DNA from: a virus | Virus record (IMG/VR): IMGVR_UViG_3300029684_000017 | Span: 1 to 41,905 of that record | DNA: 41,905 nt | Direction: 5' to 3' (one strand) | Program-made: the position numbers and the translations under genes | In this document: piece by piece, positions 1 through 41,905 of the stretch | Layout of the letters: each line of letters opens with the position of its first letter | How positions within the stretch are numbered: the stretch's first letter is position 1 | Notes under the pieces: generated by a model | Told to the model about the DNA's origin: nothing | Databases searched by the model: none | What the model saw: the letters and a program-made list of their open reading frames with translations, nothing else

Positions 1-99
1 AGCAGCCCTAACCACGCCTCCATCTGTTGAACCTGTATTCTGTCGTAAGGAAATATTTTTGATTTTAGCCAAACGGGATCGGCGATCACCACACCTAAG
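1..99. repeat. Terminal direct repeat. Bases 1-99 are identical to 41807-41905 (circular-assembly overlap or terminal redundancy).
   Basis: Read directly: both ends read agcagccctaaccacgcc...ggcgatcaccacacctaag. Confidence 0.95.
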
Positions 100-209
100 T
101 CGTCCGCAAAGGTCCAAAGGCCTATATATAGCAGACGGGCGTCACGAGGGATTCGGCCTATTTTCGCGTCATCCCAAAATTGTGGCTTTATAGTTCGTAT
201 TCTCGCCAT
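1..209 (-). CDS. N-terminal segment of a replication-initiator / replisome-organizer-like protein. The gene continues at 41143-41905 across the circular junction.
   Basis: The ATG at 209-207 reads MARIRTIKPQFWDDAKIGRIPRDARLLYIGLWTFADDLGVVIADPVW. This joins in frame to the ORF listed as 41143..41898, whose listed M is an internal GTG. Joined length is 873 nt (290 aa). Confidence 0.7.
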   Translation of the reverse strand, partial: MARIRTIKPQFWDDAKIGRIPRDARLLYIGLWTFADDLGVVIADPVWLKSKIFPYDRIQVQQMEAWLGL

Positions 210-210
210 A

Positions 211-651
211 TCATATCCATATTTGCTGGTGTTGCATCTCCCTTTCGATGAACCCTATCCATTCCGCGTCTTCGGGCGATGGGAGGTCTATCCCGGCCTC
301 CGCGGCCGCCCAGTTGCGGAAACGTTCTATCGCCGTTGTCATCTCCCCGGTATCTAGGTCCCGACTCGAGCGGAGCCTTTCAATCTCTTTGTGCATCAGC
401 TCGTCGAACTCGACACGCACGAATAACTCCGGATTGCAGAACCTCTTGAAATACTCCGTTTTCACGTACGACAGTGTGCATCCTGTCTGCATTGCGAACT
501 CGCCGAGTATCACGTGCAAATAGCGGTTCTGCGGGGAAGTACGCCGGGGCTTGCGCTCCGAACACTCGACAACGGCCCGACGCGTCATTAGAGCGTTTGC
601 ACGTCGCTTGAAGCGCTCCCGATCGATGTCGGTGTTCAGATCGTAAACCAT
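211..651 (-). CDS. NinB/Orf-family recombination-mediator-like protein (146 aa)
   Basis: The motif RTSPQNRYLHVILGEFA resembles the lambda Orf/NinB motif RSLDQNRKLWACLGD. Same length as lambda Orf, and it lies in the ERF/SSB-like module. Confidence 0.6.
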   Translation of the reverse strand: MVYDLNTDIDRERFKRRANALMTRRAVVECSERKPRRTSPQNRYLHVILGEFAMQTGCTLSYVKTEYFKRFCNPELFVRVEFDELMHKEIERLRSSRDLDTGEMTTAIERFRNWAAAEAGIDLPSPEDAEWIGFIEREMQHQQIWI

Positions 652-662
652 ACCGCGCTACG

Positions 663-959
663 TCAGAAAGGGAGGTCATCTACGGTCTCGGCCACCGGCA
701 AATCGGCGACTTGGTCGGGGGTAGGTTCTGACGAGCGGAACACCACCGCCTTGCCCCGGCCTACATACACTCGTTTATCCTTGCGTTCGCGTTCCTCTTT
801 GGACTGACGCATGAATACACAGTGCGTGTTCTCGTACTGGTCAGCCTCGCGGAGTTCCGACACGCAGATACTGATGTACTTTTTGCCGTTTTCGGCGACG
901 AAAATCTTGTCCCTGGGAATGTCGCTGACACACAGCGACACATTGATAAGTTCTGCCAT
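663..959 (-). CDS. Small ssDNA-binding-like protein with an SSB-type acidic C-terminal tip
   Basis: 98-aa ORF ending ...PVAETVDDLPF (compare bacterial SSB DDDIPF). Adjacent to the ERF annealase. Confidence 0.5.
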   Translation of the reverse strand: MAELINVSLCVSDIPRDKIFVAENGKKYISICVSELREADQYENTHCVFMRQSKEERERKDKRVYVGRGKAVVFRSSEPTPDQVADLPVAETVDDLPF

Positions 960-964
960 TATTC

Positions 965-1423
965 CTATTGTTTTTTGAAAGTTGTCTTAATTACCGTTTT
1001 GCTGCTCCGAGCCGGCGGGAACATCACCACGCCAGTATCGGGGTCTGCAACCCCGGATGACGGTATGTGCTTCAACATCGTTTCCCGTTCCTTGATGTCG
1101 GCTTTCAGGGCTTCCAGCGTGGCGTACATATCCGCCAGCTTGCTATCGCCGCACATCGAATAATCGTATTTGACGCCGGATTCGCACTCTTCCAGCACAC
1201 AGTCGCCGAACGTCTGCTTCTTACCGTATTTGGACAACTCCCGCAGCGTGATGTCTCGCACATCGACGTTATCCTTGTAGAGGGCTATGGCCTTTTCCAT
1301 ACGGCTGATGTTGATATGGGCCGTTATCGGGTCTACCTCCCCGTTTACAACCGAGGAGATAGCCCGGGCGGCCAGCTCGGAGGCAGACGCCGTTTCCCGA
1401 ATCAATGTTACCTGTGTCTCCAT
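965..1423 (-). CDS. Hypothetical protein of the recombination module (152 aa)
   Basis: ORF 965..1501. Start chosen at the ATG 1 nt downstream of the ERF stop; alternative starts at 1435 and 1501. Confidence 0.6.
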   Translation of the reverse strand: METQVTLIRETASASELAARAISSVVNGEVDPITAHINISRMEKAIALYKDNVDVRDITLRELSKYGKKQTFGDCVLEECESGVKYDYSMCGDSKLADMYATLEALKADIKERETMLKHIPSSGVADPDTGVVMFPPARSSKTVIKTTFKKQ

Positions 1424-1424
1424 A

Positions 1425-2096
1425 TCACTTCGCATTTTTCCGGGCCTGACGATAGGATTCAAATAGCTCCGAGAATCGCTCCACGACAGCCGCATCGGCA
1501 TCGTATGATTTCAGCAATCGCGCTCCGGCGTCGAAGTCCGCGGCATAGTTTGCCGTAGTGAGAAATCCATACATCCATTTCATCAGCTGGTCGCAGACGA
1601 TGGCGTCGTCCAGCTGTTCCATCGTGATACGCTTGCGGGCCGGAGCAGTTGCCGGGACCGTGGACGGTTGTGCTGTTTTGGTACTTTGTGCCGCCGCCCG
1701 GTTGGCGTTCTCCGTGTGCCGCTCGTCCGTGTCCGCATCTTTCGTATCGTCGATGCAGAACAACCCGTTAAGGGCATATTTGCGGGCATAACTGGATGCT
1801 GTACCCGTGATCTGCGACCCGTCCATACCCTTCTTGTCGAGGTCCTCACGAGCAAAGGCCGTTGCCGTTTCGACCTCTCCGGCGGCGTTCGTGATGCGCG
1901 CCGTGGCCTTCACGTAGTAGCGGTCCCCGACGGCGACGATGTCGTCGCACAGGTTCAGGACGCATTCGTGCGCCTTGAGTATCGGTTTGACCGCTTCAAG
2001 AATATCCTCGCAGCTCCGGTACCTGTATTTCCCGAAGCTGTTATACTGCCCTTTGGGGGCTTTCAATTCCGACTGGATGGCGATTAACTCTTTCAT
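1425..2096 (-). CDS. erf: ERF-family single-strand annealing recombinase
   Basis: N-terminus ELKAPKGQYNSFGKYRYRSCEDILEAVKPIL and motif GSQITGTASSYARKYALNGLFCIDD are typical of the ERF superfamily. Confidence 0.85.
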   Translation of the reverse strand: MKELIAIQSELKAPKGQYNSFGKYRYRSCEDILEAVKPILKAHECVLNLCDDIVAVGDRYYVKATARITNAAGEVETATAFAREDLDKKGMDGSQITGTASSYARKYALNGLFCIDDTKDADTDERHTENANRAAAQSTKTAQPSTVPATAPARKRITMEQLDDAIVCDQLMKWMYGFLTTANYAADFDAGARLLKSYDADAAVVERFSELFESYRQARKNAK

Positions 2097-2099
2097 GGC

Positions 2100-2270
2100 T
2101 TAGTCTTCGATATAGGTTACTGAAGGTGCTGTAACTTTGGCCGGATCGAGATGACGCATGCAATCCCGTTTGGCTTTCTCGATCTCTTTGGCCATCATGC
2201 GTCGGTTCTCCTCATGGCTGGTGATCAGCTTGCCAGTAGCACGGCTTCTGACCTCAATACGTGTTTTCAT
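2100..2270 (-). CDS. Hypothetical small protein (56 aa)
   Basis: Hand-translated MKTRIEVRSRATGKLITSHEENRRMMAKEIEKAKRDCMRHLDPAKVTAPSVTYIED. It fills the gap between neighbouring genes exactly. Below the ORF-track size cutoff. Confidence 0.45.
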   Translation of the reverse strand: MKTRIEVRSRATGKLITSHEENRRMMAKEIEKAKRDCMRHLDPAKVTAPSVTYIED

Positions 2271-2273
2271 GTA

Positions 2274-2699
2274 TTATAAGTTGTTTTGTTTTGCGTAATT
2301 TCTCAAACTGGCCAAGTGGCCCGGCCATATCCTACCGTCGATGTCGGTGACATTCAATATTTCGATGCTGTCCCGGCATCCGATCTGAACCTCCTCGTAA
2401 CATCCGAAATCCACATCGTAGCGCATTTCGGTGATCGGTTCGTAATGATGTATCGCCCGGATGTCGTAGATTTTGTAGGCAACGGTGTATATCTGGCCGT
2501 CCTGATCGCGGTGGACATCTTTGTCGATAGCTTCCCGGATGGCTTGGAAGATCAGCTTGAAATCTACATCCGTCAGCCGGGATCGGATTCTCGACCATTT
2601 GCCGCGCTCACCCGTGATGTGCTCGCTGGGAATGTCCACCAGCTCCTCTGTAACCGGGAGGGCCGGGGATGTCGTCGTAGTGAGGTATTGCGTGTTCAT
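2274..2699 (-). CDS. Hypothetical protein (141 aa)
   Basis: ORF with an ATGA start/stop overlap to the upstream gene. Confidence 0.7.
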   Translation of the reverse strand: MNTQYLTTTTSPALPVTEELVDIPSEHITGERGKWSRIRSRLTDVDFKLIFQAIREAIDKDVHRDQDGQIYTVAYKIYDIRAIHHYEPITEMRYDVDFGCYEEVQIGCRDSIEILNVTDIDGRIWPGHLASLRNYAKQNNL

Positions 2700-2974
2700 G
2701 TTAACAGGCGGTGTAAAAAGGTTGGATGTTTGCGATGATCCTCATCCCAGCCTGCGAACGGCCACGGAACGGGCATTGCTTCGGTATGATTGCCTTTGAC
2801 TTCGGACGCGGGGAGATGACCCGCATCCCGAAGTTTGGAGAGCCGCATCTTCACGGCGCATTCAGTTCGCCCTAGCTCCGCCGCTATCTCTTCGATGCTG
2901 GCGCCGTGGCGATACATATATATCAGATTGTTGATGTCGTCAAGACCCCAGCGAGGCTTGGTTTCCTTTCTCAT
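2696..2974 (-). CDS. Small helix-turn-helix DNA-binding protein (92 aa)
   Basis: Internal ATG of ORF 2696..3124, 2 nt after the upstream stop. GASIEEIAAELGRTECAVKMRLSKL looks like a sigma-region-4/LuxR-like HTH. Confidence 0.6.
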   Translation of the reverse strand: MRKETKPRWGLDDINNLIYMYRHGASIEEIAAELGRTECAVKMRLSKLRDAGHLPASEVKGNHTEAMPVPWPFAGWDEDHRKHPTFLHRLLT

Positions 2975-2976
2975 GG

Positions 2977-3267
2977 TTAATCGAATTTGATGTTTTGCAA
3001 TTCTCCTCCAATTCCTTCGTAAACTTGGAAGTGGCCAGGTTGGTATTCTTTGCGAGCCTCTTCGGGTCGAAGTTTGCCAAGGGCGAACAATATCCGCTCC
3101 TCCTCTTGTGCTATGTGCATACACGTAAAGTTTAGATCAGCAACGATAGCCTGATATCGTTTTTTTGTCAATCCCGTCTTCATGGATTCAACGTTCAGTT
3201 TGTCACGTTTATCGCAGAGACGTTTAAGGATTACCGCATGATCTTTAATGTAGTCTTGTCGTTTCAT
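2977..3267 (-). CDS. Hypothetical protein (96 aa)
   Basis: ORF tightly packed in the leftward operon. Confidence 0.65.
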   Translation of the reverse strand: MKRQDYIKDHAVILKRLCDKRDKLNVESMKTGLTKKRYQAIVADLNFTCMHIAQEEERILFALGKLRPEEARKEYQPGHFQVYEGIGGELQNIKFD

Positions 3268-3269
3268 AG

Positions 3270-3401
3270 CTAATCGAATTTTTCAAATACGCGGGTGAGA
3301 ATGACCTCCACGGCGTCGTAGATGCGCTTGTCGGAGTAGACGATACCGAAAACCGCGGCTATGGGCAGTAGCCACAGCAACAGGGTTACAAGACTTGTCA
3401 T
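3270..3401 (-). CDS. Hypothetical small membrane protein (43 aa)
   Basis: Hand-translated MTSLVTLLLWLLPIAAVFGIVYSDKRIYDAVEVILTRVFEKFD with one hydrophobic helix. Abuts its neighbours. Confidence 0.4.
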   Translation of the reverse strand: MTSLVTLLLWLLPIAAVFGIVYSDKRIYDAVEVILTRVFEKFD

Positions 3402-3412
3402 AATTCAACGGG

Positions 3413-3679
3413 TTAATGTTTGACTTTGGGAGGAAATACCCGGCTTACGAGTATGGTGCCGACGACGACAGCATACGTCGGATATATCAAGCGAAACTGA
3501 GCAAGGAAACAGCCCAGGGCGTGTTCCTCGCTGGTAGCGCGGATAATGTTGGTGTAATCGACCTTCTCTAACGAGAATGTAGATTTGGCTGCCTTGAGAT
3601 GGCAACGGTAAAAGCAGGTACGATGCGTTGCACGGGTACTTTTATTCCCCGTTTTGCAACTCGTGTTGTGGTTTGGCAT
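3413..3679 (-). CDS. Hypothetical protein with a hydrophobic C-terminus (88 aa)
   Basis: Internal ATG of ORF 3413..3754. First gene after a putative leftward promoter. Start is uncertain. Confidence 0.4.
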   Translation of the reverse strand: MPNHNTSCKTGNKSTRATHRTCFYRCHLKAAKSTFSLEKVDYTNIIRATSEEHALGCFLAQFRLIYPTYAVVVGTILVSRVFPPKVKH

Positions 3680-3842
3680 TTGGTTAACACAAGTTAGTTG
3701 AACAATACGTATAAAAAGAAGGACGTGCCCTCCAGTTAGTCGCCAAACCACCACAACTGCGGGTGCAGAAGTGAACCGAGAACACGCCCTAAAAGACGTT
3801 TTGTATTTTCTGATTTACCCTCAATTGGGTGGTTTGGCTTCA

Positions 3843-3850
3843 CAAATATA
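3843..3850 (-). promoter_or_regulatory. Candidate Bacteroidetes-type -7 box TATATTTG (minus strand)
   Basis: The plus strand reads caaatata, which is TAnnTTTG on the minus strand, upstream of the 3754/3679 gene. Confidence 0.35.
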
Positions 3851-3908
3851 GGAAATCATTTTGAATCTGCAAAATTATTTCAGCAATTCGGGGTTATTCG
3901 TGGATAGG

Positions 3909-4046
3909 ATGCCAGCCGGTAAATTCGTAAACGGCAAGTTGTGCAAGCTCGTATTTTGCAAGTACATCCGTAAGAATGGCAAGATCATTTATCCTAAAAA
4001 AGCGAAGGCTTTCAGGATTTGGGTGCCGGTCAATAATGCGGCTTAA
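3909..4046 (+). CDS. Small, very basic protein (45 aa) in reverse orientation inside the leftward arm
   Basis: ATG at 3909 (the ORF track starts at a TTG at 3861). Reads MPAGKFVNGKLCKLVFCKYIRKNGKIIYPKKAKAFRIWVPVNNAA. Followed by its own terminator. Confidence 0.5.
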   Translation: MPAGKFVNGKLCKLVFCKYIRKNGKIIYPKKAKAFRIWVPVNNAA

Positions 4047-4058
4047 CAAGTTACCGTC

Positions 4059-4088
4059 GTGGAGTGGTAGGACACTCCACTTTTATTT
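4059..4088 (+). terminator. Rho-independent terminator
   Basis: Stem gtggagtg / cactccac, 6-nt loop, then ttttattt. Confidence 0.7.
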
Positions 4089-4093
4089 AGAAT

Positions 4094-4258
4094 TTACCCC
4101 AAATTCAATGCCATCCTCCGCGATCTTTCGGCATTTTTGAGATAGCGTGCCTTGTACTTGTCGTTGGCTTTCTCCGGAGGAACCAGGATTACCGTGTTTC
4201 TATCGAGCCGTAAGGGCACGAGATTCTTTTCTTTAATATCCTTGAAAATATAATTCAT
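4094..4258 (-). CDS. Hypothetical small protein (54 aa)
   Basis: Hand-translated MNYIFKDIKEKNLVPLRLDRNTVILVPPEKANDKYKARYLKNAERSRRMALNLG. Lies just downstream of the tRNAs. Confidence 0.4.
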   Translation of the reverse strand: MNYIFKDIKEKNLVPLRLDRNTVILVPPEKANDKYKARYLKNAERSRRMALNLG

Positions 4259-4280
4259 AATTACAAGAACTTATCACTTG

Positions 4281-4351
4281 TTGAGCTACCCGGATTCGAA
4301 CCGGAAGCGCCACCTCCAAAGGGTGATGTGTTACCGTTACACCATAGCTCA
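4281..4351 (-). tRNA. tRNA-Gln (anticodon UUG)
   Basis: Cloverleaf folded by hand. Acceptor TGAGCTA/TAGCTCA, anticodon stem TCACC/GGTGG, loop CTTTGGA, T-arm TCCGG-TTCGAAT-CCGGG. No encoded CCA. Confidence 0.85.
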
Positions 4352-4499
4352 ATAAATGCCGGTCTTTCCCGGCTGCCAGATGCTTTCGCATAACCTGTCC
4401 GATAGAGTCAAGCGTCTGTTCCGCTTTGCCATTGCCGCGCAATCGGCAATAATCCCTTGCGCTATCGTCGCTCTACTTGCATCACCAACAAAGGGGTTG

Positions 4500-4584
4500 C
4501 GGAGGGTGAGAGATTCGAACTCCCGAAGCGTTGCCGCTCGCCGGATTAGTAAGCCGGAGCCTTCAACCACTCGGCCAACCCTCC
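4500..4584 (-). tRNA. Type-II (long variable arm) tRNA, Ser-like, apparent anticodon ACU with a mismatched 31-39 pair
   Basis: GGAGGGT acceptor, GCC/GGC D-stem, anticodon arm CCGGC-TTACTAA-TCCGG, variable stem GAGCG/CGCTT, T-arm GGGAG-TTCGAAT-CTCTC, discriminator G. Confidence 0.7.
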
Positions 4585-4650
4585 AAATATCGCCCGCGGG
4601 CCTCACGGATGGCGGGCGACGGTTCTTGTTATGACGTAAGTAAGGCGTCG

Positions 4651-4911
4651 TCACGCCTTTTCTTTGACGAAACGCCCGCCGGCGCCGCGTTTACGCTGAT
4701 ACTTTTGCAATTCGGCCTCAGCGGCATAACGAATGTTCCGTTCTTCGGCGCACTTTTTCAGGAGGTCATTGCGGTCTTTTTCACCCGCGGTGAAACTCCG
4801 GCGAATGTCCGCATTCACGCGCTCGAGCCGTTCGATCTCCGCGCGGTATCGCTTCCGCGGAGTGAAGTCCATGCCCAGAAATTTCCGGGCCTTGAATGTC
4901 TCGGTTCTCAT
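4651..4911 (-). CDS. Hypothetical basic coiled-coil protein (86 aa)
   Basis: ORF with an ATGA overlap to the upstream gene. Confidence 0.65.
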   Translation of the reverse strand: MRTETFKARKFLGMDFTPRKRYRAEIERLERVNADIRRSFTAGEKDRNDLLKKCAEERNIRYAAEAELQKYQRKRGAGGRFVKEKA

Positions 4912-5156
4912 ATTTGTGCAATTTCAGGGTTAACGACCATATGATACTCTTTGTAGCGGACGATCCGCCCTCTGTCGGCATCGTGGCTGTAACACCAATC
5001 GCCGACGATGATGTAGCCTTTACGCCGGAGCCGCGTGACGATCTTTCGCAGCTCTGTTGTGCCGAATTTGTTCATCGCTTTCCACACCGTCAGCGTGCCG
5101 CCTCTGATGAAGTAGGCCAAGATGCGGGCCTGGGGCTTTCTTGAATCTTTCTTCAT
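4908..5156 (-). CDS. Winged-helix DNA-binding-like protein (82 aa)
   Basis: ARILAYFIRGGTLTVWKAMNKFGTTELRKIVTRLRRKGYII has a wHTH-like pattern. Confidence 0.6.
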   Translation of the reverse strand: MKKDSRKPQARILAYFIRGGTLTVWKAMNKFGTTELRKIVTRLRRKGYIIVGDWCYSHDADRGRIVRYKEYHMVVNPEIAQI

Positions 5157-5320
5157 AGCCTTGAAATTTTAAGGTTATTGCGCCCTGACACCATCGAAGG
5201 CCAGGCACACCGATCACGTGCATCGGCGCCATCAGGGCAAGGGTGCGGGCTTTGCGCGGTGTGATAACCACTAACTTAAATTGCAAAATGGACAGAAAGA
5301 ACGTGTGCACTCAGCCCGCA

Positions 5321-5615
5321 TTGGAGCCCGTGAAGTCGATCAAAACCGCACGGGCATAATTTGCGTTCTATTTATCCCGGTGGTCCTCGCCGCTCATATC
5401 ATCGCAGCCTTGGAGCCCGTGCCGGTCTTTCGCGCATTTCGGCTATTTGCTTACTCGCGGCCGCATCTTCTCAATGGCGGCACATAGTGCAGTTACGTTG
5501 CAGGCGTCGGTCGGAATGGTGCGGCTCCGACTGCCGGATCGCTTTCTGCCTTGCGGCTGGGGTTATTGCCAGCGATCAAACCCCTAACCCTTGCGGGCTG
5601 CTATTGGCTCCCGTG
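5321..5615. repeat. Three copies of a 12-nt motif TTGG(A/C)(G/T)CCCGTG in an ORF-free stretch
   Basis: ttggagcccgtg at 5321-5332 and 5410-5421; ttggctcccgtg at 5604-5615. Confidence 0.6.
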
Positions 5616-5622
5616 TCGCCGG

Positions 5623-5862
5623 TCAAAGCGGCGCGGGAAAATCATATCGTCCTTTTGTCCAATACCATTTTGTCAAGGCTTGTAGATTACGGGCGATTCC
5701 TAACTTGTCGTAGATGATCTGCAAGTGGTTAGCGACACATTGATACGGTCAACATTGATACGTCACGCATACGTGCTCGGCGGTTTCTCGCGCCGTCATG
5801 CAGTCGTCTGAAAGGCATTCTACAATGCGCATTTCGCAGCGGGTCAGTTGTTCGTGTTTCAT
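5623..5862 (-). pseudogene. GerE/LuxR-type HTH regulator gene interrupted by an in-frame TGA inside a 15-bp tandem duplication
   Basis: Codon-by-codon translation gives MKHEQLTRCEMRIVECLSDDCMTARETAEHVCVTYQC*PYQCVANHLQIIYDKLGIARNLQALTKWYWTKGRYDFPAPL*. TGA at 5751-5749. Duplicated units at 5737-5751 and 5752-5765. Confidence 0.7.
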
Positions 5863-5889
5863 ATGTGTGTGGTTGTTGGTTAGCTGTTC

Positions 5890-6165
5890 TTATGCGAGGC
5901 CCCAAGGATCAGCCACCCCGTAGCGGGCGAAAATATCCTCTATCGCTTGCCGGTCTACGATTGACAGCGCATTTTTGCCGTACTTGTAATTGATCATCGA
6001 TTCTTTGCTGTACGGTTTCCCGTTGCGGTTGCGTGAAATTGTAGCGGCGATCTCATCCATCAATAGGATCGCAATGCCCCGCCCCCGCTTGCGGGCCCGT
6101 ACTTCGTTGTAACCTTTCACAAAGGCGTTGTTCTCGGGGGTTTGTTCAATCTGTGTTTTCATCAT
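5890..6165 (-). CDS. Hypothetical protein (91 aa)
   Basis: ORF in the leftward early operon. Confidence 0.65.
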   Translation of the reverse strand: MMKTQIEQTPENNAFVKGYNEVRARKRGRGIAILLMDEIAATISRNRNGKPYSKESMINYKYGKNALSIVDRQAIEDIFARYGVADPWGLA

Positions 6166-6257
6166 TTGTCTAAAATTTCAAGTATTCGTTTGATACATTC
6201 CGCCTGCTCTTCGAGTAAGGCCGTCAGGTGGTCGGCTGATTGGGTTACTTCGTTCAT
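6162..6257 (-). CDS. Hypothetical micro-protein (31 aa)
   Basis: Hand-translated MNEVTQSADHLTALLEEQAECIKRILEILDK. Its TGA overlaps the ATGATG start of the next gene. Confidence 0.35.
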   Translation of the reverse strand: MNEVTQSADHLTALLEEQAECIKRILEILDK

Positions 6258-6269
6258 TTCCGTATCGTG

Positions 6270-6509
6270 TTAGTCCCCGTAATAGGTTCTGCTGTCTCCG
6301 TAGTAGTCGGCCGGGATTATCAGCGGGAGCGGATCGAGGGCGGGGCGTGTCGGCTCCTCCATCGGGCGGTTCTCAATTATCGCCGTCATCACCGCGATCT
6401 TCTCGTTGCGCCATGCTTTCTTCAGACAAGCCGAGAAAGTCATCGACGGCTGCACCTTTTTCAGATACCATGCGTTCTTCATGATCTTCGATTTGTTGTA
6501 AGTTTTCAT
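6270..6509 (-). CDS. Hypothetical protein (79 aa), first gene of the leftward arm
   Basis: ORF adjacent to the AT-rich divergent switch region. Confidence 0.65.
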   Translation of the reverse strand: MKTYNKSKIMKNAWYLKKVQPSMTFSACLKKAWRNEKIAVMTAIIENRPMEEPTRPALDPLPLIIPADYYGDSRTYYGD

Positions 6510-6561
6510 GGCGTTTCAGTTTTTTTGTATATTTTTACATTTCAATACCCGGCGGTCTTCG

Positions 6562-6617
6562 TACCTTTGCTGTGTATCACAATGCAAATATGTGCATATT
6601 ATTTTAATTATGCAAAT
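6562..6617 (+). promoter_or_regulatory. Rightward promoter (-7 box TACCTTTG) with downstream ATGCAAAT operator-like boxes
   Basis: tacctttg at 6562-6569. cacaatgcaaatat at 6578-6591, overlapping the inverted repeat aatatg-tg-catatt. Second atgcaaat at 6610-6617. Confidence 0.55.
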
Positions 6618-6661
6618 TTTATGCTCATATTTTTACAAGTTTTTTAATAGTCCCTTTGTAT

Positions 6662-6958
6662 ATGATTGATTTCAAACGTTTTCGAAAAGACAAAAGGTTA
6701 ACACAGGCGGCACTTGCAAATATGTTGGGAATGGATCAAAGCCGCATTTCTCGAATGGAGAAGAACGGCGACGGATTTACGCCTGAGCATATGGACATAT
6801 TATGCAGTCGATATGCCGACATTGACGATTACGTTATCGACGACTCCAATGTCGCCCCCGCTCCCACGGTTTCCGCATTGCTGGCTTTGGTAGCTTCCCA
6901 GCAGCGCACCATCGAGAACCTTTCCGAAACCATAAAAAACCTAACTTCAAAGAACTGA
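6662..6958 (+). CDS. XRE-family HTH repressor-like protein
   Basis: KRLTQAALANMLGMDQSRISRMEKNG is a classic XRE/Cro-CI HTH. ATG at 6662 (the track starts at a TTG at 6656). Confidence 0.8.
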   Translation: MIDFKRFRKDKRLTQAALANMLGMDQSRISRMEKNGDGFTPEHMDILCSRYADIDDYVIDDSNVAPAPTVSALLALVASQQRTIENLSETIKNLTSKN

Positions 6959-6965
6959 TAAAACC

Positions 6966-7214
6966 ATGAAAGAACTGTCTGCTGCCAACATCAACGCCCG
7001 AATCACCGAAAAGCTATCCGCCGAAATCTGTCCCGTACACGGAAAAAATCCCATAATATCATGGAATGGCAATAATATGCAGGCGCGCTGCTGTTGCAAC
7101 GAGTTTCGGACATACATCGACCGGATAGCCGAATCTGTCGCCAAACGTGCGGCACAAGATGAAGCGGCCAGCCTAATCGCCGCTGCCCTCCTTGACGACT
7201 GCGATGGTGAATAA
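6966..7214 (+). CDS. Hypothetical Cys-containing protein (82 aa)
   Basis: ORF 7 nt after the repressor-like gene. Confidence 0.55.
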   Translation: MKELSAANINARITEKLSAEICPVHGKNPIISWNGNNMQARCCCNEFRTYIDRIAESVAKRAAQDEAASLIAAALLDDCDGE

Positions 7215-7367
7215 ATACACCTTGCGTTCGCCGTTGGCATCGAGTTTCTGCTTCAATTCAGTGAGTTTGTCGATCATTTCATCGACGCTTGTCGCCTCCA
7301 ACTTCGGGAAGCGAATGGTTGTTGTTTTTCCCATAATTCAAAAAATGTTTTTCAAAGAACTAATTCT

Positions 7368-7721
7368 ATGGACCTCAAAGACTACATCGCCGACGTTATC
7401 AGTCAGACGATCGAGGGCGTACAAATCGCGCAAAAGAGATTCAATCCAGACGCAGTAATACTACCGCCTATAATTGCTCCAACCTATCATGATTCGGCAA
7501 CGCCCGACTGTATTGTCATTAATAAGACCCTGCGCCATTTAACACATCTGGAATTCGATATTGAGGTAACGGCAGAGCATAAAGACACAACAGGGGCAAA
7601 AGCCGGATTTTGTATTTCCGTAGCGGGGTTCGGCGCTAACACTGACAGCATCCGACGGGACAACGCAGCGAACCGACTGTCTTTCCAAATTACTATCGTA
7701 TTGCCTGAAATTCTTTCGTAA
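7368..7721 (+). CDS. Small protein with a Trypco2-like (trypsin-co-occurring domain 2) sequence pattern
   Basis: N-terminal helix LKDYIADVISQTIEGVQIAQ followed by LEFDIEVTAEHKDTTGAKAGFCISVAGFGANTDS...NRLSFQITI. Pattern recalled from conflict-system literature, not searched. Confidence 0.45.
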   Translation: MDLKDYIADVISQTIEGVQIAQKRFNPDAVILPPIIAPTYHDSATPDCIVINKTLRHLTHLEFDIEVTAEHKDTTGAKAGFCISVAGFGANTDSIRRDNAANRLSFQITIVLPEILS

Positions 7722-7974
7722 TGAGCAACATTCGGATATTTGCACTCACGCAAAAACCGAGAATGTATATTTTACGTTGGATTTTCACCCACGGTATTTG
7801 ATTTTGGGCGTCAACGAAAATGTTGGCATCGACAATCCGTGTCTCTTTGTGTATTAACGATTTCATGTTCAAAGAACGTTGTAAACCCTATTGGCGCACT
7901 ATTTCGCCCTTTCGGATTTGGTTATTCCAATCTTTTTTATATATCTTTACATTGTTTTGCGGCGTAGAACTCTT

Positions 7975-8080
7975 TACCTTTGCGGTGTAGTTCAATTCCA
8001 CAATGCAAATATAGATTAAAAATCTAATACACCACACAAAAATAGATCTAAAATATAATAATAAATATTTATGCAATTTG
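7975..8080 (+). promoter_or_regulatory. Second promoter (-7 box TACCTTTG) with the same downstream operator-like box
   Basis: tacctttg at 7975-7982. cacaatgcaaatat at 7999-8012, a 14/14 match to 6578-6591. atgcaatttg at 8071-8080. Confidence 0.55.
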
Positions 8081-8114
8081 CGAAAATTATAAAACACCTA
8101 ACATTCAGCGCATT

Positions 8115-8528
8115 ATGAGCACAATCGTAGAGCGCATAAATATCTATGCAAAACACAAGAAAACAACCAAAGCAGCTATTGAGCGAGAATCAGGGTTGCC
8201 GAATGGAACATTTAAGCCCACTACCCAATCGCTACGCATAGACGCCCAATCTAAAATAGCAAAATCATTTCCCGATTTAAATATCGGGTGGCTATTGACC
8301 GGCGAAGGATCAATGCTTAAAACTACCGACCAACCCGTCAGTCAAAGAGAAGAAGACGCAACACTTTCGGAAACTGACTTAAATAATTCAAACACTATGA
8401 AGAAGTATTTAGACCAAGTCCTTCGACAAAACGAGGAACTAATTCGGCAAAATGGGGTACTACTTGACCTATTCCGAGAAGAGAGGGCAAAAAACAAGGG
8501 CGAAGTCGCCCTAAAAAAAGAGGGCTAA
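8115..8528 (+). CDS. HTH transcriptional regulator with a C-terminal coiled coil (repressor-like, Bacteroidetes type)
   Basis: TTKAAIERESGLPNGTF ... NIGWLLTGEGSM signature. C-terminal helical region. Confidence 0.8.
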   Translation: MSTIVERINIYAKHKKTTKAAIERESGLPNGTFKPTTQSLRIDAQSKIAKSFPDLNIGWLLTGEGSMLKTTDQPVSQREEDATLSETDLNNSNTMKKYLDQVLRQNEELIRQNGVLLDLFREERAKNKGEVALKKEG

Positions 8529-8672
8529 GTGTATTCTAATTAGACTAATGCCTACCGGAGGAGAGCCGGAACCGTATGCCAAAGCACACACATAATAGCA
8601 CTAAAAATAAAATCATGCCCTTCTCCGAATACTCGGAGAGGGGTAAATTGTATAATAATAAAATGAACGTGT

Positions 8673-9035
8673 ATGGAACTTATTGCTACTTTATTGTTGA
8701 TTGTTTTCGGTATTTTACAAATCATTCTCTTCTTTAAGTTGTGGGGAATGACAAATGATGTTGCCCAGATTAAAGAATATATCGCACGCATGGATAAACG
8801 CGTCAGTAATAAATTAAAATCGGGAAAGGCACAAGGCGAACAAAAAGACGCTTCCATGCCCGATTGGGTAATCGGAAGTCGCGTAGTTCGCATAGCAACA
8901 GAAGAGCAGATGAAAATAATCAGCCTTAATTCCAATGGGTCCTTTGTATGTACAAAAGACGGAATAGTCGCCGGTTCATACCGTCGTGATGAACTTATGA
9001 CATGGACTGAATGGCTTGAACATCTCAAAAAATAA
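8673..9035 (+). CDS. Membrane-anchored small protein (120 aa)
   Basis: N-terminal TM helix LIATLLLIVFGILQIILFFKLWG. AT-rich accessory region. Confidence 0.65.
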   Translation: MELIATLLLIVFGILQIILFFKLWGMTNDVAQIKEYIARMDKRVSNKLKSGKAQGEQKDASMPDWVIGSRVVRIATEEQMKIISLNSNGSFVCTKDGIVAGSYRRDELMTWTEWLEHLKK

Positions 9036-9066
9036 TATATTGAAAAATCAAATAAAATAGGTTAAC

Positions 9067-9516
9067 ATGAAGAAACTTTTACTATTTTCCGTATGTATGG
9101 CTATTTTATGTTCATGTAACTCCAATCAGAAGAAAGCCGAACGATTGGTAAAACAATACATGAAAGAAAATCTCGACGACTATAAAAGTTACGAGCCTAT
9201 TAAATTTTCAGAACTTGAACCGATCCTGATAAAAGAACAAGCGGAAAAAGTTCTTAAAGTAGCAATAGATCATAAAAAAAGCCGCGAAGATTATATATAT
9301 TACTTGGATTCAACCCAATTAAAGGAACAGTTAGCATACATCGCTTCAATAGATACTGATATAGATTCGTTAAAAAGGGTTTGCGATTCAGCATCCGTTA
9401 ATGACATTCACGGTTGGTGCTTTGAGCATTCATACCGTTCTGCCAATAAAATAGGAGCAATGGAGAAAAAAACAGAAATATTTTATTTCAATAGAGATAT
9501 TACCGAGATTCAATAA
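9067..9516 (+). CDS. Lipoprotein (149 aa)
   Basis: Signal peptide MKKLLLFSVCMAILCSC with a lipobox Cys followed by NSNQKK. Confidence 0.8.
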   Translation: MKKLLLFSVCMAILCSCNSNQKKAERLVKQYMKENLDDYKSYEPIKFSELEPILIKEQAEKVLKVAIDHKKSREDYIYYLDSTQLKEQLAYIASIDTDIDSLKRVCDSASVNDIHGWCFEHSYRSANKIGAMEKKTEIFYFNRDITEIQ

Positions 9517-9534
9517 CCCCACCCTCCCCACTCC

Positions 9535-9561
9535 CGCCCCGACTTCTGCCGGGGCGTTTTT
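9535..9561 (+). terminator. Rho-independent terminator
   Basis: Stem cgccccg / cggggcg, 8-nt loop, ttttt. Confidence 0.75.
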
Positions 9562-9584
9562 ACCCAAAGTGTAGAATAATTCAC

Positions 9585-9604
9585 TACCTTTGCGCGTTAT
9601 TTGC
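9585..9604 (+). promoter_or_regulatory. Third TACCTTTG -7 box with a downstream inverted GCAAAT core
   Basis: tacctttg at 9585-9592; atttgc at 9599-9604. Confidence 0.5.
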
Positions 9605-9641
9605 TCGGAAAATGTTATATTTGTAACAAAGAACCACTACT

Positions 9642-10280
9642 ATGCTTGAAACTATTTGGAGCTGGATCATGGAAAACTACCCCGGCATATTCGCAATGCT
9701 GGTGGTTGCATATGCTGTATGGCATATAAGAGGATGGTATTCCAAATTCGACGCAAGGGTGAAAGCATGTGAAGCCCACGAACCAGCCATTGAGGAGATA
9801 AAAAACGACGTGAAAACCCTACAAAAGGATATTGACAGCGTTAAAATGGATGTGAAGAGTATCAAAGATTATTTGGTAACAAAAGATCAAAAAGCAATAA
9901 ACGTTTTAGCGATGAAAAATAGCCCGATGGTTCTCAATGAGAACGGAAAGCAGATATATGAAATTATAGTAGGTGATAAATTCCTCGCTGATAATAAGAC
10001 GCTTTTATTCGAGCGTATCGATAGTAAAAAACCTCGCACTCCGCTGGATGTAGAGATTGCAGCCAAAGAGGTGCTTATTGACCTCTTGAGTAGCCCCATA
10101 TTTGATGGAATTAAAAACATAGTATACAATTATCCATCGATTCAAATTAAACAAGAGGGCAAAGACATCGATTATGCTATTTCCATATCAGATGTATGCT
10201 TCGTGTTAAGTATTCCTTTGCGCGATATGTATCTGGAAGCGCACCCGGAAATAAACACGAAGGATAACGATAACAAATAG
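9642..10280 (+). CDS. Membrane-anchored coiled-coil protein with an uncharacterised C-terminal domain (212 aa)
   Basis: TM segment YPGIFAMLVVAYAVWHI, heptad-like IEEIKNDVKTLQKDIDSVKMDVKSIKDYL, and a globular C-terminal half. Confidence 0.7.
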   Translation: MLETIWSWIMENYPGIFAMLVVAYAVWHIRGWYSKFDARVKACEAHEPAIEEIKNDVKTLQKDIDSVKMDVKSIKDYLVTKDQKAINVLAMKNSPMVLNENGKQIYEIIVGDKFLADNKTLLFERIDSKKPRTPLDVEIAAKEVLIDLLSSPIFDGIKNIVYNYPSIQIKQEGKDIDYAISISDVCFVLSIPLRDMYLEAHPEINTKDNDNK

Positions 10281-10303
10281 CGATAACACCGAACACCCAT
10301 CGA

Positions 10304-10331
10304 CCCCGGGCCACGAGCTCGGGGATTTTTT
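10304..10331 (+). terminator. Probable terminator
   Basis: ccccg...cgggg stem followed by atttttt. Confidence 0.55.
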
Positions 10332-10454
10332 GTACATATTGAACAATAAATCGCCTTGAAGCAGGCTTTTCCCCTAAGAAAAACACAAACTTTTTGAACA
10401 ATTCACCCCATCAATCCCCTGGCCACAAAAAAAATCTGAAAATTTTTCGTCGAA

Positions 10455-10518
10455 CTCTTGCATAATGTGCCGAGAGTTGGCTCCTTTGCATCGTAAGGCT
10501 ATGAAGATATAGCCCACG
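10455..10518 (+). promoter_or_regulatory. Late-type promoter-like element, copy A (TTG, 20 nt, CTCCTTTG, plus a conserved initial transcribed region)
   Basis: About 60 nt align with 24724-24788 (17/18 identical in tcttgcaNaatgtgccga) and partly with 29853-29915. Confidence 0.55.
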
Positions 10519-10602
10519 GACAAGACGAGCGGTAGCATCCGCGAATCTTAACGACGAAAGGACACGTTGTAGGACACACGTTGTTGGTAGTAGTTCTTGG
10601 AA

Positions 10603-10640
10603 GGGTCTGTGGCTATTCATCCGGCCGCAGACCCTTTTTT
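10603..10640 (+). terminator. Strong intrinsic terminator ending 2 nt before the terS start codon
   Basis: 11-bp stem gggtctgtggc / gccgcagaccc (one G-U pair), 10-nt loop, tttttt. ATG at 10643. Confidence 0.8.
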
Positions 10641-10642
10641 CT

Positions 10643-11152
10643 ATGGCAAAGAGAACGGAAGGAATCAAGAAGACAACCGGCAACAAGCCCACCCGCAAAG
10701 TGGGCCGCCCTCGTGCATATACCCCCGAAGCTCTTGAAGCCAAGTTCGAAGAGTATGTCGAATGGGTGAAAGCGAATCCGCGATACAGCAACAAGGTATT
10801 GGGCGACGGCTCGATAATTCCCGTACCCTATGAACGCCCGCTGACATTGTCCAGCTTCGCCGTATTCGCCGGGATAATCCCTGATACATTCAGAGAATAC
10901 GAGAAACTCGACGAGTTTTTCGGCGTGTGTGCGCGCGTGCGCGCGCGAATCGAATCCGATCAGTTGGAGGGTGCTATGTGTGAGCAGTACAACCCGACGA
11001 TTGCGTCGCGTGTTCTTCATCTTGCCGACCGCCAGGATGTGACAACAAACGGCAAGGCGATAACGGTTGCAACACAGCCTATTCCCGTGGTCCTCGATCC
11101 CGAAGCTGCTAAGATCATCCAGTCCATAGGCAAAATGACAGTAAAGGAATGA
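10643..11152 (+). CDS. terS: Terminase small subunit
   Basis: GRPRAYTPEALEAKFEEYVEWVKANP...PLTLSSFAVFAGI..DTFREY pattern of Terminase_2-type small subunits. Immediately precedes terL. Confidence 0.8.
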   Translation: MAKRTEGIKKTTGNKPTRKVGRPRAYTPEALEAKFEEYVEWVKANPRYSNKVLGDGSIIPVPYERPLTLSSFAVFAGIIPDTFREYEKLDEFFGVCARVRARIESDQLEGAMCEQYNPTIASRVLHLADRQDVTTNGKAITVATQPIPVVLDPEAAKIIQSIGKMTVKE

Positions 11153-12384
11153 CGCCCGATCCCGTAACATACAGAGGCAAGACATACAAAGTCAAAATGT
11201 ACCTCTACCAGCTATACGCCGGGAGCGGCGCCGTCGTCCGTATCTTCGACGAGGGAAGTTCCCGATCTGGAAAGACTTTCGACACGGCGGACTTTCTGTA
11301 TGACATCTGCGCATCATCGTCCGTACCTCTTAAAATATACTGTTATCGGGCCACGCTTCAAGATTGCAAGGAAAAGACGCTGGACGACTTCCGCAAGAAG
11401 CTGCAACTACGCGGCGTATACGATCCCGATTGTATGCGTGGCGAAAATATTCTCCCTGAATATCGCATCAAGGATAGTGTGATTCGTTTCCGGGGTCTCG
11501 ACAAAATGGATGTCAAAGAGGGCCACGACTGCGACATAGTATATTTCAACGAGATGCTCGACGGTGTAAGCCGTGCGCAATTCGACAATATCACCATGCG
11601 CTGCACGCGGATGGTCATCGGTGACTGGAACCCGAAATACACGGAGCATTGGGCGTTCCATATGGAGGGCGCCCCGGATACTATTTTCACGCACACGACG
11701 TACAAGGATAATCCCTTCTGCCCGGCGGGGGTTCGTCGCACAATTGAGGGATACGAACCCACACCCGAGAATATCGCCGCCGGAACTGCCGACGAATGGC
11801 GTTGGAAAGTGTACGGCCTCGGAGTACGTGCCGCGCAGGAGGGGCTAATATTCCCCGACATCGACTGGATCGACGAATTCCCCGAAGACATCGAACGCGT
11901 TGTATTGGGCCTCGACTTCGGATTCACAGCAGACCCCACAGCCTGCGTACGTGTCGGATTCCGTGTCCCGAACCATCTTTATTTGCAGGAGCTGATATAT
12001 CAGCCTATCGACGACACTTCGAAATTGTATGCAGCGCTTTCGCCGCACTTCACAAACGGAGTATCCCGATGCTATGCAGATAGCGCCGACAAATATGCCA
12101 AATCCCCCGAAAGCATGATAACCGCAATGCGCATTCAAGGGCTTACGGTCATCCCCGTGCGGAAATACCCGGGGTCTGTCATGGACGGCATCACGGCCAT
12201 GAAAGGATGCAAGATACACTGCATTCGTTCGCGCAACATGCTGATAGAGGCAAATTCGTACGTGTGGGAGACGGTGAACGGCATCGCCATAAATTACCCG
12301 CACGACGAATTCAATCACCTATGGGACGCCGCCAGATATGCCGTTCAGTCTGAATTCAAGAACCTTATTCAAATAGCTGCATAA
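11149..12384 (+). CDS. terL: Terminase large subunit (PBSX-like family)
   Basis: Walker A GSSRSGKT, 411 aa, ATGA overlap with terS. Confidence 0.9.
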   Translation: MTPDPVTYRGKTYKVKMYLYQLYAGSGAVVRIFDEGSSRSGKTFDTADFLYDICASSSVPLKIYCYRATLQDCKEKTLDDFRKKLQLRGVYDPDCMRGENILPEYRIKDSVIRFRGLDKMDVKEGHDCDIVYFNEMLDGVSRAQFDNITMRCTRMVIGDWNPKYTEHWAFHMEGAPDTIFTHTTYKDNPFCPAGVRRTIEGYEPTPENIAAGTADEWRWKVYGLGVRAAQEGLIFPDIDWIDEFPEDIERVVLGLDFGFTADPTACVRVGFRVPNHLYLQELIYQPIDDTSKLYAALSPHFTNGVSRCYADSADKYAKSPESMITAMRIQGLTVIPVRKYPGSVMDGITAMKGCKIHCIRSRNMLIEANSYVWETVNGIAINYPHDEFNHLWDAARYAVQSEFKNLIQIAA

Positions 12385-13625
12385 TGAATCTATTCGGCTA
12401 CGAAATACGCAAAAAGAGCAACGATACAGCCCCTAAATTGCCGGTATCGACATTGAATTATATCTGTGTACCTCCGGTATTTCAGGAGTCAATCGAAACC
12501 ATCGGGATAATCAACACCAACGATAAGGCAGGCCAAGCTAAGGCTTATACTCTTTGTTCACCGTTAATGTCGGTTATAACGAAGAAATGCGCAGCGATCA
12601 AGAACCTACGCCTTGCCGCTACCACCGAGGATGGCGAAGATATTGAAAAGCCGGACGCAATACGAGCTATGTCGCATCCGAACAGTATTCAGAATATCGC
12701 GAACTTTGTGGCATGCGTCGAGGCCATGACGCAGATTTTCGGCAAAGCCTATATCGCACGCATGGAAGCCGTTGGACTTCCGGGAGAATTTGGAATATTC
12801 GTCGTGCCGAATCTTTTCGTAACGGAGAACACCGCAACATCACCAACACCATCGCTTATCCCTGATGCGAACATTGTGGACTATACCGTAACTATTTGCG
12901 GAGCTTCGATGAAGATTGCCAAGGAAGATATGTTCATCGTGCGGGACGCCTCGTATGATCTCAACGCCTGCGGCGGCAGCATCTCTCGAATGATTGCGTT
13001 GCAGAAGCCTATCAATACGTTCGTTGCCTCCTATGAAGCGACGCACGAACTAATGATAAACCGCGGTATGCTGGCAATCATCTCGCTTACCTCCGGAAGC
13101 GGTGACATTATCCGGGATTCCCGACTTCCGGAAACAGAGTCCGAGAAAAAGAAAATAGAGCAGGCGTTCAAGAAGAAGTACGGAATGTTGGTCGATCAGG
13201 TACACTATGCCGTTACGCCCATGAATGCCGCCGTAAGCCCGGTATCATCCACAATTACCGACTTAGGGCTGACGGATGTTCAGAAATCATGCAAGAAAGA
13301 GATTGCCGATGTCTACCAAGTGCCGAGCGTGCTGCTCGACGTAGAAGGTTCGACATACGCCAACGCCAAAGAAGCGAAAACGATACTGTACAATGACGCA
13401 ATAATCCCCGAGGCAAATAATATATTCTCCGTGCTCAACAAGATATACGGCTTTGAGGATTTCAAGGTGATGCCCTACTACGATCATCTTGAACTCTTCC
13501 AAGAATCTAAGCGCGAACAGGCGGCGGGCATGACCAATCTCGTGAATGCCCTGAATAACGCCGTGTCCGGCGGTCTGATGACCACGGAGCAGGCTAAAAC
13601 AGAACTTTTGAAATATATCGTATAA
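12384..13625 (+). CDS. Portal protein
   Basis: 413 aa directly after terL. YQVPSVLLDVEGSTYANAKEA...IIPEAN region typical of HK97-type portals. Confidence 0.8.
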   Translation: MNLFGYEIRKKSNDTAPKLPVSTLNYICVPPVFQESIETIGIINTNDKAGQAKAYTLCSPLMSVITKKCAAIKNLRLAATTEDGEDIEKPDAIRAMSHPNSIQNIANFVACVEAMTQIFGKAYIARMEAVGLPGEFGIFVVPNLFVTENTATSPTPSLIPDANIVDYTVTICGASMKIAKEDMFIVRDASYDLNACGGSISRMIALQKPINTFVASYEATHELMINRGMLAIISLTSGSGDIIRDSRLPETESEKKKIEQAFKKKYGMLVDQVHYAVTPMNAAVSPVSSTITDLGLTDVQKSCKKEIADVYQVPSVLLDVEGSTYANAKEAKTILYNDAIIPEANNIFSVLNKIYGFEDFKVMPYYDHLELFQESKREQAAGMTNLVNALNNAVSGGLMTTEQAKTELLKYIV

Positions 13626-13626
13626 C

Positions 13627-14328
13627 ATGAACTTATCTCAGCAAATAGAAGCACGCCGGGCGGCAATGGGCAATGCCTGCCGCAAAGAGTTCGCCGTTAC
13701 AAAAGCGGACATATCGAACGAAGACGAGCATATTATCCTCGTGAAGTTCGCTAATTTCGGGAACAAGGACAGCGCGGGCGATATTCTTATCAAAGGATGC
13801 TTCGCCAAGTCCATTAACGACAGGGGCCCGGAATCAGCCACAAACCGCAAAATCGCGTTCGTGTGGCAACATGATTTCGCCGACCCTATCGGCCGGATAC
13901 TGTCTATCGAAGAGCGCGAAGACGGCGCATATGCAGAAGTTAAGCTGAGCAACTTCGACGCGGTGCCAAATGCAAAGCGGGCGTGGTTCCAGCTCAAAGA
14001 CGGCGATATTAATCAGTTCTCGTTCGGATTCAATTACGTGTGGGATAAAATGGAATATGACGAAGCCCTTGACGCGTTCATCGTTAAGGAAGTCGTGTTG
14101 CATGAAATATCCGTCGTTACTGCCGGAGCCAACGAGGAAACTGCATTCGTCGGTGCTGTGAAGAGTTTACCGGACGCCATCAAGGTTATGAGCGATGCAC
14201 TCAATGCGGCGTCATTGGAGGATAAAATGAAGATCAAAAAGCAAATCATCGAGACATTGAACGCAGCCGAGCCGGAGAAACCACTCACTGAGAACATGTT
14301 CGGGAAAATAGGTTCACATATCAATTAA
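13627..14328 (+). CDS. HK97-family prohead protease (S78-like)
   Basis: DSAGDILIKGCF, WQHD..PIG, FSFGF and EISVVTAGAN motifs. Lies between portal and capsid. Confidence 0.85.
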   Translation: MNLSQQIEARRAAMGNACRKEFAVTKADISNEDEHIILVKFANFGNKDSAGDILIKGCFAKSINDRGPESATNRKIAFVWQHDFADPIGRILSIEEREDGAYAEVKLSNFDAVPNAKRAWFQLKDGDINQFSFGFNYVWDKMEYDEALDAFIVKEVVLHEISVVTAGANEETAFVGAVKSLPDAIKVMSDALNAASLEDKMKIKKQIIETLNAAEPEKPLTENMFGKIGSHIN

Positions 14329-14347
14329 CCAAAAAACACAAAGAAGA

Positions 14348-15640
14348 ATGGAGATTAAATCATTTGTGCTTCCCGCTGGCGTAGAGTTCAGCGAGGACGA
14401 AAAGAAAGGACTGAACGCGCTCGGAGATTACATCAAGGGGCAGTTCGAGGAGATGGTCGCAGGCATCAAGTCACAGAACGAGATCATCGAGGCTGTCAAG
14501 GCGGAGTTCGGAAAACTCGGACTGTCGCCGGAGAAGGTCGAAAAACTGGAGGGCGCGCTTAAAGCCCAGGGCGTCGAGATCGCCACGATGAAGAAAGGCA
14601 CCCCCAAGCAGGAGGGACACAAAACGCTGGTCGCCGCTATGGAAGAGGTGCTGAAATCGGAAGAGTTCGCCGCCGCATATAAGGATATTCGCAGCGGTCG
14701 GGGGAGTCGATCGACGGGTGAATTCGCCCTCAAACTCGACACCTCGAACGTAACGAACGAAGACCCCAACCGCACGGTGTTGACCACGAAAATCTACGCA
14801 GACGCCAGCCCTCGCAATGCGTTCGTGCAACTCTTCTCACGCATCAATGTGCCCGACGACAAGAACCGCATCATGTACAACGACGCCTCCTACACGGACG
14901 GAACCGGGTATGCAGAGGAGATGAAATCGCACACCAACACCGACGCTGCCACGCTTACGGGCAAATACCGTGAGCTGTCCAAGCTCGGCGCCGTGCTGCC
15001 CTTCTCGGCCGAGAGCGCCGAAGATTTCGGCTATTTCCTGGCATGGGCGCAGACGAAAGCACAGCAGGGCATCGCCGCCAAGCTCGACACCCTGCTGTGG
15101 GACGGCGACGGCGTGGACGCCTCGCAGCCCAAGCACATCTACGGATTGAAAAAATCCGGTGTCACGGCATTCAACGCAACGACGACAGGCGTAGCAGCCA
15201 GCGTTTCGGCCCCCAACATCGCCGATCTGATCCTCGCCATGAAGACGCAGGCCAAGGTCGAGACTAACGATTCGATGTCTCCGAATTACGTGCTGATGAA
15301 CTACGCCACCGAGTTCAAGATGCGCACGCTGAAAAATACGCTCGGCGACTACATCACGGTGTTGCCCAATGGCGCGTTGTCGGTTCACGGCATGACGATC
15401 ATCCCGACCCCGAAACTCTCGGCCTCGGAGCTCGTCGTGCTCGATTCCACGACGCTCCAGCTGCACGACAAGCGCAATATCACTATGGAGATCGAGCGCG
15501 TTCCGGAGACGGATTCGTATCGTCTGTGGCTGTGGTATCGCGGGCAGGCCCTCGTTACACGGCCGGATATGAAGGCGAATATCTATGTCGCCGACATCGA
15601 CACCGCTCTGGCCGCCATCGAGAAAGCAGCATCAGAATAG
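14348..15640 (+). CDS. Major capsid protein (HK97-fold inferred)
   Basis: 430 aa after the protease with a coiled-coil N-terminal delta-like region. Confidence 0.8.
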   Translation: MEIKSFVLPAGVEFSEDEKKGLNALGDYIKGQFEEMVAGIKSQNEIIEAVKAEFGKLGLSPEKVEKLEGALKAQGVEIATMKKGTPKQEGHKTLVAAMEEVLKSEEFAAAYKDIRSGRGSRSTGEFALKLDTSNVTNEDPNRTVLTTKIYADASPRNAFVQLFSRINVPDDKNRIMYNDASYTDGTGYAEEMKSHTNTDAATLTGKYRELSKLGAVLPFSAESAEDFGYFLAWAQTKAQQGIAAKLDTLLWDGDGVDASQPKHIYGLKKSGVTAFNATTTGVAASVSAPNIADLILAMKTQAKVETNDSMSPNYVLMNYATEFKMRTLKNTLGDYITVLPNGALSVHGMTIIPTPKLSASELVVLDSTTLQLHDKRNITMEIERVPETDSYRLWLWYRGQALVTRPDMKANIYVADIDTALAAIEKAASE

Positions 15641-15652
15641 GCCAAGTAACCC

Positions 15653-15850
15653 ATGAAAGCGAAAGATGAAGCAGCTATGACGCGCGCGCCTGTTAGGCGC
15701 AGTCGTAGCGCTCCCGAATCTCAGGTCATGCGTGTAGAAGTCATCAAAGCGCATGACGGGATCAACAAGGGCGAGATTCTCATCAAGTCGCGGGCTACTG
15801 CGGAAATGATGATTGCCAAGGGGTTCTATAAAAAGACCTCGGAGGAGTAA
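15653..15850 (+). CDS. Hypothetical small head-module protein (65 aa or shorter)
   Basis: ORF after the capsid gene. Possible internal start. Confidence 0.5.
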   Translation: MKAKDEAAMTRAPVRRSRSAPESQVMRVEVIKAHDGINKGEILIKSRATAEMMIAKGFYKKTSEE

Positions 15851-15853
15851 CCG

Positions 15854-15882
15854 GATAGGGGCGGCAACACGCCGCCCCTATC
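15854..15882 (+). terminator. Perfect 12-bp GC-rich hairpin after the capsid block (terminator/RNA stabiliser)
   Basis: gataggggcggc-aacac-gccgcccctatc. Weak T tract follows. Confidence 0.55.
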
Positions 15883-15897
15883 TTCAAATAAAATACC

Positions 15898-16377
15898 ATG
15901 ATCTTAGACGAGCGATATTTCACCTATCCCGAGACATATATTGCGGGAATAGAGACCAAGAGCGACAGCAAACCCGCCGGACCTGCCCCCAAAATCATAA
16001 GCGACATCCAGGCATATATCGCCAAATACGAGCCTCGGTTTCTGCGAATGCTTCTGGGGCCGGATGTCGCCGGCAATATTGAGGATTACCCGGCTATTGT
16101 GGCGCTGCTGGCGCAACCGGACAAGGGGACATCCGTAATTGCCAAATATGTCTATTTCTACTATTCGCGCGACCATATGACATTCAACACCGTTGCCGGG
16201 GAAAAGCTGAAGAACACCGAAAACAGTACCCGGACATCTCCGACGCATCGGCTCGTCCGCGTGTGGAACGATATGGTAGACGAATGCCGAGAGATCATCC
16301 GCATCGTTGACGATGTTAAGCTGTGCCCGGACTTTTACGCGGAGATATTCGAACCGATCAATACTTACAACCTATGA
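15898..16377 (+). CDS. Hypothetical head-tail joining module protein (159 aa)
   Basis: ORF; function guessed from position only. Confidence 0.65.
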   Translation: MILDERYFTYPETYIAGIETKSDSKPAGPAPKIISDIQAYIAKYEPRFLRMLLGPDVAGNIEDYPAIVALLAQPDKGTSVIAKYVYFYYSRDHMTFNTVAGEKLKNTENSTRTSPTHRLVRVWNDMVDECREIIRIVDDVKLCPDFYAEIFEPINTYNL

Positions 16378-17033
16378 AGATAACCCCCAAAGATACGGTT
16401 AATGATATTGTGATGCGCAACCGTGCATTATTCAGCATGGGTACCGAACGTATCGTAAAAGCCATCCAAGACCTTCCGGAGCCGGAGTTCGTGCCTATGA
16501 AACGCCGAATGTGGCTCGACAAACGACTGCCCGTGCGTGACATTGCCGACATCACTATGGGCGAACTGAACGCCATAGAAGCCCGAAAACCGTCGTACGA
16601 ATATTTTTGCATCGTGCTCGGTGTGATGCTCGGGCTCGTGAAATTCAACCGCATAGGCGTTGACGGCAATCCGGATTGGAACGCGGGGTTCAGCGTAGAC
16701 GAGGAGCAAATCGGACGCCTCCGGTTCATCCGTGCCCAGCGCTATTTCATAGCTATACAGAAAGGGTTGGAAGGTATCGGCAAATCGTGGAAAAAGCTGG
16801 AAATGCCCCTCACGGCCGCCGAGATGAAAGCGCGTGTCAAGCGACCCAATCGCGGACTTGTCGCCGTATGCCGGAAATACTGCCAGATCATGAACGGCGC
16901 CGTTGACATGAATAAAGCATGGAATACGCCGTGGGCAACAGTATACGAAGCATTCGAAGCCTGCAAGTGCGACAACATGGAACAGCGGGCCATCTATGAA
17001 GCGAACAAATCTAACGGGAGACGGAGAAGATGA
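16374..17033 (+). CDS. Hypothetical structural-module protein (219 aa)
   Basis: ATG overlapping the upstream TGA (ATGA). Confidence 0.7.
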   Translation: MKITPKDTVNDIVMRNRALFSMGTERIVKAIQDLPEPEFVPMKRRMWLDKRLPVRDIADITMGELNAIEARKPSYEYFCIVLGVMLGLVKFNRIGVDGNPDWNAGFSVDEEQIGRLRFIRAQRYFIAIQKGLEGIGKSWKKLEMPLTAAEMKARVKRPNRGLVAVCRKYCQIMNGAVDMNKAWNTPWATVYEAFEACKCDNMEQRAIYEANKSNGRRRR

Positions 17034-17446
17034 AAAAAAGCATCAACGAGATATTCAGAGAATGCGCCGAGGCGGAGGGACTGTGTTCCTATATGTACGC
17101 CCGGATAGCCGAAGCTAATTATCTGATGGATGACGTAAAGCAATACCCCGTATTGCTCCGTCAGTTCAACGAGACGATTTCCGAAACACGGATGTCGGAC
17201 ACGCGGCGCCGGACGACGACGCTCTATTTCTGCGACGCCCTCGGGAAAGCGGAGCCGGACACGGAGACCGAAGTGCAGCCAATCGTCGAAAAGATGGAAG
17301 AACGCGCCTTTGCATTTATCAACCGGATGCGGTCGATGGGGATAGAGGTCGAGCTTGTGGCCAACGCGACGCCCTTTTACGGCAAATTCGACGTGTTGGT
17401 GGCTGGCGTAACCCTAAGCGCTATTATGACCTATAACATCTGCTGA
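17030..17446 (+). CDS. Hypothetical structural-module protein (138 aa)
   Basis: ATGA overlap. Confidence 0.7.
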   Translation: MKKSINEIFRECAEAEGLCSYMYARIAEANYLMDDVKQYPVLLRQFNETISETRMSDTRRRTTTLYFCDALGKAEPDTETEVQPIVEKMEERAFAFINRMRSMGIEVELVANATPFYGKFDVLVAGVTLSAIMTYNIC

Positions 17447-17447
17447 T

Positions 17448-18011
17448 ATGCCCACCATCCGGCAAATAGAAGAGGTGTTCAGCCCCGAGCGGATCATCAC
17501 CATCTGCGAGGACGAGTTCGGGCCGCTCGCCGAACAGATCGCCTTTAACATAATGACCAAAAGGACCAACAGCGGCGCCGATGTCAACGCTTTGGGGCTC
17601 CCGGAGGAAACGACCGGAGCGACGGCCGAAAGCCTTAAAACCATCCATGAATCTACGAACGGCGGACTTACGGTCTCATTTGTCGGACGCAAAGGCATCA
17701 AGAATATCGACGAGGGAAGTTCCCCGCAAGACGTGCAGGATGAGTTCGGCAGTTTCGGGGCCTTTCTGAATGCCATCGAGCGGTGGGCGCGAGCCAAAGA
17801 ATCGCGGTGGAATCTCGAACCAAGATCGATAAATGCGTATGGCGTTGCTTCGAGCGTCTGGGAGCATGGAAACGTACTCCATCAGGAGGGCGGCGGAACG
17901 GAGATCATGAAAGACCTGCTGCCTGAAGTTGTCGAAAGGATCAGCGAAAGAATCACGGAGGAGCTCGACACCTCCATTTATAAACTATTAGATGCGACGA
18001 TAGATATATGA
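17448..18011 (+). CDS. Hypothetical structural-module protein (187 aa)
   Basis: ORF 1 nt after the previous stop. Confidence 0.7.
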   Translation: MPTIRQIEEVFSPERIITICEDEFGPLAEQIAFNIMTKRTNSGADVNALGLPEETTGATAESLKTIHESTNGGLTVSFVGRKGIKNIDEGSSPQDVQDEFGSFGAFLNAIERWARAKESRWNLEPRSINAYGVASSVWEHGNVLHQEGGGTEIMKDLLPEVVERISERITEELDTSIYKLLDATIDI

Positions 18012-19459
18012 AAACTATTTGGGGAGGGGATAATTCAATAACGGTGCCTAATACCTTTTTCTGCACCAAAAGCCGATACGCATACGTCAAGGTGGCATTA
18101 GAAGAGGCTGTGCGCAATCAAGATGTAACCCTCGAAGTTTACTACGTGGGCAATTCTGTTAATAATATCGTCAATGGCTCCCATGCCAATTGGGTTGCGG
18201 CAAAATTAAATGCTTCGTGTTTCGACGCAGTCAATAGCATGATTTATATCGACCATACGTTAATACGAGGGAAACAGATCACTTATAGAGTAGAACTGAA
18301 AGGAGAGGCTGCGGAAGCTACGCAACTGGGATTTGAAATCAAAGTGCATTTCACGGATAACACGGATCAATGGATTGCACGATACTCGACAGTCGATATC
18401 CCGGAGCGGGGGACCTTTGAGAAAGCATATACTTTCAGTTCACAGATTCAAGATAAAGAGATCGAATATGCGCGAATGTATCCGGTATTCAGATCATTGA
18501 GTGGGGGCGAAGTGTCCGGAAAACTTTATATGCGACATGAATTTGTCGGCGTGGGGAATGTATTGCCCTCTACATGGTACCCATCTGTCGCAGATCAAGA
18601 GGTGAAAAAAATAACCATTGCCCGCAAAACCGATGATCGGGGCGTCGCAATATTCCCCATCGGCGCGGTGTGCGAGTCTTTGGTAAAGGAGTACGGCGAA
18701 GGTATTGTCGTGATGTTCAACGCCTCCTATCCGGGCGGAGGTGTCGGATACTCGTCGCGTCCGATTGTCGGATATGCTGACTATGAAATCAAAGCCCTCA
18801 ATGTGGAAGCCAAAGGCGACACGAATGCCACCAACTACCCGGCGGCGAAAAAGATAGTCATATATCCTTATGGAATGTTTCGTCAAACCGTATTCGTCCC
18901 GGCGTCCAATGCCGTTACATTGAGTGATCCCGAACGGCAATTAACATTCGCCCAAGAGATTGGGCCATATATTGAATTCGACCCTGTGTCTGTAGAAGAT
19001 TTGGATTATACGCCGACAGCTTTGATGGCTTCTATACTATATGACGCAGGGGACGAGATGTCTATATCTATCCCCGTAAAAGTTGACCTGTGCACAAGCG
19101 GCGTATTCCTCAAATGGATCGACAAATCGGGTATCCCGTATGTATACCGATGGACCCCCGAGATGACGACCGACGAAATGTCCGTAGATTCCACCTATAC
19201 GCAACTCGATGAAACCCTCCAGCCTTTCGAGGTTCAGAACAAGACCCTAACCAAGCGATACACCTTGCACAGTCGAATCGTCGAGCGGGATATATACGAG
19301 ATGTGCAAAACCATCATCGGAAGCCAGGCAGTGTGGATGTGGGATACTACCCTTTCCGATTGGGTGCGCTGCTCTATGGAGGACAGCGAAGCCGAGGACA
19401 GCGGAGCTCCGATGCAAGACCTGGTTATTGAAGTCGTAAAACGCGAGTACAACCTATGA
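18008..19459 (+). CDS. Hypothetical virion/tail protein (483 aa)
   Basis: Long ORF with ATGA overlap. Confidence 0.75.
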   Translation: MKTIWGGDNSITVPNTFFCTKSRYAYVKVALEEAVRNQDVTLEVYYVGNSVNNIVNGSHANWVAAKLNASCFDAVNSMIYIDHTLIRGKQITYRVELKGEAAEATQLGFEIKVHFTDNTDQWIARYSTVDIPERGTFEKAYTFSSQIQDKEIEYARMYPVFRSLSGGEVSGKLYMRHEFVGVGNVLPSTWYPSVADQEVKKITIARKTDDRGVAIFPIGAVCESLVKEYGEGIVVMFNASYPGGGVGYSSRPIVGYADYEIKALNVEAKGDTNATNYPAAKKIVIYPYGMFRQTVFVPASNAVTLSDPERQLTFAQEIGPYIEFDPVSVEDLDYTPTALMASILYDAGDEMSISIPVKVDLCTSGVFLKWIDKSGIPYVYRWTPEMTTDEMSVDSTYTQLDETLQPFEVQNKTLTKRYTLHSRIVERDIYEMCKTIIGSQAVWMWDTTLSDWVRCSMEDSEAEDSGAPMQDLVIEVVKREYNL

Positions 19460-22302
19460 CGACCTACGAACTTTATATCAACGATATTCTGTGCGACCTG
19501 TCGAGTGACGAGGTCATAACCCTGCTTTATCAAAGTCCGATCTTTTCGAGCCTCGACAGTATTCAGTCGAACCGATCTTATAACATTGCGCTGCCTCCCA
19601 CGCCTGCGAATATGCGGGCTATCGGTCAGGCAGCCCGCCCGGATGTGGATGCCGACGCTCCCTATGTGCGCCTTCCGGCGGCATTGTATCAGGACGGGGT
19701 GCCGCTGTTCACGCAGGGGTTCGCCGTGGTTACGGATATTGCGGACACTATCAACGTGACCCTCACGTGGGGCAACGCGGACAATTTCCAGCCTTTGTTC
19801 GACGCGAATCTGCGGGATTTGACCATATATATTCCTGCTCCGGAAGGTGCAGAGGGTGATTGGGTTTCTTATATAGAGTGGAACGAGAATACACAATTAT
19901 TGGATTCCACAGGAGAAGAACCCGATGCGGCATTTTGGGCGATTAATTTCGGAATGGGGCTTTCCAATCCCAAATACCTGCACCCATCGGTTCCGGTATC
20001 TGCCATATTGGGATATATCGAAGAGTATAACGGGATTACTATCGACGGGAAAGATCGCCTTGCGTACAGTCCGCACGGCGGCCCTATTATACCGCTGGTT
20101 TCTAAGAACGGGGATGAAATATCAAATAAGACAGAGGCATTCACTTTTATCGCAGCCCTCACGACGCTGAAAGATGACCAGATTCAAGGTGTTATCGGCT
20201 GGTCGTCTGTTATTCAAGACCAGCAAGGAATTGCATACGGGAAGTGCACGGTGAAATTCGACAAAGGAAATAGGAAAGTCAGAATATCTATGACGCCATC
20301 CAACGGGGCCGATACATTCACTATCAACGTAGGGACATATCTGCCAGCATCAGAGATCACAGGCTTTGCGATTGTAGTTTTAGTTTGGAAAGAAGATGTA
20401 TCCGATTGGGAAGTATTGCAACCCATAGCCGAAGCGTCGTCTTTTTCCAACGTGGGAGGCGGTGGCGACTACTTAACATATACGGCCACTTTTTACCCGT
20501 TCGAAACGTCATTTGATATATTCGAAAACACCGAAATAGCGTTCCATATCGTCGCGTACGGCGGTTTGATATATAACAATAATAGCATTTCAAATGCTCC
20601 CACGGTCCGAGTATGGACCGATTGGGAAGATTGCGCGTTCCCTACAAAATTCCCTATTGCTCCCAACCTCCCCGACATCTCACAAGGCGATTTTATCCTC
20701 GCCATGATGAATATGCAGGGGCTGTTCGCCTATGCGGACAAAGACAACCCGAACACGATAAAGTTGATAAGCATCGACGACATAATCGCCAATGTTCAGA
20801 AAAACGACATCATAGACTGGAGCGACCGGGTAATTCTGAATGATATTCACCGGGTGGATATGCCCGATGCGTCGGTTTTCACCATTGACGACCTCGCGCA
20901 AAGCAATATTCTCGACTACGACAACGACGACGATGTAAAGACCGACACGCACGGCACCATTACCATTCGTAATGAGAATATCGAAAAAGAAACCGAACTT
21001 GTGTCGCTTCCCTTCTCAGCATCGGAAAATGCGACGACGGCGGGATTAGATCGGCCGTGCGCCCTCGTCCCCATATATGAGGATGACAGCAAAGGAGGTG
21101 CCAATTATTCGGAGTGTTCACCGCGGATATTATCGGTTAGAGGTGGATATTATAATACCATTGATATAAAAGCCATCGGCGTTTTCGACCCGTGGATGAA
21201 GTTCGGCGGCGAAAATGGCATCGTGAAGACCCGATACGCCTCCTATCAGAAAGTCGTTGACCGCCTCAGGATCATCACCGTCCGGGCAAAACTCACAGCT
21301 CTCGATCTCTATAACCTCGACTACACGAAGCCGGTGTATATCGCCCAATTCGGGCAGATATTCGCCATCTATTCGGTCGAAACGGGCGAGGACGGCATTT
21401 GCGACTGCCAACTGCTGAGGTTGAAAGTAGACGGGGTTGTGCCTGCCCACTACTACCTGTATTTGGACGGTAAGGACGCCGACCAAAGCAAGACCGACAT
21501 AACATCTGCCGGAACAACTATTACGTATAGTGTTCAGTCGAACGGTACGCCCTATGTAGTTTCAAAAGACAGCCGTTTAACGGTGTCGCTCAACAGCGAA
21601 GCCGATACGTGGGAGCTCTCCATATATGTTCCTGAAAACACTTCAGGCGCAGGTATCAATTACGACCCCGTCATTCTTGGTATCAGCGAAGCCGACCATG
21701 TGCGCCGGAAAATAAGTATATCGCAGAAAGGCAAAGAATACTATCTGACGCTCAATGGCAGCGTCAGAGATATATTAATCAATATCAAAGCCGATGCCAA
21801 GCAAAATCGCGTATCTTGGAGTTCTAACGGAACACCTCAAATATTGAGCTATTCCGGAGACGCCGTCGCCCTCGCTGAGGTAGATGCCTATGCTGTCAAT
21901 ATTTATTCATATGCCAACACTACCAGCGAGCAAAGAACAGGACAGGTGACGGTATATCTTAAAGAATCCCCATCAATAGAGCGTAAAATTGTTGTGATAC
22001 AGGATGCGGCCGCAGCAGAGCGCATGGTCATCATCGACGTGCACGCCTGCGGAGTCGAGGCCAGTGAAAATATGTATCTCGCGTTCTATTTGAACGATGG
22101 TAACGACGGTTATGCGGAAGATACATTTGCGGTTCAAGATGATTTAACCATCCGAATACCATTCAATGACCTCAATATGCTTTTAGGGCTCAATTTTTCC
22201 GATTTCGCAGGCGCAACCCTCAGAATTGAAGCCTCGGATAGCGGAGAATTCTGGGAGGGGCCAATCCCTGCCTCCGGGAACATCGAGGCTGAATTAGTTT
22301 AG
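19456..22302 (+). CDS. Large tail/baseplate-type structural protein (948 aa)
   Basis: Longest ORF with ATGA overlap. N-terminus YINDILCDL...SNRSYNIALPPTPANMRAIG resembles phage tail-associated proteins (memory only). Confidence 0.7.
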   Translation: MTTYELYINDILCDLSSDEVITLLYQSPIFSSLDSIQSNRSYNIALPPTPANMRAIGQAARPDVDADAPYVRLPAALYQDGVPLFTQGFAVVTDIADTINVTLTWGNADNFQPLFDANLRDLTIYIPAPEGAEGDWVSYIEWNENTQLLDSTGEEPDAAFWAINFGMGLSNPKYLHPSVPVSAILGYIEEYNGITIDGKDRLAYSPHGGPIIPLVSKNGDEISNKTEAFTFIAALTTLKDDQIQGVIGWSSVIQDQQGIAYGKCTVKFDKGNRKVRISMTPSNGADTFTINVGTYLPASEITGFAIVVLVWKEDVSDWEVLQPIAEASSFSNVGGGGDYLTYTATFYPFETSFDIFENTEIAFHIVAYGGLIYNNNSISNAPTVRVWTDWEDCAFPTKFPIAPNLPDISQGDFILAMMNMQGLFAYADKDNPNTIKLISIDDIIANVQKNDIIDWSDRVILNDIHRVDMPDASVFTIDDLAQSNILDYDNDDDVKTDTHGTITIRNENIEKETELVSLPFSASENATTAGLDRPCALVPIYEDDSKGGANYSECSPRILSVRGGYYNTIDIKAIGVFDPWMKFGGENGIVKTRYASYQKVVDRLRIITVRAKLTALDLYNLDYTKPVYIAQFGQIFAIYSVETGEDGICDCQLLRLKVDGVVPAHYYLYLDGKDADQSKTDITSAGTTITYSVQSNGTPYVVSKDSRLTVSLNSEADTWELSIYVPENTSGAGINYDPVILGISEADHVRRKISISQKGKEYYLTLNGSVRDILINIKADAKQNRVSWSSNGTPQILSYSGDAVALAEVDAYAVNIYSYANTTSEQRTGQVTVYLKESPSIERKIVVIQDAAAAERMVIIDVHACGVEASENMYLAFYLNDGNDGYAEDTFAVQDDLTIRIPFNDLNMLLGLNFSDFAGATLRIEASDSGEFWEGPIPASGNIEAELV

Positions 22303-22332
22303 TTATTAACCATTTAACCCATATGAAGAGAT

Positions 22333-24723
22333 ATGGCACAGAATGAAATACATAAGATCATAACGATAGAGTTCAAAAATTCGGATTTAATCAAAGGATG
22401 GGAGGCCGCCTCGGCGGCTATTGACACCGCAAAAGTCAAACTACAAGAGTTTAAGAAAGCAGGTGATTCCGAAGGTGTTGCCAAGCAAACCCAACTTATA
22501 AAGGCGTTGCGGACCGAGATGTCGGCCTACACCCGGGAGATTCAGGCAAATATCAAATCGGAAATCGCACAAGAGGGGTCCATAGACCAACTCAATGCTA
22601 AAATTACCGCACTTACGGCGCAATACAAGGCGATGAGCGGGGAAGAACGGAAAGCGGCGAAAGGGAGGGAACTCAGTAGCAAAATCCACGATATGCAGAC
22701 CGAAGTCAATGAGGCTAATGCCGCATTATTGAACTTTCGGAATAATGTCGGGAACTATGCGAGCGCGGCTAAAGGTTTTACCCCGCTTACGTTCCAAGTA
22801 CAGCAACTCGCCCGAGAAATGCCATCACTTACGATGTCATTTCAACAGTTCTTTCTGGCGATTTCAAACAACCTCCCGATGTTTGCGGACGAATTGACCC
22901 GAGCAAGGATGGCCAACAAAGCGCTGCGAGCGGAGGGCAAGCCGACAGTTTCGGTGTTCAAACAAGTGCTTTCGGCTATTGGTTCCTGGCAAACGGCATT
23001 GGTCGTGGGTATCACATTGCTGACGGCCTACGGGAAAGAGATTGGGGCGTGGGTGAAAGGTCTGTTTACGGCCAAAGAAGCGGCGCTCTCTATGGCCGAG
23101 GCACAAGATAAGGTGAATGACGCTTTGAAGAAAGACGGGTACGGCATCGGTGAACAAATCGCCAAAGTGAAAGAATTGCAAATGCAATGGAGGGCTTTAG
23201 GGGACGATCTAAAGGCGCGAAAGCAGTTCATTGTCGATAATAAAGACGCATTCGACGATCTCGGGGTCAAGGTAACGAATGTAAATGATGCAGAGAACCT
23301 TCTTGTAACAAATACGGGCGATTTTATAAATGCTCTAAGCATGCGAGCGCGGGCGGCTGCGGGGATGAAGCTGGCCGCCGAAGCCTATGAAAAGGCACTG
23401 ATCAAGCAGCAAGAGATCGAGGAGGAAATAAAAAAAGGGTACACGACGACAATATCAAGCGCCGGAGGCTCTTTTGGAGGTGGATTTACTAAAGTAAACC
23501 GAGCTTATACAAAGGCCGAAGAAGAGGAATTAAAGGCCCCCGTCCGTGCTTTAGAAGCCCAAGCCGAAGCGTACCTAAATGTATCCGTTGAAAGCCAAAA
23601 TACGGCATCTGAAATACTCAAAAATGCAGGTATTGAGGAGGCCGCCAATGATAAAGTAAATGAGAAAATAAAGAAAGGCATAACACTTGCGGAGCAGCGA
23701 GCCCAAGCAGTAAAAGCCGCGCGGGAATCCATCGTAAAAGACATTACGGCAATCGGTAATGCTTTGGATAAAGAATTGGCCGATGCTTTCAAGGATGGGA
23801 ACAATGATATTACCAAAGGGCTCGAATCGCAATTAGAAGAGCAGGCGCGAAAGTATCAAAATAGGCTTCTTGAAGCCACATTGTCGGGCGGAAGTTTAGG
23901 GACGGCAAAAGAAACTATTGCAATAGCCAAAGAGCAACTGTCGCAGTTGGACGATATAGCCAGCAATGAAGAGCTTGTCAACCGGTTAGGCTGGGACGAT
24001 GTGGAATTGCAGCGGCAACGGCTTGACCTCCGTATGCAAATAGCGAACGCCGAACAAAGCATCGCCCGGGAGCAGGACCGCACAGCGCAAGAAGCGGCAC
24101 GGCAGACGGCGCAAACTCTCAGCGGATTATCAGGCATGACAGGGGCCTTTTCTGCAATGTTTGAAGCACTGGGCGGAGAGGGCGAACGTTATGCCGAGTT
24201 TTCGAAAGCATTGGCCATATTCGAGGTTGCGTTACAGCAGGCACAAGCTATTGCGGGCGCTGTCGCCAATGCTGCCAAGTATTCCATTCCGTGGTTGCTT
24301 CCCGTTCAGATTGCAAGCAGCGTCGCCGCGGTAATTGCAGCCATTGCGCAAGCTACACAAGTCACAGATTCGGCGCAAACGCCTAAATACGCCTCCGGCG
24401 GCCTTGTCACGGGCCCGGGAACCGGAACTTCGGACAGCATTCCCGCAATGTTATCCAACGGCGAAGCTGTGATGACGGCCCAGGCTGTCAACGACTGGGG
24501 CGCAATGCTATCGGCCATGAACGTGGCAAGCGGCGGAAACGCCATCCAAGTATCGAATCTTCCCCAGCGCAACGACGGCATGAAGGGGATGGAGCGCATG
24601 ATGGAACGGGCCCTGATGAATATGCCGGCGCCCATTGTTTCGGTGGTTGACATCAACAAAGGTCAGAAGCGGGTCAAGGTTCAAAACAGCCTCGGAAAAT
24701 TAGGACGGAAAAAATACGAATAA
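22333..24723 (+). CDS. Tape-measure-like protein
   Basis: 796 aa, long Ala/Gln/Glu-rich coiled coil, hydrophobic segments. C-terminal ASGGLVTGPGTGTSDSIPAMLSNGEAVM motif common in tape-measure proteins. Confidence 0.75.
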   Translation: MAQNEIHKIITIEFKNSDLIKGWEAASAAIDTAKVKLQEFKKAGDSEGVAKQTQLIKALRTEMSAYTREIQANIKSEIAQEGSIDQLNAKITALTAQYKAMSGEERKAAKGRELSSKIHDMQTEVNEANAALLNFRNNVGNYASAAKGFTPLTFQVQQLAREMPSLTMSFQQFFLAISNNLPMFADELTRARMANKALRAEGKPTVSVFKQVLSAIGSWQTALVVGITLLTAYGKEIGAWVKGLFTAKEAALSMAEAQDKVNDALKKDGYGIGEQIAKVKELQMQWRALGDDLKARKQFIVDNKDAFDDLGVKVTNVNDAENLLVTNTGDFINALSMRARAAAGMKLAAEAYEKALIKQQEIEEEIKKGYTTTISSAGGSFGGGFTKVNRAYTKAEEEELKAPVRALEAQAEAYLNVSVESQNTASEILKNAGIEEAANDKVNEKIKKGITLAEQRAQAVKAARESIVKDITAIGNALDKELADAFKDGNNDITKGLESQLEEQARKYQNRLLEATLSGGSLGTAKETIAIAKEQLSQLDDIASNEELVNRLGWDDVELQRQRLDLRMQIANAEQSIAREQDRTAQEAARQTAQTLSGLSGMTGAFSAMFEALGGEGERYAEFSKALAIFEVALQQAQAIAGAVANAAKYSIPWLLPVQIASSVAAVIAAIAQATQVTDSAQTPKYASGGLVTGPGTGTSDSIPAMLSNGEAVMTAQAVNDWGAMLSAMNVASGGNAIQVSNLPQRNDGMKGMERMMERALMNMPAPIVSVVDINKGQKRVKVQNSLGKLGRKKYE

Positions 24724-24788
24724 TTCTTGCACAATGTGCCGAAGGTTAGCACCTTTGACGCGAACGCTTATGAGGATATAAGCCGCGG
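24724..24788 (+). promoter_or_regulatory. Late-type promoter-like element, copy B (TTG, 20 nt, CACCTTTG)
   Basis: Aligned by eye to 10455-10518. Confidence 0.5.
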
Positions 24789-24884
24789 AATCATGTACGA
24801 AACGACACATACATATCGCCACCCTTTCGTGGCCGCATCTGCCATAAGCGCGAAGTGCTTTGTCTAACTTAACACATCAAACTA

Positions 24885-25463
24885 ATGGCAGTACAAACAT
24901 GCACCACTACGCTCGGGCGGGACATTCTCAACGACTGCAACGAGCCCCACGCTAAAGGCGTGGAAAAGTTTTTCTATTTCATCTCCCGGGATGCTATCGA
25001 CTGGGACAAATCCACGCGCGAGGACTTCATGATTACCAACTTGGTGGCTCTGACCGGCAAGCGTGGTTACAAGGTCCGGAACCCGTCGAATGAAACCCCG
25101 GCGATCACCATCACAGACCAAAACCCGAGCATCGACACCGCGTGGGACAAGGTTCTGCCCGTTACCCTCTTGGCCGACAGCCCGGAGAACGCCGCCGCCA
25201 TCATGGGGCTCAAGCAGGACAAATACGTCTGCATTTACGAGAACATGGAGAAAGGCGACGCAGGTAAGCAGGCGTTTGTCGTCATCGGCTGGGAGCAGGG
25301 CGCAACAGGTGTAGACCTGAACATGGACAAGAGCGGGGACACCGGCGGCTGGACAGGCAACATTACCGAGACCGGAGCCCCGACGTCGCAACTGTTCTTC
25401 TACAAGACGGACTACGCAACGACGAAGGCGGCCCTCGAATCGCTGTGTTCGGCAGCGTCCTAA
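24885..25463 (+). CDS. Hypothetical virion protein (192 aa; tail-tube-sized) with its own promoter-like element
   Basis: ORF about 100 nt downstream of copy B. Confidence 0.65.
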   Translation: MAVQTCTTTLGRDILNDCNEPHAKGVEKFFYFISRDAIDWDKSTREDFMITNLVALTGKRGYKVRNPSNETPAITITDQNPSIDTAWDKVLPVTLLADSPENAAAIMGLKQDKYVCIYENMEKGDAGKQAFVVIGWEQGATGVDLNMDKSGDTGGWTGNITETGAPTSQLFFYKTDYATTKAALESLCSAAS

Positions 25464-25465
25464 TC

Positions 25466-25846
25466 ATGCAGACACAGGACTGGTATAGAGAGAGGGTTTC
25501 GGCCCCCTCTCTATCCGATGCCGACAAGGCTGTTATCAGAGCGGATTGGGAGGAGATCACGGGCAAGGATTTCACCGCATCATTCAATGCCCGGTGCCCG
25601 AACTGTCATCACGATGCGGCAATACTAATTTTACGGACTATGAACAAGCAGGAAAACGGCGGATACATCCTTAAGAGGGGTATCGCTTTCAGATACAAAG
25701 GCAAAGTATATACCGCCGACAATATCACGGCTCCGGCGGCTGAATGGTATATCGCGCAAGACCTGAAACACCGCGACGATTTCGAAGCACTCGCAAAGGA
25801 TTACGACGAGTACGAAACGGTATCTCCGAAACACAAAGAGGAATAA
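25466..25846 (+). CDS. Hypothetical protein with a CxxC pair (126 aa)
   Basis: ATG 2 nt after the upstream stop (the track ORF begins earlier at 25445). Confidence 0.6.
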   Translation: MQTQDWYRERVSAPSLSDADKAVIRADWEEITGKDFTASFNARCPNCHHDAAILILRTMNKQENGGYILKRGIAFRYKGKVYTADNITAPAAEWYIAQDLKHRDDFEALAKDYDEYETVSPKHKEE

Positions 25847-25848
25847 AT

Positions 25849-27588
25849 ATGGCCGATGAAATTATTCGCCACGTCAACTGTGCCAGCGATTTCCGTATTG
25901 TATTCGCATTTTCAGGCGGCAAGTTACCCGATTATCCGTGGCGTTTAGGGCTTAAAACGCCCAACACACCGTCATATAACATGTATGTTGCCTCGTTTGA
26001 CGGGACGACATACAACAACTGTTCGCCGATTGACGATGAATCTATTATGGTTTTTGTAGACCATCATCGTCTGGTCCCCGGAATCCTGCATTACTATTTG
26101 CAGACGGACGCCCCCGACAGCCTTTTCCCCGACGGAGAGATGAATGTCACCATTCCCGGAACCGTCAATATAGAGCTGTGGGAGGGTCCCTCCGACGGGG
26201 ACACGCCGCCGGAAGTTACAGTAATCACCGAACGCCTGTTGAAAGGCGACAAAGGCGACAAAGGCGATCCGGGCGAGGCCGGCCAGATTACGTCCGCCAC
26301 GGCCAGTGTGGATAACACTACCGGTACTCCAAGCGTAAATATTGAATTGGGAGGCACCCCTGAGAAGCGAACTATTGATCTCAAGTTCTCGGGTCTTAAA
26401 GGCGAACCCGGTGAACCGGATGACGCCTTCGTTCGTTATGATAAGGCTCAGGATTTAACCACATCGGAGCAGAATCAAGCATTGAAGAACATCGGTGCTG
26501 ATCTGATGGTTATTGATCTTGTCAATGGTCAGGCTGTACTTACAGAGGAACAGGAGGCCAGATTGTTGTCGTGTAATGGAGTTATTTTGCGGGGCACAGT
26601 AAATGCGAGCAATGAGGTATTTACTAAAATATATTTTAGTGACTATCAAGGAGGAGATGTTATCGCTTTCTATGCAGTCCGAAGCTACGTGAGTTGCCTT
26701 AGGTGTACTTATACCAAATCTACAAAAATTTTCAGGTTTATTGGTGGTGTCGGATGGTCCAATCCCACCTATGTTTCGACTGGTTCTTCTCAGAATTTTT
26801 CTGCGAGTGCGCAGGATATGGCCTTGTCTAATATAGGTCTTGATTTTGTACATATAGATTACTCTCTATTAGGAACTACTCTTACAGATGAGATGCTTGC
26901 AGTTGTTGATAATGCTCGAGGTATTATTTTAACTAATACACCGTCCAATTACAGTAATCCGACGGTTTTCATTAAAGGCAATAATGTATCTGGGTCTTGT
27001 ATCTTCGTAGGCTTTGTTACGGGAAATACATATTCTATATTCACACTTAACAAGTCTACAAAATTATTGTCAGGTCTAAGTTCCGGTTTAACTTATGGAG
27101 GTTCGGTAAGATACGCCGAGGTTCAGAATTTAACCACATCGGAGCAGAATACGGCCCTGTCCAATATCGGGTCTGAGTTGTTCGTTTTGGATATAGAGAA
27201 CGGGCAAGCTACGCTTACTGATGCGCAGGAGGCAGCTTTGTTGTCATCCAAGGGAGTCATTTTGCGGGGCACGGTAAATGCGGGCAAGGAGGTACTTACT
27301 AAAATATATTTTAGTGACTATCAAGGAGGAGATACTGTAAATTTCTTTGCAATCCGAAACAACGAGTTTTGTCTTAGGTGTTCTTATACCAAATCGACAA
27401 AAATTTTCAAGTTTAATACTGGCGTCAGATGGTCCAATCCCACCTATGTTTCGGTATATTCTCCTCAGAACTTTTCTATGAGTGAACAGGCGCAGGCTCG
27501 CGCAAATATCGGGATTCAGTCGGCCGACGAGTTGCTTGCAGATGATGACTTCATAGCTTCACTGAAAACTAAACTCGGCATCGGATAA
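25849..27588 (+). CDS. Tail fibre with short collagen-like G-X-Y runs and three tandem about-110-aa C-terminal modules
   Basis: GDKGDKGDPGEAGQ and GLKGEPGEP. Modules delimited by QNxALxNIG-type motifs. ATG at 25849. Confidence 0.8.
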   Translation: MADEIIRHVNCASDFRIVFAFSGGKLPDYPWRLGLKTPNTPSYNMYVASFDGTTYNNCSPIDDESIMVFVDHHRLVPGILHYYLQTDAPDSLFPDGEMNVTIPGTVNIELWEGPSDGDTPPEVTVITERLLKGDKGDKGDPGEAGQITSATASVDNTTGTPSVNIELGGTPEKRTIDLKFSGLKGEPGEPDDAFVRYDKAQDLTTSEQNQALKNIGADLMVIDLVNGQAVLTEEQEARLLSCNGVILRGTVNASNEVFTKIYFSDYQGGDVIAFYAVRSYVSCLRCTYTKSTKIFRFIGGVGWSNPTYVSTGSSQNFSASAQDMALSNIGLDFVHIDYSLLGTTLTDEMLAVVDNARGIILTNTPSNYSNPTVFIKGNNVSGSCIFVGFVTGNTYSIFTLNKSTKLLSGLSSGLTYGGSVRYAEVQNLTTSEQNTALSNIGSELFVLDIENGQATLTDAQEAALLSSKGVILRGTVNAGKEVLTKIYFSDYQGGDTVNFFAIRNNEFCLRCSYTKSTKIFKFNTGVRWSNPTYVSVYSPQNFSMSEQAQARANIGIQSADELLADDDFIASLKTKLGIG

Positions 27589-27589
27589 T

Positions 27590-28093
27590 ATGGCACGGAT
27601 GACTGAAATAATCATTAACATCGGTTACAAACTGAGCGAAATGTTCCAAACGGTTTATGGATGGATCGCTGCGGCAGGCATTTTCATCGTGAATTTCTTC
27701 GCTGGGTATGAGATGGCCATCAATGCCGTAGTAGTATGTGTGGCCCTCGATACTGCCTGGGGCATTGCGGCCCAAATCAAACGCGGGCATTTCGCGCTCT
27801 CCGAGCTCGGACGGCATGGGATGCTGTCTAAATTGGCGCTGTACGCTTCGGTGATCGCAGCGTTTGTGCTGATCGAGCGAATGGCGGAATTGGAATCACA
27901 ACTCGCCGTGATCGCTATCTGCACCCTGATCTGTCTGGTCGAACTTTGGTCGATGGGAGGATCGGCGCTGATCGTAAGCCCGAAAATGCCGTTTCTGCGA
28001 ATATTCCGTGAAGTGCTGGCCGGAGAAGTCGCCCGGAAAATGCAGGTCCCGGTCGAAGAGGCCAAAAAGTATTTGGACGGAACTAATAAATAA
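27590..28093 (+). CDS. Holin-like membrane protein
   Basis: 167 aa with 3-4 hydrophobic helices, immediately upstream of the lysin-like gene. Confidence 0.6.
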   Translation: MARMTEIIINIGYKLSEMFQTVYGWIAAAGIFIVNFFAGYEMAINAVVVCVALDTAWGIAAQIKRGHFALSELGRHGMLSKLALYASVIAAFVLIERMAELESQLAVIAICTLICLVELWSMGGSALIVSPKMPFLRIFREVLAGEVARKMQVPVEEAKKYLDGTNK

Positions 28094-28100
28094 AATCAAC

Positions 28101-28511
28101 ATGACACGAGGTCTTAGAAACAACAATCCGCTCAATATCGAGAAGAGCAAGGGCGGCAATCCCTGGCAGGGCGAGATCGTGCCGTCGGAAGACAGCCGTT
28201 TCGCACAATTCAGGACGATAGCCTACGGATACCGGGCGGCTTTCAAGCTGCTTAACAACTACCAGCGCAACTACGGACTGGACACCATCCGAAAGATGAT
28301 CGGACGCTGGGCGCCGTCGGAGGAGAATCACACGGAAGCCTATATCCGTACCGTGGCCGAGAAATCGGGTGTACCTGCCGACAGCCGGATCACCACGACG
28401 AACCGCGATGTGATGGTGCCTGTCGTTGCGGCGATGTCGTATGTAGAAAACGGTGTCGAGGCCAAGATATTCGACGTACAGGCCGGATGGGATTTGTTCA
28501 TTAAGGGATGA
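28101..28511 (+). CDS. Putative peptidoglycan hydrolase / endolysin (P5-like family)
   Basis: LRNNNPLNIEKS...WQGE...F..FRTIAYGYRA...IGRWAPSEENHTEAYI signature. ATG at 28101. Confidence 0.55.
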   Translation: MTRGLRNNNPLNIEKSKGGNPWQGEIVPSEDSRFAQFRTIAYGYRAAFKLLNNYQRNYGLDTIRKMIGRWAPSEENHTEAYIRTVAEKSGVPADSRITTTNRDVMVPVVAAMSYVENGVEAKIFDVQAGWDLFIKG

Positions 28512-29008
28512 AACGCCTAATCCTATACCTGCTTACCGCGCTCATCGCCGGAGCAATGCTCTTTGGCTGGGGATACCGCAGGGGAGCGGACTCGGTGGGA
28601 ATCCGGTCGGAAGTGCGTATCGATACCGTGTTCTACGAGCGGCCGCAGTCGTACGGTTTTTCCGAACAGCTGGTGACGGTGAATGTCCCGCGGCTGCTGT
28701 TTGCTCCCGCGGATACGGTGGTGCGTGTTGTCGAGGCTGTGAACGGAACCGACAGCGTGCAGATGGAGGTTCCGGTGCGCACGCTCGAATACCGGGATTC
28801 TACCTACTATGCCCGGGTGTCGGGCCCTGTTATCGGGGATTTGGCGCCCCGGCTGGACTGGATCGAAACCTACAATCGGACCGTCACCCGGACCACGCCC
28901 GCCCGCAGCCGGTTTGCTGTGACGGTTGGAGCCGGAGTAGGATATACTCCGCAGGGATTTCAGCCGACGGTCGGGGTGCAGGCCGGCATAGTGCTGTGGG
29001 CAAAATAA
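28508..29008 (+). CDS. Membrane-anchored lysis-cassette protein (spanin-like candidate)
   Basis: N-terminal anchor LILYLLTALIAGAMLFGW. ATGA overlap with the lysin-like gene. Confidence 0.5.
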   Translation: MKRLILYLLTALIAGAMLFGWGYRRGADSVGIRSEVRIDTVFYERPQSYGFSEQLVTVNVPRLLFAPADTVVRVVEAVNGTDSVQMEVPVRTLEYRDSTYYARVSGPVIGDLAPRLDWIETYNRTVTRTTPARSRFAVTVGAGVGYTPQGFQPTVGVQAGIVLWAK

Positions 29009-29067
29009 GCCATCCAAAAAACGCTTATTCTTATAGCGGTATTTAATAACATATAAATAAAAAAGTT

Positions 29068-29379
29068 ATGAAAGTGATTTATAACAACATCATTCCTTTC
29101 AAGGGGTTCGCGGCGATCAACTTGTTCGGCATTATCTTCGCCCGCAAAGAGTGTCGCCCGCTGTCGGAAACCACTGTCAATCACGAGTCGATACATACCG
29201 AGCAGATGAAGGAGCTGCTGTATGCGGGGTTCTACATCTGCTACCTCGCGGAGTGGATCGTGCGGCTCTTCATGAAGGGCAACGCATACCGCAATATCTC
29301 ATTTGAAAGGGAGGCGTACCGGTGCCAGCATATTCCCGGATATGCGCAGATCAGGCAGCGATTCGCCCAATGGCGATAA
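29068..29379 (+). CDS. Small HExxH-motif protein (103 aa)
   Basis: NHESIHTEQ contains HExxH, with a downstream FEREAY motif. Confidence 0.55.
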   Translation: MKVIYNNIIPFKGFAAINLFGIIFARKECRPLSETTVNHESIHTEQMKELLYAGFYICYLAEWIVRLFMKGNAYRNISFEREAYRCQHIPGYAQIRQRFAQWR

Positions 29380-29387
29380 ATTAGACC

Positions 29388-29417
29388 TTGGGGGATGGGT
29401 ATAAAAAAGCCCCCCAA
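29388..29417 (+). terminator. Probable terminator
   Basis: ttggggg / cccccaa stem, 16-nt loop, cgtttta. Confidence 0.45.
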
Positions 29418-29428
29418 CGTTTTACGCA

Positions 29429-29515
29429 TATACCCCTATATACGAGTGTTTCCACACCAACATTGAGGACTTAAAACCTTAACTGTAAGTGTGGAAATTT
29501 TCATATAGGGGTATA
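29429..29515. repeat. 87-nt imperfect palindrome (13-bp outer and 9-bp inner arms, 31-nt centre)
   Basis: tatacccctatat (29429-29441) pairs with atataggggtata (29503-29515). tttccacac (29449-29457) pairs with gtgtggaaa (29489-29497). Confidence 0.85.
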
Positions 29516-29545
29516 ACAAAGTTATGATAAATAATCTTTGAATGT

Positions 29546-29857
29546 ATGCGTAAAACAGAGCTTTTTGCACAAATACTTAAAACCGTTGCAAATGAAACGG
29601 AATTGACGCCCGAGCAAATCCTTTCGTGTTGTCGCACGGCCGAAACGGTCGATGCGCGTTATATGCTCGTCTACCTGTTAAAGCGCGAAGGCATATATAT
29701 CGGTGAAATAGCCCGCATGATGAACTTCTCCCGCCGGGGTGTCGAAAAGATGCTGTCGCAGTTCGAAGATCGCCGCATTCAAAGCGGACGTATTTTCGAA
29801 TTGGCGTTCGAACGTATTGCGAACAAAGTGCGCATAACCTCCGAATCATCCCATTGA
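29546..29857 (+). CDS. DnaA-domain-IV-like HTH protein (103 aa)
   Basis: LTPEQILSCCRTAETVDARYMLVYLLKREGIYIGEIARMMNFSRRGVEKML resembles the DnaA C-terminal DNA-binding domain pattern. Confidence 0.55.
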   Translation: MRKTELFAQILKTVANETELTPEQILSCCRTAETVDARYMLVYLLKREGIYIGEIARMMNFSRRGVEKMLSQFEDRRIQSGRIFELAFERIANKVRITSESSH

Positions 29858-29915
29858 TCACCTTGCCGAACTGGGTCACCTTTGCATCGTAGCTACGGTA
29901 TGAAGGCTATCTCAA
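29853..29915 (+). promoter_or_regulatory. Late-type promoter-like element, copy C (TTG, 20 nt, CACCTTTG)
   Basis: cacctttgcatcgta matches copy A (ctcctttgcatcgta). Overlaps the 3-prime end of the preceding gene. Confidence 0.45.
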
Positions 29916-29955
29916 TCGCTGAAGAGGTAAGAGGCGGAAAAATCTTAAAAAAAGT

Positions 29956-30756
29956 ATGGCATACGAAGAAAGCGGCAACGGCGGCACGAAGGTCTACTGT
30001 TGCGGGCAGCCCGACAACACGCTTGCAGCCGCAGCCCTGATGCGGGGCAGTGGCGATTCGGACAAAGACGCCTGGCCGATGATGGCCATGATGAACGGCG
30101 GCATGAACGGCCAGTGGAACAATCCGTTCGTCTATCTGGTCTGGATGATGTTTGCCCAGCGCATGTGGGGTGCTAACGGTTTCGGCGGCGGAGGCGAGAA
30201 CCCGCAGCTGGCGGCAATTCAGGCACAGATGAACACCAATCAGAACTCGGAGCTCATCGTTCGGGCTATCGACGGCAACCGTGATGCTCTGAGTACGTTG
30301 GCGTCCAATCTGAACTGCGACTTCAACACGCTGAATGCCGCCATTTGCGACGTTCGCGGAGGTATCGACAAACTCGCGGGACAGATCGGCTTCTCGGCCG
30401 AGCGGGTCATCAACGCCGTGCAGACCGGAAACAGCAGCGTCATCCAGGCGATCCAGAACTGCTGCTGCGAGAACCGTTTGGCGATCTGCCAGCAGACGAA
30501 CACGCTTCAGACGGCTATCAACAGTGTGGCCACCGGTCAGGAGCGCGGTTTCGCATCTGTGGCGTACGAGACGCAGCGTCAAACGTGCGATCTGCTCAAC
30601 GCCGGGGAGAAGAACACGCAGCGTATCATCGACACGCTGAATGCTCACTGGACCGCAGATTTGCAGCAGCGTTACAACGACGCTCGCCTGGAGCTGAGCC
30701 AGCTCCGGCAGAACGAGACGCTGATCGCAGCGCTGAAAACGTCGAGCGCATCCTAA
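29956..30756 (+). CDS. Hypothetical Gln/Asn/Cys-rich protein (266 aa)
   Basis: Plus-strand ORF downstream of copy C. Gly/Met/Trp-rich N-terminal segment, helical repeats, NCCCEN. Confidence 0.6.
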   Translation: MAYEESGNGGTKVYCCGQPDNTLAAAALMRGSGDSDKDAWPMMAMMNGGMNGQWNNPFVYLVWMMFAQRMWGANGFGGGGENPQLAAIQAQMNTNQNSELIVRAIDGNRDALSTLASNLNCDFNTLNAAICDVRGGIDKLAGQIGFSAERVINAVQTGNSSVIQAIQNCCCENRLAICQQTNTLQTAINSVATGQERGFASVAYETQRQTCDLLNAGEKNTQRIIDTLNAHWTADLQQRYNDARLELSQLRQNETLIAALKTSSAS

Positions 30757-30814
30757 TCGGACGTCAACCGGGCAGGGAGAGAAAATCTCCCTGCCTTTAT
30801 AAACCTTCATACTT

Positions 30815-31300
30815 ATGTTCAAGGATCTGAAAACAGGGTATCCGGTGTACATTTTCAACAAGCCGGAGTTAACGATCTCGCAGGCCAAAGTCCTGCAAGT
30901 ATCCCAGCCGTACTTCGAGACGCCGAAGCCGCAGCCGGCTTTCGTGCCTTCGTCTCAAAGCACTCTCCGGTATGTAGATGTCACCGTAGAACTCGACGGC
31001 AGGCAGTCCACATATGCCATAGCGGAAAATCTGTCGCTGGCCTATGCCAACGATAACAAACTCGTCCTGGCGACCGACAAAGCCGGCATCGTTCGGGAGA
31101 TTGAGGCGATGCGGACGCAAAGCCAGGATGCCTTATCGGCCGTGGACCGGCATAAGGAAATCATCGAGAAAACATCTCAGTTGCTCGAAGAGTGGAATCC
31201 CGAGTACCGGGAGAAAGCCGAAACGGAAAAGCGGCTTGCGGCTTTGGAAGCCGGAATGGGAGACATCAAAGGGATGATCAAGACACTATTGGAAAAATAG
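30815..31300 (+). CDS. Hypothetical protein with a C-terminal coiled coil (161 aa)
   Basis: ORF. Confidence 0.7.
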   Translation: MFKDLKTGYPVYIFNKPELTISQAKVLQVSQPYFETPKPQPAFVPSSQSTLRYVDVTVELDGRQSTYAIAENLSLAYANDNKLVLATDKAGIVREIEAMRTQSQDALSAVDRHKEIIEKTSQLLEEWNPEYREKAETEKRLAALEAGMGDIKGMIKTLLEK

Positions 31301-31393
31301 TAGAACTTGTGAATCAAGACGAGAATCCCGAAACCGAGGATAACAAATTCATAAACCGCTCCCGCGCGTGTTGGTGTGTAAAAACTGTTAGAC

Positions 31394-31924
31394 ATGACTT
31401 CAATCGAATTAAAGGAACGCTACGAACGGCTGCATGACAAGATGGCCGGCATGGATGATGAACACGCAAAAAAAGTGTTTGCCGGGGCCCAGATGTGGGC
31501 ATTCGGGAAAGTGGCGGAATCATCGCCGGCCATTGCGGAGATATGGCTTTCAAAGTTGGAAGCAATATGTTGGAACAACTATCTGTCGGATGCCGAAGCA
31601 AAGACGATAGCTTCAAAACTGATCAATCAGGACGGAAGCACCGGACCCAGATGGAGCAAGGAGGCATTCTTGCAAACCGTCGAAAAACTGGGCGGAGACA
31701 TCGAAAAAGAACCGTATTACAACGACAATGCCTTATGGGTCACGGCTGTAATGATATACAGCGACCACGCCAAAAGCATTGCTGAAGATATGGGGCACAC
31801 CTCGCCGTCTGAAATCCCGTCCGAGAAAATGGCGCTGTCGTGCTACCGGAAAGCCGTGGAGAAACTATGCGACAAGGACCGGAAGCACTTTGTCCGCGAG
31901 TATTTCGAAAACGAACTGATGTAA
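31394..31924 (+). CDS. Hypothetical protein (176 aa)
   Basis: ORF followed by a terminator. Confidence 0.7.
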   Translation: MTSIELKERYERLHDKMAGMDDEHAKKVFAGAQMWAFGKVAESSPAIAEIWLSKLEAICWNNYLSDAEAKTIASKLINQDGSTGPRWSKEAFLQTVEKLGGDIEKEPYYNDNALWVTAVMIYSDHAKSIAEDMGHTSPSEIPSEKMALSCYRKAVEKLCDKDRKHFVREYFENELM

Positions 31925-31930
31925 GAAAAC

Positions 31931-31953
31931 GTCCTCGCAAGTAATGCGAGGAC
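31931..31953 (+). terminator. Terminator hairpin ending the rightward arm
   Basis: gtcctcgca-agtaa-tgcgaggac, then gctactttatt. Confidence 0.65.
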
Positions 31954-32066
31954 GCTACTTTATTATGAATGACGAAATGACATACTGGGTATCGCAGCTC
32001 GAAATAAACGAATGTTCGGCGCCGCTGTTCGCTCTGGTGATCGCAAAGATCATGGAGGTGATGTGA

Positions 32067-33380
32067 TCACTCCAAAAGTTTGACCAGATCGACCTTCATA
32101 TCCTCATCGATGTCTCGATAGCGGGCGAATGCCTTGCTGCCTTCTTTATGACCCGACAATGCTCCGACAAGATTGGGGTCCTTGACTTGTTTGTATAGGT
32201 TGCCTACGAAAGTGCGTCGCGCCAAGTGGGACGATGCGACCTCCCAAATAGGTCGTTGCTCCGGATCTCGGGTAAGCTGATTCAGGATCGTTACTTTCCG
32301 TTTCAATCCAGCGGCAAGGAAAATCCGTTTAATCGCTTTGTTGTACTGCTGTTCTGCGATAAGTGGCAAAAGAGACGGACCCTCATAACGGGCATAACGG
32401 TCCAGTATTTCGCGAGCAATGGAATTGAGAGGAACCCTGACTGTTATAGGGCGCCCGTCCTTTGTTTTGCGAGGAATATATTCAATAGCTCCGCGAATTA
32501 GATTGTCTTTCGTCAATGCATATAAGTCACCAACCCGACACCCGATCAAGCATTGGAATACGAAGATGTCTCGTTGAATGGATAGCCGGGGATGTCGAGA
32601 AAGATTTGTGTGAAATATTCTATTCCGCTCGTCTATAGTAATATAGTAAGGGGTCCCATAAACGCAGTCTTCAATAGCATATTTCTTAAAAGGGTTGTTC
32701 GTTGTCTTATCATTATCTACCGCCCATATAAATATAGTCCTCAGCTTCTTCATCATGCCGCTGATCGTGTTCGATCCTCGCGGGCTCGGCTTACGGGATT
32801 CAGGAACCTGCTTGTATATTTGAGGATTGGCAGTAGCGATAACATGCTCGTTGCGCAGATAATTGTCGATAACATACAAGTCATCCAATGACAAAGTGTC
32901 AATATCCAAGATATATCCGGGTTCTTTGATCTGTCTCCACAGCTCAAACCTTTTCAATATTCGGAACAAAACCCTGAAATTGGCCTGGCGAACCTGCGAT
33001 AGCTTGCGTTTCTGAATAAATTCATCACAAATATCGAAGAACCCGGGTTTTAGCAAATGAAACTTTTCAGGGTGCAGACGCTTGTCCACTTCGATACGGA
33101 ATGTATCGGATAATACATTCTTTTTGTCGGGAAGCGAAGCATATACATCCAATAAAAGATTCTTCCATTTTGCAACATCGGCGTTGAACTCTCCCCTTGC
33201 GATAGTATCATAAATCACTTTCGATTTAATTTCTTGCCGCTTCGGGTCCCAATGTGCCGGATTTATTTCTAAATTTGACGTGTAAAAAAGTTGAACGTAC
33301 CTGCCGTCCCGAATTCGGAACCGAACTTTGCACTTGACGCCTTTTTTTGAGGTGCGAACGAAAGCAGAGATAGTAGCCAT
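32067..33380 (-). CDS. int: Tyrosine integrase (Bacteroidetes phage type with an N-terminal arm-binding domain)
   Basis: CLIGCRVGDL (Arg), HLARRTF (HxxR) and GHKEGSKAFARY (His...Tyr). Start taken at MATISAFVRTSKKG. Confidence 0.9.
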   Translation of the reverse strand: MATISAFVRTSKKGVKCKVRFRIRDGRYVQLFYTSNLEINPAHWDPKRQEIKSKVIYDTIARGEFNADVAKWKNLLLDVYASLPDKKNVLSDTFRIEVDKRLHPEKFHLLKPGFFDICDEFIQKRKLSQVRQANFRVLFRILKRFELWRQIKEPGYILDIDTLSLDDLYVIDNYLRNEHVIATANPQIYKQVPESRKPSPRGSNTISGMMKKLRTIFIWAVDNDKTTNNPFKKYAIEDCVYGTPYYITIDERNRIFHTNLSRHPRLSIQRDIFVFQCLIGCRVGDLYALTKDNLIRGAIEYIPRKTKDGRPITVRVPLNSIAREILDRYARYEGPSLLPLIAEQQYNKAIKRIFLAAGLKRKVTILNQLTRDPEQRPIWEVASSHLARRTFVGNLYKQVKDPNLVGALSGHKEGSKAFARYRDIDEDMKVDLVKLLE

Positions 33381-33575
33381 CGGGATAGTATTTAAGTGGT
33401 GGTGCAAGTTTAGCTTTTTTGCACCACACAACCAAATACAAATGTCCTTATTTGTCCGGAGTTGTCACAAATAAAACCACGTAAAACACGGAGGCTCAAA
33501 TATAAAAGCAAAATAGACAACAAGATACAAATGCGCCGACGGACAGCAATGTGGCCGCGGTGGGGCTACAATACG

Positions 33576-33612
33576 AAAAGCTAATACTCATAAATACAGA
33601 GTATTAGCTTTT
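33576..33612. terminator. Perfect 14-bp hairpin (bidirectional-type terminator) between the xis-like gene and int
   Basis: aaaagctaatactc-ataaataca-gagtattagctttt. Confidence 0.7.
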
Positions 33613-33649
33613 ATATTTTAGATTCAATGCACCACATTTGCACCATTCG

Positions 33650-33952
33650 TCATTTTTTAACAGGCTCTCCGCCATTCATGAGTCGAAGAACGTCCCGGCG
33701 TCTCCACTTGTTAACGCCGCCGATCCGAACTGATTTAAGATACCCTTCTTCATCCCATCGACGCAGGCTTCGTGGCGTGGTCGACAAAAGGGTCGCCACC
33801 TCGTCGGCATTAAGCATGCGATCCATCAGCAAAGATTCCTTCTCCTCCCTGGCATCAGCCATAGTTTGCTTATGGAAGTCCAGCAAGTCTTTGCCTGAAA
33901 TAACAAACAATCCCTTCCCTTCTTTGAGTGCTTGCAATAATATATCCTCCAT
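33650..33952 (-). CDS. Excisionase-like / MerR-type HTH protein
   Basis: LNADEVATLLSTTPRSLRRWDEEGYLKSVRIGGVNKWRRRDVLRLM. Start taken at MEDILL, 7 nt after the upstream stop. Confidence 0.6.
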   Translation of the reverse strand: MEDILLQALKEGKGLFVISGKDLLDFHKQTMADAREEKESLLMDRMLNADEVATLLSTTPRSLRRWDEEGYLKSVRIGGVNKWRRRDVLRLMNGGEPVKK

Positions 33953-33959
33953 ACCTATA

Positions 33960-34205
33960 TCAAAATAAAGGCAGCTCTTGCTGCCATCCGTCAATATGTT
34001 CCCGTAAAATCTTTTTGAAGGTTCGCCACAAATGCGGCAATGACCTATGTTTTTTGAAGTGATATTTGAAGTCGTGGTCGTATTGGGCCCCGAGTTTCCG
34101 ATCCGTGTCCACAATAAGCTGCATCAATCGCCCCCTCGAATAGCTTATATGGACCTCGGAATCGTCCCGCTGGCCGCCTCTGCGTTTTTCTTTCTGCTCA
34201 CCCAT
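33960..34205 (-). CDS. Hypothetical basic protein (81 aa)
   Basis: ORF tightly upstream of the xis-like gene. Confidence 0.5.
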   Translation of the reverse strand: MGEQKEKRRGGQRDDSEVHISYSRGRLMQLIVDTDRKLGAQYDHDFKYHFKKHRSLPHLWRTFKKILREHIDGWQQELPLF

Positions 34206-34335
34206 TGTTTTCCCGAATTAATCACTACCTTTACGTTGTGAGCGTAGGGGGTGATTCTTAGGGATTGCCTCTTTTTTATTTACAATTCAATACTGAAATG
34301 TTTTATGATCACATCCAATTTTGAATTTACAAACA

Positions 34336-34800
34336 CTAAATATAATTATCCATTTCATTCATTTTGGCGATCAAGGCGTCGGCAAACCCTGCCGCCACGC
34401 TGACTGCACTGGATAGTCCGTATTCATGCTTGACATCCGAAGCGAGTATTCCCTGCATTGCCTGCCCGGCAAACACCCGCAGCCAGTACTCGCGGTCAGT
34501 TGTCAAGTTTTTCTTAACAACTGGATTTTCAACTGTCAAGTTTTCTTTGACACTTGGGGTGTACTCTCCCCTCTCCAGCTTCTCCAGATAGTCGTCGTCG
34601 CGCATCATCAATTTACGGGAGCCCCTCGGTGAAAGATGCCCGTCTTTACTACAAGGTGTTATCCGAGACCTACGGCCGATATAGATAAGTATTGGATACA
34701 AGCGGCTTCGCCCATTAGTGATTATAATCTCAACAGGGCACCCGTACTGCGTACACACCGCCGCTCCTCGTTTGGCGGCCTCCAAATCGAAATCCTTCAT
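34336..34800 (-). CDS. Hypothetical protein (154 aa)
   Basis: ORF. Confidence 0.7.
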   Translation of the reverse strand: MKDFDLEAAKRGAAVCTQYGCPVEIIITNGRSRLYPILIYIGRRSRITPCSKDGHLSPRGSRKLMMRDDDYLEKLERGEYTPSVKENLTVENPVVKKNLTTDREYWLRVFAGQAMQGILASDVKHEYGLSSAVSVAAGFADALIAKMNEMDNYI

Positions 34801-34869
34801 AATATATTTAATTTATAAAATTATAAGGTTAAGTCGAGCCAAAGACGTAAAGGTTATGGGAATGAGTTA

Positions 34870-35070
34870 TTGACCACGTTGGAGAATATTGCTCGCGGGT
34901 TAGGTTGTGACTCATGTGTTTTATGGGTTGATAAGTCCGCATGGATGCATGATTGGTATAGACGCCGGGGATATGAAGATTATGCCGATTACGATGATCC
35001 GGTTTTTGTGTGGATGTGGAAACCGTTCACATTCTTAAATACAGCAATAGACTGTCCACTATGTCGATAG
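34870..35070 (+). pseudogene. Possible acetyltransferase (GNAT)-like C-terminal fragment without a proper start
   Basis: The track ORF begins at a TTG. LGCDSCVLWVDKSAWMHDWYRRRGY resembles a GNAT C-terminal motif. Opposite strand to all neighbours. Confidence 0.25.
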
Positions 35071-35127
35071 AGAACCGCCTTGCAGCACCTGTGCAGAGTT
35101 ACGTGTAATTTTAAGTCGAGCATAATG

Positions 35128-36003
35128 TCACTGAATTGACCTCCACTGATAATTAATCGGATCGCGCTTCAAAATGTCCATCCATTGGGCAACATTACGG
35201 CAGTCGATAAGATCGACGCTCCCGTCCCGCTTGTCCCGCACAAGGCGTGGCAGATAGCAGAATATCTCTTCTATGGCGTCAGCGGTAGCACGACAGTCTG
35301 AGTCAGCCTGAATGTCGTGCCATTGTGGCATAGAAGAAACTCGATACTCCAAATCGGCAATCTCCTCAGCTTGCTTATCTAATGCCCGCTCGTATGCAGC
35401 TACTGTCTGCGGAGCAATATCTTTTGCCTTGCCGATGTTGCGCCAATAGCGGCGAATCCAATTCCACATTGCATAGTAGAACTTATCCCGCATATCCCGC
35501 CGGTGCAAATCAGCCTGCGTGTCGTACTTGGCCTTGTGAAGGCATGGAGCGGACTTGATGCAGCTGAATGTGCCCGAATCGGTGATATACATCAGCCCTG
35601 CGAACTTCGGGCATTCAGCCTCGGAGATGATTCCCTCCGGACAGACATACCAAAAGTAATTAGGCTTCTGCATCGGTTCCTTGCCGCACTCTATACCGTA
35701 TTTGTCGTAGCTGTGGTATTTTGCGACCGTCATATCCTCTCCTCCCAGCAATCGCATTTTCTCCTGCTTGTGGGCAGACTCATTCAGAAAATCTGAATGG
35801 CTGATCTTGATCTCACACTCGTACACATATCCGGCTTTTGAAATTGCCAAGTAATCAGACTCCCAAGCATAGAAAAATAAACCAATCATCTCAAATGCAG
35901 GCTGCGTCAAGATTGGATGATTCTCATATAAGGCCCGCTGAATACTATCCTCCGTGTATTTCTGCTTCTGTGCGACTACACCCCGTCGACCTCTAATTCC
36001 CAT
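35128..36003 (-). CDS. PD-(D/E)XK nuclease-like (MmcB-like) protein with a C-terminal extension
   Basis: ESDYLAISKAGYVYECEIKISHSDF (D...ExK) and PNYFWYVCPEG motifs. Confidence 0.55.
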   Translation of the reverse strand: MGIRGRRGVVAQKQKYTEDSIQRALYENHPILTQPAFEMIGLFFYAWESDYLAISKAGYVYECEIKISHSDFLNESAHKQEKMRLLGGEDMTVAKYHSYDKYGIECGKEPMQKPNYFWYVCPEGIISEAECPKFAGLMYITDSGTFSCIKSAPCLHKAKYDTQADLHRRDMRDKFYYAMWNWIRRYWRNIGKAKDIAPQTVAAYERALDKQAEEIADLEYRVSSMPQWHDIQADSDCRATADAIEEIFCYLPRLVRDKRDGSVDLIDCRNVAQWMDILKRDPINYQWRSIQ

Positions 36004-36012
36004 ACAATCAAT

Positions 36013-36636
36013 TTATTTTACCAACTCAAATTCATAAGCTGTAACAAATGGATTAGATTCCCAAGTCCCAGAACCAGAAATCATATCAGTCAATGAGGCA
36101 AAAGCATCACGAGGTGTACCACCAAGCCATTCACGTAAAGTATTCGTGATACCGAGGCTTACATAAAACATACGGGCTTTATGATCCCACTCAAGGCCCT
36201 CCTTGATGCAATCTTCGTCCGATATATCCTGCAACCGCTCGCACTTGATTCCGGTGATGCGGATTCGGTGTGGCATAAGCTCTGCTTTGGTGAACATCTT
36301 GTTATTCCACCCTGCAAGGTCCTGCACGATTTCGAGGGGTATTTTATGCGCTTTGGCCACATAAAGCAGAAATGTATCGACATCCGGATGCCCGGCGGCA
36401 ATCGTCGAATATCTCTGTGCCACAGCCACGACTTCGCCAACCTTATAGCGGGTATACTTCGAGTGCCTGACATCAATAAAATCCCCGTATTCGTTTTCAT
36501 AAACCAAGGTGTCGCCCCTCGTGTCCCACGTAAGTCCGAAGAACTCATCAGGAATCAACCGTCGCGTCATGGTCTTTCGACCCTCGATAACCGCCTGCGT
36601 CAATCCATAGCGATCGTTGAAATTGATCTTCTGCAT
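36013..36636 (-). CDS. ASCH-domain-like protein
   Basis: GRKTMTRRLIP, ERLQDISDEDCIKEG and WESNPFVTAYEFELV, the pattern of phage ASCH/PUA-like proteins. Confidence 0.6.
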   Translation of the reverse strand: MQKINFNDRYGLTQAVIEGRKTMTRRLIPDEFFGLTWDTRGDTLVYENEYGDFIDVRHSKYTRYKVGEVVAVAQRYSTIAAGHPDVDTFLLYVAKAHKIPLEIVQDLAGWNNKMFTKAELMPHRIRITGIKCERLQDISDEDCIKEGLEWDHKARMFYVSLGITNTLREWLGGTPRDAFASLTDMISGSGTWESNPFVTAYEFELVK

Positions 36637-36638
36637 AG

Positions 36639-37049
36639 TTATTTCTCCTTAAAGTGTTCGACAATCTCCTCGGCCGTAGCCTTGCGCGGCGTCTTGCCAT
36701 ACAACATAATCCATCCAACGATATTAGCCTCCTTGACTATGCACTTCTCAAAATGGCCCAACTCATCAATGAACCACTGCTCCAGGTCGTTCTCGTCGTT
36801 CATAGCCGCCAGTGCTTTGAATAGCTCGATGTTTTCGCCACAATCGATAAGACCATAAGATACAAGCCCAACGGACGTATTACATGATACCACATCGGCA
36901 CAACCATCATCCAGACCGGCGGCTACAATCGAATTAGTCTTATCAATTCGATATCTGCCCGCATATTCTATGGCAAACATCCATCTAAGCAACTTGGCTC
37001 GCTCCTCCACATCCTCGACGCGGACAAAGCACGGGGTGGTGAATTTCAT
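36639..37049 (-). CDS. Hypothetical protein (136 aa)
   Basis: ORF. Confidence 0.7.
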   Translation of the reverse strand: MKFTTPCFVRVEDVEERAKLLRWMFAIEYAGRYRIDKTNSIVAAGLDDGCADVVSCNTSVGLVSYGLIDCGENIELFKALAAMNDENDLEQWFIDELGHFEKCIVKEANIVGWIMLYGKTPRKATAEEIVEHFKEK

Positions 37050-37050
37050 T

Positions 37051-37290
37051 CTATTCTTGTCGTTTTAGATTGTTTGTTCTGTTGATCTCTGCGGCAATAG
37101 CCTTGACGGTCTTGCCACGGCCTCGGCCATTGCGGCGCACACGTTCTATTTTCTGGAATCGCCGAATAACTCCCGTTGGTTGAAGGTATTCATCAAGACC
37201 TGAATAGGAAACAATTTCATTAAGCCATTCCTTTACGTCGAATCCATCCGGCGGTCCCTGCCAAATGCCGTCAATCAAAAAGTTTTTCAT
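37051..37290 (-). CDS. Hypothetical protein (79 aa)
   Basis: ORF with ATGA overlap. Confidence 0.65.
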   Translation of the reverse strand: MKNFLIDGIWQGPPDGFDVKEWLNEIVSYSGLDEYLQPTGVIRRFQKIERVRRNGRGRGKTVKAIAAEINRTNNLKRQE

Positions 37291-37562
37291 TCCTTGCTAA
37301 GTTTTTGGATAAATCGGACTTTCGCTCCGCATCTGATATTACCATCAGCCCCAAACGAACACCCTTTGGGGCAATTTGCGGCGCAAAACGCCTCGATTGC
37401 TTTCGTCTGCATCCGCTCCTCGGCCTCCTGCTCGGCAATTTCGATAGCGGTAGACACATCCCATCTTGACACGACCAACTCGCGCCCTCCGAATCTTTCA
37501 GCATACTCTTGTGCCGTACACGTGGCATATGTAATGTATTCCTTTGCTTTTTCGCTTTTCAT
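37287..37562 (-). CDS. Hypothetical Cys-rich protein (91 aa)
   Basis: ORF. Confidence 0.65.
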   Translation of the reverse strand: MKSEKAKEYITYATCTAQEYAERFGGRELVVSRWDVSTAIEIAEQEAEERMQTKAIEAFCAANCPKGCSFGADGNIRCGAKVRFIQKLSKE

Positions 37563-37587
37563 GGCTCAATCGTTTTCATCGTTATCG

Positions 37588-37725
37588 TCATCGGGATAGC
37601 TCACATCCCATATACCCGCAGAACGTCCGAATATATTCCGATTTACCACAAACCGAACATATTCTCATTTCTTCGCATATTTGTGCAGCTTCCCGCCGCA
37701 GTCGTTTCAGTAGGCGTGTTTTCAT
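37588..37725 (-). CDS. Hypothetical small Cys-rich protein (45 aa)
   Basis: Hand-translated MKTRLLKRLRREAAQICEEMRICSVCGKSEYIRTFCGYMGCELSR. ATGA overlap with the upstream gene. Confidence 0.45.
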   Translation of the reverse strand: MKTRLLKRLRREAAQICEEMRICSVCGKSEYIRTFCGYMGCELSR

Positions 37726-38045
37726 TTCAATTCAAATTGCATTTGTTTATTGCGAAAACCTGCTCCCATACAAGCCAAACCGATGTCATTGTTCGAGAAT
37801 GTCGTTATTGGATTCGCCGTGCAAGGGAGCGACTGAAATAGGCACCAATCCCCATCGCAATGTTCACAATTAAGGCAATGTTCCTCGGGGGTACCCCACC
37901 ACTCAATGCTTTCGGGATAACCGCTATCGCGGCTCAACTGTTTCCATGTTTCCCAGCGTTCACGGCGTAGTTTATCCGACATGTCGGCTTTATGCTCTCC
38001 GAACAATTCGGCCCATCGAATACCTAATGTTACCGGTTTCATCAT
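37722..38045 (-). CDS. Hypothetical Cys-rich protein (107 aa)
   Basis: ORF containing CLNCEHCDGDWC. Confidence 0.65.
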   Translation of the reverse strand: MMKPVTLGIRWAELFGEHKADMSDKLRRERWETWKQLSRDSGYPESIEWWGTPEEHCLNCEHCDGDWCLFQSLPCTANPITTFSNNDIGLACMGAGFRNKQMQFELK

Positions 38046-38431
38046 TTAATCAACTTTGCATGTAAACCATCAATCTCATACTCACGGTCGCATTTATTGC
38101 AGATGATTGGCCCATCCTCATAAACCGGGTCTTCCAATTCTTCCCAAACGTCGGTATAATTAACACCCCTCGCCTGAATCTTATTTCCGCAAATGCACGT
38201 GAACTCACAGACGACTTGATACTTAATATCTTCCACATGAATGTATACATCCAACTGGCCATCATCGGCGTCCTTTTCCCGTTGTGTGCATTCGCGATCG
38301 ATCTTCTGCAAAAGCGCGATTTGTTCAGGATTACCGATTTCAGGTTTTACCTCTACATCCCCACGCATAAACTTACCATCCACGAGGCGCAACGGCTGCC
38401 CAATGCTTGTTACATGATATTTCATCTTCAT
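38042..38431 (-). CDS. Hypothetical zinc-ribbon-like protein (129 aa)
   Basis: CICGN ... CNKCD cysteine pairs. Confidence 0.65.
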   Translation of the reverse strand: MKMKYHVTSIGQPLRLVDGKFMRGDVEVKPEIGNPEQIALLQKIDRECTQREKDADDGQLDVYIHVEDIKYQVVCEFTCICGNKIQARGVNYTDVWEELEDPVYEDGPIICNKCDREYEIDGLHAKLIK

Positions 38432-38438
38432 TATTATT

Positions 38439-39317
38439 TTATTCGCATAGTCCGTAATAACTCATGCAACTCGTCGCCGTGTCGTCGTCGAACAAACTAC
38501 CTGTGGCATTCTGCCATTCGATATAGCGCACGACATCGTAAATGAATGCGTGCTTTTCGCTGCTGTTGATCGCACGCTGGGGAATCGTACCATCGACAAA
38601 GAAAGGTGATTGCAATTCTTTCTCTAAAACTGCGATTTGGTCGATTCGTTCGGGCGACTGCCGCGCAATGTTCAGTATGTCCCGATGCACACTCATTACG
38701 CACGGCCAGCACCCGACGCGCTTGTAGCCCATGCGGTAGAGGGGATTCGGCTCCAGCCCGGCAGCGAGGATATAATCGATGACCTGCTGCGCCGACCAGT
38801 CGAACACGGGGCGCAGCAAATCGTCGGCATACTTTTTCCGGAAAGTACAGACATCCTTTCCCCGGTAGGTGTGGTATTTCGGCTTTCCTGCTTTGTTGTA
38901 ACCATACGGCTCAAAGTAGTATTTGAAGTAGGTGCATTGCTTACTCATAGCCGCCCGTCGTGCAGATTCCGCAGCCCGGATGCCCTGAATCATCAACAAG
39001 TTGTCTTGCACCTCGTCCAGCACATAGTCAATCGTAGGCATGGTTTTTAATTCACCCGTGCATGAACGGAACCGCGGAGAGGGCCATTTCCCCTGCTTCT
39101 TTGCAAGAGCGACCATCCCGTCGTACTTCTTCGACTTCAATGTTACCAGGTCGAGGTGCAACTTGTCGGCTATCCGGTGGATGTACTCATACGTCAGCGG
39201 ATGTTCCCAGCCCGTATCGCAGAATACGGTCGTGAAATTCTTGGTGATATGCTCCCGGGTCCACAACAGCGCCGCAAGGCTGTCTTTTCCGCCCGAAAAG
39301 GTGACGATGACTTTCAT
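38439..39317 (-). CDS. PAPS-reductase-family PP-loop protein
   Basis: MKVIVTFSGGKDSLAAL (SGGKDS PP-loop) and C-terminal KRVGCWPC. Start at the internal ATG 39317, 10 nt below the upstream stop. Confidence 0.85.
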   Translation of the reverse strand: MKVIVTFSGGKDSLAALLWTREHITKNFTTVFCDTGWEHPLTYEYIHRIADKLHLDLVTLKSKKYDGMVALAKKQGKWPSPRFRSCTGELKTMPTIDYVLDEVQDNLLMIQGIRAAESARRAAMSKQCTYFKYYFEPYGYNKAGKPKYHTYRGKDVCTFRKKYADDLLRPVFDWSAQQVIDYILAAGLEPNPLYRMGYKRVGCWPCVMSVHRDILNIARQSPERIDQIAVLEKELQSPFFVDGTIPQRAINSSEKHAFIYDVVRYIEWQNATGSLFDDDTATSCMSYYGLCE

Positions 39318-39327
39318 AGCTTTCGTG

Positions 39328-40320
39328 TTAATACTCCACAGCCGCCCGGCGGTCGATGAAGAAGTGGATACCCGGAGCACACTCGTTCCAACGGTTATCG
39401 TCAAAATCGGAAACCTCGATGGTAGCGCCGACCGCATACACGAATTTTTCGTCATGATCCGAACAAACCGTCTCGATGTCGGCTTTGGTTCCATCGACAT
39501 TCTGAATCTCCGCCACATAGGCTTTGTCACAGCGACATTTTTCGCCTCCGGCAGAGCTGCGGCGGGCATCCTCCGGGATTTGCAACTTCACGACATATCC
39601 CGAAGCCTTTTTCCATCCGATAAAACTGCCGTCGGTAGGACAAGCCATATAGCTACCTCGGGCTCCGCGCAGGTCGGCTACGCGCAGGTCGGCTCCGCGC
39701 AGGTTGGCTCCGTACAGGTTGGCTTCGTACAGGTTGGCTCCGCGCAGGTCGGCTCCGCGCAGGTTGGCTCCGCGCAGGTTGGCTCCGTACAGGTTGGCTC
39801 CGTACAGGTCGGCTCCGCGCAGGTTGGCTCCGCGCAGGTTGGCTCCGTACAGGTTGGCTTCGTACAGGTTGGCTTCGTACAGGTTGGCTCCGCGCAGGTC
39901 GGCTCCGCGCAGGTTGGCTCCGTACAGGTTGGCTTCGTACAGGTTGGCTACGCGCAGGTCGGCTCCGCGCAGGTTGGCTCCGCGCAGGTTGGCTCCGTAC
40001 AGGTTGGCTCCGCGCAGGTCGGCTCCGCGCAGGTTGGCTCCGCGCAGGTTGGCTCCGTACAGGTTGGCTTCGTACAGGTTGGCTCCGCGCAGGTCGGCTA
40101 CGCGCAGGTCGGCTCCGCGCAGGTCGGCTCCGCGCAGGTTGGCTCCGCGCAGGTTGGCTCCGTACAGGTCGGCTTCGTACAGGTTGGCTCCGCGCAGGTC
40201 GGCGTCGCCTTTCAATGCCTCCGCTACCGTTTTGGCGAGCGTATTATCAACGCTCGAATACTCGAAAATGATAGAACCTGTCCAGCGGTTCTTAATCGAT
40301 ATTTTAATCTCTTTGCTCAT
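39328..40320 (-). CDS. Pentapeptide-repeat protein: 36 consecutive A(D/N)L(R/Y)(G/E/V) units plus a C-terminal globular domain ending CAPGIHFFIDRRAAVEY
   Basis: Direct reading of the 330-aa ORF. Confidence 0.9.
   Translation of the reverse strand: MSKEIKISIKNRWTGSIIFEYSSVDNTLAKTVAEALKGDADLRGANLYEADLYGANLRGANLRGADLRGADLRVADLRGANLYEANLYGANLRGANLRGADLRGANLYGANLRGANLRGADLRVANLYEANLYGANLRGADLRGANLYEANLYEANLYGANLRGANLRGADLYGANLYGANLRGANLRGADLRGANLYEANLYGANLRGADLRVADLRGARGSYMACPTDGSFIGWKKASGYVVKLQIPEDARRSSAGGEKCRCDKAYVAEIQNVDGTKADIETVCSDHDEKFVYAVGATIEVSDFDDNRWNECAPGIHFFIDRRAAVEY
39661..40200. repeat. Coding tandem array of 36 x 15 nt (GGCTNCGNNCAGGTY), with 11 of 15 positions invariant
   Basis: Counted directly. 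Only positions 5, 8-9 and 15 of the unit vary. Confidence 0.95.
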
Positions 40321-40341
40321 AGTTGTTGGTAGTTGTGATTG

Positions 40342-40755
40342 TTATCTTCCGAAAACGATACAGGCGGCATCCCTCGAGTGTTCTGAGGTCCTACCTTGCC
40401 ACTTTGTAAAGACCCTGAATTGCGCCGCCGATAGCTTCGTGCGGTTGTTCTTCGGGGGCACCATCCGATATTGCAGCCCCTGCTCCATACACCAGTCCTC
40501 CCAGATGCGGCTGTCGCGCTTCACGGAGCCCGCGCCCTGCAATTTCTCCCGCCCTGAGTGTCCGAACCACTTGCGCTGCCGGGCATCCTCGATGAACAAC
40601 CGGATGTTGTCTTTTCCGAGGATGTCCGCAAGCATCTTCACGCGCTCCATTGCCTGGGTGATGGTGTACGTGGAGACCTCGGCGAGATATTTAGAGTCTG
40701 AATGCCATACGGCGAAGCCTGTATGCACGCCCGTGTCAATGCCGATGTACGTCAT
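40342..40755 (-). CDS. RuvC-like Holliday-junction resolvase
   Basis: TYIGIDTGVHTGFAVW, LFIEDAR, GAGSVKRDSRIWE and SEHSRDAACIVFG motifs. Confidence 0.7.
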   Translation of the reverse strand: MTYIGIDTGVHTGFAVWHSDSKYLAEVSTYTITQAMERVKMLADILGKDNIRLFIEDARQRKWFGHSGREKLQGAGSVKRDSRIWEDWCMEQGLQYRMVPPKNNRTKLSAAQFRVFTKWQGRTSEHSRDAACIVFGR

Positions 40756-41249
40756 AGCTCGTCCGGGATATGATACCGTGCCTTGTCCACTTTGAGCACC
40801 CAGCTGGGTTTCTCGGCCCCATTGATGCGTATCGGAGCGTAATCGTCCGTGCTGCCGCCGTTCCGAGCTACTTCATTACACATCGCAGAATACGTCAGAA
40901 TCCGACATTTCACATCAATGCCCAGGATGTCGGCGATCGTCAGCCGTTTGTACGTAAACGTGTCCAGTACCCTGTTCAGGGCATATTCCAGCCGCTTCCC
41001 GCTCATCCCCGTCTTCCCGATACGCTCGGCAAGGATGGAGAAGAATTCGCTCGACATATCCGGGAAACATACGGACAGCTTATGCACCGCCGTGGCGATA
41101 TGTGCCGTCGATGCCGGAGGCCCGGCAAGTACGGATACCTCCTCACTCCCACTCTTGGCGAGTGTGAGCGCGAGAGATTCCTTCGGCGACAGCCCGAGCG
41201 AGTTCATCAGGGCTTGGGGGTTGATTCTTTGTACTTCGTCCATAGTCAT
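40752..41249 (-). CDS. Hypothetical replication-module protein (165 aa)
   Basis: ORF with ATGA overlap downstream. Its 5-prime end overlaps the replication gene by about 107 nt, so the start is uncertain. Confidence 0.55.
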   Translation of the reverse strand: MTMDEVQRINPQALMNSLGLSPKESLALTLAKSGSEEVSVLAGPPASTAHIATAVHKLSVCFPDMSSEFFSILAERIGKTGMSGKRLEYALNRVLDTFTYKRLTIADILGIDVKCRILTYSAMCNEVARNGGSTDDYAPIRINGAEKPSWVLKVDKARYHIPDEL

Positions 41250-41905
41250 TTGTCGTTTTCAGCGGGAATAACCCCGCCCAGTTATTTGCCATAGATTGTC
41301 GGATGATCTTACGGGCAATGTCCGGCTCCCCGTTTGAAAGTTCCCGCAATTTGGAATAACAAGCCTTTAATCCCTGCTGCCGATAGGTCTGTCCGCGCTC
41401 AGACTTGTAAGCAAGCCATTCCGCCATAACTGGCTGGAGCGAAGGTTCGACGAAGGATAAATCAGTCTCTTTTCTTTTGCCGCAACTTTTCTTTTTCTCT
41501 GGTCCGTTTTTTACGGATTCATCGTCAGAGTCCGGAGAGCCGATTTCCCCCTTAGGGGGATTATAGGGGGTACTACTATTCCTCTCCTTTTCCTCTCCTA
41601 TTATAGTCACTGATTGATCACTGATTGATCCATGATTGATCACTGATTGATCAGTGAATTTAGCTAAAATACTGTCTAATAGCTCCTTATTAATATTTAC
41701 ATCGTCCAAATTAGGTCGATTGATTATTTGGTGACGGGAGAAAGTAGGAAGATAGTAGAAACTCTCCGATTTGACGGAGAGAAGACTAATAAAACCGGTC
41801 TTCTCGAGCAGCCCTAACCACGCCTCCATCTGTTGAACCTGTATTCTGTCGTAAGGAAATATTTTTGATTTTAGCCAAACGGGATCGGCGATCACCACAC
41901 CTAAG
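41143..41905 (-). CDS. Replication initiator / replisome-organizer-like protein, C-terminal segment (N-terminus at 209-100 across the junction)
   Basis: See feature 1-209. Contains the internal iterons. Confidence 0.7.
   Translation of the reverse strand, partial: LGVVIADPVWLKSKIFPYDRIQVQQMEAWLGLLEKTGFISLLSVKSESFYYLPTFSRHQIINRPNLDDVNINKELLDSILAKFTDQSVINHGSISDQSVTIIGEEKERNSSTPYNPPKGEIGSPDSDDESVKNGPEKKKSCGKRKETDLSFVEPSLQPVMAEWLAYKSERGQTYRQQGLKACYSKLRELSNGEPDIARKIIRQSMANNWAGLFPLKTTNDYGRSTKNQPPSPDELARAVAEGISRAHTRQEWE
41608..41651. repeat. Four tandem 11-bp iterons (CACTGATTGAT; third copy CCATGATTGAT) inside the replication gene
   Basis: Read directly. Partial fifth copy 41652-41657. Degenerate gattgat at 41718-41724. 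AT-rich flank 41654-41745. Confidence 0.85.
41807..41905. repeat. Second copy of the 99-bp terminal direct repeat
   Basis: Identical to bases 1-99. Confidence 0.95.

Follow-up and report, generated by a model that had tools for sequence, protein, structure and literature searches.

An accessory-gene hotspot with exchangeable cargo between immunity-type regulators and terS in a temperate Parabacteroides siphovirus

The stretch between the immunity-type regulators and terS in the phage studied here raises the question of whether its genes form a defence module or something else. The 41.9-kb stretch of DNA analysed (41,905 nucleotides, hereafter the window) belongs to a temperate Parabacteroides siphovirus. 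A preliminary description had read 7368-10331 as an AT-rich island of five genes (here A to E) with its own expression signals, at a location typical for lysogeny genes, and had suggested that the combination may be one undescribed exclusion/defence module. The location holds: the region adjoins immunity-type regulators, an integrase gene lies at 32067-33431, and one relative is integrated inside a 208-kb contig, the assemblies of the phage being mostly circular/episomal contigs of up to 46.6 kb, not integrated prophages. All five open reading frames are likewise present. The features of the region are as follows.

6521..6618, + strand: XRE promoter/operator region with TACCTTTG at 6562-6569, paralogous to the promoter region of B
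6656..6958, + strand: XRE-family HTH regulator, 100 aa (HTH_3, 1.1e-7)
6960..7350, no strand: 391-bp insert separating XRE from A, with a 14-bp direct repeat at both sides
7368..7721, + strand: A, 117 aa, a sub-threshold Trypco2/Pepco relative
7868..8013, + strand: promoter block of the B operon, TACCTTTG at 7975-7982
8115..8528, + strand: B, immunity-type HTH regulator (phrog_8, 1.3e-4)
8529..8655, + strand: conserved leader that joins B to slot 1 and contains the hairpin 8616-8645 (-23 kcal/mol, z -6.7)
8673..9035, + strand: C, slot-1 cargo with an N-terminal membrane anchor (KD19 2.9 at residues 3-21)
9067..9516, + strand: D, slot-1 cargo lipoprotein with lipobox LCSC, cysteine C17 (phrog_21933, 7.9e-14)
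9535..9561, + strand: terminator 1, hairpin 9535-9556 (-15.1 kcal/mol), then a T-run
9585..9623, + strand: promoter motifs of the E cassette, TACCTTTG at 9585 and TATATTTG at 9616
9642..10280, + strand: E, slot-2 cargo: hydrophobic anchor at the N-terminus, coiled coil, and a conserved domain of roughly 110 aa at the C-terminus
10304..10331, + strand: terminator 2, hairpin 10304-10324 (-15.7 kcal/mol), then a T-run
10423..10429, no strand: empty slot-3 junction, where collinearity breaks in most loci
10599..10640, + strand: strong terminator-like hairpin followed by U6 (-29.1 kcal/mol, z -5.8)
10643..11152, + strand: terS, the right conserved flank (GP3_package, 1.2e-15; phrog_606, 2.4e-22)

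The base composition of the island is foreign to the phage. The GC content of 7368-10331 is 39.3%, versus 50.4% across the remaining window, and windowed GC calculation placed the minimum of the entire window inside the island, the lowest 1-kb windows being 8501-9500 (0.360) and 9001-10000 (0.365). By gene, the GC content is 46.9% for A, 42.3% for B, 39.1% for C, 32.9% for D and 39.0% for E; the flanking terS and terL have 53.3% and 52.5%. The island is thus AT-rich as described, although A is less deviant and the strongly AT-rich segment begins past A, at about 7722.

To see how the region varies, we compared it with 31 IMG/VR relatives whose terL is 97-99% identical. Among these near-identical phages we found 23 gene architectures at the island, joined at conserved linkers, with the breakpoints of the mosaic coinciding with regulatory elements. 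The island is therefore accessory and not a core region of all relatives. Among the first 44 loci, full copies of C were found in 1, of D in 5, of E in 4 and of A in none. D occurs without C in L004, L008, L024, L030, L040 and L101, C without D in L044, and E without C or D in L025, L028, L032, L036 and L058. Because each of them occurs independently of the others, C, D and E are separate cassettes and not one system, and the proposal of a single module has to be given up. In this phage the region represents a hotspot for accessory genes ("morons") that has several slots and extends from the immunity-type regulators to terS, and we regard this architecture and accessory status as very probable. 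The slot-1 and slot-2 cargo families are all AT-rich (31-46% GC). Slot 3, empty here, is filled in 22 of the 31 relatives by three genes that form a minus-strand operon of about 1.5 kb (families F4-F3-F2); in L007, for example, 10304-10423 corresponds to 4480-4599 and 10429 to 6143. Near-identical phages swap cassettes by recombining at the short conserved linkers, which are the promoter block, the hairpin of the leader and both terminators.

The units of the hotspot are marked by promoter motifs and terminators. The motif TACCTTTG occurs exactly 3 times in the window (6562, 7975 and 9585), always on the + strand and in intergenic DNA, so that the two copies reported for the island at 7975 and 9585 are indeed there. 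Chance alone would give about 0.95 copies, at least 3 were reached in 10 of 100 shuffled sequences, and the count by itself is weak evidence; position and conservation are stronger. About 30 relatives keep the B-operon promoter block (78-98% identity) although its flanks vary, and in relatives TACCTTTG lies 118-130 nt 5' of the first operon gene. The block shares direct repeats with the XRE promoter region (6521-6541 with 7933-7953 at 90%, 6562-6599 with 7975-8012, and 6605-6618 with 8066-8079). At slot 2, TACCTTTG and TATATTTG lie 57-65 and 26-34 nt, respectively, 5' of E homologues and other lead genes, and a TAnnTTTG motif precedes every slot-2 lead gene of the relatives (18/18). None of the 31 slot-1 genes in the relatives has a TAnnTTTG motif of its own. 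C and D also have no promoter motif of their own, a point that had been overlooked; they are operon members downstream of B. By sequence, the promoter motifs are of host type and agree with the housekeeping consensus of the host.

Both terminators reported for the island were found at their sites, and a generic terminator scan gave 8 hits versus 5.5 expected. Terminator 1 lies within a 44-bp linker (9518-9561) that forms the boundary of slots 1 and 2 and is 95-100% identical in 13 loci, in which the cargo differs on either side. Terminator 2 opens the linker 10304-10423, kept in 34 loci. The hairpin at 10599-10640 stops 2 nt 5' of the terS ATG, within a block kept in about 40 loci, and is the border with the late operon. 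Unit 1 thus consists of the promoter at 7975, B, the exchangeable slot 1 (here C and D) and terminator 1, and unit 2 (slot 2) is a self-contained promoter-E-terminator cassette. The idea of a self-contained expression set-up survives in the form of transcription units that have promoter motifs of host type and end at intrinsic terminators, with the amendment that C and D depend on the B promoter.

B itself has no Pfam match. Its DNA-binding N-terminal domain (8115-8288) varies, and the coiled coil that makes up its C-terminal half (8289-8528) is conserved. In relatives this common half is joined to at least 7 different N-terminal alleles, and the segment 8289-8655 is conserved in about 30 loci. 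One of these same-position alleles is HTH_3, which together with the phrog_8 match upholds the view of B as a repressor-like HTH protein. In the leader that follows, the 3' arm of the hairpin is a G-run in the relatives, with a length of 8-13 across loci.

The ten slot-1 families seen all start with a signal peptide, a lipobox or a membrane anchor. The strong N-terminal hydrophobic segment of C bears out its description as a membrane protein; this anchor is common to family F14, and the small C-terminal domain of C is probably cytoplasmic. L044 carries a copy of C that is 100% identical, and a distant phage has a 38% homologue; C has no match in Pfam, PADLOC or PDB. D is a lipoprotein as described, and all 50 sequences of its family alignment A2 have the cysteine C17. 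Its family is large and uncharacterised (504 cluster representatives at E<=1e-3) and need not be phage-specific; the Pfam family Phage_lipoprotein weakly matched 1 of 50 members. An AF2 model of D built from the 50-sequence alignment has a pLDDT of 93.6, with no Foldseek match in PDB at E<0.1. After the lipid-anchor cysteine D presumably lacks the acidic surface-export signal of Bacteroidetes lipoprotein sorting, and it may be exposed to the periplasm.

The 52 homologues of E extend to 34% identity, those with a named source are all from Bacteroidales, and the family alignment A1 has invariant motifs; none of the 52 has a Pfam domain, and E has no Foldseek match in PDB or BFVD. The account of E as a membrane-anchored coiled-coil protein agrees with its N-terminal hydrophobic helix and the long helix and compact C-terminal domain that follow (AF2 pLDDT about 90 for this domain), but the N-terminal helix is only moderately hydrophobic (KD19 about 1.2, hand calculation). 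By charge bias the main domains of C and E are probably in the cytoplasm, membrane-anchored rather than surface-exposed; K+R are enriched C-terminal of the anchor in 32/32 E-family members. Hence the claim of three envelope-targeted products was overstated for C and E. Most E homologues are lone cassettes in phages and other, unrelated mobile elements, where they bring their own promoter motif and terminator. They recur at lysogeny or accessory sites: one lies between a CI-like repressor and an integrase, another on the opposite strand with tail/lysis genes on one side and anti-repressor genes on the other, and a third adjoins an RM system in another mobile element.

What the cargo does is a matter of weighing. 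None of the five island proteins matched a family in Pfam, PADLOC or NCBIfam, and C, D and E also gave no match in PDB or BFVD, consistent with the earlier remark that the envelope proteins belong to no nameable family, and no protein of the window matched a known defence family in PADLOC. Phage hypervariable hotspots carry defence and counter-defence genes (bioRxiv 10.1101/2024.10.15.618418), and lysogens often express accessory/moron loci highly (PMC7067206). We propose that the B-C-D and E units would be transcribed in the lysogen, because they have host-consensus promoters, three terminators insulate them from the late operon, and the B promoter is paralogous to that of XRE. C, D and E, each acting alone and not jointly, would most likely shield the lysogen from superinfection, either at the envelope or where phage DNA enters at the inner membrane. 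Either XRE or B could be the lysogeny maintainer. Both share the strand of the late genes, so early-lytic expression of the units is just as possible. We give roughly 50% to the overall explanation of a hotspot with an exclusion/defence role, in which architecture and function are blended; an anti-phage function of the cargo taken by itself is a tentative suggestion.

The cassettes might instead serve lysogenic conversion or host fitness and have no anti-phage role, the slot-1 proteins remodelling the envelope and aiding the lysogen in the gut through adhesion, nutrient uptake, or bile or host-immune tolerance. The confinement of slot 1 to exported, lipid-anchored or membrane-anchored proteins, the large general lipoprotein family of D and the unmatched defence models fit such a role, as does the most frequent slot-1 alternative, the secreted DUF4468 protein F6, which has no defence link. 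However, 23 architectures in 31 near-identical phages are more what one expects of arms-race loci, the main domains of C and E are probably cytoplasmic, and the slots also host defence-like genes: a TM-anchored HNH nuclease in slot 1 (L101_309, PF01844/PF14279) and, in slot 2, a HicA/HicB-like pair (HicA E=0.0046), a NYN protein (PADLOC HEC-09, 5e-6) and an HSDR_N nuclease-like protein. We consider a pure host-fitness role rather unlikely.

A service to the phage's own lytic cycle, either as a lysis set or as early regulators or injection-related functions after infection, is improbable. C (small membrane protein), D (lipoprotein) and E (TM and coiled coil) superficially resemble holin, o-spanin and i-spanin; one E homologue bears the source label "holin family protein", there is a weak coiled-coil match to the Rz-like spanin phrog_739 (E=0.053), and the genes lie immediately 5' of the late operon on the same strand. 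But a complete lysis cassette is present at 27.6-29.0 kb, with a holin (27590-28093, Phage_holin_4_1, 7e-7), a candidate endolysin ORF and DUF6808 (28508-29008); C, D and E are each absent from most close relatives and assort independently; terminators stand between the units and terS; the E coiled coil is cytoplasmic by charge bias, the wrong side for an i-spanin; and mobile elements other than phages carry E homologues too. That the AT-rich stretch is non-functional filler left by recombination, with ORFs and motifs arising by chance, would fit the near-chance counts of TACCTTTG (3 versus 0.95) and terminators, but is effectively refuted by the comparative data: the 52 E homologues with invariant motifs, the confident fold of D, the conservation of C in L044 and in the distant phage, and promoters and terminators kept as linkers in tens of loci under a strict positional rule.

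The exclusion/defence reading can be set beside known systems. In the lambda immunity operon cI-rexA-rexB, exclusion genes are co-transcribed behind the repressor. Here too a regulator of swappable specificity (B) comes first in a short operon, the genes after it are dispensable and membrane-associated, and a terminator inside the immunity region ends the operon. Unlike that system, B is a putative repressor, its operon runs toward the late genes, there is no RexA/RexB homology and no PADLOC or Pfam match, and the cargo position is a multi-allelic slot instead of a fixed pair. Classical lambdoid morons (the Juhala/Hendrix concept) such as HK97 gp15, lambda bor and lom are promoter-gene-terminator units. 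E resembles them in its own promoter motifs and intrinsic terminator, its deviant base composition and its presence or absence among near-identical phages, but differs in its Bacteroidales host, the TAnnTTTG promoter type, its uncharacterised family and a main domain that is probably cytoplasmic. Superinfection-exclusion lipoproteins include T5 Llp, phi80/N15 Cor and Streptococcus TP-J34 Ltp; D is likewise a small lipoprotein encoded by a phage at a dispensable position, and its lipobox cysteine is invariant, but no sequence or structural similarity was detected and, lacking the acidic signal, it may face the periplasm. The P2/P4 hotspots are defence/counter-defence hotspots of phages and satellites. 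Like these and the hypervariability hotspots (bioRxiv 10.1101/2024.10.15.618418), the present site has many alternative cargoes at a fixed site with conserved flanks, some of them defence-like (TM-HNH, HicAB-like, NYN/HEC-09-like and HSDR_N). In contrast to both, most cargo here, including all in the window, is unannotatable, and slot 1 takes exported or membrane-anchored proteins only.

The description of A as Trypco2-like holds as a weak likeness seen through homologues. A has 4 homologues in total and no Pfam match itself. A close homologue (P0059) and a distant plasmid homologue matched Trypco2 at E=0.076 and E=0.018, with scores of 13.7-15.7 bits versus a cut-off of 24.2 bits; both matched profile positions of about 29-68 and touched no other Pfam family, and hhalign of A with the plasmid homologue gave a probability of 87%. 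Pepco (Trypco1/Trypco2) proteins are protease-activated beta-barrel pore toxins (bioRxiv 10.1101/2025.11.14.688446; eLife PMC7159879). A equals characterised Pepco in size and has, by eye, an amphipathic-looking N-terminal helix followed by strands of alternating polar and hydrophobic residues. Unlike Pepco, A has no cleavable C-terminal tail, stopping 3 residues past the conserved LPE (the plasmid homologue extends 16 residues further), and is linked to the phage XRE gene and not to a sensor protease, with no partner protease gene adjoining it. In L054 and L059 the XRE gene directly precedes A with a 4-nt gap, and A belongs to an XRE-linked variable position outside the AT-rich cargo. The XRE gene is itself allelic among relatives, its N-terminal domain being swapped and its C-terminal tail common; the alleles L054_107 and L059_98 end alike in ...ASQQRTIENLSETIKNLTSKN. 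In the present phage the 391-bp insert lies between the two genes, flanked by copies of the 14-bp repeat D5 at 6946-6959 and 7351-7364. It contains a Cys-rich ORF (6966-7214, + strand) and a 53-aa ORF (7173-7334, - strand), and homologues of the former are present in L098-L102.

Analysis of base composition showed that the island (7368-10331) has a GC content of 39.3%, compared with 50.4% in the rest of the window, and that the lowest-GC kilobase of the window (8501-9500, 0.360) lies within it. The AT-rich stretch of about 3 kb reported in the preliminary description is thus real, and its other sequence features were also found: all five open reading frames are present, the two promoter motifs (TACCTTTG at 7975 and 9585) are both intergenic, and the two terminators (terminator 1, 9535-9561; terminator 2, 10304-10331) have folds of -15.1 and -15.7 kcal/mol, each followed by a T-run. 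Deviant composition, one of the marks of a moron, was therefore found for the island, and the cargo families of relatives have 31-46% GC. Gene A, with 46.9% GC, lies outside the AT-rich cargo. The features needed for the following are:

1425-2096 (-), ERF recombinase
6656-6958 (+), XRE gene, an HTH regulator
6966-7214, Cys-rich 82-aa ORF in the insert between the XRE gene and A, with homologues in the related loci L098-L102
7173-7334 (-), 53-aa ORF in the same insert, overlapping the Cys-rich ORF
7368-7721 (+), gene A
8115-8528 (+), gene B, a putative HTH regulator
8673-9035 (+), gene C
9067-9516 (+), gene D, a lipoprotein
9642-10280 (+), gene E
10643-11152, terS
11149-12384, terL ORF (Terminase_3 for the counterpart in relatives)
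27590-28093, holin
28508-29008, DUF6808 protein
32067-33431 (-), integrase

Searching IMG/VR with terL gave 44 loci, of which 42 are 97-99% identical in that gene, and the mosaic was mapped by tblastn and blastn against these terL-matched loci. Full copies of the island genes were rare (C in 1 of the 44 loci, D in 5, E in 4 and A in 0), and presence in one phage with absence from close relatives, a further mark of a moron, is thus evident here. Conserved in tens of loci were 7868-8013 (the promoter block), 8289-8655 (the C-terminal half of B and the leader), 9518-9561 (terminator 1), 10304-10423 (terminator 2 and beyond) and the sequence from 10429 onwards, and all DNA between these blocks was variable. 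Far from being a core conserved in all relatives, the region has 23 different gene architectures in the 31 loci that span it. Their order is promoter block, an optional gene of family F5, B, slot 1, terminator 1, slot 2, terminator 2, slot 3 and terS, where slot 1 is the cargo behind B (here C and D) and slot 2 is a stand-alone cassette (here E). Slot 3, empty in the window at 10423/10429, holds in 22 of 31 relatives a minus-strand operon of families F4-F3-F2 (232, 173 and 69-90 aa; for example 7710-9201 in locus L031), which has its own TATATTTG motif and a phage-like GC content of 47-58%, and whose products had no match in Pfam or PADLOC.

The cargo genes do not travel together. D occurs without C in six loci, C without D in L044, and E without C and D in several loci, and all three are found jointly only in the window's own type (L099 and L100). 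Since C, D and E assort independently, a single co-functioning module was rejected, and the suggestion that their combination represents one undescribed module was not borne out; they are independent cassettes. Taken together, the results show that the island is a hotspot of exchangeable cassettes with defined transcription units, in which recombination takes place at conserved regulatory linkers. Hotspots of this kind, like morons, are already well known; what is new is the specific locus, its positional rule, the unannotated protein families of E, D and C, and the Pepco-like A.

The arrangement of promoters follows the slots. In the window, TACCTTTG is confined to 6562, 7975 and 9585, in each case intergenic and on the plus strand, and in relatives it lies about 120-130 nt upstream of the leading gene of the B operon. 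None of the 31 slot-1 genes has a TAnnTTTG motif of its own, which is present for all 18 slot-2 lead genes and for F4 in 20 of 22 loci. By this rule the window has two transcription units, one running from the promoter at 7975 through B, C and D to terminator 1, and the other from the promoter at 9585 through E to terminator 2. The claim that the island has its own promoters and terminators therefore stands for two units, each with both, and not for five independently expressed genes. E has its own promoter (motifs at 9585 and 9616) and its own terminator (10304-10324), as expected of a moron; C and D individually have neither, and both use the B promoter and terminator 1. A further hairpin at 10599-10640, in a block kept in about 40 relatives, has a 16-bp stem (-29.1 kcal/mol, z -5.8) followed by UUUUUU and ends 2 nt before the terS ATG. 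Because late-gene transcription must read through it, its position directly before terS implies an antitermination mechanism.

Slot 1 was occupied by ten unrelated families in the loci examined: the secreted DUF4468 proteins F6 and L059_327; F11, with a signal peptide and C-terminal TM segments; D (F10), F20, L054_317/L102_298 and a small lipoprotein of L098; and the TM-anchored F14, C (F19) and HNH nuclease L101_309. In all ten families the N-terminus is a signal peptide, a lipobox or a hydrophobic anchor. Roughly a third of Bacteroidales proteins are estimated to have such N-termini, and if so, ten of ten is unlikely to have arisen by chance. C has a strong anchor at residues 3-21, which it has in common with F14, and the two differ in their C-terminal domains. 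The L101 protein (2485-3414 of that locus, 309 aa) starts with a TM anchor, continues in a charged coiled-coil region and ends in an HNH nuclease domain (PF01844/PF14279), and the next gene encodes a D-like lipoprotein. This membrane-tethered nuclease is an attractive candidate for exclusion or defence.

D has only three close homologues, yet 504 cluster representatives at E<=1e-3, and the lipobox cysteine is invariant in the family. Its AF2 model (pLDDT 93.6) shows a sheet of four strands together with a helix at the N-terminus and a helical hairpin as an insertion, and a Foldseek search of PDB returned nothing below E=0.1. A Pfam scan of 50 members found no common family, so that the D family is without a Pfam entry. 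No similarity to a characterised exclusion lipoprotein (Llp, Cor or Ltp) was found, D having no Pfam, PDB-sequence or Foldseek-PDB match despite the confident model. The observation that the envelope proteins belong to no nameable family was upheld: searches with A-E of Pfam, PADLOC, NCBIfam and PHROGs were uninformative, giving, apart from a match of D to phrog_21933, of unknown function, only weak coiled-coil noise. In PADLOC-DB v2, A, B, C and D had no match and E matched only ZorA (E=0.036), which we judged to be coiled-coil noise, and profile and sequence searches of PDB with A-E gave only coiled-coil or signal-peptide noise.

E has 52 homologues, of which all named ones are from Bacteroidales and none contains a Pfam domain. 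Members of the family start with a hydrophobic helix, which is followed by a coiled coil that differs in length between them and by a conserved domain of about 110 aa; MKNSPxxLN, LDVE, YNxP and DVCFVLSIPLRDMYL are among the conserved motifs. In the AF2 model (overall pLDDT 76), the C-terminal domain (about 90) consists of helices and one beta-hairpin, and Foldseek searches of PDB and BFVD found no match below E=0.1. In 32 of 32 aligned members, K and R are more frequent C-terminal to the anchor than before it, so that this conserved domain probably faces the cytoplasm. The homologues of E stand alone as cassettes that bring a promoter motif and a terminator with them, in unrelated contexts: in another prophage between the tail/lysis genes and an anti-repressor, on the opposite strand, at a prophage end between a CI-like repressor and the integrase, and in a different mobile element beside restriction-modification genes, adjoining a giant polyvalent protein. 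Relatives carry other cargo in slot 2, including a HicB-like/HicA-like pair in L024 (5038-5633; HicA_toxin, E=0.0046), an apparent fused HicB/HicA remnant of 85 aa directly after E in L059 (4210-4467) and L060, HSDR_N cargo, and an NYN protein. The match of the latter to HEC-09 (5e-6) was the only significant PADLOC match, and lies in the relatives' alternative cargo.

The preliminary description of A as Trypco2-like holds weakly, through two homologues that score below threshold, and not for A itself, which has no Pfam match. The gathering threshold of PF19631 (Trypco2/Pepco) is 24.2 bits; the close homologue P0059 reached 13.7 bits (E=0.076) and a plasmid homologue (L093:4001-4357) 15.7 bits (E=0.018) over the same profile region. 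The latter, a 118-aa protein on an alphaproteobacterial (Geminicoccaceae) plasmid (CP122394.1, 54866-55222), aligned with A at an hhalign probability of 87% and resembles it at both ends, the N-terminus (MDL.D...) and the C-terminal strand (...F.V.VILP.) being the same. Trypco2 now goes by the name of Pepco, a pore toxin of 117 aa that forms a beta-barrel and is activated when an adjacent protease removes its C-terminal tail (bioRxiv 10.1101/2025.11.14.688446). The features that define Pepco are an oligomeric beta-barrel and a C-terminal tail, charged or rich in proline, that follows a conserved Ile and can be cleaved off. For A, no peptidase was found among the neighbours in the window and seven related loci, these being the XRE gene and small ORFs, and the protein ends in ...FQITIVLPEILS, which leaves next to no tail. 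The plasmid homologue carries a tail of 16 aa and adjoins IS66 elements with no directly adjacent protease; the sole peptidase gene in view, about 1.8 kb upstream and on the other strand, encodes a zincin-like metallopeptidase. Its sequence and setting suggest a stand-alone branch of a Trypco2/Pepco-like superfamily on mobile elements.

Both regulators of the region are allelic. B has at least seven alleles of a variable N-terminal domain on a conserved C-terminal coiled coil, and in one in-frame allele HTH_3 (2.5e-6) replaces the N-terminal domain on the same C-terminal half. B itself matched phrog_8 (1.3e-4) and no Pfam family; its ...NxxWLLTGEGSM motif is typical of Bacteroidales phage HTH proteins. 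Like B, the XRE gene has swapped N-terminal domains and a conserved C-terminal tail. Allelic DNA-binding domains in otherwise identical phages are how immunity regulators look, and by this analogy the allele pattern of B and XRE would resemble that of immunity regulators. The XRE (6521-6618) and B (7933-8079) promoter regions are paralogous, with TTTTTT[G/A]TATAT[T/C]TTTACATT, TACCTTTGC.GTGTA...CACAATGCAAATAT and T[A/T]ATTATGCAA[A/T]TT in common, which suggests co-regulation. As a specific operator motif, ATGCAAAT was not supported, since by its count alone (4 vs 3.15 expected) it is not significant; the two promoter regions are paralogous all the same. The conserved leader between B and slot 1 (8529-8655), found also in L001-L060, forms a 13-bp hairpin at 8616-8645 (-23 kcal/mol, z -6.7). 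The 3' arm of this hairpin is, in relatives, a G run of 8 to 13, and leaders that differ in its length are otherwise near-identical; the window has GGAGAGGGG in place of the run, with A-U pairs where relatives show G.U. Expression of slot 1 could be controlled here by a contingency tract that changes through slipped strands, or by an RNA regulatory element.

The two units would be transcribed from the prophage, since their promoter motifs fit the consensus of the host, they are shielded from the late operon by three terminators, among them the hairpin before terS, and the promoter of B is paralogous to that of XRE. In function, lambda cI-rexAB and the classical morons come closest. We tentatively propose, with a probability of about 0.4, that the island protects the lysogen against superinfection. 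This reading is favoured by the extreme diversity of the locus, by the limitation of slot 1 to envelope and membrane proteins, by the membrane-tethered HNH nuclease among them, and by the HicAB-like, NYN and HSDR_N cargo in slot 2 of relatives. Lysogenic conversion unrelated to immunity is rather unlikely; if the function proved to be ordinary conversion, the value of the locus would be mainly descriptive. Functions in the lytic cycle are improbable, because the phage has a separate lysis cassette and the island genes are dispensable. The island as a lysis cassette was rejected: the lysis genes (holin and DUF6808) lie away from it at 27590-29008, it contains no endolysin, and the charge bias of E points to the cytoplasm, where the coiled coil of an i-spanin would be periplasmic. 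That the genes are chance or debris is very hard to believe.

C, F14, E and the TM-anchored HNH nuclease may be built alike, with an anchor in N-out orientation, in many cases a coiled coil, and an effector domain in the cytoplasm, and such membrane-tethered effectors may be swapped behind an allelic immunity regulator, possibly controlled by the hypervariable poly-G leader hairpin. The joint proposal is speculative and doubtful as a whole. In it, a previously unrecognised class of membrane-tethered effectors at the entry site, possibly with a poly-G contingency leader, would be combined with A as a tail-less Pepco-like pore former that needs no protease, is coupled to the phage repressor and serves in abortive infection or addiction, and the C-terminal domain of E would be a new fold acting on incoming phage DNA or proteins. 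Temperate phages of gut Bacteroidales are abundant, and their lysogeny control and prophage-encoded immunity are almost unexplored. The locus is a cleanly delimited natural site of cassette exchange, and its slot rule (an operon slot for exported or membrane-anchored products, a stand-alone cassette slot and a third slot on the reverse strand) can be used to mine Bacteroidales for new exclusion and defence genes. Candidates for phage challenge are the E family, whose 52 homologues are spread over phages and other mobile elements, the D lipoproteins, the TM-anchored HNH nuclease and the Pepco-like protein.

The window is the genome of a tailed temperate phage of Bacteroidales type, and NCBI lists the exact E protein under an uncultured Parabacteroides sp. 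The integrase-bearing contigs, all of at most 46.6 kb and with phage genes flanking the integrase on both sides, are circular or episomal assemblies; the relative L098 sits within a 208-kb contig, so the lineage does integrate. In blastn searches of 50,697 phage records, the island had no match and the structural region had a 2% match to the crAss-like cr108_1 and nothing more, and a terL scan of GTDB genomes found a single distant Alistipes prophage (64% identity). Upstream of A, a 14-bp direct repeat (TTCAAAGAACT[G/A]AT, at 6946-6959 and 7351-7364) flanks the 391-bp insert (6960-7350) that carries the Cys-rich ORF; relatives without the insert have an XRE to A gap of 4 nt. An Rfam scan found nothing in the island and two tRNAs elsewhere in the window, a tRNA-Gln (anticodon TTG; 4280-4351, minus strand) and a long-arm tRNA-Ser whose anticodon was called as ACT, which is unusual (4499-4584, minus strand), both in the leftward early region.

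Follow-up and report, generated by a model that had tools for sequence, protein, structure and literature searches.

The primary-sigma promoter of the Bacteroidota combines a TTTG element at -33 with a TAnnTTTG box at -7 (Ryan et al., 2020; PMC7366714), and P_BfP1E6, a promoter from a Bacteroides phage, carries UP elements (bioRxiv 10.1101/2025.03.18.644028). The element described here occurs three times, as copies A, B and C, in a 41,905-nt stretch of viral DNA (IMG/VR record IMGVR_UViG_3300029684_000017, positions 1 to 41,905; hereafter the window). With the canonical promoter and P_BfP1E6 it shares an upstream TTG, a downstream TTTG at the usual spacing and an A/T-rich upstream region. It differs from the canonical promoter in that the TA of the box is always replaced by C or G followed by A or T, in that an invariant spacer containing GTGCCGA is added, and in being found in phages only rather than host-wide.

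The late control region of phage lambda consists of PR', qut and tR' and is served by the Q antiterminator. The element resembles it in placing a promoter ahead of the first late gene, in the conserved DNA between its promoter elements, and in the terminator found in the leader of copy A. It differs in that the window holds neither a Q homologue nor a pause element, in its three to four copies per genome, most of them without a terminator, and in a conserved RNA hairpin, of which Q systems have no need. Hairpins are part of the N/nut system of lambda, where boxA is joined to boxB with loops GAAGA or GAAAA, and of the put RNAs of HK022. In common with these the element has a promoter-proximal hairpin, a purine-rich conserved loop, an adjacent linear motif and a position upstream of a terminator. 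Unlike nut, which has a GNRA-like pentaloop, it has a GANGNN hexaloop at +3 and is associated with late rather than early operons, and no N-like protein was recognised among the ORFs of the window.

Late-operon activation is known from RinA, LtrC and ArpU, which act at the terS promoter in phages of Gram-positive bacteria, from Ogr of P2 and C of Mu, and from the MotA box of T4. In these systems, too, otherwise weak promoters of packaging or morphogenesis genes carry a phage-specific motif at or close to the -35 region, but no homologue of the activators was detected in the window, and the motif of the element lies in the spacer instead of upstream. Stem-loops at the 5' end stabilise transcripts in the T7 phi10 leader and the ompA 5' UTR. 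The hairpin of the element similarly lies 2–3 nt from the predicted 5' end of the late mRNAs; however, a stabiliser acting by structure alone would not call for the conservation seen in the loop and 3' flank of this hairpin. By analogy, the element appears to resemble phage late-promoter systems that set a phage-specific motif on a weakened host-type promoter, partly with a leader terminator, and it falls outside every named family for which membership could be tested.

Three Copies of the Core Element

A scan of the window for TTG-N7-TGCCGA-N7-CNCCTTTG returns three exact matches, all on the + strand, at 10458–10488 (copy A), 24727–24757 (copy B) and 29854–29884 (copy C), and no further matches even when up to two mismatches are allowed. 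Shuffled sequence gives an expectation of 0.04 matches, and none of 100 shuffles contains three. The three copies reported in a preliminary description of this DNA are thus real, and its account of their architecture, a TTG followed after exactly 20 nt by C(T/A)CCTTTG, is correct for all three, as is the agreement of copies A and B at 17 of 18 positions over tcttgcaNaatgtgccga. In copy A the TTG (10458–60) is followed by the spacer element GCATAATGTGCCGA, with TGCCGA at 10468–73, and by the -7-like box CTCCTTTG at 10481–88. Copy B consists of the TTG, GCACAATGTGCCGA and CACCTTTG, while copy C combines its TTG with TGCCGA at 29864–69 and CACCTTTG at 29877–84.

The locations given in that description also hold. 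Copy A precedes terS (GP3_package), terL and the portal and prohead protease genes; the ORFs upstream of it encode a TM protein, a lipoprotein and a CI-like HTH protein. The stop codon of a gene for a 796-aa coiled-coil, tape-measure-like protein immediately precedes copy B, with no terminator between them; downstream of the copy are the gene for a 192-aa protein and a block including the holin gene (located between copies B and C), again without an intervening terminator. The TTG of copy C overlaps the TGA stop of the 103-aa DnaA_C-like HTH gene at 29546–29857, and three further genes lie downstream. Few other terminator-like sites occur in the late region.

The remainder of the window is a temperate-phage early region encoding ERF, NinB, a resolvase, a replication initiator, CI/Cro-like HTH proteins, an integrase and an excisionase-like HTH protein. 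The leftward early operon seems to exit at the left end (1–651), with NinB and ERF, and to resume from the right end (34336–41905), with the replication initiator and resolvase, an arrangement suggestive of a complete or circularly permuted phage genome. Two phage tRNA genes on the - strand of this leftward region, at 4280–4351 and 4499–4584, specify tRNA-Gln (ttg) and a tRNA-Ser with the unusual anticodon act. Early genes at 38439–40320 (- strand) encode a PAPS-reductase-domain protein and a 330-aa pentapeptide-repeat protein with DUF5758, which may have host-takeover or counter-defence functions. Between the immunity region and the late promoter lie accessory genes for a lipoprotein (9067–9516) and a TM/coiled-coil protein (9642–10280), bracketed by intrinsic terminators at 9535–9556 and 10304–10324, the TM/coiled-coil gene having its own canonical promoter. 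A conserved non-coding region of about 330 nt (5295–5640, + strand) separates the wHTH gene from the next early genes; it is 86–90% identical in two related loci (L041 and L110) in which the flanking proteins are only about 50% identical. Several helices showing compensatory changes are predicted in this region, along with numerous G.U pairs possible on the + strand alone; it has no match in Rfam and may be a phage ncRNA or an origin-like element.

Anatomy of the Promoter-Like DNA

The DNA anatomy was compared with one representative from each of 18 lineages. Upstream of the TTG, an A-rich tract, a T-rich tract and an AAA follow one another at fixed distances across the 18 lineages; in copy A this UP-element-like region spans 10426–10457 (+ strand). 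If transcription starts at the conserved A described below, the register of these tracts is presumably that of the Escherichia coli UP-element consensus. Since the search pattern itself contained the TTG, TGCCGA and CCTTTG of the core, their constancy from locus to locus is in part built in. The same applies to the TTG being exactly 20 nt upstream of the box in every copy, a distance that matches the -33 spacing of about 19–21 nt. Positions outside the search pattern are also conserved: position 7 is A in all 18 lineages, and CA-AAYG is kept at positions 4–10 in the A and B types. The spacer motif reads TTGnnnAnnnTGCCGA in all types and, in types A and B, TTGCAYAAYGTGCCGA. Downstream, an A lies 7 nt after the TTTG in 15 of 18 lineages, including those with leaders that lack a hairpin, and this conserved A is the likely +1, which predicts transcription starts at 10495 in copy A (+ strand), 24764 in copy B and 29891 in copy C.

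No copy matches the canonical -7 box TAnnTTTG, since C or G replaces the T, and copy A additionally has T in place of the A. Among the matches listed, more than 100 loci have C at the position 2 nt before CCTTTG and 12 loci, from two lineages, have G; none has T or A there. A control scan that required TA found 39 unrelated environmental matches, about the chance level for 16 fixed bases. Conversely, the canonical promoters of the window, which belong to its early and accessory genes and have TACCTTTG boxes at 6562, 7975 and 9585, all lack TGCCGA; the preliminary description was right that there are three such promoters. In a more distant phage (L131), the promoter at the position of copy C has the canonical TAGTTTTG and is likewise without TGCCGA. 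Taken together, TGCCGA and TA look mutually exclusive, and this exclusion is the strongest argument for a separate promoter class.

Other readings of the core DNA were considered and rejected. An ECF-type promoter (GAAC-N16-CGTA) would have a -10 element that is not conserved across lineages, whereas CCTTTG is, and a sigma-54 promoter on the reverse strand would have both the GG-N8-GC spacing and the orientation wrong. RNA pairing inside the core (GUGC with GCAC) is not compensated where position -13 is T. A partial match on the minus strand, TGCACTATGTGCCG at 5478–5491, has no box after it and is therefore a chance match.

Two of the canonical promoters (6521–6599 and 7933–8012) are duplicates of one another: each has a T-rich stretch upstream, then TACCTTTG and, just downstream of it, the same 14-mer, CACAATGCAAATAT (6578–6591 and 7999–8012). 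This 14-mer, which has CACAATG in common with the spacer of the late element, is probably an operator of the CI/Cro-type switch.

The Leader Hairpin

The preliminary description had read the sequence downstream of the box as a promoter region conserved in all three copies. In copies A and B this region is instead an RNA hairpin with a covarying stem (10497–10514 and 24766–24783); copy C does not share it, and its resemblance to the A and B region (TATGAAG) is not kept in related phages. The hairpin of copy A, GGCTAT-GAAGAT-ATAGCC followed by CACGGA (10497–10520, + strand), scores 44.7 bits against a covariance model and has a folding energy of -7.4 kcal/mol, and that of copy B, GCTTAT-GAGGAT-ATAAGC followed by CGCGGA (24766–24789, + strand), scores 41 bits. 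In A, B and most relatives it comprises a 6-bp stem, a GANGNN hexaloop and then [C/A][A/G]CGGA, and the stem begins about 8 nt after the TTTG, at +3 from the predicted start.

Across 18 distinct leaders, 96.3% of the stem cells are paired, against 20–45% in slid controls, and the covariation score of 0.611 compares with 0.287 in shuffles, none of 500 shuffles scoring as high. Three to four of the six stem pairs change on both sides, one of them appearing as CG, GC, UA and GU. Twelve cells hold G.U pairs that would be C.A mismatches on the opposite strand, and the structure therefore belongs to the transcript. When this covariance model, built on the hairpin and its flank, was run on the loci, strong matches were found only beside a core. 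The hairpins are energetically weak, at -5 to -7 kcal/mol. Rfam 15 covariance models at the gathering threshold find only two tRNAs in the window, and at a permissive threshold give no match at E ≤ 10 around copies A and B.

The hairpin is not a constant companion of the core. The sequence from the predicted start of copy C onwards does not fold significantly (-2.4 kcal/mol, z = 0.14), and some relatives of this copy carry a different hairpin (CATTG...CAATG) that starts at the box. Most relatives ahead of long operons have the hairpin; it is missing from some terS leaders (L073), from the copies before tRNA genes and from those before single antirepressor genes. A hairpin of the same type also occurs within the late operon without a promoter, CCATAT-GAAGAG-ATATGG followed by CACAGA (22319–22342, + strand; 12.7 bits, E = 0.16; z = -4.1). 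The start codon of the 796-aa tape-measure-like gene (22333) lies within its 3' arm, and this hairpin is conserved in relatives whose tape-measure-like protein is only 34–39% identical.

Two further features of the leader were not retained. An outer helix (CGU with ACG) around the hairpin is paired in 64% of cases and shows no covariation. The hairpins of A and B contain a three-codon mini-ORF (AUG-ARG-AUA-stop), as ATG AAG ATA TAG at 10501–10512 and ATG AGG ATA TAA at 24770–24781. It is probably a by-product of the stem sequence, because it is not conserved in relatives with GTG in the stem, where the GUG variants run for 13–20 codons.

In light of its covariation, the leader hairpin is likely to be a functional RNA element. 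By comparison with known leaders, it may serve in 5'-end protection, being 2 nt from the predicted end, or as a protein-binding site for terminator read-through, and the conservation of its loop and 3' flank suggests specific recognition.

The terS Leader and its Terminator

The leader of copy A ends in an intrinsic terminator (10603–10642, + strand; -27.7 kcal/mol, z = -6.0) whose stem of about 16 bp is formed by GGGTCTGTGGC and GGCCGCAGACCC and followed by T6, and which ends within about 2 nt of the terS ATG at 10643. With so strong a terminator just before terS, full late expression from copy A would need read-through. Homologous leader terminators with compensatory differences are present in four other lineages (L045; L028/L030; L021/L044; L019), in one of which the terminator precedes head genes and not terS.

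Between hairpin and terminator, the leader of copy A also contains a motif, GACGAAAGGACA (10553–10564, + strand), that directly precedes the terS start codon in relatives without a terminator. In these (L002, L014, L112 and L120) the leader runs from the hairpin through CACGGA and GACGAAAGGACA straight to the start codon, which indicates that core, hairpin and terminator are, as judged from this sequence comparison, three separable modules. The leader terminator is likewise absent for copies B and C and for many terS copies.

Distribution Among Phages and Host

The preliminary description had named conservation in related phages as a point to be checked, and an exact-pattern scan of IMG/VR finds the core at no fewer than 119 loci. 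About 100 of them, in gut viral contigs, clearly carry the same element, and the remainder are GC-rich or coding chance matches; matches within coding sequence (L012, L016, L020, L039, L043 and others) are at chance level. Among the matches listed are about 33 distinct leader variants of the A/B type and several C types, and many element-bearing contigs hold two to four copies each. On contig 3300045988_160893 the four copies lie ahead of terS, a Bro-N antirepressor gene, scaffold/capsid genes and a tail gene, respectively, and in L005/L116 the element directly precedes a tRNA gene. Copies are always co-oriented with, and directly upstream of, gene blocks, often just after the terminator of the preceding unit. 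The C-type copies overlap the stop codon of a homologue of the 29546–29857 gene in every case (21 loci among the matches listed). The proposal of a distinct late promoter class agrees with this conservation and common orientation and with the consistent lack of TA; the element is not confined to late structural genes, though, and in relatives also precedes tRNA and Bro-N antirepressor genes.

Among 185,579 species represented by one genome each, the strict A/B core is found in a single genome, that of Alistipes putredinis DSM 17216, where it sits ahead of terS in a prophage at about 152–160 kb of NZ_DS499577.1. The phage host is thus probably Alistipes, and the motif is phage-specific and not a host-wide promoter type. 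The late region has no megablast match among GenBank phages, and no description of the element was found in the literature searched, which covered Bacteroides phage promoters, TAnnTTTG/PM2 and late genes of Alistipes prophages.

The Search for a Regulator

Searches of every ORF in the window against Pfam and PHROGs recover no Q, N, RinA/ArpU, sigma-2 or NusG-like protein, and no Q-family protein is found by these searches just upstream of copy A. A repeat of the kind that causes sigma-dependent pausing is also lacking, there being no TAnnTTTG or CCTTTG within +1 to +30 of any copy. None of the candidate regulators suggested earlier (2696–2974, 4908–5156 and 29546–29857) could be linked to the site, and PDB sequence searches with these three HTH proteins were uninformative. 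The wHTH protein at 4908–5156 (HTH_39) is the most widely conserved candidate, present in four lineages at 44–100% identity, and its database search returns close relatives only. The DnaA_C-like HTH gene at 29546–29857 always adjoins copy C, but it lies within the late region. The small HTH protein at 2696–2974 has a weak sigma70_r4_2-like match that falls below the Pfam cut-off.

A split sigma factor formed by the latter and the conserved 141-aa early protein adjacent to it at 2274–2699 was considered and discarded: the AlphaFold model of the 141-aa protein (pLDDT 79) is alpha+beta, and a Foldseek search with it gives no sigma-like match and no PDB match past E = 0.1. An Arg-rich 86-aa ORF at 4651–4911, which matches no N family, is a lead only. 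The CI-like repressor falls to 25% identity among phages with an identical spacer motif. As a separate observation, several lineages (L110, L112, L005, L006 and L030) that lack the accessory genes of the window encode a small protein of about 80–108 aa (MK.TDLS.IM..AW..Y...) immediately ahead of the element.

Interpretation

The element has, very probably, promoter function, given its geometry, its orientation, its context and the tRNA case. We lean, with some reserve, towards the reading that it represents a distinct class of factor-dependent late promoter with a structured leader, belonging to temperate phages of the gut Alistipes type. That a dedicated factor is needed seems on balance the better-founded assumption, because TA is strictly avoided, because the spacer is invariant although the CI-like repressor diverges to 25%, and because copy B must be silent in lysogens, as it drives the holin block without a terminator.

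In such a scheme, host RNA polymerase would be positioned by the UP-like A/T tract, the -35/-33-like TTG and the TTTG half of the Bacteroidota -7 box. The TA half being replaced by C or G followed by A or T, the invariant spacer motif would be read by the dedicated factor, most likely a phage-encoded activator or a sigma-like or appropriating protein. The promoters would be silent in the lysogen and fire together late, with transcription beginning at the conserved A, 7 nt after the TTTG (10495, 24764 and 29891). In copies A and B and most long-operon relatives, the RNA would fold at +3 into the GANGNN hairpin, followed by CACGGA; this hairpin would be a second, separable module on the transcript, acting in 5'-end protection or as a protein-binding site. 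The transcript from copy A would then meet the strong terminator before terS, and read-through would be required for full late expression. A counterpoint is that a promoter equipped with an UP-like tract, TTG and TTTG might need nothing beyond host polymerase to be strong; P_BfP1E6, a different promoter from a Bacteroides phage, is active in the absence of phage proteins (bioRxiv 10.1101/2025.03.18.644028).

The main rival resembles lambda PR' with Q or N/nut: the promoter would be constitutive or need only the host, and control would come from processive antitermination, with a factor loading at the spacer (like a Q-binding element) and/or at the nascent hairpin and CACGGA (as in nut or put), reading through the terminator and along the late operons. 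Copy A fits this scheme well, its promoter being followed by a leader of about 110 nt, then by a strong terminator directly against the terS ATG and by an operon of 14 kb, and so do the presence of a homologous leader terminator in five lineages, the conserved loop and 3' flank with their hint of specific recognition, the association of hairpins with long operons and not with tRNA or single-gene antirepressor copies, and the promoter-less hairpin at 22319–22342 within the late operon. The scheme does not fit copies B and C or the many terS copies without a leader terminator (L002, L014, L112, L120), and an off state of copy B in lysogens would still be needed, as it drives the holin block. Moreover, the initially transcribed region has no -7-like repeat for a sigma-dependent pause, the ORFs of the window yield no Q, N or NusG-like protein in Pfam and PHROGs, and the late region offers few further terminator-like sites. 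This rival is unlikely as a general account of the element.

A repressor could instead control intrinsically strong promoters, with the spacer as the operator of a conserved phage or host repressor and late expression following from derepression. A repressor bound to the motif, which lies between -33 and -7, would stand in the way of polymerase, and the UP-like tract suggests high intrinsic strength; the model is also favoured by the 11-bp near-palindrome GCACAATGTGC in the A/B-type spacer, a candidate dimer site. The palindrome is not maintained, however, since Y6 and Y9 vary independently and the C types lack it; the motif stays identical while the CI-like repressor diverges to 25% identity; and derepression gives no reason for the strict avoidance of TA, so that the model is decidedly doubtful. 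More improbable by far is that the element is no promoter at all but a conserved junction, used in recombination or module exchange, or a processing site in read-through transcripts. The same cassette of 60–90 nt does join non-homologous modules (different terS families, scaffold, tail and tRNA genes), and no terminator separates copy B from the gene upstream. Nevertheless, the copies keep a strict orientation and a fixed TTG-N20-box geometry, they have an UP-like tract and a conserved A at +1, and they are placed just after terminators and directly ahead of a tRNA gene, all of which fits a promoter.

Beyond the preferred reading of a factor-dependent promoter class with a separable leader, a bolder proposal would make the cassette the cis component of a new system of promoter-coupled antitermination or transcript licensing in Bacteroidota phages, with a factor of a new family. 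This is a speculative idea with a small chance of being right. The factor would recognise the GTGCCGA spacer as DNA and then the nascent GANGNN hairpin with CACGGA, so that polymerase or transcript would receive its mark at every late promoter and a second time at the internal hairpin ahead of the tape-measure gene. Polymerase would in consequence read through the leader terminator, and late expression would be coordinated.

Significance

To our knowledge, late-gene control in temperate phages of gut Bacteroidales is essentially uncharted, and Alistipes has almost no genetic tools. A 31-nt core that bears a signature not of the host type and occurs two to four times per genome gives a concrete target for finding the late regulator and a way into the activation of virion and lysis genes in these common phages, and the motif can be used to mark late operons in metagenomic phage contigs. 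The element could also serve as a tightly off, inducible promoter part. Its covarying leader hairpin adds an RNA motif without an Rfam family, and the arrangement of promoter, hairpin and terminator before terS offers a small system for separating activation from antitermination in the Bacteroidota. The interest would be higher if a new antitermination mechanism were found to use the hairpin and the spacer as its cis sites.

Follow-up and report, generated by a model that had tools for sequence, protein, structure and literature searches.

A strong terminator in the short leader of a phage late operon is known from the PR′-qut-6S RNA-tR′ region of phage lambda (and from phages 21, 82 and Stx), where the Q protein, bound to promoter DNA, associates with RNA polymerase paused near the promoter, and the polymerase then no longer responds to the terminator. 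The lambda N-nut system (boxA/boxB) and the put sites of phage HK022 work through short RNA stem-loops right after the promoter, and in LicT/RAT (BglG family) and TRAP control of trp attenuators a terminator in the 5′ leader competes with an overlapping pairing beside a protein-binding hairpin. Late genes can also be switched on by activators that act at several promoters, as with Mu C and P2 Ogr/P4 Delta, or at a promoter directly upstream of terS, as with RinA/ArpU/LtrC in Gram-positive hosts (PMC3152322). Finally, where a terminator lies close to the promoter, transcription can be divided into a short RNA and an mRNA that reads through: in E. coli, two thirds of the transcripts of greA end constitutively in the leader and give the GraL RNAs (PMC2836576), and the sRNA StxS consists of short terminated PR′ transcripts (PMC7547250). 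Bacteroidales are the dominant bacterial order of the human gut, and late-gene control in their temperate phages is essentially uncharted; the first-pass annotation of the DNA studied here had remarked that Q-type antitermination has not been worked out for Bacteroidales phages, and our literature search, which found no account of late-gene control of this kind in them, agrees with it.

The DNA analysed here (the window; all 41,905 nucleotides of IMG/VR record IMGVR_UViG_3300029684_000017) is a circularly assembled genome of 41.8 kb in which positions 1–99 are repeated at 41807–41905. It belongs to a temperate siphovirus with an integrase gene at 32067–33431, with Erf, NinB-like, replication and PAPS-reductase-like genes on the minus strand, and with a plus-strand block that begins with genes for HTH regulators (6656–6958 and 8115–8528), continues with terS, terL, portal, protease, capsid and tail genes and ends at about 31924. 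Three observations are in keeping with a host from the Bacteroidales: the ordinary promoters of the phage carry the TAnnTTTG −7 box (for example TACCTTTG at 9585–9592), which together with the −33/−7 geometry is the Bacteroides sigma-A promoter consensus (PMC7366714), one protein encoded in the window is annotated as uncultured Parabacteroides, and terS copies identical to that of the window belong to prophages that lie on scaffolds as long as 208 kb. A close relative is absent from 50,697 deposited phage genomes, among which the sole match was a 54-nt stretch of terL in Bacteroides phages. When the window was scanned with Rfam only two tRNAs reached the gathering score.

The first gene of the packaging/head operon is terS (10643–11152, plus strand; PF16677 at 1e-15 and phrog_606 at 2e-22), and terL, portal, protease and major capsid genes follow it. 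Immediately before terS is a hairpin (10599–10640, plus strand) whose 11-bp core, one G·U pair included, occupies 10603–10634, with the 5′ arm GGGTCTGTGGC at 10603–10613, the loop at 10614–10623 and the 3′ arm GCCGCAGACCC at 10624–10634; six T residues (10635–10640), the dinucleotide CT (10641–10642) and the terS ATG (10643) come next, and the distance from U tract to ATG is thus 2 nt. This 11-bp GC-rich hairpin with T6 lies exactly where the first-pass annotation had put it, at 10603–10640 abutting the start codon, and folding with ViennaRNA confirms it and extends the stem to 16 pairs (10599–10638; −27.7 kcal/mol, z = −6.6), a stability that none of 200 shuffles equalled. It is the strongest hairpin in the region and has its U6 on the plus strand only: the neighbouring terminators at 9535 and 10304 are weaker, at about −15 kcal/mol each, and the opposite strand of the hairpin folds at −20.2 kcal/mol and has no T run. 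Our consensus terminator scan missed it solely because that scan allows loops of at most 8 nt. A GC-rich stem-loop with a U tract at once after it on the transcribed strand has the anatomy of an intrinsic (Rho-independent) terminator, and we predict that it releases transcripts. With a gap of just 2 nt between the U tract and the start codon, no terS transcript can avoid this terminator, and the earlier statement that transcripts of the packaging and head genes have to read through it is therefore upheld.

The hairpin is downstream of a dedicated promoter. This late-type promoter (copy A, 10458–10488, plus strand) has the form TTG(−33)-N7-TGCCGA-N7-CTCCTTTG(−7); its spacing agrees with the Bacteroides −33/−7 geometry, and its −7 box is without the TA of the host consensus TAnnTTTG. 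An A/T-rich stretch upstream (AAAAAAAATCTGAAAATTTTTCG, 10427–10449, plus strand), which is conserved between the window-type and L139-type leaders, is possibly an UP-like element. The leader that starts here is non-coding and about 150 nt long, with the terminator as its 3′ end, rather than about 115 nt as had been estimated; the repeated segment after which that estimate began counting (10453–10520) includes the promoter, with 10488 as the last position of its −7 box, as well as P1 (10497–10514), the stem-loop that is transcribed first. The frame TTG-N7-TGCCGA-N7-CnCCTTTG is common to positions 10458, 24727 and 29854. Copy B with its own P1 (GCUUAU-GAGGAU-AUAAGC) occupies 24727–24783 on the plus strand, upstream of a tail-region gene (24885–25463), and has no terminator; copy C (TTG-N7-TGCCGA-N7-CACCTTTG; 29854–29884, plus strand) lies upstream of the gene at 29956–30756 and lacks a palindrome of the kind described next, a P1 like that of A and B, and a terminator. 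A terminator thus follows copy A only, and because copies B and C are without one, antitermination is not a requirement for the entire late regulon.

The promoter A spacer holds a palindrome (GCATAATGTGC, 10460–10470) that is a candidate operator for a dimeric regulator. Most relatives have GCACAATGTGC here, one variant (GCACGACGTGC) is still symmetric owing to a symmetric double change, and copies A and B share it in the form GCA(C/T)AATGTGC. The three promoters look like a late set under a dimeric DNA-binding regulator. With their shared motif over the upstream box and their defective core they have the features of an activator-dependent regulon of several promoters, and in this, and in having one promoter directly upstream of terS, they resemble the systems of the Mu C, Ogr and RinA type. 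To our knowledge, none of those systems is known to join an activated promoter with a leader terminator. The HTH proteins encoded at 8115–8528 and 6656–6958 are activator candidates only; the former is conserved upstream in both window-type and L139-type phages. In phylogenetic profiling on partial contigs only an HTH protein (cluster 0) was widely common, and it was not specific to terminator-bearing phages.

The first element of the leader RNA is P1, a 5′-proximal stem-loop (GGCUAU-GAAGAU-AUAGCC, 10497–10514, plus strand) that starts 8 nt after the −7 box; across leaders its stem is 5–7 bp long and its loop has the consensus GANGRN. Directly 3′ of P1 is a conserved (C)ACGGA box, and further on stands the motif CGACGAAAG(G)AC, which in leaders that have no terminator is found directly before the ATG. 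The window-type leader then has a hairpin P2 (GCGG-UAGCAU-CCGC, 10529–10542, plus strand; followed by GAAUCUUAAC) with an invariant stem and a variable loop; this is an insert specific to the window type and is absent from the other leader classes. The order 3′ of P2 is GUUGUUGG, a variable stretch and the terminator. A further helix, P3 (AACGACGA:UUGUUGGU), is supported by inspection in window-type and L123-type leaders only. The tandem direct repeat AGGACAC(AC)GTTGT that had been reported in the leader is real and occupies 10559–10584 (plus strand; units AGGACACGTTGT at 10559–10570 and AGGACACACGTTGT at 10571–10584), the previously given positions 10562–10570 and 10576–10584 being its exact 9-mer core. 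It duplicates part of a conserved GACGAAAGGACACGUUGUUGG segment. Besides the window, only a minority of the relatives (e.g., L010, L108 and L083–L086) have it, most relatives having a single copy, and it is a recent 14-nt duplication, not a conserved element. We also considered the repeat as a factor-binding site and rejected this in view of the single-copy relatives. Rfam finds nothing relevant at E ≤ 10 in 10280–10700, and with a covariance model built for the leader the window yields a single full match (153 bits), copy B matching in its P1-proximal part only.

The terminator and its setting are strongly conserved. The hairpin, a run of 5–8 T residues and an ATG 2–3 nt later are kept in 40 of 40 close relatives, whose terS genes are 80–97% identical to that of the window. 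Mean pairwise identity in the window-type clade is 96.8% for the terminator, 94.7% for the promoter and 92.5% for the whole leader, whereas terS reaches 89%, its third codon positions 84% and the DNA upstream of the promoter 79%, and the terminator is thus more conserved than the third codon positions of the gene that it precedes. Five more leader classes with the same layout (promoter, P1, terminator) were found in other phages. In the L139/L175 type the leader precedes a 93-aa ORF, a ParB-like nuclease gene and terL, and the L175 phage has a second copy after its portal gene; in the L123/L125/L340 type, and at a second site in L121, it lies 47 nt before scaffold-like and major head genes; and in the L114 type, which has a weak U tract, it precedes an excisionase-like ORF. 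In more distant relatives of terS the gene adjoins a tail gene on its upstream side and there is no leader, which shows that the leader module is portable and is not tied to terS.

Over the six leader classes, which are related by descent and therefore few and not fully independent, P1 and the terminator together are 98.4% paired, with changes on both sides in seven pairs; neither the paired fraction nor the covariation score was matched by any of 500 shuffles, and controls in which the partner strands were slid gave only 33–51% pairing. In the terminator stem 98.8% of cells are paired, 4 of the 12 pairs have changes on both sides and five have one-sided wobble changes. In the P1 helix (16 diverse leaders) 97.9% of cells are paired and 4 of the 6 pairs have changes on both sides, against 18–50% pairing in slid controls, and because several of its closing pairs are U·G the selection must be on the plus-strand RNA. 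A basal extension of P1 (UCGU:ACGG) is paired in 73% of cells and its support is weak. Changes are often from U-A to U·G or from U·G to C-G, which are workable only in plus-strand RNA, and variants within a class replace U-A or C-G by U·G and never break the pair. The U tract of 5–8 residues is likewise kept in five of the six classes, L114 being the class with the weak one. These compensatory and wobble-preserving changes show that P1 and the terminator act as RNA, and the feature is real, conserved and selected at the RNA level.

The same results bear on the idea that the region is a DNA-level packaging signal, a cos or pac site or a terminase binding site beside terS. Its position directly upstream of terS, the direct repeats and the fact that some viral contigs end nearby (L005, L035) would agree with such a role. 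However, the G·U pairs and the strand asymmetry demonstrate selection on RNA, the tandem repeat is not conserved, the module recurs before head genes far from terS and twice in one phage, and the contig ends are not clustered at one position. On these four grounds we discarded a cos/pac signal as an explanation, and the chance that it is nonetheless correct seems to us very slight.

We favour the reading that this is a conditional terminator in the late-operon leader, controlled through the nascent RNA, and give it a probability of roughly 45%. Positions 10458–10642 would then be the control region of the packaging/head operon, in which the late-type promoter, with its sigma-A-like geometry, defective −7 box and operator-like palindrome, would start the leader of about 150 nt. 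By default most transcripts would stop at the terminator and yield a short leader RNA, and terS, terL, portal, protease and capsid would be expressed only upon suppression of termination. The suppressing input would most likely act on the nascent leader by way of the P1/ACGGAC module, either through a structure switch in which the box beside P1 pairs with the 5′ arm of the terminator or through an N/nut- or put-like modification of RNA polymerase; a factor of the lambda Q type that is loaded at promoter DNA is a less likely input. Counting against conditional control are the two promoters (B and C) that have no terminator and the outcome of the search for a trans-acting factor: no Q-, N- or NusG-like protein was found by family similarity among 39 window ORFs compared with PHROGs and subsets of nine compared with Pfam and NCBIfam.

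Both of these observations would also suit a constitutive fail-safe or partial terminator that has no dedicated factor. Such a terminator would stop read-through and leaky transcription from promoter A in lysogens, a fixed leak would set the level of terS and head gene expression in the lytic cycle, and the short leader RNA would be a by-product or a trans-acting sRNA. There are precedents in greA/GraL (PMC2836576) and StxS (PMC7547250), which likewise have a promoter-proximal terminator that divides transcripts between a short RNA and a read-through mRNA, a division that at the present locus is predicted. The operon also has no more strong terminators that would call for a processive mechanism (none on the plus strand between 10643 and 24723, a stretch of 14 kb), and the pairing proposed for a structure switch (below) is not statistically significant. 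On the other hand, a stem of −27.7 kcal/mol followed by U6–8 should terminate efficiently, at a high cost to the very genes that a phage expresses most; the 5′ arm is complementary to the P1-adjacent box in five of six classes; and a terminator placed before the promoter would be enough if insulation were the only function, and such terminators exist separately. We consider constitutive termination the main rival of conditional control, somewhat less probable than it but to be taken seriously.

The surroundings of promoter A make the last of these points concrete. The early operon upstream is terminated at 9535, and the accessory (moron) gene between it and the leader (9642–10280) has both its own promoter, the TACCTTTG box at 9585–9592, and its own intrinsic terminator (10304–10331, plus strand; an 8-bp stem at 10304–10324 with seven GC pairs, then T6 in the context ATTTTTT; −15.7 kcal/mol). 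The first-pass annotation had noticed this terminator and had concluded that a second one is not needed to insulate the accessory gene; the terminator is real, and the gene is indeed self-contained. The L125 class, in addition to its leader terminator, has a terminator directly upstream of its promoter. Since the early operon ends at 9535, the accessory gene is self-contained and L125 has both terminators, insulation alone is a poor explanation of the leader terminator.

The same annotation had recognized in this arrangement the logic of Q-type antitermination, in which the leader would correspond to the 6S RNA made between PR′ and tR′, and here our results lead elsewhere. The likeness is in the layout, a promoter, a short non-coding leader and a strong terminator ahead of the late genes with a short terminated RNA as the predicted default product, and in the presence of conserved sequence between the −33 and −7 boxes, which is the place of the lambda Q-binding element. 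That spacer element, however, is palindromic (GCACAATGTGC), which would point to a dimeric DNA-binding regulator, of which it is typical, rather than to a Q-binding element. The region from +1 to +30 (about 10492–10521), when read by eye, holds no TAnnTTTG-like box that could serve as a −7-like pause element, and it is occupied by P1 and the ACGGAC box. No window protein matches a Q family in PHROGs, Pfam or NCBIfam (in the searches above, which a Q analogue dissimilar in sequence would escape), there are three late promoters where lambda has one, with a single terminator among them and none further downstream, and a conserved stem-loop forms the 5′ end of the transcript. The gene in the position of Q, directly upstream, is a mobile membrane-protein moron and its site is a moron hotspot: its 212-aa product has an N-terminal transmembrane helix and a coiled coil, its homologues adjoin integrases, tail genes or genes for giant polyvalent proteins, and in relatives the slot is filled by other cassettes, among them HicAB-like genes and a three-gene minus-strand cassette, and it was rejected as a Q analogue for these reasons. 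Taken with the lack of a Q-family match, these differences make an antiterminator of the lambda Q type an improbable explanation of the locus.

For a conditional terminator controlled through RNA, the N-nut and put systems offer a structural parallel. P1, like boxB, is a short stem-loop with a purine-rich loop (GANGRN, cf. GAAGA/GAAAA of boxB) right after a promoter, and more than one operon begins with it (copies A and B). This likeness is one of structure only, with no sequence homology. It also has its limits, in that P1 occurs on leaders that have no terminator as well, no series of terminators follows downstream, and HK022 put consists of two stem-loops whereas only P1 is common to the leaders here. 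An arginine-rich protein like N had no family match among the window ORFs, and the small basic ORFs cannot be assigned by sequence.

The other conceivable route, a structure switch, was suggested by the box CCACGGAC directly 3′ of P1 (10514–10521, plus strand), which is complementary to the segment GUCUGUGG of the terminator 5′ arm (10605–10612) and is a candidate antiterminator strand. In five of the six classes it is with this box that the 5′ arm pairs best (6–9 contiguous pairs), and transcripts cut before the 3′ arm fold into the box:5′-arm helix. Sequence changes are of the kind that would preserve or improve it: ACGGAC to ACAGAC and GAC to AAC each turn a G·U into an A-U pair, and CCAC to CAAC is accompanied by GG to UG in the arm. 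Leaders without a terminator have GGAU or GGAA where terminator-bearing ones have GGAC. However, although 92.9% of the cells of the helix are paired and one pair covaries, its score was equalled or exceeded in 44 of 500 column shuffles, and its gain in folding energy does not exceed that of shuffled leaders (p = 0.07–0.58). The L123/L340 class does not have the pairing in the same register, L123 using a different one, and the ACGG part of the box is conserved also in leaders without a terminator, and the box must therefore have another role. The pairing is thus a testable hint, not distinguishable from chance statistically. As in LicT/RAT and TRAP control, there is a terminator in the 5′ leader and a segment able to pair with its 5′ arm beside a hairpin that may bind protein; here, however, the competing segments are about 85 nt apart and do not overlap, their pairing has no statistical support, and no PRD, CAT or TRAP-like protein was found.

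The position of the hairpin may also matter for translation. Bacteroides mRNAs are without Shine-Dalgarno sequences and favour A at −3, −6 and −11 to −15 (PMC7366714); the terS start region has no A at −3 or −6, its positions −9 to −40 are inside the hairpin, and measured against the Bacteroides A-rich signature it appears both poor and sequestered. The N-terminus of terS is conserved among relatives. A leader peptide ORF (TTG at 10581) that would cross the terminator was rejected, since the length of the T run varies from 5 to 8 and no frame is conserved. The masking of the start region might be the main function of the hairpin, RNA polymerase largely ignoring it, or the hairpin might serve to stabilise or process the mRNA, and P1-type 5′ stem-loops do resemble mRNA stabilisers and occur on leaders without terminators. 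But a U tract of 5–8 residues directly after the stem is retained by every class except L114, where it is weak, and it is kept even where the start codon is 47 nt away (L123, L121) and masking is impossible. A mainly post-transcriptional function consequently seems unlikely to us. Under conditional termination, opening of the hairpin would free the terS start region as well.

A more far-reaching and speculative proposal, in which we place rather little confidence, is that these leaders constitute an undescribed family of RNA switches in temperate phages of gut Bacteroidales, in which P1 with its ACGGAC box would be in competition with the terminator 5′ arm, and the choice between termination and read-through would be made by a factor, from phage or host, that recognizes P1. 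The switch would also unmask the start of the first late gene, which lacks a Shine-Dalgarno sequence, and in several lineages each packaging or head module would thus have its own gate. Independently of this, the locus is a compact cis-element of about 190 bp, comprising a promoter with an operator, a 5′ stem-loop and a terminator, that is supported by covariation and recurs before packaging or head modules in several lineages. It is a handle for finding the late regulator or an antiterminator, could serve Bacteroides genetics as a tight, phage-controlled expression switch, and could mark the starts of late operons in viromes. Pattern scans of viral and metagenome contigs recovered the known classes, one new variant (L340) and chance matches, and two extra leader classes were found by the covariance model and not by these scans. 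The promoter motif itself was present in more than 100 stretches in a motif scan of IMG/VR, where the leaders that begin with it belong to terS, ParB-like nuclease, KilAC/ANT-like, tail and head genes and in some cases even to tRNA genes.

At its 3' end (24660-24726; the product ends ...KLGRKKYE*), the window's 796-aa tail gene is homologous to the DNA that lies immediately 5' of terS in more distant phages, namely the compared stretches L041-L082, L001 and L002, which include prophages from Alistipes MAGs. In those phages the homologous tail gene is followed by terS without a leader, and in the window this same junction is occupied by late promoter B (at 24727). The presence of promoter B where the distant phages have terS suggests that modules were shuffled at this point.

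Promoter B and promoter A, the copy before terS, carry the palindrome GCA(Y)AATGTGC in their spacers (24729-24739 and 10460-10470, respectively). It also occurs as the variant GCACGACGTGC, in which a symmetric double change preserves the symmetry. The palindrome is different, TCACGTGA, in the second leader of another compared phage, L175, whose lineage has two leaders built of promoter, P1 (the 5'-proximal RNA stem-loop) and terminator (3937-4072 and 9190-9316), one of them ahead of the packaging genes and the other ahead of the head genes. In the early region of L084, a close relative, the minus strand also carries a P1-like stem-loop with a CACGGAC box (6581-6679), which precedes a 58-aa ORF and is without a terminator; the window lacks this element. 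In yet another phage, L100, the late-type promoter found in the window directly drives a tRNA. The window itself has two phage-borne tRNA genes, both on the minus strand (4281-4351 and 4500-4584).

Leaders of the window type contain a specific insert (10529-10556) that consists of the hairpin P2 followed by GAAUCUUAAC. The boxA of phage lambda is CGCUCUUAA, and the resemblance of P2 plus GAAUCUUAAC to a boxB-boxA arrangement is faint, with just six bases in common.

The slot between the early-operon terminator and promoter A (9535-10457) is a hotspot for morons, mobile accessory gene cassettes. When it was compared with the equivalent slot in L003-L050 and L083-L086, its contents were found to vary among relatives. 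Some have a transmembrane coiled-coil protein there, others a HicA/HicB-like pair, a cassette of three minus-strand genes or an ORF of 81 aa.

The window was assembled as a circular genome of ~41.8 kb, and its first 99 nt are repeated exactly and in direct orientation at its end (1-99 and 41807-41905). Three tandem 11-nt units resembling TGATTGATCAC (41611-41654) lie inside or adjoining a replication-initiator-like gene (41143-41898) and may be iterons of an origin. A PAPS-reductase-like (cysH-like) gene is located on the minus strand at 38439-39569; a study of Bacteroidales prophages (bioRxiv 10.64898/2026.06.25.734096) reported that cysH is expressed early in prophage LoVE. Repeats with a 15-nt period form a long array of at least 33 overlapping copies (39571-40275), which falls within two overlapping ORFs, 39040-40332 on the plus strand and 39328-40320 on the minus strand, and may encode a pentapeptide-repeat protein.

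Follow-up and report, generated by a model that had tools for sequence, protein, structure and literature searches.

A phage early gene combining a concertedly evolving pentapeptide-repeat array with a C-terminal DUF5758 domain

The locus analysed here raises the question of what is encoded by a phage gene built from 36 near-identical 15-nt units, and of what keeps these units alike. Pentapeptide-repeat proteins are very common and their function is understood for few of them, mainly topoisomerase protectors. Qnr and MfpA are pentapeptide-repeat DNA mimics that bind gyrase. An earlier note, made from the sequence alone, had proposed a DNA-mimic inhibitor for this gene as well, and had read the uniformity of the units as a sign of very recent amplification or ongoing concerted evolution. 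In the following, the window denotes the whole stretch of DNA analysed (41,905 nt; IMG/VR record IMGVR_UViG_3300029684_000017, positions 1 to 41,905).

The window contains the phage genes integrase, ERF, NinB, O-like initiator, terminase, portal, and capsid. Its last 99 nt (41807..41905, a direct repeat without strand assignment) are identical to its first 99 nt, meaning that the contig is circularly closed and was assembled at k=99, and two related assemblies (L081 and L105) read straight through the junction of the ends. The phage is complete, circular, temperate, siphovirus-like, and about 41.8 kb long, and it probably infects Parabacteroides or other Bacteroidales. The pentapeptide gene is an early-operon accessory gene on the minus strand (39328..40320; 330 aa plus stop, from the ORF list and translation). 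The neighbours named in the earlier note are borne out by profile matches, namely a RuvC-like Holliday junction resolvase upstream (40342..40755, minus strand; phrog_1770, E 1.2e-24) and a PAPS-reductase-family gene downstream (38439..39317, minus strand; PF01507, E 3.6e-28; phrog_424, E 2e-53), whose start lies 10 nt past the stop codon of the pentapeptide gene. By tblastn, the resolvase was found near three of the 42 related loci that match any neighbour query (L006, L013, L081), and the PAPS-reductase-family neighbour is found at only part of the related loci. Because only some relatives have these neighbours the link to both is incidental, and a functional coupling to either was rejected. 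A 5.9-kb stretch surrounding the gene, compared by megablast with the GenBank phages, returned one small match covering 2% of the query, and a cultured close relative does not seem to exist among the GenBank phages searched. A scan of GTDB found the gene in MAGs only (Muribaculaceae, Dysgonomonadaceae, and a 'Clostridia' bin), with no isolate or long-read genome to fix the copy numbers.

The encoded protein consists of three parts. The N-terminal cap (aa 1-39, MSKEIKISIKNRWTGSIIFEYSSVDNTLAKTVAEALKGD; 40204..40320, minus strand) is predicted to adopt a beta-beta-alpha arrangement, with strands at residues 6-10 and 17-22 and a helix at 28-37 in the AF2 model, and this cap type (IxIKNRxTG...) is found again in other phage pentapeptide proteins. 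It is followed by the array (aa 40-219; 39664..40203, minus strand), for which tandem repeat finding (TRF) and unit parsing gave 36 uninterrupted in-frame units of 15 nt, and by a C-terminal domain of 111 aa (aa 220-330; 39331..39663, minus strand) that belongs to the Pfam family DUF5758. The profile search suggested in the earlier note placed both families above their gathering thresholds. Pentapeptide PF00805 (E 1.6e-92 for the whole protein) scores 302.8 bits (cutoff 20.2) in seven stretches, and DUF5758 PF19062 (E 1.6e-33) scores 115.2 bits (cutoff 26.9) over nearly its full model (aa 225-327, 39340-39648, minus strand; model positions 3-105 of 105), so that the protein is a member of both. 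The proposed order of a short N-terminal domain, repeats, and a C-terminal domain was thus right, but the last of these measures 111 and not about 115 aa, and the protein does not end with CAPGIHFF because IDRRAAVEY comes after it. An exact look-up of the 330-aa protein in the protein collection returned no identical entry.

The array itself is as uniform as had been described. ORF translation and TRF (period 15, 36.2 copies, secondary period 75 nt) agree on 36 uninterrupted pentapeptides of the form A(D/N)L(R/Y)(G/E/V), and the alignment of the units confirms that 11 of 15 nucleotide positions are invariant and that variation is limited to four nucleotides: nt 4 (A/G), nt 10 and 11 (always changing together, as CG or TA), and nt 14 (G/A/T). 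These combine to six unit types, ANLRG (a, 12 copies), ADLRG (b, 7), ANLYE (c, 6), ANLYG (d, 6), ADLRV (e, 3), and ADLYG (f, 2), in the order bcfaabebcdaabdaaecdabccdaafdaabcdaeb. All variants are nonsynonymous, and not a single synonymous variant is present in the 36 units. A pattern of two units occurs 35 times in the window, always within the array (0.01 expected). The codons of the array have genome frequencies of 0.23-0.45, as opposed to complete uniformity inside the array. Codon usage is not the cause of this uniformity because the codons concerned make up only 23-38% genome-wide (GCC 38% of Ala, CTG 23% of Leu, CGC 25% of Arg, GGA 27% of Gly). Slippage driven by hairpins was rejected, as the array DNA does not fold better than shuffled sequence (z -0.6 and +0.3).

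In pentapeptide units, positions 2, 4, and 5 point outward and positions 1 and 3 inward (PMC10886550). The full-length AF2 model (mean pLDDT 80.8) has a continuous solenoid at aa 41-221 with one beta bridge per five residues and a pLDDT of 78-92 in most blocks. Foldseek matched this model to the solved pentapeptide structures HetL, Np275/276, Beta1, Qnr, and MfpA, and the matches cover the solenoid only. The array is therefore predicted to form an idealised, loop-free, right-handed, four-sided (quadrilateral) beta-helix of about nine coils, in agreement with the nine turns estimated from the sequence. A coil-register periodicity (lag 4) of the surface residues is absent from the arrays examined.

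Related arrays reveal how the uniformity arose. The comparison set comprises 38 arrays with 750 units, which are not phylogenetically independent, and heterozygosity in this set is 0.48 at nt 4, 0.45 at nt 10, 0.30 at nt 11, and 0.35 at nt 14 versus 0.008-0.07 at the five third-codon positions. The variation lies at the three outward-facing residues, which are D/N, R/Y/C, and G/E/V. Of the 744 Ala codons 727 are GCC, and of the 749 Leu codons 735 are CTG. The flanks differ at 5-31% of their synonymous codons, yet the array codons are unchanged. Most arrays have A as third base of the fifth codon, but this base is C in L007, L010, and L046 and T in L021, L034, and L043, while the other four synonymous positions are alike in all lineages, so that the between-lineage signal comes from one position. 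Twenty-five pairs of loci have identical coding DNA for the N- and C-terminal parts; in 20 of these pairs the arrays genuinely differ, both containing private 31-mers, three pairs are compatible with assembly collapse, and two are identical. Array length is indeed variable among relatives, as the comparison of repeat numbers demonstrates, and ranges from 5 to 45 units without a modulo 4 preference, although all related arrays are short-read assemblies whose individual copy numbers may be collapsed. In addition, swaps between R and Y require two linked nucleotide changes, which points to templated replacement of units.

Synonymous uniformity, lineage-specific states, and a variable number and order of units between identical flanks are the hallmarks of concerted evolution, and all three are present. 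The array represents a coding minisatellite whose concerted evolution is long-standing and continues. Thus, homogenisation at the DNA level, as originally proposed, stands, but the amplification was not very recent because the codon backbone is kept while the flanks differ at that many synonymous codons, and a single recent amplification is contradicted by a fifth-codon third base that is fixed differently between lineages. Misaligned recombination or slippage, along with conversion between 15-nt units and blocks of several units, leads to the gain, loss, and replacement of units. This turnover outpaces point substitution in the flanks by far and removes synonymous differences inside each array. 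The pattern suggests that selection fixes the inward-facing Ala and Leu, and that it may also maintain the mixture of residues at the three outward positions. The GCC-RAC-CTG backbone common to distant lineages could partly result from the exchange of arrays or from a constraint at the DNA level.

Because the fold search with the full-length model returned the solenoid only, the C-terminal domain was predicted again alone (AF2: pLDDT 89.9, pTM 0.84). The model of its 111 residues is beta-rich with just a six-residue terminal helix. A fold search with this model found no match in the PDB and matches with TMq 0.7-0.83 in BFVD, the sequence search against the PDB gave nothing even at E=10, and neither PADLOC nor NCBIfam contains a matching family. 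A catalytic family was thus detectable neither by sequence (PDB) nor by fold search. Invariant residues among the close relatives are C8, P9, K18, K19, K42, C43, R44, C45, D88-W92, E94, C95, G98, H100, F101, and F102 (domain numbering). DUF5758 matches 3,746 clusters (50% identity). Nearly all of the best 150 representatives have the domain at or near the C-terminus, and 136 of the 150 contain pentapeptide repeats as well. Proteins of giant viruses and phages join the DUF5758 fold to RING, HEAT, MORN, and pentapeptide repeats. Other phage pentapeptide proteins have a similar cap and a homogeneous array but different unannotated C-terminal heads, to which Pfam scans assigned no family. Human-gut Bacteroidales phages and cluster E mycobacteriophages frequently have DUF5758. 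A literature search on DUF5758 returned no paper mentioning this family, and literature searches on pentapeptide repeats in connection with phages, anti-defence, DNA mimicry, tandem repeats, or Bacteroides did not yield anything on it either; of relevance was only a remark on the phages L and ST64T, which are discussed below. DUF5758 is an uncharacterised, large phage and prophage family.

Taken together, we regard as the best explanation, and as rather probable, that this is a three-module gene in which a concertedly evolving array encodes a solenoid scaffold presenting DUF5758. The solenoid might serve as a length-tolerant and quickly re-surfaced binding or spacer scaffold, and might display the conserved head, DUF5758, to a partner from host or phage in early infection. 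A role in host takeover or counter-defence would, tentatively, fit better than that of a DNA mimic with the fixed geometry of Qnr and MfpA. If the array were indeed a re-surfaced binding scaffold, it would constitute a new route to diversification in the arms race between phages and hosts and a natural template for designed solenoid binders. Hypervariability is not required for the function of the family, however, because three mycobacteriophage homologues have degenerate repeats of fixed length (281 aa).

Such homologues also count in favour of a rival reading, in which the array would be a neutral, unstable spacer, that is, a slippage-prone linker whose length and surface are irrelevant while DUF5758 alone matters. 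The copy number is not constrained, as every modulo 4 residue is represented between 5 and 45 units, and the higher-order repeat period differs between arrays, being 5, 6, or 7 units. However, a homogenisation that removes nearly all synonymous variation should also clear neutral amino-acid variants. Instead, D and N are near 50:50 in all 38 arrays (heterozygosity 0.32-0.64), and the R/Y/C and G/E polymorphisms persist across lineages. In addition, purifying selection is obvious at the inward Ala and Leu, and His, which mutation can reach from CGC as easily as Cys, is present in four of the 750 units compared to 123 units with Cys. We therefore consider the neutral spacer rather unlikely. Were it true, it would warn annotators that short-read copy numbers of such genes are unreliable, and even then 'pentapeptide repeat' should not be equated with 'Qnr-like'.

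The scaffold presenting DUF5758 can also be taken further. It is conceivable, but we think unlikely, that temperate phages use such genes as recombination-driven 'cassette' binders, in which the outward residues and the length of a rigid solenoid are continuously reshuffled out of few unit types and the heads, DUF5758 being one of several, are interchangeable, allowing rapid re-targeting of a host defence or takeover factor. This would be a counterpart of diversity-generating retroelements (DGRs), or of assembly in the style of variable lymphocyte receptors, that does not need a reverse transcriptase, and re-targeting could happen within very few generations.

A further rival reading is that the array is a product of the assembler, which might have generated a long array or a wrong order of units from an array that is in truth short or different. 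The earlier caution about assembly was justified: among the IMG/VR contigs, 11 of 80 loci terminate inside the array, the L105 record from another ENA assembly has a 100-N gap in its array, and L081 has 15.4 kb of flanks identical to the window but only 17 units and is apparently collapsed. Among the best 120 of 760 homologues, lengths are 106-195 aa, corresponding to about nine or fewer units in those carrying the N-terminal cap. Mixed populations could furthermore yield chimeric assembly paths. On the other side, the longest exact repeat inside the window array is 74 nt and no 77-mer occurs twice, so that the closure at k=99 leaves a unique path. Up to k=51, the L081 array has no k-mer that is missing from the window array and is a sub-path of it, whereas the window array contains 10 15-mers and 87 31-mers that are missing from L081 and must derive from reads. 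Therefore, L081 and not the window is the candidate for collapse, and we withdrew L081 as a proof of fast contraction (17 versus 36 units). Independently, L105, another assembly of the same phage, matches the window over 5.7 kb of flanks with 0 mismatches and has at least 32 units around its gap, with the same first 10 units and a 22-unit tail; its array is three unit-level changes away from that of the window. A protein fragment without flanking DNA (P0159) has an identical C-terminal domain and keeps the last 19 units, the last 94 array residues being alike except for one Y/R change. Collapse only shortens arrays, and 36 units are therefore, if anything, a lower bound. The array was not invented by assembly, and an artefact in its length or order is quite improbable.

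It is harder still to uphold the proposal that the solenoid, as a mimic of B-DNA, binds host gyrase, topoisomerase IV, or a defence that targets DNA, in the way of Qnr, MfpA, and AlbG. The fold is common to QnrB1, AlbG, MfpA, and EfsQnr (Foldseek E 1e-9 to 1e-7), nine coils are of comparable length, the position among the early genes fits a host-takeover factor, and some related arrays are acidic (e.g. L026, net -14). However, the protein stays far below the NCBIfam cutoffs for Qnr (NF033086; 71.6 bits, cutoff 240), for QnrA, B, C, D, E, S, and VC (50-76 bits, cutoffs 425-500), and for MfpA (NF000349; 105.5 bits, cutoff 360), and belongs to none of these families. The window array is basic, with 22 Arg against 18 Asp plus Glu (net +4, pI 9.4) and Arg at outward positions in 22 of the 36 units, and charge counts of the relatives run from -14 to +5 without consistent acidity. 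A copy number of 5 to 45 without modulo 4 preference is ill-suited to a mimic of fixed DNA geometry, and the loops of the Qnr type are absent. The Qnr/MfpA class is described with a C-terminal dimerising helix (PMC10886550), and in its place the window protein has the 111-aa beta-rich DUF5758. The inference of a DNA mimic or gyrase inhibitor is thus not supported; judged by every sequence criterion tested, the solenoid does not appear to be a DNA mimic, and we consider this function very improbable. A match to the Alr5209 equivalog family (NCBIfam NF052603) was not taken as membership, since its 205.5 bits (cutoff 125) are summed over four stretches of generic repeats, the best of which covers model positions 16-94 of 113. 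Finally, DGR variable regions are common in gut phages and superficially resemble an array whose variation is limited to the few nucleotide positions specifying surface residues, but templated mutagenesis by a DGR or another system can practically be dismissed, because no ORF among those scanned (not every small ORF) matches a reverse transcriptase, the window outside the array lacks any further copy of the unit to serve as template repeat, the variable sites are A/G, C/T, G/A, and G/A/T and not adenines alone, and R and Y replace each other by two linked bases at a time, turning one existing unit type into another.

A scaffold presenting DUF5758 can be compared with several known systems. The nearest are DUF5758 relatives, namely gp59 of Mycobacterium phage 244, a Kostyavirus 'pentapeptide repeat protein', and an Alistipes communis 'DUF5758 domain-containing protein', which have the order of cap, pentapeptide solenoid, and C-terminal DUF5758 in common with the window protein and are likewise early-operon genes of temperate phages. 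The C-terminal domain of the window protein shares 48% identity with the mycobacteriophage proteins and 79-80% with those of Alistipes. An early position is also seen in the mycobacteriophages of cluster E, which have the homologue as third gene next to the immunity repressor. The mycobacteriophage homologues differ in having degenerate repeats and 281 aa in all three phages examined, whereas the window array is homogeneous at the DNA level and variable in length, and they lack C8 and C45, two of the four Cys conserved in the window group. The instability of the array is paralleled in the Salmonella P22-like phages L and ST64T, whose genomes are more than 99.9% identical and differ at only two places, one of them a 15-bp in-frame indel of one repeat in the early-left-operon gene orf232 (bioRxiv 10.1101/2020.10.05.325894). 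Like the window gene, orf232 is a phage early gene with pentapeptide repeats that change by unit steps, in this case seen in cultured phages. However, the change comprises one unit only, neither surface-restricted variation nor a DUF5758 head has been reported, and the likeness lies in the instability.

With respect to design, the type III effectors SopA and NleL, the latter among the Foldseek matches to the window model, also combine a pentapeptide-like beta-helix as presumed target-binding part with a conserved C-terminal head, but this head is a HECT ligase unrelated to DUF5758, and the analogy extends to the design only. QnrB1, MfpA, AlbG, EfsQnr, and McbG have a right-handed quadrilateral beta-helix of comparable length (Foldseek probability 1.0). 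In contrast to them, the window protein falls below every family cutoff, has no loops, no acidic DNA-like surface, and no C-terminal helix, and possesses an extra 111-aa domain and an unconserved length. The designed solenoid 'Beta1' (PDB 4yc5, 4ycq, 4yfo) is 44-52% identical over about 180-210 columns and, like the window array, loop-free and close to the consensus A(D/N)LXX, but it is synthetic and of fixed length whereas the window array has its own N-terminal cap and DUF5758 and varies naturally. Compared to classical contingency loci, the in-frame unit steps of the window array keep the reading frame and do not cause on/off frameshifting, and compared to DGRs, with neither a reverse transcriptase among the scanned ORFs nor a template repeat in the window, its diversity arises as a few types of unit are reshuffled. 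With these coding minisatellites and contingency loci and with DGR variable regions it nevertheless has in common a quick and local diversification of the surface on a rigid scaffold.

The pentapeptide gene (39328-40320, minus strand) encodes 330 amino acids, of which residues 40-219 are 36 pentapeptides without interruption. These belong to only six types at both the DNA and the protein level, namely ANLRG (12 units), ADLRG (7), ANLYE (6), ANLYG (6), ADLRV (3), and ADLYG (2). Of the 15 nucleotides per unit 11 do not vary. Variation is limited to nt 4 (A/G), nt 10 and 11 (always either CG or TA), and nt 14 (G, A, or T), and all variants are nonsynonymous. Translation of the ORF, parsing of the units, and TRF (period 15, 36.2 copies, and a higher-order period of 75 nt) all agree with the array as first described in the earlier note. 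A two-unit pattern matches the window 35 times (0.01 expected), each time within the array. The uniformity is not caused by codon bias because the other genes of the phage use mixed codons (GCC for 38% of Ala, CTG for 23% of Leu, AAC for 45% of Asn, CGC for 25% of Arg, and GGA for 27% of Gly), as do the flanking domains of the gene itself. On the plus strand, two long ORFs (39040-40332 and 39704-40795) span the array as stop-free read-throughs, without domain support.

The warning that such an array is an assembly hazard was justified: 11 of 80 IMG/VR contigs end within the array. The first and last 99 nt of the window are identical (1-99 and 41807-41905), an exact direct terminal repeat such as a de Bruijn assembler leaves when it closes a contig at k=99. 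The genome in the window is circularly closed, measures about 41.8 kb, and was probably assembled with this k-mer size. The longest exact repeat inside the array is 74 nt and no 77-mer recurs, so that at k=99 the array is a single unambiguous path. Three other records of the gene were found. In ERZ28659671 scaffold_780 (L105, sample SAMEA3449246) the flanks of 2,395 and 3,336 nt have zero mismatches to the window, and the array consists of the same first 10 units, a 100-N scaffold gap, and a 22-unit tail, thus of at least 32 full units. The tail differs by three unit-level changes (ADLRV to ADLRG, one ANLYE absent, ADLYG to ADLRG). The UniRef entry P0159 ("uncultured Parabacteroides sp.") is a fragment cut by a contig end, which matches the last 94 array residues of the window except for one Y/R difference. 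ERZ27256451 k119_95914 (L081, MEGAHIT k119) has 15.4 kb of flanks 100% identical to the window, yet only 17 units. All its k-mers up to k=51 are present in the window array, while 10 15-mers and 87 31-mers of the latter are absent from it. Therefore, collapse could turn the window array into the 17-unit array but not vice versa, and the latter looks collapsed. L081 and L105, two public assemblies of the window phage, differ from the window in this array alone. The long array is real, and 36 units is a credible copy number, although formally a lower bound. As the apparent collapse and the N gap illustrate, copy numbers of this gene family are unreliable in short-read assemblies, from which all related arrays derive. 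In the relative L057 (IMGVR_UViG_3300035652_000027) the longest ORF runs through the array in a different frame (RSRPARSRPV...) and the parsed C-terminal part has 138 residues, which suggests a frameshift or assembly error within or after the array.

Among the relatives sharing the cap and the DUF5758 domain we surveyed 38 distinct arrays with 750 units. Mean within-array heterozygosity is 0.476, 0.451, 0.296, and 0.348 at nt 4, 10, 11, and 14, respectively, and 0.038, 0.028, 0.015, 0.008, and 0.070 at the third codon positions (nt 3, 6, 9, 12, and 15). Of 744 Ala codons 727 are GCC, and of 749 Leu codons 735 are CTG. Most arrays have A as the third base of the fifth codon; L007, L010, and L046 have C, and L021, L034, and L043 have T. 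Uniformity within and difference between lineages is the classical mark of concerted evolution, which the earlier note had already suspected at the DNA level. The "very recent amplification" proposed along with it is not borne out, however. Of the synonymous-capable codons in the flanking N- and C-domains of these genes, 5-31% differ from the window, so that the homogeneous arrays belong to an old, diverged gene family. The arrays are kept homogeneous by continuing turnover and not by one recent burst.

This turnover is fast, judging from 25 locus pairs whose N- plus C-coding DNA (453 nt) is 100% identical. Private 31-mers are present in both arrays of 20 pairs, whose differences therefore cannot have been produced by collapse; three pairs are compatible with collapse and two have identical arrays. 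Several of the 20 pairs are also identical over 1 kb on each side. Single-unit R/Y differences (the window and P0159; L015 and L016/L017) require two linked base changes (CGC to TAC), for which the best explanation is that a unit of one existing type took the place of another. Higher-order periods are 5 units in the window, 7 in L004, and 6 in L008 and L020. Neither a lag-4 signal in the arrays nor unusual folding of the array DNA was found. A cultured-phage precedent for turnover by pentapeptide units is provided by phages L and ST64T, which are >99.9% identical with only two differing sites, one being a 15-bp deletion that removes a single pentapeptide repeat from orf232, a gene of the early left operon (bioRxiv 10.1101/2020.10.05.325894).

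In the pentapeptide fold, unit residues 1 and 3 point inward and residues 2, 4, and 5 outward (PMC10886550), and the variation is confined to the outward positions. D and N are near 50:50 in each surveyed array, and all lineages retain variation among R/Y/C and among G/E/D/V. Homogenisation that erases synonymous variation should also erase neutral amino-acid variants. His and Cys are mutationally equally near to CGC, but His is found in 4 and Cys in 123 of the 750 units. From this pattern, seen in arrays that are not independent samples, we infer that the core is under purifying selection and that a mixed surface is selected for. Cys replaces Tyr/Arg at the outward i+1 position in L022, L023, L026, L029, and L046; in L026 as many as 14 cysteines are on the surface of a single solenoid, which is unusual for a cytoplasmic protein.

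Pfam assigns Pentapeptide (302.8 bits) and DUF5758 (115.2 bits, residues 225-327). In the full-length AF2 model (mean pLDDT 80.8) a beta-beta-alpha cap (E6-10, E17-22, H28-37) is followed by a continuous solenoid (residues 41-221) of about nine coils with one bridge per five residues and by a beta-rich C-domain. The whole model matches the solved pentapeptide proteins HetL, Np275/276, QnrB1, AlbG, and MfpA, and the designed "Beta1" consensus solenoids at 44-52% identity. The C-domain is modelled confidently alone (pLDDT 89.9, pTM 0.84) but has no match in the PDB by fold (best E 1.8, TM <=0.26) or by sequence. In the BFVD 37 viral models match (E < 1e-3, TMq about 0.7-0.83 in most); they belong to phages and mimivirus-like giant viruses, whose proteins join the domain to RING, HEAT, MORN, or pentapeptide repeats. 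Residues conserved in close relatives include, in C-domain numbering, C8, K18, K19, K42-C43-R44-C45, D88-W92, and E94-C95-x2-G-x-H100-F-F. A phmmer search with this domain against 1.84 billion representatives retrieved 3,746 clusters, 2,129 of them at E <= 1e-10. In nearly all of the best 150 representatives the domain is at or near the C-terminus; 136 of these 150 also contain pentapeptide repeats, and a few LRR/DUF285 repeats.

The window phage is temperate and siphovirus-like, with terminase, portal, major capsid, and tail proteins on the plus strand and an integrase at 32067-33431. Given the circular closure, the minus-strand early arm runs across the window ends, from ERF/NinB (211-2096) into the O-like replication initiator gene (41143-41898), followed by the RuvC-like resolvase, the pentapeptide gene, and PAPS reductase. 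Resolvase and PAPS reductase indeed flank the gene, as noted earlier, but do not support the functional reading attached to them: among the 42 related loci matching any neighbour query, the resolvase was detected in three and PAPS reductase in roughly two-fifths, and such patchy neighbours are uninformative on function. In related IMG/VR loci the pentapeptide gene stays downstream of the replication module (repO-orf165-...). All hints at the host point to Bacteroidales: Parabacteroides (P0159), Alistipes communis (P0149, P0195), one Muribaculaceae MAG, and one Dysgonomonadaceae MAG. The initiator gene contains an 11-nt tandem repeat, TCACTGATTGA (41607-41657, 4.6 copies, TRF score 81), resembling iterons or an origin inside the initiator gene like that of lambda O. 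Just upstream of terminase, 8001-10000 has a GC content of 0.377 compared to 0.45-0.55 elsewhere and may represent newly acquired DNA or a regulatory/cos region.

Arrays on the GCC-RAC-CTG backbone are present in at least 120 IMG/VR contigs according to a DNA pattern search. DUF5758 terminates 47 of the 119 examined; the rest carry other, unannotated heads, often preceded by an IxIKNRFTG-type cap as in the DUF5758 versions. These other-head phage contigs with DNA-homogeneous arrays come from several environments (L087 and L106-L224, e.g. L107, L108, L125, L139, L156, L169, L172, L199). Their heads match no Pfam family, and several have the motif "...(I/V)K.GC...W" in common.

The earlier proposal that the solenoid is a DNA mimic has little probability left. 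The protein scores far below the cutoff of the Qnr and MfpA models, its array is basic (net +4, pI 9.4; -14 to +5 in relatives), copy numbers lie between 5 and 45 and are spread about evenly over all residues modulo 4, Qnr-type loops are absent, and the DUF5758 domain stands where the dimerisation helix would be. Instead, the evidence favours a modular design of cap, solenoid scaffold, and C-terminal head. With this design, and with a place in the early operon of two phage groups that are unrelated, our preferred reading is that the solenoid could serve as a binding or spacer scaffold that tolerates changes in length and is rapidly re-surfaced. Early in infection it would present the conserved head to a partner from the host or the phage, for takeover or counter-defence. 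We regard this functional step as a tentative suggestion, while the structural and evolutionary description of the gene is likely to hold.

The cap-pentapeptide-DUF5758 architecture is already catalogued in Pfam, and the protein is a member of a known, uncharacterised family. In the searched literature we found no description of a hypervariable, concertedly evolving array with surface-only variation, nor of the recurrence of such arrays with interchangeable heads in many phages. The same order of domains is found in 152 records of Mycobacterium phages (Kostyavirus, cluster E; phage 244 gp59). In the three examined, phages 244, Phaux, and Goku (L102-L104), the gene is the third of the early operon, beside and divergent from the immunity repressor. 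Unlike in the window array, their repeats are degenerate and the length is fixed at 281 residues; their C-domains lack C8 and C45 but have kept C43, C95, and H100. The cluster E gene is a genetically tractable homologue.
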